Of a stretch of 64,000 bases of DNA, positions 1-64,000 are shown piece after piece. Source of the stretch: Trichosphaerium sp. ATCC 40318 (Eukaryota; Protista; Tubulinea); contig JALMLS010000420.1 in assembly GCA_038496445.1 (NCBI GenBank), forward strand, positions 558,001-622,000, in the 5' to 3' direction. A model generated the notes under the pieces. That model was not told the origin of the DNA. It saw nothing but the letters and a program-made list of their open reading frames with translations, and searched no databases. Numbering within the stretch: the first letter of the stretch is position 1; every line of letters starts with the position of its first letter. A program made the position numbers and the translations under genes.

Positions 1-579
1 CAGTGCCCTAATTATCAATTAACATGGTCATGTGTGGAAATATTAAAAAGATCGTAAGACGAGGCTGAAAATACGTGTCCTACACGCTACAGTGTTTAAA
101 AAAGGTTTGTGTACGAACAAGAGATTAAATGTGTGGCTGTGCTCTTCGTCGCTTGTATGCGTTTGCGGTTGAGGGTACATAGGCAAAGATACACCTATTG
201 ACGTTTAGTTTTTTAGCAAATGAGTGGAATTGGCGCAGGTAAAGCGAAAACCGTTACCACAATAACTAATAAGGCTTTAAACGCACTGAGTAGTATTCCT
301 TGTTTAAAAATAACCGTTCTTCGAATCGATAGGCGCTGTACAGCGAAACGTTTCGTAATTGTAGGAAGTTCGCTGACTTTTTTTGGCAAATTTTTAATTA
401 AGTTGCAGTCGCTCTTTTGCTCTTTGTCAGCTGCTCTAAACAACTCATTGTAGTCACCAAGTTTACCGCTATTGGTTTAACTATTTAAATCAAAGTATTG
501 CTGAACTTCAATAAAAGTCTGCTTCATTTTAATAGTTTATTTTTACAACTGTCAAGTAATATTAACTACTTGTGTTGAC

Positions 580-3500
580 TTAGATTTGGGTGTATGACTC
601 TCTCTTTTTATTTCTGCAAAAGACACCGTATACTATACCAGTAACAATGAGTGCTATGACAATCACTGGAACAAAGATAACAACGTATATGAGTACACTT
701 CCAACTAAATAAAAAAACAGTCAGAAAAGTCATCATTAAAAAAAATGAGACATTGAGATGTATGATAGTACTTTAAACGAAAGACAAATTGTGAATTTAT
801 AAATCAAGTATAATACAACAGGATTACGAAATGTAAACGAATTTCAGCGCAAGGACAGGAGACAGTAGTTTTGTAATGAAAAACAAAAAAAAGAGGAAAA
901 AAACCTTTGTAATAAAAAACTATGACGCACAGCTACACTCTGTAGACCCTTCCTTTGATCCTTCAAACCACTTACATTCAGTACAAACTTTTATACTTTG
1001 AACGTCATGGGGTGTTTGGTATTGACCTAGAAAAAGAGACGTCACGACAAGAAAAACATGACAAGTTAGTGGTACCTGCAGCGCACGCTTTACATTCCAC
1101 ATTATCCATTGTGAAGTACCCAGGCTCACAAACTGTGCAATTGGTTTGTCCTGCAGATGATATGTACCATCTAGGACACATATCACAGCCTTGTTGTCCA
1201 CTACATCAAATCAACGAAAAAAAAAATAGTGTCGTATCTTACGTAATGTTTTGGTATGTTCCTGCATCGCAAGGATCGCACATGACTTGACCTTTGTTTT
1301 TTGCAAAGTAACCCATCAGACATGGTGTGCATTCCCTACCGTGTGGTGATGCTGTACCATAGTCACACTCAAAACATGACTGGTCCTGAGATGGACTAGC
1401 TGATCCATCAAAGCATGCTACATTGTTTTTCATTAAAGATGAAGAAAGGCTTTTCATTGAAAGTGTTTTAAAACAACGTACTTGGTTCAGGTTCAACCTT
1501 GAAGTCAAGCTTAGCAGTATTAGGCCAATTAATTTGGGTGTGATCCAAAGAACGTAAACCAAAAGGAGGTGCAAAGACTGTAATGTTGTCTTTAGTAGCA
1601 GTGTTGTTTTCAAAAGTACATTTATCGATAACAATCACAGAACTGCTGTCTTTTGTAAACAGGTGATTGATCAATATTGTAGAATAATAAGACGTTTCTA
1701 TTGGTTGATTAAAATCGACCCTGCGTCAAAATATTAGCGAGACGAATCAACAGTTTCAAAAAGAAAAAAAATTAGTCAACAAAAGTCCGAGAAAATAATT
1801 TCAGAAAACTTTAAAGCCACCAAGCTTGGTTTGTTTCTATTTGAATTTGGTTTTGTACGTACATATTATTTGCAAATGTTGAGTTAACAATAGATATATT
1901 GTAACGTTTTGGGCCGAACCGCGCTAATGTTAAGGAAGGCTATTTCAAAATAATTTAGCCAACTTCGAAAAAAAAAAATTGCTTCTTTTCTTAATGACAT
2001 ACCAAATCTGGACTACCCTTGTAGTTATTAAAAGAAGATCCATCAATGTCAACAATAGTTGACCAAACAAGATCTAAGAATGATTCCTCAAACGTGCTTG
2101 ACTTGATAGTTGCTAAATGGTGCATTGTAAGTAACTTGTTGTTGAAAGTAGTTTGGTACAAGTTCACGTACTTTTTTCACAGCTCGACCTAAAGCCAACA
2201 TTTGAACCTACAACTCCGCTCAAGTTCAGTTCATCACATCCATTAGTAGGATACACTTTTGAAAATGAGGCCATTAGCAAGAAAAGGGTTGTGAGAAAGA
2301 AGAAAGAACGTACTTAATACAAAATTAGAAATGTTAACATTTTCCATTGTTATCTCTTGTACTAGGAACTTTGGCAAATCAAGCTTATCATATATTGTAG
2401 AAGATATTGCTGTGAATGACTTCATAACAAGAAGGTTGATAGAAACTAAAATAAAAAGAGGTAAACGGTAAGCAGTACTACAACAAAATTGTTTTGGTTT
2501 TTTTTTTCTTCATTAGTTCACATACCTTCTCGTACAATACTGTTTTCGATTCTAACTGTGTCATTCAAATCAGCAGCACCATTAGGGCATATATTGAATG
2601 GGTAAGCATCCACACCTTTAAGGATATGTGGCATAGCAGTATCGAAACATAGATCCTGTTAAAAAGTTAGTTTTTCTGGATAAGTGGTTTTTTTTTTTTT
2701 CGGCGCAACGTACCAATCCTTTAGTTCCACGGAACTTTGGTTTTTGACCTCCTTTTGATTTTATGGTTATACTAGTAATGTTAAGGCGTGATAGATCAGC
2801 TTTTTGTTGAGTTGTGTAGTTGTAAACACCACCTAAAAAGCAAAATGTTATTGGATAGGCATTCACGAAAAAATATTTGGTTTGAACCAAAATGCAATGT
2901 GTGTCAAAAACAACGTACTAGAAGCGATGATGATTGCTTCTTTTTCAAAAGTCGAGTTTGGTTGTGAATTAAAACAATCACTGAGGTTGAAGAATGGGAA
3001 CTGTTCAGTGCCATTGTTCTATTTGAAGCAATTTCTTAATAAGCAAAAACAAAAAAGTAAACAACAAAAAATCAAAGAACACGTACTGTTGACAACCCAT
3101 TTGGTGATATGTGGCACCTTAACTCTTGAGGTCCAACACAAGCATGTTTTGAAGATGCTGTCATTAAATATTTTGTTCCCTGAGTGTCATCGACAGTAAA
3201 ATCGGCCCACTCTGGTAAGTATTAGTGTCAATCAAAAGTCAAAAGGAAATGATAACTGTAAGACAGACTTCTTTATAAAAATACATTACCTTGACCATTT
3301 TCATTGCAAGATATTGTCACTAGAGACGCGATTAATAGAAGCGATTAATAGAAGGAAACGGGTTTTTTTACAACTTACAATCAAAACTTTTGACTGAACT
3401 GCTGTAGCTCAATTTCACACCGTCACCGTCAGGAAGTCCTGTAACGCTTTGTGAAGCTTCAGTTCCAAGCATTTCCATCACATTTTGAGAATTATAATCG

Positions 3501-3866
3501 CCCCATGCTTGACAACCTGTGAAATACGTCTAAATAAGGTTATTAAGCGATTAAAGACAAAACTAAGTAAAACCAGCGGAAATGCGTACGTTTTTGCAAA
3601 GTACGCTTGATTGTTCACATATAGATACGCGGTATTGATATTTGCTGCTCTAAATGGCGATTAGATGAAGTTTTGTTTTATGAATTTACTTCACAACCAG
3701 GGCAAGCAATCTGCCCGTATCCGGTTACTAGTTTACCAACAAGCGCCGATAAATCATAAAGAGAGCCATCTGGTGCTGTTATGCTTGTGCAATTATTTGC
3801 ATACGCCTTTGAAACGCATAAGAAGGTCACAACAGCCACCAACAAGAGCTTGTTTTGTGAGAACAT
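580..3866 (-). CDS. Type I membrane protein: signal peptide, MRH/CIMR-like domain, beta-helix-like region, Cys-rich (GCC2/GCC3-like) repeats, TM helix, short tail (multi-exon)
   Basis: Joined exons: MFSQNKLLLVAVVTFLC; NNCTSITAPDGSLYDLSAL...YQYRVSICE...TISCNENGQ...YLMTASSKHAC; CTFENN; CxPCxxGYF/CDPCDAGTYQN repeats; TM VLIYVVIFVPVIVIALIV; tail RNKKRESYTQI*. Confidence 0.65.
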
Positions 3867-4362
3867 GTGAATTACTTATGTGACGCTGTGTTCGTTGGTT
3901 TTACAGATTTAAAATAACGGATTTAATGAAACATTCTTACGTTTTCAAGAAGCATTCAAGAATGTGTGAGCACTGAAGGAGCAAACGTCCGTCACTAGGA
4001 TAATGTGCTGACTCAGTTGGATTGTCACCTGTTCCAATTCTGTATTACTCTTTCATCGTATTCAGGTGCTGGATAAGAGTAATGAACAATCTCCATTAGA
4101 AGTTAAGGTGCAGAATTGCTAAGCGTTTCAGCGATGCAACAAAGGACTTGTTTCTTTTGACACACGCCGTTGTCTTAATCACAGACGTTCGTGGCACTCA
4201 TGTACCTAAAAAACACCAAACGGGTGTAGGACTAGTTTCTCAAGTGCAGGTTTGTTTCAAACATGAAAGCTAGATAAAATAATTCATAACACGCGTGCTA
4301 AAACCTTGAGCTTATTTATTTATTGAGCAAAAAGATATTAATGTTCGCTAAGCGGTCGCCCA

Positions 4363-6360
4363 TCACTTGCTTTCAGCAATAGCCATGAGTAAAAATCCTA
4401 AACAAAATAAACATTAGGCGTAAAAACAGCTGAAAAATTCAAGTTCTATCCTTTTTTTTTTGAACTAACCCATCACTCCATCATGGTAAACCTACGAGAT
4501 AATTAAGTTATAAAATACATAAAGATAAAAATAGAAATCGTACGTCACTATGATAATGTGCTGACACTTTCAGGCTATCACCTGTTCGAGTTGTTAATAA
4601 TGAGGTTCAATGGGTATTGGTTTTTTTTTCAAATGTGTCCACTTGCCTTTAGCTACTTTAACGGAATGATCTGTTATTGTCTCGGTTGATATAGCTACAA
4701 GGTATCCTTTTTCATTCCCTGGTTTCACTCCGGTTCCATAAGTAGGTAGAGCATTGTAAACGACATCATCATTCATTGTCAATGTAACTATAAAAAAATT
4801 AAAATCACAACAACCAGCCTTAATTTTCTTCACAGCAAACAAATTCTTTTCTACAATCACAGCAACACCCCATTATACGAGCGAATATTCAAAGCTCTTT
4901 TTGGCCATAAAAGTGGCGCTTGGATGTACGAAAGCTCGAAGAAGAGAAAAAAATCTGTTACTAAAACTCAAGGGTTATTTGCTCTTACCATTGATGCCAC
5001 CAATGTGCATGTGCCCATACATAAATACAACCTCTCCTTCAAAGTCAGAAATGAATGTATGTTCTTGTAGATGAATACAAGCGCTTGTTGGATCAGCACA
5101 TTGAGGCACTGTAAAAAACTGTTAAAACAGGGTTGAAGTTTAGCTTTTCGTTTCCTACCATTGTACTGGAATGTACATTTAGTTACGTCAAGTTCAACAA
5201 GTGTCAACGCTGTTAAATCACTTGTTTCTGGTTCCCATGTGACAACATACTTGAGGAAGTAATCCTTAAAAGTATCAGGTGCTCCAGAGGTTATAGGACA
5301 GCTAATATTCGTCTGCTCTATAAATAGTTCGTTAGGTAACAAAAAACAAAAAAAACAAATCAAACTAGTTTTCCTTTTCCAATCAAGCCGCCTTCAAATT
5401 TGTTATAGAAAATGGTGGCGTTACTGTGTCGCTTCGGTAACGCCACTATTGATGACGCACGTACAGATGTGAAAAAAATACGCGAAAAAAAAGAAAACAC
5501 GTGGTTTAAACGTCGTACGTGTTGTTGGGCAACATTGAATACCACCTCCTTGTGTAGGACCTCCAGGACAATGACATTCTATACAATGTTTAACATTCTC
5601 GACATAGTTTGTTCTAATAACATGGATAGAAGCAAGCCAAGTCTCTCCAGGTACTATTTTTACACCATAACCATCTGGGAAGTTAATAGGAGTGCCTAAA
5701 AGATTGTTATGAAGAAGATTGAAAAGCGAGATAAAAAACAAAGCTTTTTCAAGTTCGTTACCTCTTGTTTCGGCACCAACTCCAACAGCAAACCCGAGAG
5801 ATGAACATGGTCCAGCATTACCATTACTGTTTAAAAATACCCTATTAAAGATCCACAAATAAGTACAAAAATAAGGAGATGAGTTTTGGCTTTTTTTTCG
5901 CAAAGTTCATCAAACACGTGCCAGTGGTGTAAATAAACTTCTGAGAGCAAAACGCTTTGATTCTTTGAGTCTACAACTTGAGCATGAATACCCTAAAGTA
6001 TAACAGCTAAGAAAGCAGTCAAAGGAACTACAGGCGTACACGAATCCATCCTTTTTGGGGCATCTCCATTTTCGTTTGAAAAGGATCAGATTGGATAACC
6101 CAACCTTTGTATAGTATTAATAAAGTATTATTGAGCGTTGTAAATAAGCGTACCAGGTTTTAACGGAAGTGGCTTGGATAAATACGTCGAAGTGAAAACA
6201 TTTCCTTCAGAAGTGGTCTCCACGTGATGGAATGGTCCAAGAGGTACCTTGGCAAACACAACAGCTACGAACTAGTTAACACGTTTTATTGGCGTGTTTT
6301 ATTGGTTTATATGCTATGCTTACTGATAGCTAGAAGAAGAGCAACGAAGGAAGAAGCCAT
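4363..6360 (-). CDS. Secreted SURNod19 (stress up-regulated Nod19)-like protein (multi-exon)
   Basis: Signal peptide MASSFVALLLAIS; FTSTYLSKPLPLKPG, GVGAETRG, FPDGYG, WLASIHVIRT, CIECHC and PTYGTGVKPGNEKGYLVAIS resemble the SURNod19 family. Confidence 0.7.
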
Positions 6361-6574
6361 AATACGTCACTGACTTGTAAAATATGGCAAAACTAAAAAT
6401 AAAAAATAAATGGCTTAAGAAATGTGTAACACGTGTTCAGGTTACCCCGAATCGGCAAAATAACTAGTCAGTCACTAACAAGATATAAATTCATGTACTA
6501 GAAGTGGTTTGGTGGAGTTTTATTTGAGTGATTGTTGAATGAAAACTTTTGAAGTTGGAGGTTCAATTAGTTAA

Positions 6575-9500
6575 CTACCAAGCGCCAGAACCGTTCATGT
6601 CAATAAAATTCTTGAACATCTCCATACCATATTCAGTCTTTATTGATTCTGGATGGAACTGAACACCACATATCTTTAGAGTCTTATGTCTAATGCCCAT
6701 AATGACTTTAGATTCAGCAGTCTCAGAAGTAACAATAAAATCTTTAGGAACCTACAATAAAAACAATTAATCGAACAAATGTTTGCAAGGTTTTTTGTTT
6801 TTGCTGTTAGGACGGAAGGCGTGCCTTTTCTTTATTGGTTACCAAGGAGTGATACCGAATAACCTTTATATTCTGTGGGATATCTTTAAATACACCTTTC
6901 CCATCATGAGTGAGAGGTGATGTTTTACCATGGACAATCTCTCCACAGTGAACTACTTCGCCACCAAATATTTCAGTAATGGCTTGATGACCTGAAACAC
7001 AAAACATTACTATACTGCTCACGTGCTACCAAATCTACGCACCTAAACATACACCAAGTATTGGTATCTTCCCTTGGAATGCCTTAATAGCATCAATACC
7101 AACAGCACAATCCTTTGGCCAACCTAATCCTAGTGAGAACGATGAACTGGTTTTGTTTAGCAATTACCTGGTCCAGGTGAAATACAAAGTAAGTCTGGGT
7201 TGAGCGCTTGACACTCTTTGAGTGTAATCTCATCGTTTCTGTACACAAGAACTTCAAGTCCTAACTTGCATAGGTATTCATACAAGTTATACGTAAAAGA
7301 ATCATAGTTATCAATCATCAATAATCTCAATTTCTTCTCAGTCTATACAAAAAAATAGCAGTCAGAAAAAACCGTTTTGGAACTCTATTCACTTATGCTG
7401 ACTTTAAACATACTAACCACGCGTCATAGCATGTGATTGAAATACATACAAACAACTCATAATGTACCAGGCGAGTTATTAAGCCAGAATGAAAGAAATT
7501 GTGTTTTTTCAAAAAAAATTATCTCGGTGGGTACCTTTTCAACAGTTGTTTTCGTTGTTTGTTGTGGTAAGTCTGTTACGGGTATTGTTGAAAACATGGC
7601 ATTAAAATCACCAGCATCAGTACTTGGCTTTAACTTATACGTTGATTGTTTTACAGGATTGGCTTCTGTAACAGTAATAGCTTTTGCAAGAGCTTTCATC
7701 TTATTAATAGTTTCTTGATGCTCATCCTCTTCTAACGAATCATACACGATACCACCGCCAGCCTTTGAAAGAAATCATGTTAGCCAGCACGTGATTAATG
7801 AAAAAAGGCCATATATTTACTTGTAGGTACGCAACGCCATCTTTATATGTTATAGTTCTTATTGCAATGCATGTATCAATATCTTTGTTATAACTAAAGT
7901 AACCAACAGCACCTATTGTTTTCAGAAAAAAGTAAGAATATAAAACAAGCAACACAGGTCTACAATGTAAAATAAAGGCATACCTGCGTAAACATTCCTA
8001 CGGCACACTTCTAATTTTGCAATAAGTTGCATAGCACGGACTTTAGGTGATCCTAAAAGAAGTAAATATAAAAATAGACTACAAAAACAATCCGAAATAT
8101 AAATTAGGTAGTATCCTACCTGATACTGTGCCAGCAGGAAATATTGACTTGAACGCATCAAATTCTGTGCATTCAGGGCGTAATTTACCACTTATTTGAC
8201 TCACAATATGCATAACATGTGAATACCGTTCGACATGCATCAAAGAGTCAATAGATAATGATTCAGGTATACAAATACGGTTTACGTCATTGCGACCCTT
8301 AACAGAAGTTAGCAAATGCGTTAGACCATAAATAATTCACCAATGTAACATACCAAGTCCACAAGCATGATGTGTTCTGATGTTTCTTTAATATCACCAA
8401 GTAATTCTGCTTCAAGTGCTTTATCTTCTTCTTCATTTTTGCCTCTTTTACGAGTTCCAGCAATAGGATGGTTATAAATCTTTCCTACGATCCTGAATCA
8501 GCTATATTATCACTTTAATCAATGCGTACTATCCATCACTTTGACGAGAAGTTCAGGTGATGAGCCAACAAGGTAAAAATCGGCAAAGTCCATGTAGAAC
8601 ATATACCTACAAGAATTAAATATTTGGTCATTTTGTTTATCAACTAGCACTTACCGTGATGGATTGACATCGCGTAAATGGCGATATATATTTAGTGGAT
8701 GTACACCAGTCTTTCTAAGTAACCTTTGTGAAGGCACTGCTTGCGTAATATCACCTTTTTAAAAATGTAAGAAGACAGACACATTGAACGACTTTTGTGT
8801 GTTCCATGTGCAAAAAGTAACATACCATCAACAATGCGCTCTTTAAGTAATCGGACATACTCCATATACTTCTCCTTTCCAATATTTGATACTGCATCAC
8901 AACCTTTCAAGTCACCATCTTGAGGGAAAGGCACATTCTCTTATAAAAAGTTAATTGTAACTTCACGTGAACGTCAAGAAAATTTTCAGAATAAAAACAA
9001 CATTCCAAGGAAAAGTTTTTCTCATTGTGGAAAGTGACACGTGTTAGGTAGAGAAAGTTCCCGGATACAAAAAAAAGCACTATGAGATGAAAAATTGTTT
9101 GTGAAATAGAATGCTCTTGGTAAACTCTTCAGTGATTGTTTTACCTCCTAATCGAGCTTTTAACTGATTTATACGATCCTCGCAAAGCGTATAATTCTTT
9201 TCTCTATCACCATGTAATGCACATAATGCCACAATCTTTATAATTTTCTTTTCGTAATTCAAGTAAACAAAATTGTTCATAAACAATAATAAAGACTCCG
9301 GCATATTCAATTCATCAGGCTGTTGAGCTGTTTCATTAACTCTACAATAAAAATAAAAATGTGAAAATCTATAACAGTGTTTCTCCAAGATAATTAGAGA
9401 CATAAAAAGCGCAGAAAGAGCGAAAAATTGATGAGAAAAGGTGATTTCAAAACAACCAAAAAAAAAAAAGCGTGAACAAAATGTCAGTTGTACATACTTT

Positions 9501-10079
9501 GGTTCAAAGTATCTAACACAATCATATGACATGTATCCAACAGCTGCGCCATTAAGAATAGGTGGTTTGAGTTCGAATTTCTTTGGTACAGTACAATTTT
9601 TAATTTCCTATTTTGTTGTTTGTTTTGAGGGTATTTCAGTACAGTTCAACGCGAATACGTACTCTTTGTAAGTGAGGAACAGGGTCACCTTTAAAATCTT
9701 CATTTGGTCCTGTTCGTAACTGTTTACATGGCTCTACGAGCATTATTACGCGTCTATGAGTAGTATTGCCTTACCTGTTCCAATTACAGCCTCAGCAAGT
9801 TGGGTTGTGTTCTCTTCATACGAAAATTCCATCAAGAAAGAATTACTCCCACGAGACACGCTCAAATACGCTTTTTCGACCTTATTTATGTTAGTACATG
9901 ACAAACTGCTGTTTTACTTACAGTCATAGTACCCAGAGGTATCTCAATGCTTATTGGCACTACATAGGGTTAAAAAACTTTCTTGACATCAGTACACGCC
10001 ACAGCGTACCTAAAGTTTCTGGACCGTCATAGTTTATAACGTCTTCGCGTCGAGGACTAAATTGGATTGGCTCTGCCAT
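6575..10079 (-). CDS. trpEG: Bifunctional anthranilate synthase: component I (TrpE/Trp2-like) fused to C-terminal glutamine amidotransferase (TrpG-like)
   Basis: [79 protein letters not shown]; then [39 protein letters not shown]; halves joined in frame by a phase-0 intron at about 7343-7533. Confidence 0.92.
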
Positions 10080-10168
10080 TCTGTAAGCGCTTTTAAAAAG
10101 AAAGATGGCCAATGAAACTTAACCTTTTTTTTACGGTTAAGCGTTTTGTGCTATCTCTTAGAACTACG

Positions 10169-10840
10169 ATGGCAAAAGCAGCGAGCCAAGTATTACCTCT
10201 AGGTAGCGTAAATTGAGTAAATAACCGCCAATAACCAAAAAACAGAGCTTGTTGATAAATGTATTGGCTCACGCATCTGGGTGGTTATGAAGGGTGACAA
10301 AGAACTTGTTGGAACACTTCTTGGCTTTGATGATTATGTCAGTATCCTAATTTTATGTATTTCAACGTTTTTATGATCCTTAACAAGCGTATACATGGTT
10401 CTGGAGAATGTAGATGAATTGTAAACGATAACATTATTTGTCGCGTAACTAACACAGCCCAGCGAGACAGCAGAAGATGGTACAATTACTGAGACGCACT
10501 TGGACCAAATTCTACTCAATGGCAACAACATATGCTTAGTACGTCTCAATAATCTATCCATCCCGTATCCACTTCATTTTACTAACACATCAATAGCTAA
10601 TTCCTGGCGGAGAGTATCCCACCAAATTTTACAAAAAAACATTCAAAAAAAACAATTTCTCTTTTTCATATTTTTGTTCAAAGCATTTTCAGCACTACAT
10701 GATCCAGAGGTCCAGTAAAGAACGAAAAGCAACGACAAAAGAAGCTCGCTCAACAACGTGCAGCAGCACAACAACAAGCAGCACAGCCACCACAAGGACG
10801 ACAAATCCCAGGAAGCCAACCAGCACCAATGGAACAATGA
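10169..10840 (+). CDS. LSM5: U6 snRNA-associated Sm-like protein LSm5 with a Gln/Ala-rich C-terminal extension
   Basis: Joined exons give [43 protein letters not shown]...[22 protein letters not shown]. Confidence 0.93.
10342..10392 (+). other. Probable U12-type (minor) intron with GT-AT termini
   Basis: 5' end GTATCCT; branch site TCCTTAAC at 10377-10384; only splicing after ...GCGTAT restores the conserved DDYVNMVLE. Confidence 0.8.
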
Positions 10841-10990
10841 CTCTACCAAAGAAAAAAATGTAAAATCCTTTTTTTTGACAATACCTCTTCTTGTTTATTA
10901 CTACCGCCTTTTTTTTTTGAAGTGCCAACAAGTGTCAAAATGTACAATTGACTCGTGAAAGTAATTATTTCCTTTTTTGTTCCAGGGGCT

Positions 10991-11882
10991 TTATTGTTGC
11001 TCTAAGTGAACAATGTATTTTGCAAGTGGCTTCAAGTCAGTGAGATGGCTAGTTTCTGTGTTTGGTTTAAGATTTAGCGTTGGTTTCCACATATCGCCTT
11101 CTAGTTTCTCCCAACCAGCTGCTGAGCAATCTGTAATGTGTTAGACGCACGTACGGATATTTTAAAGTTTTTGTAACGGAGAGTCTTTGATTTCTTTTTT
11201 TTCTGTACGCACATTTGCTAACCTCTGCAGGTGCTAAACCAAGGTATACGGAGGCTTCTTTGGTGCTAATAGTGCTGAATCCTTTGCCAAGTAGTTTGCA
11301 AACGCTTTCACGGAACACAGCTTAAAAAAACATGTTAGCACGAGTGTTTGGCTTTGTTGGTATCAAGCAGTTAAAATTAACCGTTTTCAGTTGTTTGGTT
11401 AATTTTTTGTTTTGATTTTAAGAGAACGTACTGTCTCGTAGATGAGCGCAGCAAACGTCTTCAATTTTAGACCCTTTAAAAGCAGCCATAGCAGTATACA
11501 CTTTAGCGTAGTCGCGTTGCCACATGGCTTTACCAATCTCCCAAGCGGCGCAAATAGATGTGCCAGGAGCTTTTGAGTCCTTAGGGGCGCGTTTCCACAC
11601 AAATCGAGCGTTCTCTCTATCAACAACGTTAGCGTTAAATACGTAGGGATGTTTAATACGTACAATTCGCCTTGTAGGAGATTGGCGAGTATTAGAACTG
11701 TGTAATAAGGAGAAGCTTCGTCTTTTTCGTTACAAGCCTGCAGTCCAATTAGGTGTTAATAATAGCTAACAGCAAGTTATTAGTACGTCTAACTCATAAT
11801 TTTCAACAGTTGCGCTGAGGGCGCTCCAGTTCTTGCCAGCTACAAGAGGTTGTATTTGGTGATCAATTGGACCCGTTGCCAT
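10991..11882 (-). CDS. CSN8: COP9 signalosome subunit 8 (PCI domain)
   Basis: RARFVWKRAP, AAWEIGKAMWQRDYAKVY, FRESVCKLLGKGFSTISTKEASVYLGL, C-terminal LAKYIVHLEQQ*. Confidence 0.82.
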
Positions 11883-12055
11883 TGTGTTTTATGTGCTTTT
11901 ACAACTGCACTGGACTTAAATGAACTTTTTTTTTTAATCTTTTTGTTTTATACATGTTTTTTGGCGTATTGACTGTTTCTTTCCGTAGTGTTTGTATTGC
12001 AATCGTGCCACAGCCAAATTGTCATAATTTTCTTTTTTTTTGCTTCTTTTTTACT

Positions 12056-12349
12056 CTAGAAACTTTGTAGGTCTCTCACAAGCTCTTTACGGTCCATTAC
12101 AGTGTCGTGCGTTATTTTTACAGTGTTTAGGTATCGTTGTGCGCAGTCATACAAACAATTTCTGTTTTGAAGCGGAACAGTGCCGTATTCGACAATAGAA
12201 TCAATACCACACGTATTACCGCATAGTCTGGTGAGTTCAACTACTTCTCCATAAATCATCATCTGGTGGCGCAATAACCCCATGCTTTTATGTAATTGCT
12301 GTTGTTCTAAAGGAGACAGGTTTATAAAATTCTTCCCAAAGTCGTTCAT
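12056..12349 (-). CDS. Small Tim (Tim10/DDP family)-like twin CX3C protein
   Basis: Single exon of about 97 aa with LTRLCGNTC...NCLYDCAQRYLNT. Confidence 0.6.
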   Translation of the reverse strand: MNDFGKNFINLSPLEQQQLHKSMGLLRHQMMIYGEVVELTRLCGNTCGIDSIVEYGTVPLQNRNCLYDCAQRYLNTVKITHDTVMDRKELVRDLQSF

Positions 12350-12462
12350 TGCTGCGGTGAAGAAAACAGGATAAAAGGAAAACAAAGTTAAGTTCTGATC
12401 TCGTTATTTTTTTTTCTTGGTTTGCAACCGCTACTATCTTCACGTGGTTTATTTACATGGAA

Positions 12463-14180
12463 TTAAATGACTGAAGCCCTGCAAGAAGGGCACTCTCTCT
12501 TAGTCTTCAGCCAAGTATCAATACAATCAACACGGAAAGAATGGCCACATTGTAAAGTGCGTATTTTTTCACCGTCTTCAAAGTTAGTATGGCAGAAAAT
12601 ACACATTGCATCTTCAGACCCTTCTTCTTTTGAATATGTAGTGATAGGCATCTTTGCTAATTGTTCTGGTGTGAGTCCGGTAGATACATTTCCGATTTGA
12701 TTTCCTAATTCTAGCAATTGCTAGAACAAAAGAAGAAATAAGTTCTTCGCACTGGTACTGTTTCAATCTCACCTCATAATCCATCTCATCAGTATTAGGA
12801 CCTTGGTCTACTCGTCTTCCTCTTCTCATTATATGCATGTCATCTGGTTCAGCCTCAGGTTCAGGTTCAGGTTCTGGTTCTCCCAAAGTAACAACTCCTT
12901 TTTGTTCAGTAGCCAAAGCTGTCAATGCAGCGCGAGGACACAATTCTACTCGATATTAATCACAATGTAACTACCACGTTAACATACTAGCGTCCTGTAG
13001 TGATAAAAAACCATCTTGGCGCTCTGTAAACTCTCTTCTTGGTACAGGTACGAGAAGGGAAAATTCCTTATCTTTAAAAGTCTCCTTTACCCATGCAAAC
13101 ACCTTAAAACTCAGTTAGAAGGATCACAGGTTTTACTAAAAAAGTAGCATACGGTTGACAATGTATCAGTTGATTTGAATGTTTTTCGGAGAGGTCTTCC
13201 TTGCGGCAAGCGAACCTAAGTAATTAATGAGAACTAGCTTTTATTAAAAGCCTCATAAATAATAGGCTCAAAAATAAAACACTAAATAAACCGACGTTCA
13301 CGTGCCTGTAGTGTACAACTATCGTGATTTTTTACAGCTGCAGGTATAATTGTAGGCTTAGGTGCTTGCTTTGGCTCTTCTTTCTTGCCCTCAGCCTTGG
13401 CCTTGTTCTAAAAGAATATTTGTCACAGGTTCGTTGTGGTGTTTTTTTTACTTACCCTTGCGATCCTTGCTTGTCTGTCAGCTTCTACCTGCTTCCGTAC
13501 ACGTTCTTGTTCTGCTATTCTAGCCCGTTTTGCTTTCCTGGCTTCAATGACAGCTTGTTTGCGCTGTTTTTCTTCGGATTGTATTAGTGGGACAAACAAA
13601 CACAAAATTTTCGTACCCCGAAGGTCATTCTTTTCTTTATCCCATTTTGCAGTGCGTGAGGATATCTTTTCTTGACCACGCGTTGTTAATCCGTATTTTA
13701 CAGGGTTTTGTTCTTTTTTATTTACAATTGCCTTCTTTTCTGTCGCTGGGTGCGTTTCTAACCTAAATCAATGCGTCTAAGCAACCACAAAGCGCAGAAA
13801 AAATTCATTGAAACTAATGCCGGTTTAAACCGCAATTCTACGTACCAATCTAACGCGCTGGCTAAATCTTTATTCGCTACGTAGTTTTAGGGGTTGAACA
13901 ATATTAATAAAACAATTCGTAGCATACAAGTCTCAATGAGAGCGTCTGTTGCTCTCTCTCTGGGAAAGCCCATAACAAGTAGTGTGCTATAAGCGTGTAA
14001 GCTATTTACCTAACTTTTCGTTGTGGACGCCGTACTTTAGGATTTTTGGGTCAGGAGCGAAGGGTCTGTCGAAAAGGCTTGGTCCTAACATAAATAGTTA
14101 ACAAGTGTACAACACAACGTCGGCTTTTGGAGTTTACCTGTGTTGCCTCCAATTTTAAACGTAGGCGTGGAGTCGCTCAT
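12463..14180 (-). CDS. UBA-UBX-RING-H2 protein (probable p97/Cdc48-associated E3 ligase)
   Basis: UBA: MGFPRERATDAL; coiled coil; UBX-like VRLPQGRPLRKTFKSTDTLST...PVPRREF; RING CIFCHTNFEDGEKIRTLQCGHSFRVDCIDTWLKTKRECPSCR. Confidence 0.85.
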
Positions 14181-14328
14181 GCTGGAGTGTTTTTTTTAGC
14201 TTCTCAGGCAATATAAAATAGAGACGCAAATAGGATCAAAAGGTCAAGTACAGTCACAGTACATCACACTCTGTTACATTACAGTTGTTTGTAATTGTTT
14301 TGAATATTAACAATGTATTTCTAAAATC

Positions 14329-17300
14329 ATGGCTGAGGAAAGGAAGCTAAGTCGAGGCCCTGATGTAGCGAAATTCCGTCGAGAGGACTTACACGCTACA
14401 CTATCAAAGCGTGATGCAAGCGCTTATCACCCTTTTCAAGCAGAATCAAAATTTATACAGAGGCTTCGTACTACGGGTAAATTCAACAAGAAGGAGCTAC
14501 CGCCTAGAAGGAAGCCTTTATCAGCATCGCTGTTTCTACCTCCAACAAGTCCTCAAAAAGTAGTGGTGACGGTATCAAAACGCCGTGCGCCATCAAAGGC
14601 GCTACGTACTACCTCTATACGTTTGTGAATTTTTCTTATCTCAATAAGCGTCTTTACCCAAAAAGAATGGATTGCGCCCTTCCCGTGCGATGACTGTGGT
14701 AGCAAGTAGCGTAACATTACGATCACCACCAAAAAACAGCATTATGTACCAGGTTAAAAAGACGCTTCGGGTACGTTATGATGCGACAAAGCGTCATTTT
14801 CCTCACGTTTGAGATTTTTTTTTTTTTGTAAACCATTTGGAGGATAGCAAATTTACGTTTTTTGCTTTTTCGTAAATTGCTTCTTTCTTTTTTTGTTTAT
14901 AAGCAATAAAACGTATTTTTAGCTCGTATACTTCTACCCTACATGTACCTACAAGTGTCTAACACTTTTTTTAAGAGGAGAAATTCATCACCACTCGTAC
15001 ATACATGGGACTATAATAACATTGATGTTACTCATGATTTTATTCTCCCTGGTACATTTATTCTAGATTTTAACGTTTTACTCTAACAAAAGTTTTTAAG
15101 ATGGGCGTACAATGTATGAAACGCTATGTAAAGTGTGGGAAGAAAAAAGGCGTAATGAGCGCACTAAGAGACAGACTATAAATTATAGAGAATCTAGGCG
15201 TAATATCAAGGTGTGTGGAGATTGTAATAGTGTTTTTTTTTTCAATTTTACACCTTAGATCTTTTTTTTTGTTGGTCTCCATTTTACGACCAAGACGTCA
15301 TTTCTATTCAGTTTTATCGCTTGTTTTTCCCTTTTAGCAACGTCTAAGGTACTTACGTCATTTAGTTACTTGAAGAAGAAATCAGAGCTGACGAAGATAA
15401 AATAAAAGGTGATGATGAAGATAAAGTAGAAGAAGGGTAAGATATTATAATATTACAAAAACTAGCGCACTTACGAAAAATCCCGAAAGGTGTGTAAAAC
15501 CGGCAAGCCAGGACCCAATCTTTGATGAAAATGAAGATGGCACACTAGTTATTGTTGGTGGCTCTAAACAAAAACTGATCGAAGCTTTAGCGAGCCCAAA
15601 AAACGCTGGTACGTTTTTTTTATTTATGTTTACACATTTCCTTTTAAAGTTTATTTTATCATTCAATGAATTGATTCACGAGTTCTCACTTACAACGACT
15701 CAATAGATTTTAATTACGTGGAAATGTTTTTATACTCAAGAGAGCATTGGTTCGTGTTATGTGTTTTGGCCTGGATATCAGACAAATCCGATAATTTTGT
15801 TTCTTTATTGGAATATTAACACTTTGTTTTAGGCTTTCTAATTGTGATCTATTTGAGACTTTGTGTGAAATCTATTGGAAGCCTTCTATTGTCATTAACG
15901 TTACGTCTAATTTACATACTATTCTACTCCAAAAGCGGTGCGTAACGAGATTAAAACATTGTAATAATTGGAAATAGCATTGTGAACGTTTTGCGTCTTT
16001 GGATTGAAAAGTGTTATATCGTGTTCATGAAGGATGGAGGCTTGGCTAAAGCTTTCTACCAATTTGTTCAAAAGATTAAGAGACAATCATCAACAGGAGA
16101 GAAACTTGCTGAGCAATTAACACAGACTTTGGACATGGCTGGAAACAAGTACAACAGTGGTACAACAAGTAGCATGTTTTCTCATATTTTCATTTTGTTG
16201 CTATCCTACAAGGCTTGACACGCTGGTGTCATTTTTTTCGTCGCGTGTCAAGTCAGTAGTCTCTATGTATTATATTATGTATTTATTCGCCATAAAAGGT
16301 GCATCTTCTCCACTAGGCGCTTTATCAAGGTCAACATCGGAAAAGTGTAAGCCAATCTTCTTAACTTTGATTAAGCTTTTATCCTTTTGTTGAGGATTTC
16401 AAAGCTTATTATCTAATCCACATATATATATACCTTATGTACCTATTTAGCTATGCTATCAACAAGTTCGGAAAAAATACCCAAGTGTAAGACAAACGGG
16501 CACTTTTTTCAACGCCAACGCACCAAAAATTTTTGTTTTCTCACAACTGAACAACTCATGGCAGTGTTATTTGTGGTTTCCATGGTTTTTTATATTGAAG
16601 AACGCTCATTTATTCATAGCGCAATCATGGAAGCCAAAGAAACGTATTAAGAAGAAACACAAAGATCCAGCAAAGATTCAGTTTATTGACATGGATCCAG
16701 TTTATGTAAGTCTCCGATCTTAGTATTACTCTCTATGGTTGTCATCTAACTTTTTTTATAGCTTGCAAAGCAAATGGCAATTTATGGTACGACCTTAAGA
16801 CAACAAACTACGATCGAGCAGTTCAACCAAGCTTGACTGAGAACAGATCTTTTTTTCCTCTTAGAACTTGACTTAAACAATCTAGATTTTAAGGCAATGT
16901 GCGATATTCAACCAGGTGAATTACTACGATGTAGTTGGGAAGATGCTGGTAAAGCACCAAATGCACACGCTGTGTGGATTAAAAATGACCAGGTAGAAAT
17001 AGATAGCAATTGAGCTTTTATTATTCCAAAAAACCAAACCTAATGCTGAATGTGTTTATTAGATTTCTCTTTGGGTCGCCTCTGAAATAGTTTCTACACC
17101 TAATGTAAAGAACCGTGTGGTAGTATTAAGTAACTTTATAACACTATGCTTCGTAAGTAACACCTATAAATCACTCAATAAAACTAACAAAAAAACCTCA
17201 GAAACTTCTTGAGTACAATGATTACCAAGGATTTATGAATATATACCTTGGTCTTAAAAAACATCAAGTACAATTACTAAAGCAAACATGGAATGCCCTT

Positions 17301-19371
17301 AGTGATAAACAAACCCGACAATGGACACAACGTGAGAAAGAAATGGCACAAGTAGATTTTACAGATTTTTTCGGAAAAGCAACGTTAGCTGAGTCTCCAA
17401 AAGTCTTGCCTTCAGGTACGAACTAATGAAAAAACAAATCTCGATTTATCTTAACGCTTTTCGTGTAGTATTATTCTTTCGTTACCTTCATATGATTGAG
17501 AAGGAGGATGATGATTTTCTTAAGGCTGATGGGGCTACTGGTCGTCCAGGAAACTTCATAAACTTTGATAAGTTAAGAGCTCTTGGTACTATCATAAAAG
17601 CTGTCCGTGAGATGCAACTAGATGCGCCATACAGTTTTGTTGAGAACCCAGTTATTCAAGAATACTTTTCGAGACACCTACATGCTTACACTGATACATA
17701 CTTGACTTCTCTTGCACGCAAAGCGGAAGATCTACACCAGATTACAAAGAAGGGAAAATCTAAAGGAAGAAAACATCAACAAGATGTTGCAACACAAACT
17801 TCAGCATCACAATCTATTGAGTCTGTACCAGCGTACGCCTTTATTCTATATTTATTTCGATAGCCTCTAATTGAATTCTTTGTTAGTGAAGCTGTTGATA
17901 TGGAAGACCTACAACAGCAAATATTCACAGAGCTTGGTGGAAAGTGGCAAAGACCTCTTGACAAGTTATCTATTCCTCAGGATTTACCTCGTTTCTGTAA
18001 AAAAATGGAAATAAGATCATGCACACAAGAGTTATTGATGAGCGCTCGTCAAAGAAGTTCTGCTGTAAGAGCTATACGTAAGCTACTTCTAGTTCTTGCA
18101 ACGTGCGTCTAAAACGAAATACACGTGATTAATCTTTATTTCTTATTTGTTTTTTCTTGCTTAGGCAGTTGGAAGTTAAACCAGAGTTCCTCGGCATCAA
18201 AGAGAAGTTCTATACAATATTTCCGAAAGAGGATCACGGAAAGGATTTAGTTAAAGCTGGAGATCGTCTTATAAAGGATATCATTGGCGCTGATAGTAGG
18301 CTGACTGCATTATTAAAAGTTTGTTGTAGTCAGGTACGCAAAATGCTTTGTCAAATTTTCATTGACTGCAATTCATCTACCCTTCTTCGCCTTTTGGTTA
18401 CTTTGGTTATTCACTTAGTATTTTGGCTAAACTTTTGTTAGGGTATTGTTTCTCCTGCTTGGGTTCGTTTGAAGTTATTTATTCTACCTGGTAAGTTAAA
18501 ATAGTCCGTTGTAGTTTTATTTTGTTTTGTTTTCAAAAGAGTCACCTTCTCTTAAGAGGAGTGTTACTTATTTCATAATCGTAGGGTACCAGTTTAAGGA
18601 TGTCAAAAATGGATGGGCAATCTTTATAATTTTTTACCAAGACAAGATTGTAGTTGTTCACAAGGTGAGTGTTTTCTGCTTTTTTTCTTATTTCTTCCGT
18701 CCGTACGGAAAAGTTTTGTAACATCACGTGATTTTTCGTTTAATCGTTTTTTTTCAAATAGAAAAAGGAACAATCTGCAGAGCAATCGTTTGGAGAATGC
18801 GAATTTGAGTTTACCTGGGAATTACGGATGGAGTTCGATAAAACGCTCACAAAATTTTTAACTTCGCGATTGTATATTTCTGCTTTGAATACAAACAAAG
18901 ATGTCATGTTACCTGAACGACAAGTAGAACTAAGATCTATTATGAATAACTGGAAAGGTAAACATGAGCTCATTTTTATTCTGGGATATCACGGCTTGAG
19001 TAAAGCGCAAGCAATTTGGGTTGAAAAAATCTTTTGTACACAAATTTACACACATTTGGATTTGTTTTGTGAAAAAATGAAGTCTTTGTACATCTGACGT
19101 GGTTGTTAAGGTCAAAGTATCTCAAAGATTATCATCAAGGAGAAAAAGCTACTCAAGGTGCGTGTTATACATTGTATGAGTAAATTTCTTGGATTAAAAA
19201 AGCTAGGATGCTGGTGTGGAATCTGGCTCTGCGTCAGGTAGTTCTCACAGTACGTCACTTACTGCTTCATGTGGATTTATTCCTAATATTTGTCGCCTAG
19301 GTAAGCCTAAAATAAAAGACCGTGGTGTTGGTAGACATAGTCCAAGGCGAGCATCAAGAGAAGACAAGTAA
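14329..19371 (+). CDS. Ras guanine-nucleotide exchange factor (REM + CDC25 domains) with additional C-terminal domain
   Basis: IVGGSKQKLIEAL, NVLRLWIEK, LAKQMAIY, ISLWVASEIV, YNDYQGFMNIYLGL, FINFDKLR; many exons, with the 5' exons uncertain. Confidence 0.8.
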
Positions 19372-19423
19372 GTCATAAATACTACAACTTATTTCCTATT
19401 TTTTTTTCTCAATGAAAATTATC

Positions 19424-19537
19424 GTATGCTGGTGCCTCTCTCACCAGCATACTAGCATAATTACATATTATATATATATATTTATAATTATAAATGATTA
19501 AGATATTGTAAAGATATGTACCTGCTAGTATGCCGGT
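19424..19537. repeat. Nested inverted repeats around an AT-rich core (hairpin or MITE-like)
   Basis: GTATGCTGGTG 19424-19434 pairs perfectly with 19442-19452; 19443-19457 and 19523-19537 are inverted repeats matching at 14/15. Confidence 0.5.
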
Positions 19538-21007
19538 TTGTTTGAAGGCTAATTTTTTTTTTCAAAAAAGGGATGATGCTAATACTCGACGAAGACTTAG
19601 CCGTACACACAGACAGCATGAGATTCAAGCACCATTGAGTCCAAGATCAAAACGTAAAATGCGTCAAACGAACATGGCTTTTAGTTTGTAAAACAGAAAG
19701 AAAAGAAACACTCAAAAAACTTGAAAAAAAAAAAGGAAAAAAAGAATAGATTGCGTTGTATTTTACGTCTTTGTTTATTTGTTTGGGTCAATAATATCTT
19801 GTCATTTTGAAGATATACTAGCTGCTTTTGTAGTGCAAATACTGGACACCTGATCCAAACGTTGTAAATTAAACCATACTTTTCTATTTCAGACTTTTTT
19901 TATTTGTCTTCACACTAAGCTCGTTTACACCTCAGTCTGAATACAATAAAGGCAATCAGTGTATTTAAAGACCGCCATCGCTAATACTATAAAACCGACG
20001 AAGTTGGAGTTTACGTATGTACGTTGAAAGTTCTCATGCAATTTCATAAAGCTGAGGCTATTTTTGAGCGGCACAAACTCTTGAACTGCTTACAATCATG
20101 TGATCGTAAACCAAAATAAGTTCTATCACGTTCACGTTTTTCAAAGCGTGATAAAATTAAAACGGATCCTCGCTAGCCTGTGATGAAGCCAGGTTTTATT
20201 TCAAAGTAACTTCACCCAGCTTCTCAACATAAGAACAGAATAACTGCACGACAGTTCTACGCTGATAAGTACTATGTTTTTATTGCTCACGTGTTTGTGC
20301 ACATTTGTGACACTTATGGCATAGGTTTTTGTAAACTATATCTACAATAGACTAAGGGAGTTCTGAGAGCTAGTGCTATTAAAGGTGAAATACAGAGGGC
20401 TTTAGTAAAATTATCACGAATAGTCTCCAAAGTCTTGTGCTAGCGCTTCTAGCGCTAGAGATAAGCAGAAGTTTCACCGGCGTATTGTTATAGTACGGTG
20501 TCATTCGCCACAAATAGTTTTTATGGCGCTTCGCTAGCAACAAAACAGTCACGCAAGTGAACACGCAGTAGTCAGATTCAAGTGAACATACAGCAATAAA
20601 ACTGATACCAGCCATTTACAATAGCACTGCCATTGATATGAAATAAACTTCCATTACCCAACACTTCTCGCTAGCGATAATAGGTATAACGCCATACATG
20701 AGTAGTTTTATAGTACAGAACTGTATCACGTGATTGTAAAGAGTATTTTAAAAGTGTGGGTAAAAAGGTACACAAGAGAGTTTTCTGATGTGCGTACAAA
20801 TTGTTACTACGACATTTCTTTTTGCGGTATTTCTCCTTACATAGGTACAACACGTGTTACACTAAGTACAGAATAAAAACTGCAGGACAAAAAAATGAAC
20901 CGAGACCTTTAAGAAAAAACTCGCGGTTCACACTTTAAGTATCTTGTGTGTACTATCTTTACTAGCATAAATCGGCTAAACACATACAAGCAACAACAGA
21001 TAAAAAA

Positions 21008-24000
21008 ATGAAGCTATTGATACTTGTGGTCGCACTGCTGACCTCACAAGTACGTAATTCTCCGTACTGTACAAGACTTAAAGCTGACTCACGTCGCAAA
21101 AGGTCTTATCGCAGAACGCTCCTGGTAAGACTGAAGCTGAAAGATTCACTGGGTTTAGAGATACAACATCTGGAAACTCAGGTACTTTACAAAGTCAAAA
21201 AGCATTTTGCTATTGTCCTAGACCGCCGAAAAAGTAGTATTTTGTTGTGAAAAATGGATCACAAAAACCAACTAGCGCTTGTTATTTTTAATATCGCTTA
21301 ACACTACGATAGGCGGCCAATCTTGTGGGGCTACTCAAAGTGGAACGAATCTAGTAGATTTACAATTGACGTCCGATAGCGGTGGTGGTTGTAATGTTGG
21401 TTGGATAGCAGCTACTGAGTACCTTGAGTACCGCATAAACTTTGCTCGCACAGATAGCTACACAATAAGAGCACGTGTTGCTTCAGCGCCATCTGGTACA
21501 AAAAACATTCAAGTGCGCGTCAATGGTGCCTTGAAGGGTACCATATCTGTAGGAAGCACTGGAGGTACGTCTAAAGACAGAGCAGCAACTAAGAAGAAAC
21601 TAAACTTTAAAACAGGTTGGCAATCATGGCAAACTAGGTCTATCAACATCGGTCAAGTCACAGCTGGAACAAAAACTATTCGCTTAACCTTTCAACAAAG
21701 CAATCTTAACCTCAACTGGATACAATTTGACTACACTGGTTCTCCTTCTAACAATCCTACGATCCAAACTGACGGCAAGAGATTCCACCCTGTAGTTGTA
21801 CGTCTTTTTTACCTCTTTTGTTTTTTTCTCGTTTTCTTTGTGTCACGTGATTTTCGCTTTCTGGCAACTACCGTAATGATCTCTTGGGTGTTCACTTTTT
21901 TTGTTTGATAGGTTACATACACTGGTCCAAGCAGAAGCGAGAATGATGCTGCTACTTTTACCAACTTCAGATTAAACTGCGCTTTCAAGAGAGGTTCTAC
22001 AACCTGGAACATTGCTGGTTTCTTTGCTGCTGATGGTAACGCTGCTGAGTCTTCTGCTACATCTGGAAACAAATGGCGTTGTATTTTCACTCCACCACAA
22101 GATGGTACGGGTCTACTTTCTTTGCTTCAAGTGATACATAATACTAACTATACTTTCAGGTTCATACACTGTTACTGCTTCTTTCAGAACAGGTAATGAT
22201 GTCGCTTTGTCTTTGAATGCAAACGCTGGAAACCCAACTTCGTTCAATGGAAACACCAAATCTTTCTCAATCTCTGGTCTTGGTACTGACAAGAGGCACG
22301 TTTTGTTTCGTAATTTACTATTGTTTTGTCCTTCAAACAAAATATAATAAGCCTTTAGGAGAGACGGTATCTTGGAATACGTTGGTCAACATTACATGAG
22401 ATATTCTCGATCAGGAAAATACTACATCAAGGGAGGTGCAGATTCACCGGAAAACTTCTTGGGTACTCAGTTGTCTATTGGTTAAACGTGTATTTCTAAA
22501 TCTTGTTTTTTCAGCTTACTACGAATTTGACGGTACAGGCAACAAGCATAGATACCAACCTCATCGCAATGACTGGAGGAACGGAGATCCAACATGGAAG
22601 AACGGCAAGGGTAAAAACATTATTGGTAAGCAAAAAACTACACGTTTAATTGTTAAGGTCTTCTAACATGTATGAAGGTGCTTTGAACTACCTTGCAAAT
22701 AAGGGTATGAACTCAATGTACTTCTTGACAATGAACGCTCCACTCGGAGATGGTACGGATTTATATCTATCCCTAATTATTCTTACTGTTATTATAGGAA
22801 AGGACGTCTTCCCATGGACATCAACAAATAACAATGATAGATTTGAATACGATGTATCTAAACTAGCACAATGGGACATTGTCTTGACTCATATGGACAC
22901 ATTAGGTACGATCAAAGATCTGTTTGCGTTTACCACAATCCCTTACAAGTTTTCTAGGTATTATGCTTCATATTGTGACTCAAGAGACCGAGAATGATCA
23001 ACAACTCGATGGTGGTAATTTGGGACGATCAAGGAAACTTTACTATCGTGAAATGGTTGCACGTTTTGGTTATCACGTTGCTATCACGTGGAATATCGGG
23101 GAAGAAAATACTAACACCGATGCTCAAAGAAAAGCATTCATCGACTACATTGACGCTTTGGACGCTTACAAGCACTTGATTGTTGTTCACACTTATCCAA
23201 GCCAACAGGTGCGATAAAGCAGCATAGGAGTGATGTTAACTTTCTTCGCTTAGGAGGGTATTTACGGACCTCTTATTGGAAAAAGAAACTTCTTGGGAGC
23301 TTCTATTCAAAAAGGAAATCCAAACCAAGTCGCAGCAGAAACAAGAAAATGGTGGACACGCTCCGTACGAAAAAACAGAATTGAGTTGTTACATGCTAAG
23401 TTCTTTTTTCTACTAGAACAACAATGGACACAAATGGGTTGTTACATCTGATGAGATTGGGCCTGCCAATGAAGGTGTTCGCCCTGATCCTCCAAATGCT
23501 AATCACATCACTGTCCGTACTCGTGCTCTTTGGGGAAATCTCTTGCAAGGTACGTGAATTGAACATCTCAACAATCCCTGACTTGAATATAAGGTGGTGC
23601 TGGTGTTGAATGGTACTTTGGATACCAATTCCCTCACAACGATCTTAACTTGGAAGACTTCCGTTCACGTAACTCAGTATGGGGTTGGACAAAACACGCT
23701 CTTGACTTCATGGCAAGGTAAACACTCCGCTATATAAAACCTTGATAAAACTAACTCCTTTTCTTTCTCCAGACTTCCTTTTGTAAGTATGAGACCAGGT
23801 GACAATGTTGGAAACGGATACTGCTTTGAGCACAACAGATTCTTTGTCGTATCATTGCCTACTGGAGGTTCATTGAACTTAAGCAGTAAGATTGGTAGTG
23901 GCACATGGCAAGTACAATTTTTCAACCCAAGAAATGGTGTATACAATGGATTTCAGACAATCGGTAGTAACAAGAGGATCAATGCACCAAATAACCAAGA

Positions 24001-24049
24001 TTGGATCGCTATTGTAAAGCCACAAGGATACAATATTCCAACAAACTAA
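21008..24049 (+). CDS. Secreted CBM6 + DUF5060-type putative glycoside hydrolase (bacterial-like)
   Basis: Signal peptide MKLLILVVALL; CBM6 NVGWIAATEYLEY, ARVAS, TGGWQSW, NLNW; GFFAADGNAAES, KGGADSPENFL, YDVSKLAQWD, TQETEND, WNIGEEN, DEIGP, GGAGVEWYFGY; C-terminal QFFNPRNG...QDWIAIV. Confidence 0.85.
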
Positions 24050-24548
24050 GTCATAAAAAACCTTAGTGCTCACATTATCCTCCTACTTAGTTAAAACAAT
24101 AAACTAGTTTTCATTCACTAAGCCTTTCTTAGTTTAATTCTTTTATTGTACCAGACTTAATGTACTCCTCTATTTGATTCGTTAGTCGTACCACAGATGC
24201 ACTATGGTCCGTAGATTATAGTGCTAGCATTGTATGTGTATATATTAACTAGACTTCCAACTATTTCGTTCATGAGTCAAAAGACAACAGTAGCTTCACA
24301 TTCTTAGGACGATGCTTGCTGTTAAGTGCATCTCTTATATCCAAAACTGATTCTCGTATCATGTCATCTGTTACACAAACGTTTGTAATTATAGTATAGA
24401 GTGAGCACTAAGCTTTACAAGGTGTTTACAATTTAAACACAAAAAGCCAAAGCAGCTTGGATGTGTAAACATTTGGCTATTGTTTTTACTAGCCAAAAAG
24501 CTTAGATTTGCACAGTTGTGTTTTATTTAGTGGTTATTATTTTTGGAG

Positions 24549-27481
24549 TTATGTGTTATCACTGAATTCATTCTTACAAGGTGAAATATTCCGCTTCAAG
24601 AAGCGTAGTATCTCTGAAAATACCAACTTTTTGTTGTCGTATAACGTTACACCATGACCTTCATCTTCAAGTCTTAACAGACGACAAGGTACTCGATCCT
24701 GTATAATATCATAAAATTGTTCTGCTTCTGTAATAGGCACGCGCTCATCCATAGCACCTGACAAACAAGTTAGAAAACAATTTTTTGCATAAGTAAGAAA
24801 AAAAAAGGAAAAGCGAATACAAGTGGAACGAGGTTCTTGCGATACTGAGCATAAAATACAAAAAAGGAAAAGTTAATACCATAAATCATTAGAAGAGGAG
24901 CCTTCAAGTTTTCAGCCTTGTTGATGGGACTTATCATTTGTAGTACATCCAAGTCATGTTCAAGTGATCCATATTCTTTTTCACGTTTTGCACGCCTCCA
25001 AGATGCAGTGTTCTTGAGGAACGAGACATAGTTCGTAACTGTTCAGCAATTAGAAGGCAATACCACAATACCACCACAAACAAATCAGTTCGTACCTCCA
25101 CACATGCATATGCCGGCATCAAAAGCATCAGGGAACTGAGTCAAGCAGCTAAGTGTAGCAAAACCACCGTAACTAAAAAAACGTGGTAAGTATAGTTTAA
25201 CGCAAACTACTGTTTGTAAAATCTAACGTCTTAGGTACCTTCCACCCATAACGCAAACTTTGTTGCCCATGTCGTTGTCGTGTATTCTTAGGTGTTTTGC
25301 AAGACATTTTATATCTTGTATAGCATTCAAACGTAATTCTTTATCATCAAGAGCGAGGTACTTCCTTCCGTATCCTTTCAATAAGTTAAGGAGGTTTTTT
25401 TTGAGCTATTACGAACCTGCGCTTCCTCTGATATTGGGTACAACTACAGCGTAATCCATAGCAAGAAGGAATTGCACTCGAGGTTCAAATTGACATTTCG
25501 CTTGTTTTTCAGGGCCACCATGTACCATTATAATGACAGGGAACCCTTCTACAGGGCGTTCCTTTGCTTTCTAAGAGGTTTTTTTTTAGTTTTTGTTTCA
25601 TGAAATAAAGCGCAACTCTTACCGGTATGTACCGCCAGTATGGTACTTTCAAGTCATCAAAACTATTAAAGTCCCTAAGAGAAGGACATACAAACCGTGT
25701 TTGATCTAAGCCTCCGGTGTGTACATCAGTGAGTTGCCAAAATTGTATCTAGAGAAACAGCTGTTAGCAACTTCATTTGATTATGTTACTTACATTTTTT
25801 GTTCTTGTGCTTGCTACCCAGATATTGCATGGTAAAGTAGGTGTAGTAAACGATACTGCAATAAGATTTCCATCGTCACTAATACTTATAGGATCTGTCC
25901 AACACCTTGAATCCGCAGAATACAACATTCCTTCAACAGGCAAAGGTACTTTTGTTATCAGGCTTTTTCCTGAAATTTCTATTGTCGCCCTATACAAATC
26001 AATCACGTACAGCGCTAGATATAATTCTAGCATTGCGCTCTAAGGTACCTGTACAAGTTCATAAATCCGTTAATATTCTGACAAAAGAACACAAGATTGT
26101 AACCGAAGTAAAAATCACGCCGAAGAATAACAGTTTCGGGCTCAATTTCGTAGCTAGGATCGACACCCTGAATTTCATTAATACATTAGCATTAAACACA
26201 TGTTTGAGTTTAGAATAAAAAGCCGTGTACCTCAACAAAGGTTAACGTATTATTTTTAGTGTTAACAACCGCCAAACTCATCTTGTCACGTGAGAAATCT
26301 GTTGATGAATTTAGTGTTGTTGGCTTTCTTTACAAATTTTTGTACCTGTGCACACTAGTATATGATCTTCGTCCATCCATCCGACACCATACCATCTCCA
26401 TTCGTCTGTAGACTCTTTGGATAGTTGTTCTGATGACCAACTCTCTTCCTTCTTCATGACATCGTAAAGAACAAGGTTTTGATTGACATTACTTATTGTT
26501 ATTTCAATCAATAAGAATTTATCTTCTAAACTCGCACTAACTTTTGGTATAGACCGATGAATACTTGGTGTATACCTAAAGGAGAATATCAAAACGCCAG
26601 AAACCGAAACGGTTCAAAGAGGTTGATCAATCGCCAGAATGCTAGTTTCAATAAAATTGCGCTAAAACACGTGTTCACAAATTATACGTACACAAGTTGA
26701 GCAGTGTTCTTGCGAACAGGTATACGCCATCTGTAGATGGAGAACTGAGACTTCATGTCAATATTGGCTCGAAAATACATGTATCTATTAGACGCTAATA
26801 GTAGATTGTGTCTTAGTGTTTGCAATAATAATACTGTATTTAAGTTTGTACTTACTATGCGAAATTATATGCTTTGCTGCTCTGTCTGTTGTTATAAGAC
26901 GAGAGAAAACATTTGTGTCACTTGACACTTCATTGTCAATGATACCGATTTGAAATGCTTCGTTTCCGTTCATGTCAGTGTGATACACAACAGTACCTTT
27001 TATCTAGGGTTAGTTTAACGTAGAAATCAGAACTTATTAGCACCGTCTCGAAGAAAGTATGGTTGAGTGCATCGCTACGATGGATTTTAGATAGTGCAAA
27101 GAAAACTGGAGTTTTCGTGCGTACCTGTGTACTGAACGTTGTCCTGGTTGGCCACTATTAATCCTTTAACATCCTGGTCGGATAACAAGTTAATATTCAA
27201 GCCTGTACCATTGGCCGTCGAACTTCTGGATCCTAATAACGTTATACTCAATACCGTAGAGTAGGTTGTTTGGTGTGTACCACCATAATACTCCAAATCT
27301 GAAATTTGCCTTCATCTGAATCATAGCAGAAGCAGAGCTCGTATGGGCCATCCTTATGCGTAGAAGTATTAGTTTTTCCACTGTTTCTACCGATTTAGAA
27401 GCTTTTTCGCACTTTTGTAGGATTGAACGTTGGTCCTCCCGCTCTTTCTGTACGAAGATATCTTCCTCCGTTGTTACCCAT
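24549..27481 (-). CDS. S9 family serine peptidase (prolyl oligopeptidase/acylaminoacyl-peptidase type; beta-propeller + alpha/beta hydrolase)
   Basis: Start MGNNGGRYLRTERAGGPTFNP; MVHGGPE, PNIRGSAG; catalytic GGSYGG (split by an intron), GAMDERVP and EDEGHG give a full Ser-Asp-His triad. Confidence 0.9.
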
Positions 27482-27673
27482 GTTAACGTCTTAAGAAATA
27501 CAGATATTTTAAGGTCTTGTCTTCTTTTGTAACGAACGTCCAGCTTAGCCTTTACCTGCTGTTCAACAATAGGATTTTGGTGGCCAAAACCATCTGAACA
27601 TCTTATGATTTTGAACAATAGTGTTTGCTTGTCAAAACATTTTTATAGTTTTTACACTCTACAAGGGCACCTC

Positions 27674-30600
27674 ATGCTTACTAAAAGTTCATCAAAGGGT
27701 GCATTGCCAATGTCTAAAGTTCAAATAGACATTTTGGTTCTTTCGGACCATCGAACGATGAAAAAGACAAATTCATTGCTTCATATCTTTGCAACGCTTG
27801 CGAAACATCCAAGCATTGGATCCGTAAGTATTGCAAGTCGAGGAAACCGAGAAAACAAGGACTTTTTCTACAACTATGGCGGACACGAGTTGGTTGTTCA
27901 GAGCGTAAAGGATTTATCAACGGAAGACTACTTGGATCAAACAAACTGCTGTAGCGCATCGGTAGTACAAAATTACCTAGCGTCAATACCCCTAACACAG
28001 TTTGTAGCTACTCGATTATGACTTTGTTTTTAACCGGTAAGTTGTTTCTTTTTCTAGACAGTATTTTTATCAAAGTCTCCATTTGCTGTTTTCAAAAAAA
28101 AACATTTCCGCGTGATAGCACGTGCAAGTATTTTTTGTGCATTTTTTTTGCCTAATTTTCTTCCTTTTTCAGCCTTTCAAGACCAGTCGCTGATGCATTC
28201 TACGATTTTTTGCACCAATTTATCAATACTGAAAATATTATAAATAACGCTGCAGGCGCACGACTTTGTGGTACGTCATTACATCCCCGAAATTGTTTCT
28301 TGAAAATAGAAAAAAAACAAACAATCAACTAAAATATTCTTCAGGATCAAAAGTGTATCTTCTTAAATTCCCGCAACTAACAACGAAAACAATCCTATGT
28401 AAAAATGTAGAAGATGTCAAATCGTTTTTTGAAGAGCATAAAGACGGTACAAAGTGAAGTTATTATCAAGCTGATTATGTAATACAGTTGGTATTGTGCT
28501 AAAGCCTCTAAATGATGGAGGAGGCAGAGGCCTTGTATCTATTAAATCGACTGGCGTATCACTGGAAGGTATGCAACTAAGTTTAAGCTCAATAGATCAT
28601 CACTGAGTTCGTTGCTAGGAAAGAAATCGCTGGGCCTGAAAGAGTTTTGGCCCATTCTTTCAAAACAGCTAGAATCAGAGCATATGATTGCTATGCGCTT
28701 CTTAAAAAATGTTGGACAAGGCGACAAGAGAGTGCTTGTTGTTAATGGCGAGATTGTTGGACAATCATTGCGTGTACCAAAGAAAGGTAACTGGATGTGC
28801 AACGTTTCTCAAGGAGGCAGTGTTGAGGCATGTGATGTTAAACCTGAAGAAGTTGTTATATTCAAAACACTTTGGGAAGATCTTTCTAAGCATGGTATTG
28901 TCATGTTCGGTTTTGATACTCTTGTTGGAGATGATGGTAAAAGAGTACTGTCAGAAATTAATCCAGGGTATGTATTTTGTAAAATACTCAGTCACGTGAT
29001 GTTAATTTTGTTGAAGAAACGTTGGTGGGTTTGTAAATGGCTTACCAAGCAATGAAGACACTTTATCAAAAACAAGCAAATTGCTTGCTAGCCATATGCT
29101 CAATATAATGAGAGGTCATGTAGAACACGGTATTGATATAGTAAAGCTTGTGACATACTATGGTCGCAACAGGTATGTTTTTGAAATCTTTACAACGTTC
29201 TGACAAGAATAGGTTTTTTGAAAGACAAGTTGTAATGGTCCTTATTGAAACAAGTCAAGTTGAGGACTTGTACATCAAAAATCGGGCCAATATTCTAAAG
29301 AGGCTACGATCAGAGTTTCTCGGATTTGAAGCTAAAGATAATGCTAACCTTGGAGACGTTACAGCGTGCCTTGGTGTTGCACTTCAAGTGCGAAAAAACA
29401 ATCGTAGTTTATCCTTTATTGTAACTTTTTAAATTAGAGTGCACGTGTAAGTGTTGCTAAGATGTATTGGAATTCTTTAAAAACAAAAATACAAGATAGT
29501 GACTATCAAGTAATTTTTGAGTACGAAGATGTTCCAGAAATGGGTGCGTAACACAAACTTTATAAAGGGGTTTTTTCTTCGTTTTTGAACATTATTGCTT
29601 CTGTGAGACAGTTTCTTACTTGCGTTTAGGAAAGTTGATCGCACGAAAGACTGTGGCGATACTCAATCTTCTTGTTACTGACTGTAACGCTTCTTTTGAT
29701 GGAATCGATAGCAAGTTTCCTATTAGTAACTATTTTCTTGGTCCAACTGTTCGTGCTATTGCTCTAGAAGCATCAAGGAACAATATTCCGTTTTCAAGAC
29801 TTGCCAAAACAAGTCAACTTATTCAGCTCGGTACGTGATACAATAACTCCGCCCGGCACCATATTAGGTTTGTTATTCTGAGTTTATCTTTAGGCCAAGG
29901 TTGTAAATCAAAGTGGTTTCGAACACTTGGTTCTTTCAACAGTAACATGAGCAACGAAATATCCGACAACAAAGAAACAACAAAGAGAATTCTTGCTAGT
30001 GTTGGTATCCCTGTACCACGTGGTCTTGTTTGTTCAAATTTGGCTGATGTGTTGGCTGCAAGTAATAAGCTTGGATGGCCTCTCGTCACAAAGCCAACCG
30101 ATTCTAAGGGAGGCAATGGTATCACTGTTGATATAAACGATGAAGAAAGTCTCAAGCAGGGTAAGTGCTTACCGTACTAGATCGTTGCATAGATTTACGA
30201 CTAACAATTAACTAGGGTATGAATTCGCTTTGCAGTTCTCTGCCAAAGTAATTTTGGAGCGTTATGTCAGAGGAAACGACTATAGAGTTTTAGTTGTATA
30301 CGACGAAGTCGTAGCAGTTACGCACAGGCTACCAGCTTTTGTGGATGGTGCGTACCCTGAGAAGTATTTTTGATTGGACTGGTACTAACAATGGCTTCAG
30401 GTAATGGTGTTAACACAGTCCAAGAGCTCATAGAAATAACAAACAAAGATCCAAGACGAGGACAATCTCATGAGAATGTTCTTACTAAGATTAAGATCGA
30501 TGGACCTCTTATTTCAACGTTAAAGAAGCAAGAAATGGATTTAAATACTGTTCCAAAAGATGGATTGCGAGTGTGGGTGAAAAGTACTGCTAACTTGTCA

Positions 30601-32558
30601 ACTGGTGGTAAGTCTTAGCTTATTATGTTTGACTTGAAAACTGGAGTAATGCATTTTAGGTGTCGGTATTGATGTGACCGACAGTATTCACTACCAAAAT
30701 AAAATTTTGTGTTTGCGTGCAGCTAAAGCAATTGGTTTAGATGTTACTGGAATTGGTGAGTGCAAGGAGAATGCAGTTCTTTTTTTCTCAGTTTTTTCCA
30801 CTTTTTTTTACATGCGTATTTGGTGCTTACTGTTTCGCAGATATTCTCACCACTGATATTTCTCAACCAATAACAGAAATCGGGGGTGTTATTATTGAAG
30901 TTAATTCAAGGCCTGGTACAAGAATGCACTTATCCCCATATCAGGTACGATCAGCTTGTTTGTTGGGTTTTTTATCGTTTTTTTTAACCTTATTTTCAGG
31001 GAAAACCTCGTGATCCAACGCCAAAAGTAATATCTCACATGTTCCCATCATTATCCGCTCGTATTCCTATAGTTGCCATCGCAGGTAGTTTGGGAAAGAC
31101 AACAACCGCAAAGATGGTTCAGCATATCCTACAGTACGCCAATTTTATAAAAACCACCTTCAAAGTCACTCCAGCTTACCATCTTCCATAGGAACACAGC
31201 TTATAATGTACGCTTAATTCTTGGAATATCAATGGTCGTAATTCAATGTTTGTTGACTCTTGCTAGGTCGGAATGGCTGTCACGGATGGTATTTTCGTTC
31301 AAGGAGTTCAATACCAGACAAGAAGCGCTCATGATTCTTGGGGTGCAAAGACGATTCTTAGAGATCCTACAGTCACTATTGCTTTACTTGAGCTTTCTCC
31401 AGATACAATCCTAAAGCAAGGATTGGTATACGGAGAATGTGATATCGCTGTACTTACAGGCATAAATGATAACTCCGAACTCCTAAAAAAAACAGCTCTT
31501 GGAACTGTTTCTGAGCCTTTGGAAGGGTTAGTATTGAAATCACTGAAACCTGAAGGAAGCACAGCTGTAGTAGATATTGATAACGATGAAATGGGATCTT
31601 TGATTAACGTACCAAAAGACTATCTTGAAAAACTCCCACTTAACAGCTACCACTAGAATTATCCTGGAGTAAACTTTATTTACATAACGACTAATCTCGA
31701 TCACCCTCTTCTACAGACCCAGGATTTTATTGAGAACGGAACTGCTGTTGTTGTAAGAGATGCCTCTATCTGTATTATGAAAGGCACAAAGGTCACACAG
31801 GTATTTAGCAATAGGACCTTCAACACTTACTGTTTCAGTTTTTCTCATTTTTTTTGAAGGTAATTGATTTGAAGCTCATCCCTGCAACGTTTCATGGAAT
31901 TCTTGAAGTGAATGTCTATAACTGTTTGTCAGCATTCGCTACTGCTTATGCTCTGGGTATACGTGTCGAAAAGATAAAATATGCGTTGAATTCCCTTCGA
32001 ATTCAAGCTATCCCTGGAAAGATGAACATCTTCTCTTATGTAAATGGTTCACATATCTTGGTGGACTCTCCGTCTTCGTTGACAGCAATTTCTGCGTTGG
32101 CGAAGTTTGTACAGCGTATGAAGACTGGCCCTTTGAATGTAAGTCATGCCACCAAAGATGTCTAGTAGTACTAACAAGCTTATTTAAGGTCGTTAGAGCA
32201 ACAATTTTAAGTGCACTTTCGACAAACTTGACAACCAAGTTTATTGAGATTTACAGTGCCAAGCTTTCTCAAGTGTTTGATAAGGCTTTGGTAGTCACAA
32301 GTGTTGCTCAAAACAAGTACATTGAGATGTTACCTAACAATACACCTAACGTATGTATCATTGTAAAGACTTACATTCTTTGGCTTATACCTTTTTTTAC
32401 AGGCACCAACAGTTGTGTTCATGAAAGCTTCTTTGGAAAGCTCGATCACTTACAGCTTGGATATGCTAAGAGGAAACCAAGAGTTATTAGTAGTCATGAC
32501 AGATAGACCTTCAATAGTCGTTGAAATGCTTGAAGATACATGTGTTCCTTTATCTTAA
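27674..32558 (+). CDS. cphA: Fusion of GshB-like ATP-grasp ligase with cyanophycin synthetase-like protein (N, G/ATP-grasp and degenerate M/Mur-ligase domains), multi-exon
   Basis: GshB-like: VLKPLNDGGGRG, GQGDKRVLVVNGE, WMCNVSQGG, GFDTL...LSEIN. CphA-like: LGPTVRAI, QLGQG, DNKETTKRIL..GIPVPRG, PLVTKP, GNDYRVLVV, NKDPRRGQSHENVLTKI, TANLSTGG, IEVNSRPGTRMHLSP, RIPIVAIAGSLGKTTT, ILRDPTV. The junction is stop-free inside one exon (about 29017-29172). Confidence 0.88.
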
Positions 32559-32714
32559 TCCAAATGAAGAAAAAAAAAGAAACTCTTGCTTGTAAATAAA
32601 ACCTATAACTATGACTTACTATATTTGTGAGAATGCTATGATACCTTCGCATTTTCTTTCTGTTTTTACATTTATTATCAGCTGTACACAATTAGGGCTT
32701 TTAGTTCTCCACTT

Positions 32715-34569
32715 CACAAGAACAAGTGTTTTGACCTTACTTTAAGAATTCTAAGGAACCACAGTGAGTAAAAAGTTTATGTGGAGTGGATTATAGTTAC
32801 CTCTGTATAGAACGTTTGTTTCTTTCATTAGAGAAGTCGTCAAGTGACCAATCTAACTCTGGATAATATCTTTTAAGTAATTTTGGCATTAGTATTGTAA
32901 ATGTTCTTCCTTTATAGTCACACAGCTGCTGATATGATACACGACACCTAAAGCAGTGAATTAATTTCATTAAGCAAAATGTGAGTCATACCAATCACGT
33001 GGGTTTGATATATTCAATGATAACTCAAGTTCCCTTATATACCTTCTCACGTTGTTCCATTTACCCCAAAAGTTATGTCTATAAGAGAATGAGATCATGT
33101 GTGACATGTAAACGGGCTCCCGTGACATACTTGACTGGGTATTGTGAGTCATACCACGTATACTCAGGGTAGGCGACTTTTAGTACATCACGCATGGAAC
33201 TGTACCTGTACGCACGTTCAATGAATGTAAAGGAAAAAATTCTAAACATACCTTCTACGAAGGTGATACCCTCCATACTTTTGTACTACTTTCCATGATG
33301 ACTTGTCGTACCAATCTGATAATATCCGTATGTTAAGTCGACTACCAATATCGTCAAGCAAGGCACGATAGTGTAAACCATTCTTCTCCTGAAGCGACAA
33401 TGAAGCGTTTTTGTTCGCAGACCTTATTTTTTGTTAATTTTTACTGTGAAAAGACTTCAATGTAAATTTGTACCGTAGTGACCTCCAATCATGCCCAGGG
33501 TACATCTTTTCAAGAGCCTTATCAATGTTACCACCGTATCTTTGAATCTGATTAGAAAAGAACTACAACAAAAAACGAAGTTGATTGTACTTGTGATTGA
33601 CTATGGTGCCTACACCACATTCTGCTTTTGCCAGTATCTCGCTTGGAACCTTTACCCAATCCAATAATATCTTCACACCCTTTTCACGCCCAAGTTTATC
33701 AAAACGCATACGTTGATTGTCAATACTATCCCAATACCTTTGAGGTGCATTCCTTTATCCAAAAATTAGTTTCAAAACAAAAAGTTCTACTCAGTACTTG
33801 AATCTCCATGCTTCCCAGTTATGTTTAGAAAAGTTTGATTGCATTAAGTTGTACAAAGAGTGGTTATACCTTGATTGAAGTGTAAGTAAATCATAAAAGG
33901 GAACAGAGTTATCGACTCTAATACAAAAAAAAATCATACTTGTTTAGTAAAGTACCACCATTTGCTCTTGCAAAGTCTTCAGTGCTAATGTCATACCACC
34001 CACCAAGCTCTTTTATACCAAAATCACGTGCAATTGCATTTATGAGGGATATTCTGTTTGCTTTGATATCTAAGAAGCCCTCCTTTGTCTTGCTAATACG
34101 TGCAAAAAAAATTTAATAAAATAGTTTTATTGCTCTTCAAAAAAAAGTGGAGTACGTACTTGAATCGCCACGGGATCCATTCAAAGTCAGGGTACAGTAC
34201 TCCAAGTGTATCTGGTATAGAAGAGCTGTATCTACGAACACCTTAATTACGCTGATACACAGATGTGACGCTTTTTTTTTGGTTTGTACTTTTTTACAAT
34301 TTCTAAGGCTTCGTTTGCATCTTGTTTGGTGAAGGTAGTATTGTACCAATCACCGATTAAATGAACACGAAGTGCTTCAGCAGTATTCTCGAACACTTGG
34401 TGTTGGTTGCGTAAGATTTCAGGTGTCACTGAGATCAACCGGACTGAAACGTCGTTTTTTCGCGTGTCTACGTTTAATGGTAAGTTACAGAGTGCATGGC
34501 ATCAATTAATCGCTTACTTGACCGTGATATTGTACATTTGGTTGTTAAAGGGCGTAAAATAACACTCAT
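32715..34569 (-). CDS. Trp-rich helical-repeat protein (DWY.../YP..W..W.F/YWD...NQR repeats), apparently lacking the C-terminal nuclease domain
   Basis: Repeated units: GDWYNTT, YPDFEWIPWRF, YWDSIDNQRMRFDKLG, LSDWYDK, FWGKWNNVRRYIRELELSLNISNPRDW; 3' end uncertain. Confidence 0.7.
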
Positions 34570-34934
34570 ACGTTCATTAATGCCAATAAAGCGTATGAAC
34601 GCCTCGTTGGTCCGTTAGTTCGTTAAATTATTACAAACTGTTGTAATAAAGTGTAAACCTAGCCATCCCTTAGGCAATAGGACGTATCAAATGATTGGTG
34701 TAAACTGACAAAGTCAGCATTTTTCACAAAATACCCACCTCGGATTTTCATTATCCTTACCATCGGAACCGGAAATATTTATTTTACCAAATCAGCCAAA
34801 ATATAGCATTGCCACTGTGCACGGTATAACCAGTGGTTAACTCAAACATCTAGAAATCAGTTAATTGACCACATTAAATTTTTGTATTCATAGCGTAGAC
34901 TGTAACATCGGTAGAACCTATTGTTGTTAACAAC

Positions 34935-36283
34935 TGAAAGTTCAAAGCTGAGAGTATTTCGAGCAAAACAAGCTCTTGATCCTACACCTGAACACGAATT
35001 TAAGCGTGGATCTTTGCTAGCCTGTGAATGAACATTTATTTATTTTATTCAAAGGGCTTGTACTAGCGGTTTTGGCGCTAGGGATACAGAGCAGTTTCAC
35101 TAGTGTACTATTATAGCATGGTAAGAAAAGTATTTTGACATGCCTTTTTTGGTTACAATAAAATGACTGAAAACTTTCAATATTTTGTTTAAAACGGTCT
35201 TCTTTTTTTTAGTAAGGTTAAAAAGACTGAAGTTTGTCCATCACTGACTCAAAGAGATCGCGGTGGTTTTATTTTTCCGTTGAACGGTAATAGTTATGCC
35301 CCATATCATGAGTACTACATCACGTGATTGTACAGCATATTTTAAAGTGATAGGAAAAGTGTAGTTTTTTGTTGTACGATATTTTTACGGTATCGTACAT
35401 GTCCTTACATAGGTAACCACGTGTTACACGTAACAGTATTGAATCTAAACTGCAGGACAAAATCAACGGAAAAACTCGTCGTGCACACTTTATTGTGTAC
35501 TATCTTTACTAGCACAAATCGGCTAAACACATACAAGCAACAACAGATAAAACAATGAAGCTATTGATACTTGTGGTCGCACTGCTGACCTCACAAGTAC
35601 GTAATTGTCCGTATCGCACCCTGACCAATGATACAACAAAAAGGTCTTATCGCAGAACGCTCCTGGTAAGACTGAAGCTGAAACATTCATTGGATTTAGA
35701 GATACAACAGCTGGAAACACAGGTACTGTACAAAGTCGAAGAGGATTTTGTTATGCTCTCGAACACCAAAAAGTAATTTTGTTTTGAAAAATGGATCAAA
35801 GATCACAAAAACCAACTAGCGCTTGTTATTTTTAATATCGCTTAACACTACGATAGGCGGCCAATCTTGTGGCGCTACTCAAAGTGGAACGAATCTAGTG
35901 GATCTAGAATTGACATCCGACAGCGGTGGTGGTTGTAATGTTGGTTGGATAGCAGCTACTGAGTACCTTGAGTACCGCATAAGCTTTGATCGCACAGATA
36001 GCTACATAATAAGAGCACGTGTTGCTTCAGGGCGATCTGGTACAAAGAACATTCAAGTGCGCGTTGACGGTATCTTGAAGGGTACCATATCTGTAGGAAA
36101 CACTGGAGGTATGTCTAAAAACCAAAGTAGAAACCCAAGAAAAGCTGTGATACTAAACTTTAAAAAAGGTTGGCAATCATGGCAAACTAGGTCTGTCAAT
36201 ATCGGTCACATGTCATCTGGAATAACAACTGTTCGATTAACCTTTCAACAAAGTAATCTTAACCTCAACTGGATACAATTTGA
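34935..36283 (+). repeat. Local segmental duplicate of about 20025-21731 (upstream region plus CBM6 exons and introns)
   Basis: Near-identical blocks, e.g. TGTGTACTATCTTTACTAGCA...CACATACAAGCAACAACAGATAAAA and the exons/introns through GGATACAATTTGA; patchy similarity further upstream. Confidence 0.9.
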
Positions 36284-36299
36284 TAGGCTGTTCTTGTAA
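35555..36299 (+). CDS. Stand-alone secreted CBM6 protein (truncated paralogue of the 21008 gene; could be a pseudogene)
   Basis: Same exon structure as 21008-21731; ends NLNWIQFDRLFL* exactly at the CBM6 boundary. Confidence 0.75.
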
Positions 36300-36456
36300 T
36301 TAAGTCACGTCACTAAGACGGAGAATAAAGTTAACCTTTGTCCCTATCGTTCGGACTTCCATGCTTCTTACAGTGGGGACACTGAGCAGTTTTAAACGCC
36401 TTATTTACGCACGCAGTTTATGACATACAGCATTACAATGAATCACAGGAAAGCAC

Positions 36457-36908
36457 GATACCAATCACGTGGGTTTGATATACTCAATGATAACTCAAGT
36501 TCTCATACCTTCTCACGATGTTCCATTTAACCAATTACTTTTGCTATCTAAGAAGCTCCTTTGTCCTACTTTCACGTGCAAAAAAATTTGGCTTGTTCTT
36601 CAAAAAATAGTACGACACGGACTGAAACGTAGTTTTTTCGCGTATCTACGTTTAATGGTAAGTTACAGAGTGCATGGCATCAATTGGTCGCTTACTTGAC
36701 CGTGATATTGTACATTTGGTTGTTAAAGGGTGTAAAATAACACTCATACGTTCATTAATACAAGCAAAGCGCATGAACGCCTCGTTGGTTTGTTAGTTCG
36801 TTAAATTATTACAAACTGTTGCAATAGAGTGTAAACCGAGCCATACGTCTCAGGCAATAGGACGTATCAAATGATTGGAGTAAACTGACAAAGTCAGCAT
36901 TTTTCACA
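36457..36908 (-). pseudogene. Deleted relic copy of the 32715-34569 repeat gene and its promoter
   Basis: 36457-36530 matches about 32988-33063; 36545-36606 matches about 34068-34145; 36618-36908 matches about 34439-34728. Confidence 0.8.
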
Positions 36909-36930
36909 AGAAAACAGTTACAACCTCGCA

Positions 36931-38273
36931 ATGAGTGACACCGACGCGCCGCTAGTTCCAAAAAGTGGTGGTGAGAGCGCTAAGATACAAACGTTGAATT
37001 TAAAACTACAAGACGCTGAAGAGCATCGAAACCAACTTCAATCACAAAATAAACAACTCCAGTACGTATTAAAATACAAACCAAATAAATATAACAGACC
37101 ACGTCAACATTTCCCATCAACTCCACTTGGTGCGATGTATTAACTCTCTAACGCTTGGTAAGGCAAGAAATTGATGACTGGAAGAAAACAATACCACAAC
37201 TTCGCGAGGAGGTCAAAAAAGAAAAAGACGAACATGACTGGACAAAAGTTCTTCTTGAGGAAGAGATAGAAAAAGTACAAATAGCTGTAACTGCTCTACG
37301 AAAATTGCAAATGCAACGTAAAGAATGGGACAAAACAAACATGGACTTGGAGCATTGTAGAAGGGTTATAAAAGAACAAGAAAATAGAATTGAAGAACTC
37401 GAGGAAGATATTAAAAAAGAGAAAAAAGAACATGAAGTAAGTTATCCATTTTTATCCACCTGTCACGTGATTTTTTTTTTCAAGCGTTGTGTTTTAATGC
37501 ATTCTTTAGAAAACAAAAATGCTACTACGAGAACAAGAGCATATATTAAACACAGAAATAAGTGCCAGAGATGCTTTAATACGTTAGTGTGTTAGCACGA
37601 GTTGTAAGTTAACATCACTCTTTTTAGAGGCTGTAACAGAACGAATGAAAGATGTTCAAGAACAATCAGATAGGATAAAAAAGACTTACGATGAATTAAG
37701 CACAAAAGGACCAAAGAGTATTGGTGAAGAAAATACAACAAGTGATGCATCAGTACTAAGCGGAGAAGGTCATTTTAATCTATTGTTTACAAACTTTCAT
37801 GTACGAGAAATCGCCAAATCTTTACAGGCAGAATTGGGAACAGGTGATACAGCAAAAAAATCTGTAGCGTCTCTATTCGAAGAACAAGATAAGCTAGATA
37901 ACCTTGTACATGTTTATAGAACTGAAAGGCTTGCTGGGGACTGCTTGCGAAGTCAGTTAAAGAACGAACGAGAGAACAATGAGCAGCTAATGGACATTAT
38001 TAGTAAATTACAAGAACAACTTATGGATTATCAAGAAGGTAATGTCAAGAACTATAACTTGACTTTTCTAGATGTCGGAGTGCCTGTTGAAGAGATTATA
38101 CTAAAAAGTAAAAAGTCAGAGAATGTACAAACGCCATTTGTTCCGAAAGAAGTTATGTAAAAAAAACACAAAAAAGTTAACAACACCTACCTATGACTTA
38201 AATTAAATGTCTAAGGCCTGTCAATCGGGCAAATTCTATGAGCGTACTACCAATTCCATTGCACGAGCAGTGA
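36931..38273 (+). CDS. Coiled-coil protein of unknown function
   Basis: E/K/Q-rich heptad exons (37155-37435, 37630-38038) with GT-AG introns. Confidence 0.7.
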
Positions 38274-38325
38274 TTATTAGTTGTTGCGTAATACAAAGTT
38301 TACATGAGAAACTGGTGAAAAAAAC

Positions 38326-41300
38326 ATGACAGCGACGTGGTATACGGCCAAGCAGCTCCTAATAGGGCTAAAAACAGGCAACAGCGATAAAATTACAAAA
38401 GTTCGTGTAGACGCAATAAAAGGTACTCAGGATACCTGGGCTATGGTAAAATATGATGAGTTAACTCGTGTACACTAGAGCAACTCACTGATACAGTAAC
38501 AGCAATTGTCAAAAGTAGTTACCTCCAAGAACTAGATCTTAGTGATGCAGGCGTATCAGACACTGAACTGGAAGAATTATGCTCTGTAATAAAATTCAGT
38601 GAGTATTTTAACTAATTTCAAACGTTTGACGCATTCACCATCGCCACGCTATCGCGTAAATGACACTGACGCGTACTAGAAAAATCTTTGAAGAAATTGA
38701 ACCTCAGCAAAAATATTTTATCAAAAACGGGCATAGGATACATTGCTAATGTACTGAACCTCAATATATCACTTACACACCTTGATCTATCTCACAACGC
38801 CTTAACAGTACAAAGCACTAAAATAGTTGCGGGTAATTACAACGATAATGACTCCGTGATGCTTTAAAAATAACGTTAACTAGCTAGCCTTAAGACCAGT
38901 AGTTTGAAGCACCTGTCACTATCGAGTTGTGGTATAGGTAAGCGTCATAAAACAAGCAAATCCAAAGCGAAAAGTTTTTTTTTTTTGTTGTTGGAAACTT
39001 CTTTCTTATTGCAATTCTTAAGGACGTCTGTCTGGTGATATTATAGCTGAAGGATTGAGAGATAATAAATCACTTGAAACGTGTGTTTAAAAGCTGAAAG
39101 AAAACCAAGAAAACCCGCACTTGTTTTTTTTTTTTTGCTCAGTTTTGTTGGGCTTGTTCTAATGTCTTTAGGTTGGATTTGTCCTACAATAGAATTATCG
39201 ATAAGGCCGCAAATTCTATATGTGAAGCAATATTACAACACCCACGCCTACGCCGCGTAAAATTAGACCATAATGCGTTTGGAGACAAGGTAAAAAAGTT
39301 CACACCAAAAATAGGGGGGTTTTTTTATTGTTTGACATTTTGTTGCATCTGTCAGTAACAGGTTTTGTTTTAAAGGCAATACCGGGTCTGTTACAGGCTA
39401 TGCAAAATCCTAAATTGAAGATTTTGGATGTACGTGGCATTGATTTTGCTGCGAGTGGCATTTTGACACTTGCTGTCAATCTTGAAAAGAATACAACTTT
39501 AGAAGAGTTTAAAATATCAATTCGACGTTTGAATATGTCTCTCCAAGACTTTAAGCGCTTTTCTGTACATATAATGAACAATTGGGTACGTACCACTAAT
39601 AGGCAACCAAGCAGCGTTCAAAAAACAAAAAAGAACTTTTGTTGACTTTTTTTTAACAAGACGTTGAAATCCGGGATTGAGCTTTCTAAAATGCCACCAA
39701 TGGCGTTAACAACGTGGAACTTAATGTTGTATAATCGAGATTTATTGATAGACAGAGAGCACAGGAAGAAACATGCCAAGAGGCAGTCAGTTAAATCAGC
39801 AGGTACGAAAGAAAAGTGTTCAAAAATTTCACTAAAGCTGGAACGATGTAGAGGTCTCTGTTTACGAGTACGCGCTTATGAGTCACCTGGTATATTATGA
39901 AGATGGTGGAACAAAAGAAACTCAAGACAATGAACACGAAGCAAAACGTAAAGAGCATTGGGCCACTCTTCGTAGCATGGGCTGGCTTCTGTTGAGTATG
40001 AGCTTTTTCAAAGACATGTTGGTTTTTCTCCTAACACCTGGTTAGCTACGTCTAAAGAATTAGATAGCACTAGCGGTTACTGTGGAGTAGCATACGTTAA
40101 TAAGAGTAAAGGTCAGTTGGTTATAGCCCAGAGGGGAACGTACGTCTTATTGGAAGTGGAAGAGGTGACAGGCACTTAAAAAGCCTTGTAGGTTTCATGA
40201 GGACGATTTTGTAACAGATTTATTGTTACTATTTGGGAAACCCGACTTGACTTTCGCCTTGTCTCATTCTTTTGCACAGTCTGTAAAGGCTATAGCTCAT
40301 GAAAAATATACTGGTTATGAGATATCTTATACTGGCCATTCTCTAGGCGCTTCACTATCCGAGGTAAGGTTATGTATCCGTGGGGTTTTTTTGGTTCGTT
40401 CAATACACGATTTTTTGTAACACTTTTTTGATAGGTAAGAGGATACCTTGATAATAGGAAAGTAGTATCGTTTGATAGCCCGGGAGCACGTGGTATACTT
40501 GAATCAATTTCAAAGGATTCTAAAGAAGTATACTCAGCACCACGTGCAAATAGACTCATCACAACTTATGTCACAGAACCAAACGCAGGTTTGTTTAAAA
40601 TTTTTTTAAAGTCAGCTTCGCTGGCACTCCTTCATCTTCTGGTGGATCCTTCTAAGATCTAATCAGCCATAACCCATTAATTAATATGTTCGGTAAACTA
40701 ATTATTCTATGTAGCCAATACGTTACAACCTCATGCAGGAAAACTTGTTCGTATTTTTCCTTTTATGGATATGGATAAGGAAATTCCAGTTCTTGATGCA
40801 CCAAACGGTTATTGGGCTGGTATTATTATGAAGCGTCTTAAAGAACATTTACCAGCTATTGCAAAGAATTTCTTGATGAAGAGTAGAGATTTCATACAAG
40901 TACGTGTTGTGTCACTTTGTTTGAGTACCACTTTTTTTGAGCTTTTGTGTAAAAAGAAAGCTGTCTGTGCTTCATCTCATTCTGTGATCTAGAATGTGGC
41001 CTTACCGCGAACACTATGTCAACACTCTATGTTTGGTATAGTATCCGTGTTTGAAGATGAACACAAAACTGGTACACCTATAAAACAACAAGTACGTCAA
41101 AGAAGTTGAAGAAATTTATTCATCTCACTTTTTTCTTTAGAACGTCATTTCATGGCCAACAGGTCCTGCAGAGATAGAACAATACTATAGACTTGGTAAG
41201 ATATTAAAGGATCATCCTTAGAGCCCGCTATAAGCTTATAAGCTAACTCTGTTTTAGTACATCGGTACTACACGCTTAACCTTGGACCTTCAAGAGTAGT

Positions 41301-41445
41301 TCATATTGAAAAATTACTAAAACAAGAAGATGCATGGATGATTGAGCATGTATTCCATTACAAGGTTGAAAAAGAGAAACCAGGACTTAGGCTATGGGAT
41401 AGACTTACTAAACTATGGCAAAGCTCACAACCAAGTAAATTGTAG
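38326..41445 (+). CDS. RNI-like leucine-rich-repeat protein fused to a class 3 lipase domain
   Basis: LQELDLSDAGV, LKKLNLSKNIL, LTHLDLSHNAL, LDLSYNRI; then GVAYVN...LVIAQRGT, SYTGHSLGA, VSFDSPG, ITTYVTEPN. Confidence 0.78.
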
Positions 41446-41881
41446 ATTAGACATAACACAAAAAACGTGCCCCTTTCTTTTTCTTTTTTTGTTTGATCAC
41501 CACACGTGATTATACACAAAGTTGACTTAGAATTCTCAAGCGTATGTGTTACCTTTTTGCATAGCCAGTATCCGTGTATTTTTAAAAGCGCCGTTACAAT
41601 TACAGCGTTACTGTAAAAGGTTTAGCAATATTTTTCAGCAAAGTGAATTCCACATTTACAATTTTGTTAAAATGTTCTCATAAACTCGCTTTAACTTGGT
41701 TATTAATGTCATCATGTTACCTCATGTGACACGGTAATACCAGTTAGTTGTCTTAAGCCTATTGCTTTATCCTGTGACAAGAAAGACGGTAAAACAACTA
41801 AAAAAAGAAAGAGCTACAAAGTTACGGAAGTTACTTAAAGTCAAAGACACCACTCACTCTCACGCTCACTAAGCAACCACT

Positions 41882-43186
41882 ATGCAAGTTTCTAGTATTC
41901 TTGCAACCCTCACTATTATTGTACTGCTAGCGTCAGTTTATTGCCAACAAGCAACGCCAACTACTATCTCAGGCTTCGGAACGAATATTGAAGGTACAAT
42001 AACTCGATATTAAAGAACTAACTCAAACTCTTCTCATAGGAGCCAACTTTGATGCTGTTGGTAACTTCTTCGCAGTCCAATACGAATCTCCCACCCCACG
42101 GAAAGGTTCTCCAACAATTGGGCGTGTTTTCTCTGATGGCGTTTCTGAAGCTTATTTCACTATGCCAGGTACATAAAACTACACAAAAACGCGTAAAACA
42201 TCTAAATAAGCAAAATAGGACCAGAAACAACAAAGTTTAATGGCCTCAGATCCGATATTGATGGTGTACTATACGCTGCAGATAAAGGAAACAAACGAGT
42301 CGTTAAAATACTTCCAAGCAACCACCACGAAGTTATTTGCGACAGCGCTCAAATGGACAAAAGTGCGTTAACCCAGCTAACGCTATTTCCTTTGTTGTAC
42401 GAGTCTTTCAAAGAGTTTAACGTATTTTTTTTCAATTCGCAGACGTTCCAAACGATTTGGCTCTTTCTCAGTCTGGTATCATTTATTTATCAGGACAGAA
42501 CTGGGATGAAGCAAGAGGACAGATATGGGTATGCAAAAACGGACAAGCTGAACATTTCGAAACTCTTGGTAGAACAAATGGTACGCAAAGTCCTTCACAG
42601 AATAACTCGTTTGGTCTGTTTTTTTTTTCTTGGTTTTTTCCGAAATACATATTTCTTTGCTTACTTAACCTTTAGGTATCGCTTTGAACCCTGCTGAAGA
42701 TACTCTATATGTAACTGAAGGTTATGGACGCGGCAATGTTCAATTCCGTGTCTTGGCCTATGATATTGACGCAAACGGCGACTTGTCAAACAAACGAGTA
42801 TTGTTAGAACTAGGAAATGGAGGTGTCGATGGTATGAGATGCGACGAAGATGGAAACATCTATCTCACACGTTGGGGCCTGTACGTCTATATTACATGTG
42901 ATAAATCACGTGATTTTTATGGCTTTTTTGTGGTCACTAACTGTTTGGCACTAGTGGACAGGTTACTAGAATAACACCTCAAGGTGTTATAGACATGACA
43001 ATAAAAGTGTCATTCCCAAACCCAACAAATCTTGATTTTGGTGGCGATGATGGAAAGACCTTGTACATTGTCGGAAGATGTGCTGATAAATCTGGCGGAT
43101 GTATAGATACATTTAGAGTACCAGTAAGAGGAAAGACATTTGCTCAATGGAATTCAGTTGGTAAGTTGTTTTTACGGTTTCGTTAG
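41882..43186 (+). CDS. Secreted SMP-30/gluconolactonase-family beta-propeller protein
   Basis: Signal peptide MQVSSILATLTIIVLLA; IEG, FNGL, PNDLAL, TNGIALNP, VDGMRCDEDGNIY, PTNLDFGG; 3' end uncertain. Confidence 0.85.
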
Positions 43187-44307
43187 GTCTAGGTAGAACC
43201 ACAAAAGGTGGTGTGTAGTGAATTAGGTAGAGGAATTAGGAATAGTTAGGTTGTTAGGATAGGTTTCCTTTAAGGATTAGAAGATACTAGCCAGAGAAGC
43301 TAACAGCTTGATTGGTGGACGATACATAGAGTGTATCTAGACAGATGCTGCAATGTTGTAAGAAGGTGATTTCCAGTAGGTTTTAAAGATAATTACCCCT
43401 TTTGATAAAAGATCAAGTGGCTTATGAGAAACTGTTCGTGCAAAAATAAAGAAAAATGTTAATGTTATTTATTTGTTCAAGCAGATGTTTTTCCAATGAA
43501 TCACAACAAAGGACTCTTTTAATAACATCACAGAAAGTGTGCAACAAGCCATAGTTTAAACAACCTAATTTGCAAATACTTTCCTTTTATAGTTTCAGAG
43601 TTATTTGGGAAAGCATAACAAGATGAGATTGTATTTTGTAGCCTAAGATGCATGATACGTAAAAAATCGCGTCAGTCGGAACTCTCTTTTAGTAGCCTGT
43701 ATGATTGTAGCATCAGTTTCTCGTTACCAGATTTTTAACTACCATTACCATTTAGGTTTTACAGTATTGTTTTCGTCGCGTAAAGTAAAAAACTTGTTTT
43801 GTAAATTTGAGGTAAGTAGTATTGGATAGGGAACAATACTTTTATTTGAGTTGTTACTTAGAGCAATCACCGCAGAATTGGAGAGTTTACATGCTTCGAC
43901 ACTAGCATTCCATACAGGTGTACCAACACAGTCAGCACCTTTGTTTTAGGTTCCTGAACTGTAGGCACTTTACTATCATGGCGTCCTGCGAAGAGCAACC
44001 TAGGGACGAGATTTGGTGCATCTGAGGCTGCAAAGAACTGCACATTATCCAATCAATCTGTTTTAGAGAATTAAGGTGAAACTTGTCAAGCATTTGGTTC
44101 GTACCATTATTGGTGCATGTGGGCAAATAGTTTGGAAAACAACAAACTTAAACAACCTTCAACTTGGGTTTTTCTATGTGTACAGAACAGCAACAGCACT
44201 TGGTGGACAAGGGCATAATACGCAGATTATTAGGCGAATTTCAAGGAGCACGTGGTTAGTTGAACTGTCTTCAGTTGACTTCACTTTTTCCGTGTACACA
44301 GTCACAA

Positions 44308-44991
44308 ATGTCACGTTTGGCTTCTAAAACAAGAGAATGGATGTATACGTATACGCCAGAGCACTCTCTTTTGAAATCGCAAGGCGTAAAATGTGTTAGA
44401 CCAGAAACAACTAAATACACGCGCAAATCGATAGGAGACGCTGTAGTATGTAGCATGCTACTCAGATATAAGATAATGGACTTTATTATTCCTGAAGAGC
44501 TTATACAGATGATTGTGGCGTATATACTTGTAAGATCACCTCCAGATAGACTACGCCTTACTTTCATCAAAGACCAGCGCATATCGTTCAATTTTACAGT
44601 TTCAGCTACGCGAACAACATACGGCTTGGCGCATACTCTAAAGAGGTCCTTTATGCGTGCGAACCTAGCCTTAGACTCCTTTTTGGTCTTAGTTCGGCGT
44701 GAAGGTATTCAGCTAATACATATGGGAGAACGTGCGAATGGGTGTATTAAGGATCCACACGAAGTTTACGAAGGCAGACAAGAAGCTTGGGGTACGTTTA
44801 TTAGTTGGACTAAAGGACCACTATCTAGAAGGGATATGGATTGGCTCAATAGTCGTACGCTTGAAGAAGCAGGTATCAAAGATGGTGACATAATTAACGA
44901 TGAGTACACTTTCACAGAAATGGAAGCACTGATGTATGGTGTACCTAAGATAACAACTACCAGAGAAACCCAAGATGTTGGTGATTTGTAA
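44308..44991 (+). CDS. Intronless hypothetical protein (possible F-box-like segment and ubiquitin-like C-terminal motif)
   Basis: 227-codon open frame; IPEELIQMIVAYI; RTLEEAGIKDGDII. Confidence 0.55.
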   Translation: MSRLASKTREWMYTYTPEHSLLKSQGVKCVRPETTKYTRKSIGDAVVCSMLLRYKIMDFIIPEELIQMIVAYILVRSPPDRLRLTFIKDQRISFNFTVSATRTTYGLAHTLKRSFMRANLALDSFLVLVRREGIQLIHMGERANGCIKDPHEVYEGRQEAWGTFISWTKGPLSRRDMDWLNSRTLEEAGIKDGDIINDEYTFTEMEALMYGVPKITTTRETQDVGDL

Positions 44992-45268
44992 TTTAGGGGT
45001 TTTTTTATTATCTTCACCATTTCACCCTCCAAATAATAAACCAGCTTTTTATTCATTCTTATTTATTTCTTCTTTTTTTAAAGGTGCACTCAACTTGAAA
45101 GTTAGTTTTATGCTTTGATAGACACGTGTGGTACTTTCAGCTACAATGAGTTCTTCAGCTTGCTCTTAGCTAACAAGGACTTTATGGTAGATTTCTGTTT
45201 TTTTCTAGAAGCACACGGCTTCAGTTGTTAACGCAGTAGAGGTTCATGATTGGGTTAAACAGACAAAA

Positions 45269-47721
45269 ATGATAGCACCTTTTCATAGATTGTATTACTT
45301 GCACCCTCATTTTTTACCTATCTACGGTATTACGAGACGTAGGAGCCAATTGTCGTGTCTTTTTTTCTTCGTTTAGAAATGCTCAGCTGAACTAACAAAA
45401 GATACATAACAAAATACTCAAGGTAAGCAATACATTGCTTAAAAATCAATTACGGCAGCGATGAGAGTCTCCCACGGCTATTGGAAGAACCAAGTAAATC
45501 AACGGCGAACAATGAACGAAGTTGCGCAAAAATTGCGCGTTCATGTATGCGCTGATTGGTATAACACTTCATATCGCCAAGTTGGAGCGCTAGGCGCATA
45601 CTATGTGTTGCGAAAGTACGAACCGATGTTTCATAGCGCAGAAAGCTTTTAACCATCTCTCTGTCATTTCCAACGCGTGAATTCCTTAAAAATGCCTGTT
45701 ATAAATCATTTCGTTGTCCTGCCGCTGAACTAGCAGAGTCGTTACTAATTTTGAGTTATACAGCTATGACTATTCTCTAAACGCGTGTCTCAATGCCCTA
45801 TACGCAGAATACACATGGAAACCATGGCAATTCCTGTACGTTAGGTTTAAAATGCCTTTTGAAAGTAACGCTCACTCCACCAAGTCAAGCACCTAACAAA
45901 TATTGGGAAGATATCACAAACCAACGCCAAAAAATGGAGCAAATTGCAAAACGACAAGAAATCAAAACTGTTGATGACTGGTACAATACAAGCTATTCAA
46001 CGTTTAGAAATTCAGGTGCAGGTGCACTATTAAATACGTAAGTCGGTCACGTGTATAATCATAAGCAAAAATATTGACATACAGACAGGTACAGTAATTC
46101 TATTTCTTCTTGTCTAGAATCAATTTTTCCCTCCTATAACTTCAAACCATGGCTGTTTTTGTACGTCTTGCACCCTTCCTTGTGTTCCTCAGTGACTGAT
46201 ACTGAAAAAGGGTTGTTCCTTCATATGGGTGGAGCTTAGAGAACGCAAAAGAAGCCATTGAAGAACTAGCTGAATGCTTAAAGCTGAAATCACTTTGCGA
46301 GTGGTATGATGTTAAGGAAAGCGAATTAGAGAGTATACCAGCCGCCTTGGCCACCCACCAGTATGTCAATGAGTGATTTATAGTAACGTTAATTGAATGA
46401 AGGTTTAAGAAGACTCTTGCTGATTGCTTATTTGCCCTGTATCCAGAATTCAAATGGAAGTTTTGGGAATTTGAGTATGTTTTTTACAGTAAACATATCA
46501 TGCTAACTGTATGTCCAGTCAAGTGCCTGAAAGCTTTTGGAACGACACAATAGGTCACCGTCGTGCGCTTGATATTATTGCCAGAGACTTGAATCTGATG
46601 TGTTGCTCTGATTGGTTCAACGTTAGTGTTCATGATCTTACACGTTTTAAAGCTGACAAAATTGTGTTAACGTACGCATGTCCTTTTGATGTTTTTTACT
46701 AAATTCATTGACGTTATTTATACAGATATGGTGATTCTCTGGGAGATTGTTTGGATGTTTTGTTTCCTAATTTTTTCTGGTATCGTGGATATTTCAAGTG
46801 AGGAGTTTTTTTTAATGGTAATCATCGTATTGTCTAATTGTTTCATTAAGAGATGACCCTATTAAGTTATCTTGGAATACTTTATTAGAAAAACAGAGTG
46901 TTCGTGGCTATAGCCGTAAGCCAGAGCTCTTCTGGGATAGCATAGAACACCAGAAAGCTTTTCTTTATCACTTGAGAGAACAACTTAATTTGGGAAGTCC
47001 TAGCGACTGGTACAGCTTAAAACTCTTACAGTATCGGTATTACTCACTTTACTTTTCAGGTATCGTATCAGAATAGAGCAAATAGTATCTGAGGGAGGCC
47101 GTGGAATACGAAAGTATTGGCAAACAGCTCTTCAAGCAATAGAACCAAACTTTTCGTTTAAATGGCCAAGCTTCTCCGCAATTACTAAATGTTCCAAACA
47201 GCAGTACGAACTTTCGCTTCGTGTACGAACATTAGAATGCTCATACTATAACAGAGATCTTTTTCGGAGCGTGTGCCGGATATTCCCTGAATTGAACGTA
47301 ATAGAAGAAGCCACCATTGCAAGCAGAACGTCATCATTTGGTGGATTATCAATAGATGTCTACATACCTTCACATAATCTCGCAATTGAATATCAAGGTA
47401 CAAACCTATTTGCTAGCTTTAGTAGATGATTATAACTAAGCGTCTATTTTAGGAGAGCAACACTACGATGATACACTGACCTGGCATTTATCTGAAGTAC
47501 AAAAAGTTCGAGATATGGAGAAGATACAAGCGTGTAATGAATCAGGTATTTGTCTTGTACCTATACCATACTGGTGGCGTGGTGATGACGAATCGATTGC
47601 AGCTACTATAAAACATCATAAACCTGAAATTGACTTGAACGTGTCTCATAACGTTATACCTCTTTTAGAAAGCGATATTCATTTACATGAAACGCGACAA
47701 GGGCACACAGGTTCGTATTGA
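45269..47721 (+). CDS. Trp-rich helical-repeat protein with C-terminal PD-(D/E)XK/RAP-like domain
   Basis: Repeats YWKNQVNQRR...DWYNTSY, YWEDITNQRQ...DDWYNTSY, FWNDTIGHRR...DWFNVS, FWDSIEHQK; C-terminus IDVYIPSHNLAIEYQGEQHY...RDMEKIQAC...LVPIPYWW. Confidence 0.78.
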
Positions 47722-47883
47722 TAAAGTCTTCCATTTTCACTAACCTCTGGTTTTTTACATACAGGCCAAACGCTTATGGGTCCACGTCAAGTATTACTGC
47801 ATTGCTAAATGGAACACTCACGTAAATCAACACGGGCTTATTCATACTCGCAACGTCTTCCGGATAATAGGGCCCTTGCGGGT

Positions 47884-48844
47884 ATGGAAGTTACACATAC
47901 AGGTTGGCTAACAAAGAAAACAACGTCTGCTGTTAATTCTCAAACTGCACGGTATTTTGTTTTGCGCGGCTCGACGTTATCTTTCTATAAAAGCGATAAG
48001 GTGCTTATTTAAAGCGTATATTATAATTAAATTAAAAATCACGTGATCAACAAGTTTTATACTGCAAAATTTTACTCTTTTTGATTAATACGTATGTTAA
48101 CTATTGTAATTGTTTAGGATATTGCTTCAAAGAGCCGTGGCGATATTGATCTTAAACATGGTATTTATTTTTACATATTTTACACAATTTGAAGCTAATG
48201 ATGTGCGTATTAGCTCTAGTAAAGGAAGAGCAGACAGAAGGACGGTTTGCTATTACTATTATTACATTACTTCGTAAATGGACGTTAAAAGCACCTGATA
48301 AAGATCAATATGATACTTGGTTGAAGCACCTTGAGGCTGTATCTAAAAAAAACGGGCTTAATGGCGCTAGCGTTGATGTTGGTGTTATTCATAAAGAACA
48401 TGCTGAATTGAAAGAAAAACTTGTAGAGATGACTAGTTTATTTGCACAATTGGAAAGAGAGAATGAAAAAATGTTTAGTACGCCATAAAAAGAAGAAATG
48501 AATTCAAAAAAAAAACTTTTCTGTGTTTTTGGCTGTTCTCTAAGTAACCAATAGAGACTGCGTTCAATGATCTTCAAGAAGCTCTTGCTAGTAAACAAAA
48601 TGCTCTAGCTGATGCAGATAAGAAAAATGCAAAATTACAGAAGCGTGTCAGTGCTCTTGAAGGTAAGATTTTATCTTTTTTTTCTTTTATTGTTTTGTGA
48701 TTACTGGTGTTCATACTGGCACTTAGTGTCCACATTTATTTGCAGATAATGTTCGCTAAACATTATATCCTGTTTGATTTATTAAGCCTCACTTTTTTAC
48801 TAGCTGAAGTACAGGAGCTACGGAGTCAATTAGAAAACAAATAA
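47884..48844 (+). CDS. PH-domain protein with C-terminal coiled coil
   Basis: HTGWLTKK...RYFVLRGSTLSFYKS...RGDIDL...WTLKAPDKDQYDTWLKHL. Confidence 0.85.
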
Positions 48845-49278
48845 ACGTTAACTAATTCACGTGATTTTTGTTTAATTAACGGACCCAAAATCTCTAACGT
48901 TGCGAAAACTCGCATCTTTTCTATCCATGACAATTTTTTGCCTGTACGTAGGATCTTATCAAACATGGCCATGTTAACTTATTGAGTACACAAACTATAT
49001 ACGGAACCAAAAAAGCTTTTTCTTTTGCAACTCTACACCTTTGTTTGAATAGTTTTTGTACCAACTTTGATGCTGTATGTATACACATGTTTATTACGAG
49101 TTGGGAATTTTTGATAGTTTTTGTTGACGACAACTCTTGTGGTTTTTCCGGTTTGTTGAATAAAACTTAATAAATGAAAGTTGTTTACCACGGTTGACCT
49201 CCCTATCTATCGCGTTCTCACATTCTCACACGGACTAACAACACTGTTGCAACGTTTCTCTAAGGGTCAGTGGTAACC

Positions 49279-52200
49279 ATGTCTGATGCAGACGTCCCTA
49301 TTCTCAGTGGTAGCCAGAATTCGGCGCCAACTACTGAAGAAAGCGGTGATATTGAAATGCAAGTGAGAACACTCGAATCCAAAACGTCAAAAAAACGAAA
49401 TAAGAAAAAGTCTGAACAAAACGCTCCAATACACACTGTAAACGCATCAACAAGTGATGATGATGAAAAAGAAACAATAGACGTAAACGTAAGACTCAGT
49501 TTTGATTGTATTTCTTTATTTGTTCAAAGCTCCCCTTATTGGTGCCAAAGCAACACCACGAAAACATATTAACGCGTGATACACGTGTGATTCGTTTATT
49601 AGTCATAAGAGATTTTTTCGGCCACAAAACTAATAAAACGCCTAGGGTGATACTATTGTGCAAATAAACGAGGATTACTTATCATTAACTGGCGCTGGAG
49701 TAGCCATAGACAATATAAGCTATGATTCTGTCCATTCTGTTTCAGGTGATGATTGTATTGCTTAGTACTAGGCGCTAATTCACATTTAGGCGGTTTTTGT
49801 ACAAAAGGGATTGTTAGAAGAAGGTACGACGAAGATTTTTGCATTTTTTTCTTCCGTTTCTCAAAGTTCGTGGGAATTGAACTCCACTTGCGTTGACTAG
49901 CTTGATTTTTCGTCTGTTACCTCTAAAATATTTGTGTGTAATATGATCATTGTGTTACGATGCAACAGAAGGGAGTATCAAGCTCTACAAGCATGGTTTT
50001 CCGTCGAAAACATTTTTGGTCTTAGTCACGTTTTATGAAAATTAACTTATTGAGATTAGTACACTTCGTAATGTCACTATGGTACTTCAAGTAGGAGAAA
50101 TGACAGCTTTGCTTGGAGGTCCTAAGAGTGGAAAAACTAGTTTGTTCGACATAATCGCTAATACTCGTCCTCAAGACACTACAGGTTTTCTAACAATACT
50201 TGGTGTGATTGTAGCTGATTTCATTAGGTGATGTACGCATTTACAACCCAACACCTCAATCTCAGAACCAGCATCGTGCATTCTCTTATGCACCACAAGG
50301 AAATCACCATAGACCCTTCCTTACAGTAAGAGAGACGCTGACGTTTGCTGCAACTTTGCAGGGTATTCCTCACGGTACCGTGAAGAGTTTGTTACGTGAT
50401 ACTGAGACTTGTACTAGATAAGGTTTCGACAACTGTTAAGTCTATTATGCAGATGCTACGTATTGATCATGCAGCTGATACTATTATCGGTGATGATTTC
50501 TATCGTGGTGTATCAGGTGGTGAGAAAAGACGTGTTACTATTGGTGTTGCACTTGCAAAAGAGCCTAATTTTTTCATGTTTGATGAACCTACAACTGGTA
50601 CCTTGCTTTTAGCATCTTTTATACTAATAGGTTATGTCTTACTTACTCGCTTTTTCAAGGACTTGATGCAGCTGTAGCATATGAGCTTTCAGGATGTCTA
50701 AGAAGTTTGAGTTCAGATCAAGGAACGCCAATATTATGCACATTATTGCAACCTAGTCAACAAGTTCTGAAGCTATATGACAACTTGGTCATTCTCTCTG
50801 AAGTATGTCTTATACTGTATTTACTGTAAATGTGGTGATAATATATCTAAATTCTTTTATAGGGCGAGGTGGCTTACTGGGGTCCTGTTTCGGAGGCCAT
50901 ACAATATTTCCAACAATTAGGATACAACCGTCCAGCTGAATACAACGATGCTGAGTTCTTGTCTCAAGTTACTGATCATCCAGAGTTATTCGCAGATACC
51001 TCACCAACTGGTAAAGTTGGTGCAAGGAATAGAGAGGACTTTGTTAATGCCTATGATAGTAGCAAACTGAAAAAAAAGATGGTGAGTCACGGTTGTCGGC
51101 TTATTCTTTTTGAGTATATGTTTTTCTTGCTACTAACTTGTGTTGTAGCACAAGAGAAAAAAAAAGGTTAAAGAGCAAGCTAAAGATTCTAATGCCAGAG
51201 CTCATACTGAGAAGTATCCAGCATCTTATTTTACTCAGTATAAAATGCTTGTTTGGCGACGTATGAAAGAACTTATGTTAGATTGGATCAATGCTTCTCT
51301 TATGTTTGCATGTTACTTGGGTTAGTTTTTTAACAAGAGCTATCTAAAAAATGTTGTTAATCTTTTGTTTTAGGTATTGGTTTGTTCCTTGGTTTCTTCT
51401 TTTGGGATATCGGAACAGAACAAGCAGATATAGAAGTCAGGTAGTAAATTAACAAAAAACGTGATACTTGTTCTATGTTCTTACTTTGAAAGGTTCTCTG
51501 CATTCTTAATATTACTACTGATGGCAACATTCGTAACTGTAGCTTTTCATGATCCCATATTGCAGTACAGACCGTTGTTTTACTATGAGCGGAAACAGAG
51601 GTACAAAATCGTACTCATTTTGGATCAAAATCGCTAACTTTTTTAAAGGATGTATGGTGTTATCCCGTTCTACCTTAGCGAGTTTACATATCAAGCGTTA
51701 CTTACCCTTTTGGACTCATTTTTAATGTCATGTCCTTTTTATTGGTTATCTGGGTTACAACGTGATGTAGGACGCTTCTTCTTTTTCTACTTATTGATAT
51801 TTACATACCGTCTTGGTATTGGAGGTACTTACTCCTACAAAAGGACTTATACGCTTTATTAATACGTATAGCGACTCTAAAGGGTGTTATATACACTGTA
51901 GAGAAGGAAATATCTATACTCTTGTTTGCTGTAAGTGTCTAGCTTGTTTTTCCCACAACTGTCACTTTTTGATGTGTTTGTTAATATCCTATTTTTGTAG
52001 ATGTGGATTTGGCCTGTGATGATGTTATTCGGTGGTTACCTTATCAATGAGGGCGCTGCCCCTGACTGGATCAACTGGGTCTTCTGGCTAAACCCTTGGT
52101 GAGTACTGAAGTTATCAATAAGTCACTAAATGTATTCACTGTTAAGGTTCTATGCACATGGTGCACTATCTATCAATGAATTTTCTGGCTTAACGTTGAC

Positions 52201-55032
52201 TTGTGCAAGTGATGAGTTCATACCACCAAGTACAGTACCGCTTTTTAACGCAACTGCTGCTCAAGGTATAAACAGTTTTATTTTTACTTATAAATTAACA
52301 CATTATCACAGGTGGATTTGAAGGCAATCAGTTATGTCCTTTTACAACAGGAGAACAAGTTCTTATCACGAAGAATATTGAAACTGAGGACAAGTATGTT
52401 TAGACTGCAGTTTTCTGTTGTATACAACCAAACTCACGTGCTTACTCTCTAAGGTATAAGTGGTACTGGTATGCTGCAGTATTAGGATATAGCTTGCTGT
52501 ATAATGCTATAGTATACTTCATCATGAGGTTCTGGAAGGCTGAGAAGCATCATAAGCCTAAATTCGATCGTACAACAAAATACTATCATGCCGTTTATCT
52601 AAACTTTGGTTAGAGGAACTAGCACTTGAGAGAATTACAACCCAAGACACCATTGGAGGTGAATTATTCGATATTGATGGCGCTGCGTTATCTTGGACTT
52701 CTACGTCCTTGAAGATTCCTTCAGGAAGCAGAAAACTTATCATTGATGATGTCAGCGGTTACGTGAAGCCAGGCATGGTATTGGCACTCATGGTACTGTT
52801 GTTACAACAATTGTTACTTGAGCTAATTATTGTTAGGGTCCTTCTGGTGCTGGAAAGTCAACTATCATGGATATTTTAACTGAGCGTAAGACTTACGGTA
52901 AGATCTATGGAGACATTGAAGTAAACAGCGCTGGCAAGCCTCCAAATTTCAAACAAATTATTGGATATGTCGAGCAAGCTGACTTTGTATTTGAGAATCA
53001 AACAGTACGTTTATATCTCTGTGTGTTCATGAAAGATGATTATTTAATAATTTTATAGATTCTTGAGGCAGTACAGTTCTCTGCTCAAACTCGTCTTCCT
53101 GAGGATATGAGCGAAAAAGAGCGTGATAAGATTATTGATCAAGTTATGAGTTTATTGGAATTGACAAAGATTTCTGGTCAAGTTGTTGGTCATGAAGGTT
53201 CAGGATTGAGTAAAGAGGAGCTCAAACGAGTTGCTATTGCTGTAGAACTTGTGACAATGCCTAAAATCTTATTTGTTGATGAGCCAACATCAGGTACTGT
53301 TTTCGGAGTTTTTTCTTGTTTTAGCTTTGCTAATCTAATCTTGAATTAGGTCTTGACTCTTTTGGTGCTGAGCTTGTTATGAACGCAATATCGCGTATTG
53401 CCCAGAGCGGTTGTGCTGTAATTTGTGTCATTCATCAACCTTCAAGACGCATTTTTGAGCTGTGTACTGATATGTTACTCCTTAACCGTTGGGGAAAACA
53501 GATGTTCTTTGGAAAGATTGGAAATCGATCCAAACGTGTTATCAAGTACTTTAAAAACCTTGGATTCAACGTACGTCTTAACACGTGTATGATTAAGTGA
53601 GTTAAATATTACTTAAGTTTGGTAAAGACGAAAATCCAGCAGATGTTGTTTTAAACATTGCATCTGATATATACGCTGCTGAAAATGATACAGATTGTGT
53701 AGCAGAGTTTAAGCAATCGAAGGAGAGAAAAGATATGATTACAACGATTGGTGAGATCAAAAACGAGTTTCAACCTCTTCCTACAAATGTTCCTTGGTTT
53801 AAGTCAGGTTTTTGGCGCCAGCTTAAGGTACATGCCTTACACCGTTATCAATAGTAGTGTTGACAATCGCTTAGGCTTGTACCAAAAGATGGTGGCTTGC
53901 TCAAGCACGTGCCGGACATGAATTGTGGCTTGATTTTGCTCGATCAGTATCTCTAGGTATGCGATTAAAAGTCCTTTTTTCTCTTTGTTTAACACTTTTA
54001 CTCAGGTATACTTATTGGTTTTATGTTTCTTAACATGGAAAGCAATCAAGCTGGTATACTACAACGCCTTACAGTACTCTTCTTCGCTATATTTTATGGT
54101 AACATTAAAGCGTAAGTCAAACTCAGGGACTTATTTCTTTTTTTAATCTATGATATAGTTACTCTGCTATGCCGCGTATATTTGAAGCTCGTCGTGTTTA
54201 TTATCATGAACGTCGGAGTGAACAATATAATGTATTTGCTTTTACCCTAGCCATCCTTTTAACGGATCTTCCGTTAATCTTGTCTGAAACCTTCATATTT
54301 TTTTCAATACCTTATATACTCGCTGGATTGGGTGAAACTGCTGGAGATTACTTTTTCTTCCTACTTTGTGTAGTAGTGTATACATTGGCCTTATTTAATT
54401 TTGCACGCATGCTCGGTACGTCCAAAACAAGGAAAAAAAAAACCAAGTCAGGATTTTTTCTTATTTTTTTCTTGTCTTATTTATCTTATTATGGCTTTAT
54501 TCACTTACACATTACGTTTTTAGGGTTTGCGATGCCTACTAACCAACTTGCCAATATTTTCTTTGCTGCTATGTTTACAGGATTTGCTTGTGTTTCTGGA
54601 ATCTTTATTCCTTATGATGACCAACGTGTTTGGTTCTCTTGGATGTACTGGATATCATTCATTAGATACGGTTTTGAACCACTTGTTATAAACGAAATGC
54701 AAGGTCAAACATTCACATGTGATGCAAATGAATGTACGTAAACGTTTTATTGAATCAAAGCCAAAATATTTTTTATCTTGATCGTGGCTTGATCCTCTGG
54801 CTTGTTTATTAATGTTGCTTTAGTCTTTCAGCTTAACTTCACATCAACTGTTGATAATTCAAGTGTCTCACGATTGATTTGTCCTTTCACTAGTGGTGAT
54901 GATGTTATAGAGTTTTATGACTTTGATAAAGATCTTTTATGGGTTGGTGTTGCTGCAAATCTTGCTTTCTTTGTAGTATACTTTACAGGTGGAAGTATAC
55001 TCCTAAGATATGTTGATTGGACAAGAAGATAA
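49279..55032 (+). CDS. Full-size ABCG (PDR-type) transporter, NBD-TMD-NBD-TMD
   Basis: GGPKSGKT, VSGGEKRRVTIG, FDEPTTGLD; second NBD GPSGAGKST, GYVEQ, ELKRVAIAVEL, DEPTSGLD, IHQPS; ABC2-type TMDs. Confidence 0.95.
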
Positions 55033-55528
55033 AGAACAGCAAAGAATAAATAAAATGCATTCAGCCACTCACTGTGACAACATTGTTTTTGTTGTTTATA
55101 GATGTTAACAATCTGCTGAAACCATTCTGGTTGACGACCCTCTAACCAAGTACCATGAAATGGTGCCTTGCAGCGAGCTGTTGGTGGTGATGAGAAAAGC
55201 TCAGTTGAAAGACAATTTTTTGCATCTATTTCATGTACCAATAAGACTTTTTGTACACTCTTACGTGTAGCCAAAAAGACGTTTGCCAGGTGAAAACGCA
55301 TACATAATTAACTGTCGGTTCCTCTTTTATGGAATGTGGTTTGAGCACGTGCGCCAATGTTCGGTATTCTGCAAAGTACTTTGTATTATACTACAATATT
55401 ACATATTATTGAAATAAAGTTGACTTTTTAGCCTTTGCCCGTTTTGTAATAGAAAGGTAGATGTCATTTTCCAGAGGTTACGACGTCTTCCTTCTCAACA
55501 GTGGATTTATTATGGTCTGAGATTAGTT

Positions 55529-56884
55529 ATGTTCAAAAACAAGAAAGTTCGCTTGGTTATAGCTACTATTGCCTTTCTGGTCCTTTTACAAGTCATTGAA
55601 ATGCATTTGGGAGGGCCAGGAGCGTTTATGATGGATAGCATACAAACGAGCCGTGTACGGCCTAAAGGGGATATCCTTATCGTTGTGATTACAACTAAAA
55701 AGTACGCAATGCGTCTGCAAGTGTTTCAAGCGTAAAAGACGAACGTCTAACGGTTTTTTTTAAATCAAGCTTCATCGAGCGTAGATTTAGTACTATTGCA
55801 AAGACTTGGTATCGTACATGGCCTGATGGAGATGCTGTGTTCATCGGGTATGAAGAAAGGTTTTTTTCGAACAAAAGAAAATACACGTTTCACGTGACAA
55901 AATATGACTTTTTATTAGTGACGGTCCTGTTAAAATACAAGGTATAGGTGATAACTATGTAGTCGTACATGATGGTCCTAAGAAGTGGTACGTCAGTTTT
56001 GTATGTGATAAGGTACAAGCTCACTTTTTTTCTGAGAACTAGTTCTGCACTAAAAATCGACCTTTGTTGCAAATTAGTTGGTATTTACAATGAGTTTGAA
56101 ACGAATCCGAGATTCGCTAAATAGTATGTAAAATGTGAATACTTCGATCTCTTGGAGCATCTACTTTTCGTCTGTTGTAAAAGCAACTTACACTTATGTT
56201 TAGTAATTGGATCTCACGCATTGTTGATGACACTTGGATCCATACTGAAAATATACAAGACTTCTTAGCGTCAAAAGATCCAAAGGAAAAACACTGGATA
56301 GGTTAGTATCATAGAAGCTCAGGGTTTTCAGTAATTTTGTTTGTAGGTAAAGTAAATTATTTTATTAAAGATGCTGGCGGATTTGAATCAGTGACGCCTC
56401 CACTTACCGATCATGGAACATACTTTGATGGAGGTGCAGGTAATCCATAAATGTCTATATAAACCTTTTATGTATACTAATTATAAAATAAGGCTGGATA
56501 GCCAGTAGAGCGAGTATCGTTGAGTTCAATAAAAACAAAAATACATTTATAAACTTTTGCAAAAAGCATTCCTTTGATGATGTTGCAATAGGTGCGTACC
56601 ACTCTGTACGAATTATAGATTTACTGATTATACACTTAAAAGGAGAGTACCTCACAGCTATGAAATCAAACGTAACTGACCTGGGTATGATGTCAAAGAA
56701 GCCTGGCGAAAGAGCCTTTAACATGTTGGAGTTTACTACAGAACTTTACGATAACAAAAACTCGTACTGCAAGGTAAGAAAGATACCAATGCAGTATCAT
56801 GTAAAAATACAGTATATGGAAGATTATGATAAAATATTACGTAACAAAAAATACGATAAGTACTGCGCTTTGCGTGGCTTGTAA
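55529..56884 (+). CDS. Type II membrane glycosyltransferase, GT31/Fringe-like
   Basis: N-terminal TM RLVIATIAFLVLL; VVITTKK; VDDDTWIHTENIQDFL; YFDGGAGW; FDDVAIG. Confidence 0.72.
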
Positions 56885-58525
56885 AAACAAAGAAAAAAAA
56901 AGATTCAAAAAAAAAAGGAAAAAAATAAAATACTTTATTTGCTCTAAGCCAGTCTAAACTACCAGACTCATATTACACCATAGTCATCACTTAAAGCACA
57001 TTTATCAACTTAAACCAGTACGAGAAATGGTGACATTGCTTGAAAACAGTTGATTGTCGGACTTTGTAACGACAAGAACAGTCATCATACAATGGTATTC
57101 TACAAGTAAAGTGTTTTTTCACCTTCTTATTCCGTAGGTTGCGGCCAAAAAAAGTAGAATTTTTGTAGTTTTTTTGTAGAAACCCGCAACTTAGACGCTA
57201 TCGGATACTGCTTAATTGTTTTCTGTCTTTATTGAACGCAACAACATCTGATGATCACCACGAAAGCGACATTAGTATTAATAGTTGTTTTAAGCATAAT
57301 CCAGCAAGCACAGTGTCTAAGTACGCCATAATACGAAAACAAACGGAAAGAGTTAACAACACAAAATCCTTACACACTGTAGCAAACGGAGATACAGCAT
57401 ACGCATTTTTCAAACAACGCAGTAGTAGTGTTAACAACTTTGAAGAAATTGCATTCACTACAGGAGGTAATGGGACTCTACCATACATAGATGTAGGCGG
57501 AGTAAGTTGGCAACATGATCATAAAAATATCCTAACTGTTTTGCTAGTCTTCACTGTCTTAGGAGGCCGGCTTAACTGCCCGGTGAATGCAGCTTCTCTT
57601 CAGCACATCTTTTATTTTACACCTTTAGGTTATCTCTACACTCTCCAGAGCCCTTTACGCCCATGACGGGCCCAAAGCACTCCTGCGCACACAGTTTAAT
57701 GCTATAGCTCTGTTTGACATGCTAAAGTACTTTTAGTCACACCCCTGGCCTTTCTTTTGTATTTTGTTGGTAATCTGATTTAATTCTCTATTCTGCTTTT
57801 ACACGCTAAAATCAACTACACTAACTCGATTTTACCTTTCTCACCGCTTTTTAGCAACAAACTAACTTCCTAATGGAACACCTCGCTATTTCTACATCTA
57901 CGGCCATTGAACATGCTTGTAACTCAAACATTATTAGCAGGTAATGAAACTAGATGCCAATGAAGATAGCAAGGTCAGATTTTTTTATGAATTTTTTTTT
58001 TTTTTTTTTTGGTACACTTCCTTTTCGTATAATCACGTGTGCAATGAATATGTTTCCACAAGTGTAGATAGCTTTGCTATGAGGAACATTTCTTTTTTAG
58101 CTGGGACTGGACCATTTCTATATGCACTTGAGCAATACAGTAATTAAACGGATAGCAACAAATTGTCCATGAAAACGTTAACCTCAAAACCATAATCAAA
58201 TTGCTGACCATTAATAGAACATACGCATATGCCGGACGACAAGGTTGGTTAAAAAAAAAAATGGGCAAAAGAAAAGATATTGGTATGTAAACTTTTGGAG
58301 ATTTATTTTTACTTTAGTTTTATTTTCATCTGTACGATTGGTTCTGTTCCATGACATGATGTCCTCCTGTAACTTTCTGTACACGCATGTCAATCTGTAA
58401 GTCGTCTTCCATGTAAACCCCCCTATATGTAATAAAGTAGGCGCTAGCGCGCTGCCTCTTGTTCTAAAAAAAAAAAAGTCTTCACTGTCTTATTTCATTA
58501 TTACACAACTTTCATTTTCAATTAC

Positions 58526-59295
58526 CGAAACACAAGTAACCATCACCTTTTCAGACGCAGCGTCGGGGTGTATAGCTCAAATGGGAAGTTCTTGCCCTTT
58601 CTCAGCACAAACAGTTGGTGCAACATTTGTTACGCCACAATCTACAATGCTATCAAGTACGAAAACTTTAAAACCAAAATCACCAATCAATCGAAATATG
58701 CTTATGTGAACTTCCAGACATGACATTGGTAACAAACACATGGATAGCAGATCCAAGTATAGTATTCGATGACACTTCTTTTACGTATGCCAGTGATATT
58801 AAATGTAGTTCTAATATCAATAGGATAACCATCCCAGGTGCGTCCTACACAACTGCAAAAACATGGAGGGTTGTATATGAAGTCACGTCAGTGCCTACAC
58901 TAGCACCTTCAACAGCATCGCCAACAACCACACCTCCTACAACGATAGCACCAACTGCAATACCCTCGACAACACCGCCAACAACATTACCTACAACGAT
59001 ACCTCCTCCCGCAGCAGCACCTTCAACAGTGTCACCAAGTGTACCCACAACCACATTACCAGCGGCTATAATGCCTACCATGGCAACATCTGTTTCGCCT
59101 ACAATCGCCACACCTACTACAGAAACGCCTACAGTACCCACAACAAGCGCTCCAAACTCAATTTCTTCAACAGCTCCTGTTGATTCACCCACAACAAACT
59201 CACCAAGTGAAACATCAGCATTGTCGGCATCTTTTCACATGTACAGTTTCATTTACACGCTATTGCCAATCGCAATATCAATAATTGTGATTTAA
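58526..59295 (+). CDS. 3' part of a cell-surface protein with a Thr/Pro/Ser-rich mucin-like stalk and hydrophobic (GPI-signal-like) C-terminus; 5' exons unresolved
   Basis: ORF 58720-59295 with PTTTPPTT-type repeats ending YSFIYTLLPIAISIIVI*. Confidence 0.65.
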
Positions 59296-60104
59296 TGCAT
59301 AAAGTGTTTCGGATAATTGTAAGTAGGCGAGAAATTAAAAAATACACTTGTACAATAAATATAATTCCAACAGGAAATCAGTTCCATTGAAATATGAGTG
59401 TGAGTAATGTAAAGAGGTACCTACCTGGCCAGGATTGTCTTTACTTGTTAAATAATAAACGGTGTAACTCTTGTTTGAGGTTTAAATTATGTTTATTAAG
59501 TTATTCAAGTTACAAGCTTTTATGTTCACCCGGGGGCCGCAAAGGCCGCAAGTTCACCTGGGATACAAGGGCCGCAAGGTGGAGGGTCTTGATGACATGA
59601 TCATCATCAAGGACAGTAAGGTTCACTGAAGTGACTTCCTTACAGTACTGTGATTATTTGTGGCTGTACTAAGGGAAGAACTTGCAACAAAATAGGCAAG
59701 CTGGTATTTCGAGAAATGTAATAAAAACAGCTCTTCATATTTTTATCACAAGTCATACCTTACCAAAAGAACCTGATTAAACCTGGAGACCCATTCAGGA
59801 GATTCTGATAACTCTCAAACACATGATTCTTCCAGAAACAAAAGGGATTTCAAGTACTGAACTTCTTAGAAATGTTGTCATTTTTTTTTCATTCAAAACG
59901 AACTGAAACAAAACAGTATTCTTTAAACTTTAATTCACTTTGGCAACGAAATGCAAAATAACCACGTGACAAAACCAGTAATGGCTAAAATTAACAAGGA
60001 AATGCAAACTATTTTTTCAAGCAACAAGTGTCATAACAACAAACTACTTTCTTACATGCTATTGTTTATGTTGACGCTCTGTACATTCTATTGAGATCCC
60101 ATTA

Positions 60105-61403
60105 TTAACTACTGTCGGGAGGAAGGCTCTTACAATTGCCACCAGACCCACAATCGCAATAAAAACTAGAAAACAGTCTTAGGAACAAGTAACAAAAATC
60201 AAATTAAAGTAAAACCCAAGACGTACTTGGTTGTCATCGGAGCTGACAAAGAATGACCTTTATGACAACTCAATGCACATCCTTCACAACAACCTTCGGT
60301 GTCCATTAAACCACAAGTAAAGCAATGAAACCTAAACAAAGGCTGTCAACAATACTGCTCCACAAATCCAAAAAAAAGTTTCAAACGTTTACCATTTCTG
60401 AACCGCAAACACTTTTCCAGTAACTGAGTATGTGCATGTCTTATTTTCTACAGCTTGTTTTATTCTATCTTGCACACTAGACTTATTTTCTACGCAATCA
60501 TATTAGACAAATTGGATGTCCAAACATGCGTACCCATCATTGCAGTTCCAGTCAAACTCTCGACTACTGCTGCAAGTTGCTGCTCTCCCAAAGGTTCATC
60601 AGCTGTTGGATCGTCCATATGATCAAATATCCACTGCAAGGCGAGTTGTGTATTCAATCTGAACTGTGTTAGTGTCCAATAAGTCGAAGTACTTCAAATC
60701 AACTAGAATTACACTTACTGGTTAAGCAAAAGTGCTTTTTTAGCACGCTCGATTGGAAATCCCATTTCTACTATCTGTCTAAGGTTTTCCTCGACTTGTG
60801 GGAATATCTGGGCGAACTACGGAGATGTGAATAAAATTGAATAGAGTACATTTGAAGTTGTAGAGAAACTCAGTTGTATCTAATTTCAGGTTTCAAGCGT
60901 TCGTACCAGTGCGCTGTGGTCAACTGGGCCTGGTGCTTGTGCTGGAGGAGTAGAATTCGTTGGTTCGCTAGTTATTGGTGTATCGATACTCATAGGCACC
61001 TGCAGATGGGTTTAATACGCGATAAAAAACTTTTAACGTGTCGTACGGGTGTTGGTTCCTTCACAGGCTTCCTCGCATTCAACTATACGTGGTGAGCGAC
61101 TACAATTTCAAGGTTGTTAACGTACATTGTAAATAACAAACAATTCATCGCTGTCTTGTAAATGGGCAACAGATGCGTCGTTTTGGAGTACAGCGCCCTG
61201 GTAAATTATTTTGGCGTCATCTGGGACATAAAGCCCTAATTCCTTGCGCATTAGCGCTACTATATGCTCTTTCGTTTGCTTTGCCTGTCTTTGTTAATAG
61301 TAACGTTTTAAAACAAACCATGTACATTTGCTTGAGCATTTATGTTAGTAAATATCCTCCTCGTTCGCGGAGAGCGAACAGCAACTTTAACTGTGGACTG
61401 CAT
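60105..61403 (-). CDS. UBL-UBA-UBR-box zinc finger protein
   Basis: UBL-like KIIYQGAVLQNDASVAHLQDSDELFV; UBA LRQIVEMGFPIERAKKALLLN..LALQWIFDH; UBR-box CTYSVTG...FHCFTC..GCCEGCALSCHKGH...FYCDCG. Confidence 0.82.
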
Positions 61404-61536
61404 TTCAACAAACTGATAATTGGTTAAGCGCTGAGAATTTAAGACTTTCAACTTGACAAGTCGCAAATACGCACCGCTGGGTGACATTACGCATTGAAAC
61501 GACTTTGTACAATAAAATACTCACAACCAACGTGCT

Positions 61537-64000
61537 ATGTCCTATTATTCTAACCAAGACGAACATTTAAACTACCAAGGAAGTACTGGTGACCCTCAGA
61601 GCTACAGAAGCAATGCAAGGTAAGTACACCTCAAATAGACAGATCCCATAAATGGTTGCATACTTCGCCTAACGGGCGCGTACATGTCAAAAATAGCGTC
61701 CTTGCACTATCTGTGTTTAGTTGTTGATCATTTTGTAGTGACTACCTAGCAGTTTCTGAGGCGTCATCGCAAGGTATGTAGTACTTCTCTATGCAAATGC
61801 TACCTTTGTTTGTATTTTTAAAGCCTTACCCAACAATAGGTGGTGAACGCAAGTTTTCCAAGGTGCTCAAAATACACCTAACTGATGGTCAATCGAGTAT
61901 GTTCGTTAGACCCGAACAAACATTGGAACAAGTACTAAAAAAGCTATGTGGTAAGAGAAACGGTCTTACAATAGAAGATTACATCCCACAGGTGCGTCTA
62001 CAGCTAAAATACTTATTTTCCATAAAACTGAGGACAGACAGCGAATTTAGTGTGTCAAAAATTACCATTTACGCTATTAGAACTTCTCTGGCGTGGAACT
62101 AGATATTAATTCTCGCCTGGGCGATTTATGTATTTCAGAAATGAATTTCCGAGTTAAGAGACGTACGAAAACCGCGCTAGTCTGTTTTTTAACCTCGAAC
62201 ACATAGCTGTACAATCTACACCGCGTAGAGAATCAATTGCAAGTCAAGCAAGTCAGCCAACGCAACCAGCTCAACCAACAAGCGCAAGAGCACCAGTAGT
62301 AGCGCCAATAGCTAAAAGTAATCCTTTATTTTTGTAATTCCAAAAACCGAAAAGAAAACTTACTTTTTTTTGTAGTAGCTAAACGTGTCAAATGTCATAC
62401 AGCTTTTGAGCCAGAAGGTGATACTGAGGTTCAAATAAAGCCTGGAGATGTAATAGACATCATCAAAGAAGCAGATTCTGGTTGGTGGAAAGGAGTCAAT
62501 ACCCGTAGCGGCGAAGAAGGTAGGCGCTTGTAGCAGAGTTTCCATTTTTTAATTGTTTTTTTTCAAAAAAGGTTGGTTTCCACCAGCGTATGTCACAGAA
62601 ATAAAAGAAGAACCAAAGAAACCATTAGGCGTTGTAACAGCACCAAGAGGTATACATTTATAGTCAATTTCCATTACTTATTTGGTTTTTGTAGATTTGC
62701 AACAGTCGGCTGGATTTTTCGCGAAAGGACCTAGTCCTAAGAAAACACCAAGTTTAATGCCACCAAAGCAACCTAGGTACATGACCATGAGGAGAAGGAG
62801 TGTTGTTTAAATCTAACCTGAGTTAGCCTTGGTATTCAAACTGCGCCACACGCTGCAAAACCTGCGCCTGCGCCTGCATCATCTGGATCAATTTATGGTG
62901 CATTTCCACCTTCCACATCTACTTCTGGTCGAAAGTTTGCCACTCCACCAAAATTTGCTCCTCCAAAGGCACCTATGGTGCGGTACAACTCCCAGAGCAA
63001 TGTTCGCGCTGGCGCCGGTAAAGTGACCTTTCATCCGAGGTAATAGCTTGAATACTTTGTCGTTCGAAAACTAACTACCCTTTCAGCACGCAAAAGCGAC
63101 CACAAGTGGCCGCTGCACCTGATCATAAATTTAACAAAGGGTACAGCGTGGGAGCAGCACCATCGACATACGGTGCTATACCTAGAGAAAAGCCTTTTTC
63201 GCGGCCTGAGCCTGTAGCTAAAGCTGCACCTACTACATCAGGATATGGAAGTATTCCAAGCTCATCTACATCGCCTGTACCTGCAAAACGTCCTGTACCT
63301 ACTAGCTTCCAAGGACCTTCAGTACAAGCAGAGTTTAACAAACCAAACCCTAAACAAGCGCCATCATCTTATGGGTACATTTGGTTTTATTTGCTTCCTC
63401 TTTTTTCTTGTAGACTTCTATTTCTTACGTTGTGATTTAGTGCGTTTCCTGTTCGTCAAGGGTCAGCTAAAGTACCTACGTCATTCAACCCTCCTAGTGA
63501 CAAAGCACCAGCAAAGAAAGCTTTCAACCCAGCAGCTAAGAAGAATGGTTTTGGACCAAAGAAAAATGGTTTGCGTGTTTTTCCAAAAAGGACTATCCCT
63601 AGTTTTGGTGGCGGCAGAAAGCGACCTGTTTCATCGTATGGAGCATTCCCTGCTACCCGACCAGCCAAGAGACCGGCTGCTATACCTCCAAAGAAGCGTA
63701 TAATGGCCAAAAGACCTATCCCTCGAGAATTTTCGCCCGGAAGAAAGATAAACCCTGTCTCTCCTCCAGTAGTGTCTAAGCCTGCTGTTGATGTCAGTGT
63801 CCAGGCAAATGTTACTGCGCCACCATCTGGCATCCCTCGAAAACCTAGTGGTCGTCCAACATCACCAAACATGCCACCACCAACACAATACACATCTGCT
63901 CCAACAAGACCTCCAGCACAGCCTTCTCCTGCTCCTGCTCCTGCTCCTCAGGTGGTAGCACCCACTGCAACCGTTACTGCACCTCAGGTGAGTACTATAG
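61537..64000 (+). CDS. Ras-binding (RBD) + SH3 + proline-rich adaptor protein, runs off the window
   Basis: LKIHLTDGQSSMFVRPEQTLEQVLKKLCGKRNG; SH3 CHTAFEPEGDTEVQIKPGDVIDIIKEADSGWWKG...GWFPPAYV; long Pro-rich tail. Confidence 0.85.

What the first reader, a model, noticed from the sequence alone, without database searches (positions are those of the whole stretch)
27674..32558. Eukaryotic, intron-containing GshB-like/cyanophycin synthetase triple-ligase fusion
Seen: one spliced ORF encodes a prokaryotic GshB-type ATP-grasp enzyme followed by all three CphA regions. The junction (LSEINPGNVGG...IDIVKLVTYYGRNRFF) is stop-free within one exon, and many spliceosomal introns argue against bacterial contamination. 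Established: CphA is a bacterial enzyme making multi-L-arginyl-poly-L-aspartate, and GshF/GshAB has a different architecture (glutamate-cysteine ligase + ATP-grasp). Inference: a horizontally acquired, re-engineered non-ribosomal peptide-polymer synthetase in a protist. I know of no described protein with this architecture but cannot search.
Basis: partly seen in the sequence, partly recalled or inferred. Interest (0 to 1): 0.95.

Follow-up and report, generated by a model that had tools for sequence, protein, structure and literature searches.

The report
Eukaryotic GshB-like/cyanophycin synthetase fusion gene
An intron-rich eukaryote expresses, as one mRNA, a 1207-residue enzyme that joins an intact bacterial-type glutathione-synthetase-like ligase to a cyanophycin synthetase whose arginine-adding domain has decayed; no protein with this layout turned up in the databases and papers I could search.

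Summary
Window 27674-32558 (+) holds one 22-exon gene with 21 GT-AG introns, encoding 1207 aa. One spliced cDNA contig of 3596 nt covers it from the 5'UTR to about 48 nt before the stop. The GshB-like/CphA junction lies inside exon 7.

Compared with a 1-3% diverged relative's transcripts, 35 of 40 listed differences are synonymous, so the gene is under purifying selection.

- **N-terminal domain:** it keeps 33 of 34 invariant positions of an uncharacterised GshB/RimK-type ATP-grasp clade. That clade is otherwise made of ~330-aa bacterial proteins in a conserved three-gene cassette, never next to cphA in the loci sampled.
- **G domain:** it is CphA1-grade (75 of 87 near-invariant positions; every literature-defined primer, Asp and catalytic residue except His267, which also varies among bacterial CphA1).
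- **M domain:** it keeps only 29 of 70. The DHLG, D.AHN and GDRR motifs are gone; the ATP/Mg ligands remain.
- **N-domain:** the HxxEH site is lost.

An apusomonad protein (Thecamonas, annotated "glutathione synthetase") pairs the same GshB-like clade with a CphA-G-like domain in reverse order.

Best reading (about 0.45): a cyanophycin-like polymer synthetase in which the fused ATP-grasp has taken over side-chain ligation from M. No protein with this architecture and no paper on a native eukaryotic CphA were found. This is a new variant of a known kind. Biochemistry is untested.

The parts
27674..32558 (+). Whole coding region, 22 exons, 1207 aa. Exons: 27674-27961, 28008-28036, 28173-28270, 28345-28446, 28488-28568, 28619-28967, 29017-29172, 29213-29387, 29438-29543, 29630-29830, 29894-30160, 30216-30347, 30401-30607, 30660-30755, 30841-30944, 31000-31133, 31192-31207, 31267-31608, 31657-31800, 31860-32138, 32189-32350, 32403-32558
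   Evidence: Translation without stops. Fifteen GT..AG joints are listed in cDNA contigs; the other junctions follow from the record-position arithmetic of the 3596-nt X4 contig.
27674..29134 (+). GshB/RimK-type ATP-grasp domain (aa 1 to about 325) plus its C-terminal helix/linker (aa 326-355)
   Evidence: Pfam GSH-S_ATP on exons 4-6. 36-41% identity over about 310-345 aa to ~330-aa bacterial proteins. 33 of 34 clade-invariant positions kept, including K141, K178, GG.G loop, D235-K-R237, R251, N261, D299, E312, N314. Nearest solved structure is E. coli GshB 1gsa, E 1.8e-6.
29017..29172 (+). Junction exon 7: end of the GshB-like domain and the first residues of the CphA N domain in a single exon
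   Evidence: Sequence. Bridged by spliced contigs in X1 and X4.
29135..29734 (+). CphA N domain (aa 356 to about 497), diverged; the HxxEH primer-generating peptidase motif is lost (H79->D416, E82->A419)
   Evidence: Alignment with 65 bacterial CphA1: 7 of 19 (first alignment) or 6 of 19 (second alignment) near-invariant positions kept. Motif defined in PMC9262961.
29735..31065 (+). CphA G domain (aa 498 to about 819), ATP-grasp backbone-elongating domain, apparently intact
   Evidence: 75 of 87 near-invariant positions kept. E550, R641, R655, N726, S728, G788, R790 match TeCphA1 E215, R309, R323, N394, S396, G456, R458. 47% identity to a cyanobacterial G domain.
31066..32558 (+). CphA M domain (aa 820-1207), full length but eroded Mur-ligase-like domain
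   Evidence: 29 of 70 near-invariant positions kept. P-loop K830/T831, T853 and E889 retained. ARGG..R, N...DHLG, VK, LNA.D, D.AHN, GDRR..D and RG lost. All 11 listed differences from the relative in this domain are synonymous.
31192..31207 (+). 16-nt micro-exon inside the M domain (encodes part of ..LQNTAYN..)
   Evidence: 15 extra letters between joint 31134 and 31267 in contigs of X1, X2 and X4 (table 5c). Flanked by AG and GT.
24549..27618 (-). Neighbouring, divergently oriented (head-to-head) gene for an S9-family serine peptidase; not shown to belong to the system
Evidence: C-terminal exon 24549-24764 hits Pfam Peptidase_S9, E 8.8e-6. ORFs on the minus strand.

Best explanation
This is a genuine, domesticated eukaryotic gene of bacterial ancestry. 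It encodes one polypeptide with four modules.

1. An intact GshB/RimK-type ATP-grasp ligase.
2. A CphA N domain that has lost its cryptic peptidase site.
3. A CphA1-grade G domain.
4. A full-length M domain that keeps its ATP/Mg ligands but has lost the Mur-ligase catalytic and arginine-binding motifs.

Proposed mechanism (inferred, not shown):
- The G domain works as in CphA1. It phosphorylates the C-terminal carboxylate of a primer that carries a basic side chain, and adds free aspartate.
- The fused N-terminal ATP-grasp then activates the new beta-carboxylate and attaches the side-chain amino acid or amine. It thereby replaces the decayed M active site.
- M survives as a scaffold, tether or nucleotide-binding module.

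The product would be cyanophycin or a cyanophycin-like branched polyamide.
For: Shown:
- Single spliced mRNA.
- Purifying selection, 35 synonymous against 5 non-synonymous differences, with M at 11 against 0.
- GshB-like domain keeps 33 of 34 invariant positions.
- G keeps 75 of 87 positions, equal to an independent CphA1 (74 of 87). M keeps 29 of 70, against 57-68 in CphA1 and 5-8 in CphA2.
- G-site residues for the primer's Arg side chain (E550), the acyl-phosphate (R641) and incoming Asp (R655, N726, S728, R790) are all conserved.
- At the R458 position the protein is CphA1-like (R790), while the two CphA2 sequences tabulated have L or S. The GHENVLTKI motif is CphA1-type (SHENVLTKI).
- There is precedent for a dispensable, inactive M domain in CphA2 (PMC10273328).

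Supporting the link between the two ligases:
- Thecamonas XP_013753110 and P0160 fuse a CphA-G-like ATP-grasp to the same GshB-like clade, with no M domain at all.
- In bacteria the clade sits next to another ligase-like gene, a ~480-aa protein whose best ESM Atlas look-alike has a predicted fold resembling GshA and glutathionylspermidine synthase (a lead, not a test). So it appears to act in a pair with another ligase.
- From established knowledge: the GshB/RimK/LysX superfamily typically adds an amino acid to a carboxylate of a larger acceptor.
Against: - No biochemistry and no product are known.
- M keeps all four ATP/Mg ligands (K830, T831, T853, E889), which CphA2 has lost, and it is strongly constrained. 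It may still catalyse something.
- The P-loop-G His267 is Gly in this protein. It is Gln in Bacteroidota and actinobacterial CphA1, so it is not invariant.
- GshB-type enzymes normally activate an alpha-carboxylate, not a beta-carboxylate.
- The Thecamonas G-like domain is very distant and not sister to this one, so it may do something else.
- I could not fold or profile the full-length protein, because a spliced sequence has no reference.
Confidence: 0.45

Rival explanations
1. CphA2-like mode. The N-terminal ATP-grasp makes a beta-Asp-X dipeptide from free amino acids. The G domain then polymerises that dipeptide, and M is inert.
For: M is eroded and the N domain is CphA2-like in conservation (6 of 19 against 5-7 of 19). 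CphA2 shows that a G domain alone can build the polymer from dipeptides. In bacteria the clade is paired with a second ligase-like gene, which suggests a two-step small-peptide pathway.
Against: The G site is CphA1-type where CphA1 and CphA2 differ in my sample: R790 against L/S, and SHENVLTKI against TPTSPMSKI. M is full length and keeps its P-loop, unlike CphA2. Few CphA2 sequences were compared, and the literature calls the specificity change 'subtle, cryptic'.
Confidence: 0.2
2. True triple ligase. M is still active but with a new nucleophile or acceptor. The GshB-like domain adds a third step, such as extending the free alpha-carboxylate of the side chain, capping, or making a primer.
For: All four ATP/Mg ligands of M are retained. 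There were no non-synonymous changes among 11 M-domain differences. The N-domain primer-generating site is lost, so a new source of primers could be useful.
Against: The motifs lost are conserved in at least 95% of the 65 bacterial CphA1 compared: DHLG, the conserved Lys, D.AHN, GDRR..D and RG. From general knowledge of Mur ligases, these include second-metal and substrate-binding residues.
Confidence: 0.2
3. Not a polymer synthetase. The enzyme makes a short glutathione-like or isopeptide metabolite, or modifies a protein C-terminus as RimK does.
For: The bacterial clade sits in a cassette with a possibly GshA-like ligase and an AstE/AspA-type hydrolase, sometimes beside polyamine genes. That looks like small-molecule metabolism. 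The Thecamonas protein lacks the N and M domains.
Against: The protein retains the whole N-G-M scaffold and the primer-binding residues E550 and R641 of a polymerase.
Confidence: 0.1
4. Artefact: an assembly chimera, bacterial contamination, or a read-through of two genes.
For: Logan contigs are assemblies, not single molecules. The run types are only guessed.
Against: The gene has 21 spliceosomal introns, all removed in contigs from four runs carrying three organism labels. The junction lies within an exon with no stop or start. Gene GC (about 0.36-0.39) matches its surroundings. Selection is purifying across both halves.
Confidence: 0.02

Closest known systems
Cyanophycin synthetase 1 (CphA1; e.g. 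PDB 7wac, 7lg5)
   Same: Same N-G-M order. The G domain is 47% identical to a cyanobacterial one and nests among bacterial CphA1. All literature-defined G residues are kept except His267. The M P-loop and Mg ligands are kept.
   Different: It has an extra ~355-aa N-terminal GshB-like ATP-grasp domain. M has lost most Mur-ligase motifs (29 of 70). The N-domain HxxEH is lost. It is eukaryotic with 21 introns. Overall identity to bacterial CphA1 is only 31-38% over most of the length.
Cyanophycin synthetase 2 (CphA2; PDB 8fxh, 7ta5)
   Same: The M domain has probably given up arginine ligation. N-domain conservation is similarly low.
   Different: CphA2 M is truncated (protein about 636 aa) and has lost the P-loop. 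Here M is full length with the P-loop intact. The G site is CphA1-type at the R458 position. CphA2 has no fused extra ligase.
Thecamonas trahens XP_013753110 (P0052, 779 aa, annotated 'glutathione synthetase') and P0160
   Same: It pairs a CphA-G-like ATP-grasp with the same GshB-like clade: 36.6% identity to this protein's N-terminal domain, weakly sister in the tree (SH-aLRT 81). It is eukaryotic.
   Different: The order is reversed (G-like first). It has no N or M domain. Its G-like domain is only 26% identical and not sister, and it has Arg where CphA1 has E215.
Bacterial GshB-like clade (~330 aa) in a cassette [~480-aa ligase-like protein] - [GshB-like] - [AstE/AspA-like hydrolase]
   Same: These are the closest relatives of the N-terminal domain: 36-41% identity full length, up to 61% over exon 6. 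Invariant positions are shared.
   Different: They are stand-alone proteins. No CphA-like gene lies within about 10 kb in 80 metagenome loci. Their cassette partners are absent from this window.
E. coli glutathione synthetase GshB (PDB 1gsa) and GshF/GshAB
   Same: Same ATP-grasp subfamily (Pfam GSH-S_ATP). The DKR, R and E.N motifs align.
   Different: The clade scores far below the GshB equivalog cut-offs. No glutamate-cysteine ligase domain is present, so it is not GshF.

Membership tests
CphA1 (cyanophycin synthetase 1) | N-G-M three-domain order | tested here: met
   The alignment covers all three domains of 65 bacterial CphA1.
CphA1 (cyanophycin synthetase 1) | G-domain residues for primer, acyl-phosphate and incoming Asp (TeCphA1 E215, R309, R323, N394, S396, G456, R458) | tested here: met
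   E550, R641, R655, N726, S728, G788, R790. Residues defined in PMC9427784. His267 is Gly here, but it also varies among bacterial CphA1.
CphA1 (cyanophycin synthetase 1) | Catalytically competent Mur-ligase-like M domain (P-loop plus DHLG, conserved Lys, D.AHN, GDRR motifs) | tested here: not met
   Only the P-loop K/T, T853 and E889 remain. 29 of 70 near-invariant positions are kept, against 57-68 in CphA1 controls.
CphA1 (cyanophycin synthetase 1) | Full-length score above the NCBIfam TIGR02068 equivalog cut-off (850 bits) | not tested
   The spliced protein has no reference and could not be submitted. Only exons were scanned.
CphA1 (cyanophycin synthetase 1) | Makes multi-L-arginyl-poly-L-aspartate | not testable with these tools
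   Needs an enzyme assay or polymer isolation.
CphA2 | Truncated M domain without a P-loop; protein about 630-640 aa | tested here: not met
   M is about 388 aa with GSLGKTTT. CphA2 has E/Q-E at those positions.
CphA2 | G site adapted to the beta-Asp-Arg dipeptide | tested here: inconclusive
   The protein is CphA1-like at the R458 position and in the GHENVLTKI motif. The true specificity determinants are not established.
Prokaryotic glutathione synthetase GshB | Pfam GSH-S_ATP ATP-grasp domain | tested here: met
   Exons 4-6; exon 6 E 1.5e-17.
Prokaryotic glutathione synthetase GshB | Equivalog-level similarity (NCBIfam PRK05246 / TIGR01380 cut-offs of 272 / 299 bits) | tested here: not met
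   The closest bacterial relatives P0001 and L087 score 118-135 bits. The window protein itself was tested only as exons.
GshF / GshAB bifunctional enzyme | N-terminal glutamate-cysteine ligase domain | tested here: not met
   No such Pfam hit on any exon.
Uncharacterised GshB-like clade (bacterial cassette) | Clade-invariant residues | tested here: met
   33 of 34 kept.
Uncharacterised GshB-like clade (bacterial cassette) | Adjacent ~480-aa ligase-like gene and AstE/AspA-like gene | tested here: not met
   Present in 62 and 57 of 80 metagenome loci. Absent from this window.

The most novel reading that the evidence does not exclude
This is a third class of cyanophycin-type synthetase, native to eukaryotes. 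A GshB/RimK-type ATP-grasp domain has displaced the Mur-ligase-like M domain as the side-chain ligase. The side chain may not be arginine, since the GDRR-type motif is gone, so the product could be a new branched polyamide. The same ligase pairing arose separately in apusomonads.

A much longer shot, only if the organism is a myxomycete (not verified): a link to an Asp- or malate-type polyanion whose synthetase is still unidentified in Physarum (PMC9210645). I put that below 0.03, because that pathway is reported to go through malyl-AMP, not acyl-phosphate.
Probability: 0.35. Interest if true: 0.9.

Novelty: new variant of a known kind. Interest (0 to 1): 0.8.

Why it matters
- In the literature I could search, cyanophycin synthesis is treated as bacterial. 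'Eukaryotes' appear there only as heterologous production hosts. A native, intron-laden, expressed and selected eukaryotic CphA derivative would extend this nitrogen-storage polymer, or a relative of it, to eukaryotes.
- The domain pattern is a natural experiment in domain displacement inside a well-studied enzyme: intact G, eroded M, and a new intact ATP-grasp.
- It gives a first functional lead for an uncharacterised bacterial GshB-like clade and for the mis-annotated apusomonad 'glutathione synthetases'.
- It could supply new chemistry for engineered polyamide production.
- All of this is directly testable with one expressed cDNA.

Tried and rejected
- **Exhaustive HMMER search.** Exon 6 against 1.84 billion representatives gave no N-G-M fusion among the best 150. 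The only long hits were the Thecamonas type, a TM-domain fusion (P0059) and a 432-aa protein.
- **Word-indexed searches for long relatives.** The Thecamonas GshB-like and G-like regions found only P0052, P0160 and ordinary CphA1/CphA2. P0161 (1059 aa) is a normal CphA1 with a low-complexity tail.
- **Exon 17 search for exon-sized fragments of orthologues.** Nothing found.
- **Bacterial operon origin.** No GshB-like gene lies within 6 kb of 80 bacterial cphA loci. No CphA-like gene lies in 788 kb around 80 GshB-like loci. An operon origin is therefore not supported.
- **Short top hits P0005 and P0014 as possible eukaryotic exons.** They are short metagenome contigs; one shows tandem GshB-like paralogues.
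- **Mixed alignment of exons with P0052 (A2).** It misaligned because both halves are ATP-grasp, so I did not use it.
- **Organism identity.** Not resolved. An ABCG exon only says 'eukaryote', and no note names the species.
- **Full-length steps.** Pfam/NCBIfam scoring, structure prediction and fold search were left out, because the spliced protein has no reference and long sequences may not be typed.
Full report
**1. Is the thing there?**

Yes. I read 27500-32800, translated three frames and built a GT-AG exon chain from the ATG at 27674 to the TAA at 32558.

Public runs hold the locus. Laying four of them on 27400-32800 gave spliced contigs.
- Run X4 has one record of 3596 nt at word depth 260. 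Its listed pieces run 27654-27960, 28617-28966, 29016-29170, 29211-29387, 29893-30159, 30400-30606, 31267-31608 and 31858-32138.
- The gaps in record coordinates equal the summed lengths of my intervening exons: 310, 307, 133, 351 and 144 nt, within 1-2 ambiguous bases.
- So this single cDNA contig follows the whole model, from 20 nt upstream of the ATG to about 48 nt before the stop.

The contigs corrected two points.
- A 16-nt micro-exon at 31192-31207. It shows as 15 letters between joint 31134 and 31267 in X1, X2 and X4.
- An acceptor at 31657 rather than 31717.

The final model has 22 exons, 21 GT-AG introns of 40-136 nt and 1207 aa with no internal stop. Gene GC (about 0.36-0.39) equals that of its surroundings. 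X4 bridges it, as does a 1427-nt contig from a relative (X1).

**2. Is it maintained?**

X1 and X3 (organism A) differ from the window at a little over 1% of positions. Of the 40 listed differences, all are in the CDS; 35 are synonymous and 5 are not. In the M domain, 11 are synonymous and none is non-synonymous. Both halves are under purifying selection.

**3. The N-terminal module**

- Pfam GSH-S_ATP hits exons 4, 5 and 6 (E 3.9e-4, 0.019, 1.5e-17). The nearest solved structure is E. coli GshB (1gsa, E 1.8e-6).
- An exhaustive HMMER scan of 1.84 billion representatives with exon 6 found only 934 proteins at E<=1e-3. The best were ~330-aa proteins at up to 61% identity. Over the full length they are 36-41% identical to residues about 17-348.
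- These proteins are not true GshB. They score 118-135 bits against equivalog cut-offs of 272-299.
- Against 121 members of that clade, the window protein keeps 33 of the 34 positions that are at least 90% conserved. These include the Lys pair, the glycine loop, DKR, R251, N261, D299 and E312-x-N314. It looks like an active ligase.
- In bacteria the clade sits in a conserved cassette. Of 80 metagenome loci, 62 have a ~480-aa gene just upstream and 57 have an AstE/AspA-type hydrolase just downstream. Most misses are short contigs.
- The 480-aa protein has no Pfam or NCBIfam hit. By ESM Atlas features it is near-identical (score 0.99) to a cluster of hypothetical proteins. That cluster's predicted model resembles GshA (PF08886), circularly permuted ATP-grasp and glutathionylspermidine-synthase clusters. 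This is the look-alike's fold, not the query's own, so it is a lead and not a test.
- Two loci also carry polyamine genes.
- No CphA-like gene occurs in the 788 kb of these 80 loci.

**4. The CphA part**

- Exon 13 matches solved CphA1 at E 4.6e-14. M-domain exons match CphA1 only at about 1e-5.
- A genome scan with exon 13 returned 80 bacterial loci, mostly Bacteroidota with some Cyanobacteria and Lentisphaerota. Their cphA ORFs are the usual 870-920 aa and 31-38% identical to the window protein over most of their length. None has a GshB-like gene within 6 kb.
- I aligned 65 full-length bacterial CphA1 and scored the columns that are at least 95% conserved.

| Sequence | N | G | M |
|---|---|---|---|
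| Window protein | 7/19 (first alignment), 6/19 (second) | 75/87 | 29/70 |
| P0161, actinobacterial CphA1 outside the reference set | - | 74/87 | 59/70 |
| Divergent reference-set members L053, L042, L018 | - | - | 57-68/70 |
| CphA2 (three sequences) | 5-7/19 | 60-63/87 | 5-8/70 |

- Lost in M are ARGG..R, N...DHLG, the VK lysine, LNA.D, D.AHN, GDRR..D and RG.
- Kept in M are the four ATP/Mg ligands that Miyakawa et al. describe: K499, T500, T522 and E558, here K830, T831, T853 and E889. CphA2 has lost these.
- In G, every residue that the same paper ties to function is present: primer Arg binding (E215), the acyl-phosphate (R309, G456) and incoming Asp (R323, N394, S396, R458).
- The exception is P-loop His267, which is Gly here. 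It is Gln in the Bacteroidota and actinobacterial CphA1 examples tabulated.
- At the R458 position and in the GHENVLTKI motif, the protein is CphA1-like where the CphA2 sequences differ.
- The N-domain HxxEH primer-generating site (PMC9262961) is gone: H->D and E->A.

**5. A second, independent pairing**

Among the long hits is Thecamonas trahens XP_013753110 (779 aa, annotated glutathione synthetase).
- Its C-terminal half is 36.6% identical to the window's GshB-like domain.
- Its N-terminal half matches the window's G domain (26% identity over 378 aa). Its best NCBIfam match is the cyanophycin synthetase model (190 bits).
- A 62% identical relative, P0160, exists.

In trees, the GshB-like domains of the window protein and the apusomonad pair are sisters with weak support (SH-aLRT 81, quick search, long branches). 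The G domains are not sisters. The window's G nests among bacterial CphA1, while the apusomonad G-like domain sits far away on a long branch.

So the same two ligase families have been joined twice, in opposite orders. This is a 'Rosetta-stone' argument that they work together. The argument is an inference.

**6. Mechanism**

Shown: a single polypeptide; an intact N-terminal ATP-grasp; an intact CphA1-type G site; and an M domain that keeps nucleotide and Mg ligands but not the rest.

Inferred: G elongates a poly-Asp backbone on a primer with a basic side chain. The fused ATP-grasp supplies the side-chain ligation that M used to perform. M persists as scaffold, tether or nucleotide-binding module.

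Precedent: CphA2 works with an inactive M (PMC10273328).

I rate this at 0.45. The rivals are:
- a true triple ligase with a re-purposed M (0.2);
- a small-peptide or protein-modifying enzyme (0.1);
- an artefact (0.02).

**7. Novelty**

- No N-G-M protein with this extra domain appeared in any search.
- The protein itself is not in the libraries searched.
- No paper in the held library describes a native eukaryotic CphA.
- Limits: intron-rich eukaryotic genes are poorly represented in those protein sets. I could search only with exons or with relatives' ids, not with the full-length protein.
- The organism is not identified. Other first-stage notes call it a probable amoebozoan, which I did not verify.

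I file it as a new variant of a known kind (a CphA1-derived synthetase), with interest 0.8.

**8. Context**

The upstream gene, in head-to-head orientation, is an S9-family peptidase. It is not the S51 cyanophycinase family, so a synthesis/degradation pairing is only a guess. The bacterial cassette partners are absent from the window.

Noticed in passing
window 24549-27618 (-): An S9-family serine peptidase gene lies head-to-head with the synthetase, with start regions under about 100 bp apart if the 27618 ORF start is real. It is possibly co-regulated. It is not the S51 cyanophycinase family.
   Followed up: partly
P0052 (Thecamonas trahens XP_013753110) and P0160: Annotated 'glutathione synthetase', but it is a two-ATP-grasp fusion: a CphA-G-like domain plus the uncharacterised GshB-like clade. 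It has Arg where CphA1 has the primer-binding E215, which hints at a differently charged substrate.
   Followed up: partly
L087:8548-11964, L088:3487-6896, L001:3417-9987 and 80 metagenome loci L089-L168: A conserved bacterial cassette, Bacteroidota-rich and often from marine samples: a ~480-aa protein with no family hit (its ESM Atlas look-alike has a GshA/GSP-synthase-like predicted fold), the GshB-like ligase, and an AstE/AspA-like hydrolase. In two loci it sits next to polyamine genes (Arg decarboxylase, agmatinase, deoxyhypusine-synthase-like, AdoMet decarboxylase). In one locus it sits next to Asparaginase_2 and an amidohydrolase. It looks like an undescribed small-peptide or polyamine-conjugate pathway.
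   Followed up: partly
ESM Atlas result for L087:8548-9996: The ~480-aa cassette protein has a near-identical-feature cluster (539 aa) that is 86% eukaryotic, commonest in Mucoromycota. The cassette or part of it may also have reached fungi.
   Followed up: no
L005:93-989: Two GshB-like paralogues in tandem on a short marine contig.
   Followed up: no
L011, L009, L008, L034 (Pedobacter, Myroides, Kaistella): Bacteroidota cphA ORFs of only 571-755 aa, with the highest G-domain identity to the window protein (up to 45%). They may be M-truncated variants or frameshifted genes.
   Followed up: no
window 31192-31207: A 16-nt micro-exon flanked by 58- and 59-nt introns, both with GTACGC donors, confirmed in three runs.
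   Followed up: yes
window 54169-54741 (+): An exon of an ABCG/PDR-type transporter (ABC2_membrane) whose nearest clusters are all eukaryotic. This is consistent with a eukaryotic chromosome context.
   Followed up: partly
P0059 / P0159 (659 aa, Logan): The GshB-like clade fused behind a ~300-aa N-terminal region that looks membrane-spanning and has a zinc-ribbon-like start. This is another fusion partner for the clade.
   Followed up: no

Follow-up and report, generated by a model that had tools for sequence, protein, structure and literature searches.

Cyanophycin synthetases are described in the literature as bacterial enzymes. In these enzymes, the HxxEH motif of the N domain is that of a peptidase that makes primers (PMC9262961). 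Roles have been assigned to individual residues of the G domain of TeCphA1, in which E215 is in contact with the Arg side chain on the terminal unit and the free aspartate is held by R323, N394, S396 and R458 (PMC9427784). The P-loop residue His267 of the G domain is important in both TeCphA1 and SuCphA1. With respect to the Mur-type M domain, the effect of K499A in TeCphA1 has been described (PMC9427784), and D585A/H586A is the M-dead mutant of SuCphA1 (PMC9262961). The cyanobacterial CphA2, with a total length of ~630-640 aa, has an inactive M domain truncated to ~150 aa. CphA2 shows that the G domain alone can polymerise, and no sequence signature is known that separates the G domains using Asp from those using a dipeptide. 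Our full-text literature search turned up no description of a cyanophycin synthetase native to a eukaryote.

A spliced eukaryotic gene joins a GshB-like domain to a CphA-like polymerase

The locus described here lies in a window of 64,000 nucleotides, which is the whole stretch of Trichosphaerium DNA that was analysed. It was originally predicted to encode, between positions 29130 and 32558, a CphA2-like polymerase fed by its own fused ligase. The genes and domains are the following:

24549 to 27593, minus strand: gene for an S9 (prolyl-oligopeptidase family) serine peptidase, head-to-head neighbour (PF00326 on three exons, GGSYGG-type sequence)
27674 to 32558, plus strand: synthetase-like coding sequence, 22 exons and 21 GT-AG introns, 1207 aa (spliced contigs and listed joints)
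27674 to 28965, plus strand: GshB-like ATP-grasp domain, aa 1-315, exons 1-6 (matches to PF02955, NCBIfam GshB, E. coli GshB and 1GSA)
28771 to 28818, plus strand: flexible-loop region of the GshB-like domain, RVPKKGNWMCNVSQGG, with R251 equivalent to R225 and Met259 to R233 (alignments to 1GSA and E. coli GshB)
28966 to 29125, plus strand: linker, aa 316-352, spanning the intron at 28968-29016, no match to either parent family (the CphA1 BLAST match starts at aa 353)
29126 to 29829, plus strand: N domain of the CphA part, aa 353-528 (27-33% identity to bacterial CphA N domains by BLAST)
29352 to 29369, plus strand: GDVTAC, aa 415-420, replacing the primer-making HxxEH metallopeptidase motif (in the MAFFT alignment, D416, A419 and C420 stand in the columns of H, E and H)
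29830 to 31008, plus strand: G domain (ATP-grasp polymerase type), aa 529-800 (phmmer to 7wac, 7lg5 and 7lgn; MAFFT)
31009 to 32555, plus strand: full-length Mur-ligase-like M domain, aa 801-1207, 407 aa (phmmer to CphA1 M, PF08245 on the P-loop exon, MAFFT)
31192 to 31207, plus strand: 16-nt microexon between the introns 31134-31191 and 31208-31266 (15 extra letters at the joint in three runs)

The stretch from 29130 to 32558 constitutes the 3' two thirds of one spliced gene and not a single open reading frame: the longest frame within it has at most 127 aa, and the longest coding exon alone encodes 116 aa. All 21 introns of the gene are of the GT-AG type and 40-136 nt long, and its mRNA extends from ~27654 to ~32610. 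Spliced mRNA was found in four public runs, and a single transcript contig of 3596 nt (X4 record 13; 27654 to ~32510) covers both the GshB-like and the CphA-like part, which confirms the predicted fusion. Transcript mapping provided 15 splice joints, 14 of which are GT..AG as listed; the remaining one (31134>31267), listed as TA..AG with 15 letters between, corresponds to the two GT-AG introns that flank the microexon. The other five introns were placed by the coordinates of the X4 contig record, depth bins and the continuity of the frame. All the motifs quoted in the original prediction are present, at positions that were checked, on the spliced product only. Contamination with bacterial DNA was considered and rejected on the basis of the spliceosomal introns, the eukaryotic neighbours and the GC content of the coding sequence (39%), which is near that of the window (37.5%). 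The synthetase-like gene is expressed, and it carries a bacterial-type ligase and a CphA-like polymerase on one mRNA.

The 5' exon end of the divergently transcribed S9 peptidase gene lies within ~60-250 bp of the start of the synthetase mRNA, its transcript contig having a loose end at 27412. The peptidase may be paired with the synthetase as a polymer-degrading enzyme. The window also contains an exon of a PDR/ABCG transporter.

Comparison with transcripts of a second organism revealed 35 synonymous and 5 non-synonymous differences (pN/pS 0.042, binomial p 6e-18), of which 13 and 0, respectively, fall in the M domain (aa 816 onward). Strong purifying selection acts on all 1207 aa of the frame, the intact active site of G among them. 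Since the gene is expressed, contains 21 introns, is strongly constrained and encodes a complete polymerase site, the fusion protein is probably functional.

The N-terminal domain is matched by PF02955, in order, on three consecutive exons (20.3, 14.9 and 62.8 bits), and is 29.5% identical to E. coli GshB over 227 aa (E 9e-24). Its top solved-structure match is 1GSA and its top NCBIfam matches are GshB models, the best exon scoring 64 bits against a cut-off of 272 that applies to the whole protein, the exons having been scored singly. According to the alignments with 1GSA and E. coli GshB, the equivalents of K160, R210, R225, D273, E281 and N283 are kept, so that the ATP, Mg and acyl-phosphate residues of a GshB-type ATP-grasp domain are present. 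Departures from GshB are found at two places: exon 1 has no match to the substrate domain GSH-S_N (PF02951), and the loop residue Arg233 is replaced by Met, which had been missed in the original prediction. Arg233 was reportedly called critical in E. coli GshB by Tanaka et al. in 1992. These features suggest a domain that is able to act as an ATP-grasp ligase, though not a typical one, and the replacement of R233 together with the undetectable GSH-S_N domain suggests that its substrates have changed.

It could be argued that the fusion has no mechanistic meaning, and that an ordinary glutathione (or small-peptide) synthetase has been joined to a CphA-like remnant, maybe with a non-catalytic or regulatory role. 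Fusions of unrelated enzymes do occur in eukaryotes, and among family models the N-terminal domain matches those of GshB best. However, the low identity to E. coli GshB, the loss of R233 and the lack of a GSH-S_N match speak against an ordinary glutathione synthetase, and a remnant is difficult to reconcile with strong purifying selection on the entire frame, G site included. The combination of one ligase site lost (see below) and an extra one gained is also suggestive, although it may be a coincidence. We consider this explanation improbable.

State of the N, G and M active sites and their kinship

The N domain lacks the HxxEH peptidase site in the MAFFT columns, in agreement with the degenerate metal site that had been predicted. 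The G-domain motifs, by contrast, were correctly predicted to be retained: TKP (aa 594-596), DYRVLVV (aa 639-645), DPRRGQSHENVLTKI (aa 678-692), ANLSTGG (aa 725-731) and EVNSRPGTRMH (aa 782-792). Seven of the eight tested residues that contact the polymer end, the acyl-phosphate or Asp are kept, namely E215, R309, R323, N394, S396, G456 and R458 in TeCphA1 numbering, which are E550, R641, R655, N726, S728, G788 and R790 here. The eighth, H267, is replaced by Gly601, a change not recorded in the original prediction; homologues have H, Q or K at this position, and Lys600 adjoins it. The G domain is 50% identical to that of a canonical CphA1 (P0033) adjoining an S51 cyanophycinase. Judged from its residues, the G active site is intact and probably catalytically competent.

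The M domain is in a different state. The equivalence of its motifs was tested twice, with phmmer against solved CphA1 structures and in a MAFFT alignment that included 26 full-length homologues; the counts below refer to these 26:

31084 to 31107, plus strand: retained P-loop GSLGKTTT, GKTT at aa 829-832, K830 equivalent to TeCphA1 K499; homologues T-G-[TS]-N-GKTT (N in 22, K in 25), here S-L-GKTT
31321 to 31341, plus strand: RSAHDSW replacing GDxTGPW, SAHDSW at aa 867-872; homologues G-D-x-[TS]-G-P (D in 23, G in 24, P in 19), here R-S-A-H-D-S
31390 to 31407, plus strand: ELSPDT replacing ETARGG, aa 889-894, Glu kept; homologues E-T-A-R-G-G (R in 25, G in 25), here E-L-S-P-D-T
31459 to 31485, plus strand: GINDNSELL replacing N[IV]xxDH[LI], NDNSE at aa 914-918, Asn, Asp and His lost; homologues N-[IV]-x-x-D-H (N in 25, D in 23, H in 24), here G-I-N-D-N-S-E-L
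32013 to 32078, plus strand: PGKMN (for PGRxN) and DSPSS (for DY[AG]HN), DSPSS at aa 1078-1082; homologues P-G-R (R in 25) and D-Y-[AG]-H-N (H in 24, N in 23), here P-G-K and D-S-P-S-S

Among the 26 bacterial CphA1 homologues, each of the lost motifs is conserved in 19-26. The predicted retention of GKTT and loss of GDxTGP, ETARGG, DHLG and DYAHN are thus borne out, and the change of PGR to PGK, which had been overlooked, can be added. No more than three residues of the M catalytic set are left, namely the P-loop Lys, Glu889 and Asp1078, which falls short of both the CphA1 and the Mur sets, and the match to Mur ligases is retained at the level of the fold (PF08245 on the P-loop exon, MurE-like matches). 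The Mur-type M site is likely to be disabled. Alternatively, M might still be an active ligase that uses non-canonical residues; the protein would then have three working sites and produce cyanophycin or a related polymer, to which the GshB-like domain adds an extra modification or a cap. The retained P-loop and Glu889, the conservative nature of the Arg to Lys change in PGR, the full-length mobile lid (which is dispensable in CphA2) and the lack of non-synonymous changes among the 13 differences in M would be compatible with such an activity. Against it, the NxxxDH motif, present in 23-25 of the 26 homologues, has been lost, including the DH pair targeted in the M-dead mutant, and DYAHN, ETARGG and GDxTGP have been lost too. 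An active M domain therefore seems quite unlikely.

BLAST and phmmer matches along aa 353-1202 trace the domain order N-G-M, with M of full length, as in CphA1. The G exons also score higher on solved CphA1 than on solved CphA2 (8FXH/7TA5), with 42.5-48 versus 35-38 bits and 48-55 versus 20-22 bits. This comparison speaks against the CphA2 kinship implied by the original prediction, and an M domain of 407 aa with P-loop and lid region is not built like that of CphA2. The predicted likeness to CphA2 is supported in that NxxxDH is lost from M and G is intact, and fails for kinship and architecture. In the G-domain tree, the protein falls within an unresolved CphA1 radiation and outside a separate clade of bacterial proteins with degenerate M domains; M-domain decay arose at least four times among the bacterial relatives. 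The possibility that the degenerate-M clade itself represents CphA2 was rejected, as its member P0046 is nearer to solved CphA1. By these sequence comparisons, the M decay of the fusion protein is independent of that of CphA2, without shared descent.

When the M exon was used to search 1.84 billion representatives for orthologues, there was no self-match and nothing above 40% identity, and no orthologue was found in JGI metagenome contigs. Three exons searched in the ESM Atlas retrieved nothing but generic clusters (GshB, Mur-ligase or ABCG), and the gene neighbourhoods of the bacterial relatives contained no separate GshB-like partner.

Proposed mechanism and its implications

The explanation that we favour, tentatively and with a probability of about 0.45, is that the gene encodes a nuclear, bacterial-derived three-ligase polymerase in which G extends, M has decayed and the GshB-like domain supplies the second ligation. 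We infer here what the domains catalyse and what kind of product they make. The G domain would, as in CphA1, extend an aspartate backbone whose last unit bears a cationic side chain. The M domain would not perform the standard ATP-dependent side-chain ligation and would probably be kept at full length for structure or for binding of polymer or nucleotide. The second ligation would come from the extra N-terminal GshB/RimK-type ATP-grasp domain. In favour of this explanation, the M motifs are lost while the G residues are kept, and M has decayed repeatedly in bacteria. Counted against it are the replacements of His267 by Gly and of R233 by Met, as well as the fact that M retains the Walker-A Lys, the Mg-binding Glu and the whole lid under strong constraint, which makes a non-canonical activity possible.

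The second ligation could take two forms. The GshB-like domain may act on the terminal Asp side-chain carboxylate of the polymer, thereby replacing M, or it may, as originally predicted, make a free beta-Asp-X dipeptide that G polymerises. Enzymes known from the GshB/RimK/LysX group extend the carboxylate of a larger acceptor, and decoration of the polymer fits this at least as well; we regard the first form as equally good to slightly more likely. The original prediction in its exact version, a CphA2-like enzyme in which G polymerises a free dipeptide (beta-Asp-Arg or other) supplied by the GshB-like domain, agrees with the lost M motifs and the intact G domain. CphA2 offers a precedent for polymerisation of a dipeptide by the G domain alone, and GshB itself acts on a small-molecule carboxylate. 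However, G is clearly nearer to the Asp-using CphA1 than to solved CphA2, all four residues that hold free aspartate are kept, M is of full length, and the absence of a known signature for dipeptide-using G domains also weighs against this version, which we regard as unlikely.

Going one step further than the favoured three-ligase explanation, one may propose that a eukaryote makes a non-ribosomal poly-amino-acid, either cyanophycin or a new relative that differs in its side chain, and that in the enzyme responsible a GshB/RimK-type domain took over the ligation of side chains from a Mur-type domain that had decayed, a proposal with the odds against it. If true, it would provide a new catalytic layout for this class of polymerases and would be the first cyanophycin-like pathway native to an organism outside the bacteria. 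Replacement of the Mur-type site by an ATP-grasp domain would be a second evolutionary answer to the addition of a side chain at each backbone step, and a natural experiment on the non-catalytic roles of the M domain. The product could be a new polyamide of biotechnological interest.

Comparison with known systems

Uncharacterised bacterial CphA-like proteins with a decayed M domain (P0104, 868 aa; the P0012/P0046/P0054 clade, 650-700 aa; a tandem array in L005) resemble the fusion protein in that G is intact and ETARGG and DH are replaced, some of them also reading E-L-S-P-x-[ST]. They differ by having no GshB-like fusion and mostly neither P-loop nor M lid, and show no specific kinship with the fusion protein in the G-domain tree. 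With GshB and the RimK-LysX group, the protein shares the PF02955 ATP-grasp domain and its ATP, Mg and acyl-phosphate residues; it differs in having Met for R233, an unrecognisable N-terminal substrate domain, a fused polymerase and only 29.5% identity to E. coli GshB.

The CphA1 enzymes (7LG5 of Synechocystis UTEX2470, 7WAC of Trichodesmium, and those of A. baylyi and T. morbirosei) have the same N-G-M order and full-length M, a G domain that is 40-50% identical and the same tested polymer- and Asp-binding residues except H267; TmCphA1 likewise has no HxxEH primer-making site. Unlike them, the protein described here is eukaryotic, with 21 introns and an extra GshB-like N-terminus of 315 aa, its catalytic and CphA1-specific M motifs are replaced, and its M and N domains are only 26-33% identical. 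With CphA2 (Gloeothece 7TA5, Stanieria 8FXH) it shares an M domain predicted to be inactive as a Mur-type ligase, an N domain without the peptidase motif, and G as the sole canonical active site of the CphA part. The M domain, however, is truncated to ~150 aa in CphA2, whereas here it comprises 407 aa and includes the P-loop.

Gene structure, transcripts and neighboring genes

The stretch at 29130-32558, which the original prediction had read as a CphA2-like dipeptide polymerase fed by its own fused ligase, contains no long open reading frame (the longest is 127 aa), and holds many short in-frame pieces matching cyanophycin synthetase and Mur-ligase or ATP-grasp families. Spliced copies of it are present in public sequencing runs, with 15 joints listed; 14 of these are listed with GT..AG ends; the remaining one corresponds to two GT-AG introns flanking a microexon. 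A 3596-nt contig (record 13 of public run X4) starts at 27654 and covers the GshB-like and CphA-like parts on one transcript. Given the spliced transcripts and this contig across both parts, the fusion is real at the mRNA level. The listed joints, contig coordinates, depth bins and frame continuity gave a unique gene model, whose 21 introns include 5 that were deduced without a listed joint.

Features of the synthetase locus
27674-32558, + strand: synthetase CDS, 22 exons, 1207 aa (transcript-based model)
28546-29052, just upstream of 29130: bacterial-type glutathione synthetase ATP-grasp match (PF02955), 62.8 bits
31192-31207, + strand: 16-nt microexon of the synthetase gene, supported by three runs
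24549 to ~27593, - strand: serine peptidase gene of the S9 (prolyl-oligopeptidase) family, oriented head-to-head to the synthetase gene
21276-21905 and 35820-36296, + strand: a near-identical pair of exon starts encoding a CBM6/CBM35 carbohydrate-binding module

The synthetase gene is eukaryotic in structure, with introns that are all GT-AG and 40-136 nt long (median 53), at a density of 5.8 per kb of CDS. The GC content of the CDS is 39%, close to that of the window (37.5%), versus 34% for the introns. The introns on either side of the microexon (58 and 59 nt) both start with GTACGC and end with TAG. The window as a whole is very intron-dense, having only two stop-free stretches of more than 200 aa in 64 kb.

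The 5' exon of the S9 peptidase gene is joined across the intron 27352-27411, its transcript contig occurs in the same runs as that of the synthetase at similar assembler depth, and the two mRNA starts are ~60-250 bp apart. The peptidase is a possible co-regulated partner of the synthetase. Bacterial cphA often adjoins a gene for an S51 cyanophycinase, a family to which this S9 neighbor does not belong, and a role as degrading partner is only a lead. The CBM6/CBM35 exon starts flank the synthetase gene, at ~6 kb on its upstream side and ~3 kb on its downstream side, which places this locus between duplicated genes.

The N, G and M domains of the CphA-like part

Domain map of the fusion protein
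aa 1-315: GshB-like ATP-grasp domain
aa 316-352: linker
aa 353-528: CphA N domain (starting at 29126, close to the predicted 29130)
aa 529-800: G domain
aa 801-1207: M domain

In the N domain, the HxxEH position reads D..AC and the upstream Cys is absent; the MAFFT columns thus bear out the GDVTAC that had been predicted in place of the metal site. Primers are made by the Cx19HxxEH metallopeptidase motif, which 83% of CphA1s have (PMC9262961); lacking it, the fusion protein would group with the minority, including TmCphA1, that depends on a primer.

For the G domain, residue roles were taken from Trichodesmium TeCphA1 and transferred via 7WAC alignments and MAFFT.

G-domain residues: TeCphA1, role (PMC9427784), fusion protein
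E215, contacts terminal-unit Arg side chain: E550
R309, holds C-terminal carboxylate: R641
R323, binds incoming aspartate: R655
N394, binds incoming aspartate: N726
S396, binds incoming aspartate: S728
G456, oxyanion: G788
R458, binds incoming aspartate: R790
H267, G P-loop: G601, Lys600 adjacent

Seven of the eight residues are kept. Since the position of the sole loss, H267, varies among homologues (H, Q or K), the glycine calls for caution and is not disqualifying. P0033, a canonical bacterial CphA1 whose gene adjoins an S51 cyanophycinase gene, shares 50% identity with the G domain; for the M and N domains, identity is only 26-33%. Judged from the kept residues, the polymerase site is intact and still looks suited to a polymer with an Asp backbone and cationic side chains.

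All motif strings quoted in the original prediction occur on the spliced product. Motif equivalence was checked in a MAFFT alignment with 26 full-length homologues and by aligning the protein to solved CphA1 chains with phmmer; both agree with the prediction that in the M domain GDxTGP, ETARGG, DHLG and DYAHN are replaced and GKTT is kept.

M-domain motifs: conservation among 26 homologues, fusion protein
TGTNGKTT, N 22/26, K 25/26: AGSLGKTT
GDxTGP, D 23/26, G 24/26, P 19/26: RSAHDS
ETARGG, R 25/26, G 25/26: ELSPDT
N[IV]xxDH, N 25/26, D 23/26, H 24/26: GINDNSEL
PGR, R 25/26: PGK
DY[AG]HN, H 24/26, N 23/26: DSPSS

The P-loop lysine K830 (TeCphA1 K499), the ETARGG glutamate E889 and the DYAHN aspartate D1078 remain; the other motif residues are lost. 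The M-dead mutant of Synechocystis SuCphA1 is D585A/H586A, and this is the exact DH pair that is absent from the fusion protein (PMC9262961).

Comparison of the CDS with second-organism transcripts (runs X2/X3) gave 35 synonymous and 5 non-synonymous differences among the 40 sites listed, outside which 8 further differences fall (pN/pS 0.042 for the listed sites; binomial p 6e-18 against neutrality). The 13 listed differences from aa 816 onward are all synonymous, so the degenerate M domain is under constraint, not in free decay, and retains some function. As a less likely alternative to loss of its Mur-type activity, it may still be active in a non-canonical way.

The GshB-like domain and a proposed second ligation

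The PF02955 match runs in order across three consecutive exons. The best matches of the N-terminal domain are GshB models in NCBIfam and, among solved structures, 1GSA; identity to E. coli GshB is 29.5% over 227 aa (E 9e-24). Equivalents of GshB K160, R210, R225, D273, E281 and N283 are present. The flexible-loop Arg233, reportedly critical in E. coli GshB, is replaced by Met259, and a GSH-S_N N-terminal domain was not detectable in the fusion protein. The domain appears to be a functional ATP-grasp ligase, probably with an altered acceptor and nucleophile. Known enzymes of the GshB/RimK/LysX/MptN/CofF group attach an amino acid to a carboxylate, which may belong to a peptide, a protein tail or a cofactor tail.

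The synthetase gene is established as fused, expressed and constrained, with an intact polymerase site, a Mur-type site without its catalytic motif and an added ligase domain. The fusion may have no mechanistic meaning. We infer instead that the GshB-like ligase would supply the second ligation. The carboxylate chemistry of the GshB/RimK group fits an action on the side chain of the polymer's terminal Asp, which would replace M, at least as well as the originally predicted production of a free dipeptide that the G domain would use. Retention of the Asp-binding residues and the likeness of the G domain to CphA1 slightly favor replacement of M, which makes the free-dipeptide version somewhat less likely. 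Asp-using and dipeptide-using G domains have no known distinguishing sequence signature, so the two versions are indistinguishable at this level.

A query with one M exon against 1.84 billion representatives gave no match above 40% identity and no self-match, and the N-terminal 315 aa of the model gave nothing beyond weak ATP-grasp cross-matches among the 150 matches listed. Nothing was found in JGI metagenome contigs, nor a GshB-like partner gene in the neighborhoods of the bacterial relatives. In full-text literature searches, no description of a cyanophycin synthetase native to a eukaryote turned up, and a bioinformatic survey of cyanophycin genes leaves eukaryotes unmentioned.

Comparison with CphA2 and bacterial relatives

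The bacterial protein P0104 (868 aa, Logan ERR12040029 contig) is of CphA1 length, and its gene overlaps the stop codon of a 758-aa gene lying upstream. It has an intact G domain and a fully degenerate M domain, including the P-loop, and is the nearest bacterial counterpart to a dead M domain of full length. The reverse, CphA1 length with intact M motifs and degenerate or deleted G motifs, is seen in P0038, P0039, P0080, P0100 and P0126. On a bacterial metagenome contig (L005:1735-10804), at least five paralogous CphA-like genes (28-40% mutual identity) stand in a tandem array. They combine a G domain with a truncated or degenerate M domain and are accompanied by one unknown 623-aa gene; the set looks like a multi-ligase system.

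The predicted likeness to CphA2 holds for the predicted loss of the Mur-type site, but not for build and descent. The M domain of CphA2 is truncated to ~150 aa, whereas that of the fusion protein is full length. For the two largest G exons, scores are 42.5-48 and 48-55 bits with solved CphA1s, and 35-38 and 20-22 bits with solved CphA2s (8FXH and 7TA5). In a maximum-likelihood G-domain tree, the fusion protein sits on a long branch in an unresolved CphA1 radiation. Seven bacterial proteins with degenerate M domains form a well-supported clade that excludes it and that is not cyanobacterial CphA2, its member P0046 being closer to solved CphA1. At least four origins of a degenerate M domain are required by this tree; M decay is thus recurrent, and that of the fusion protein arose independently.
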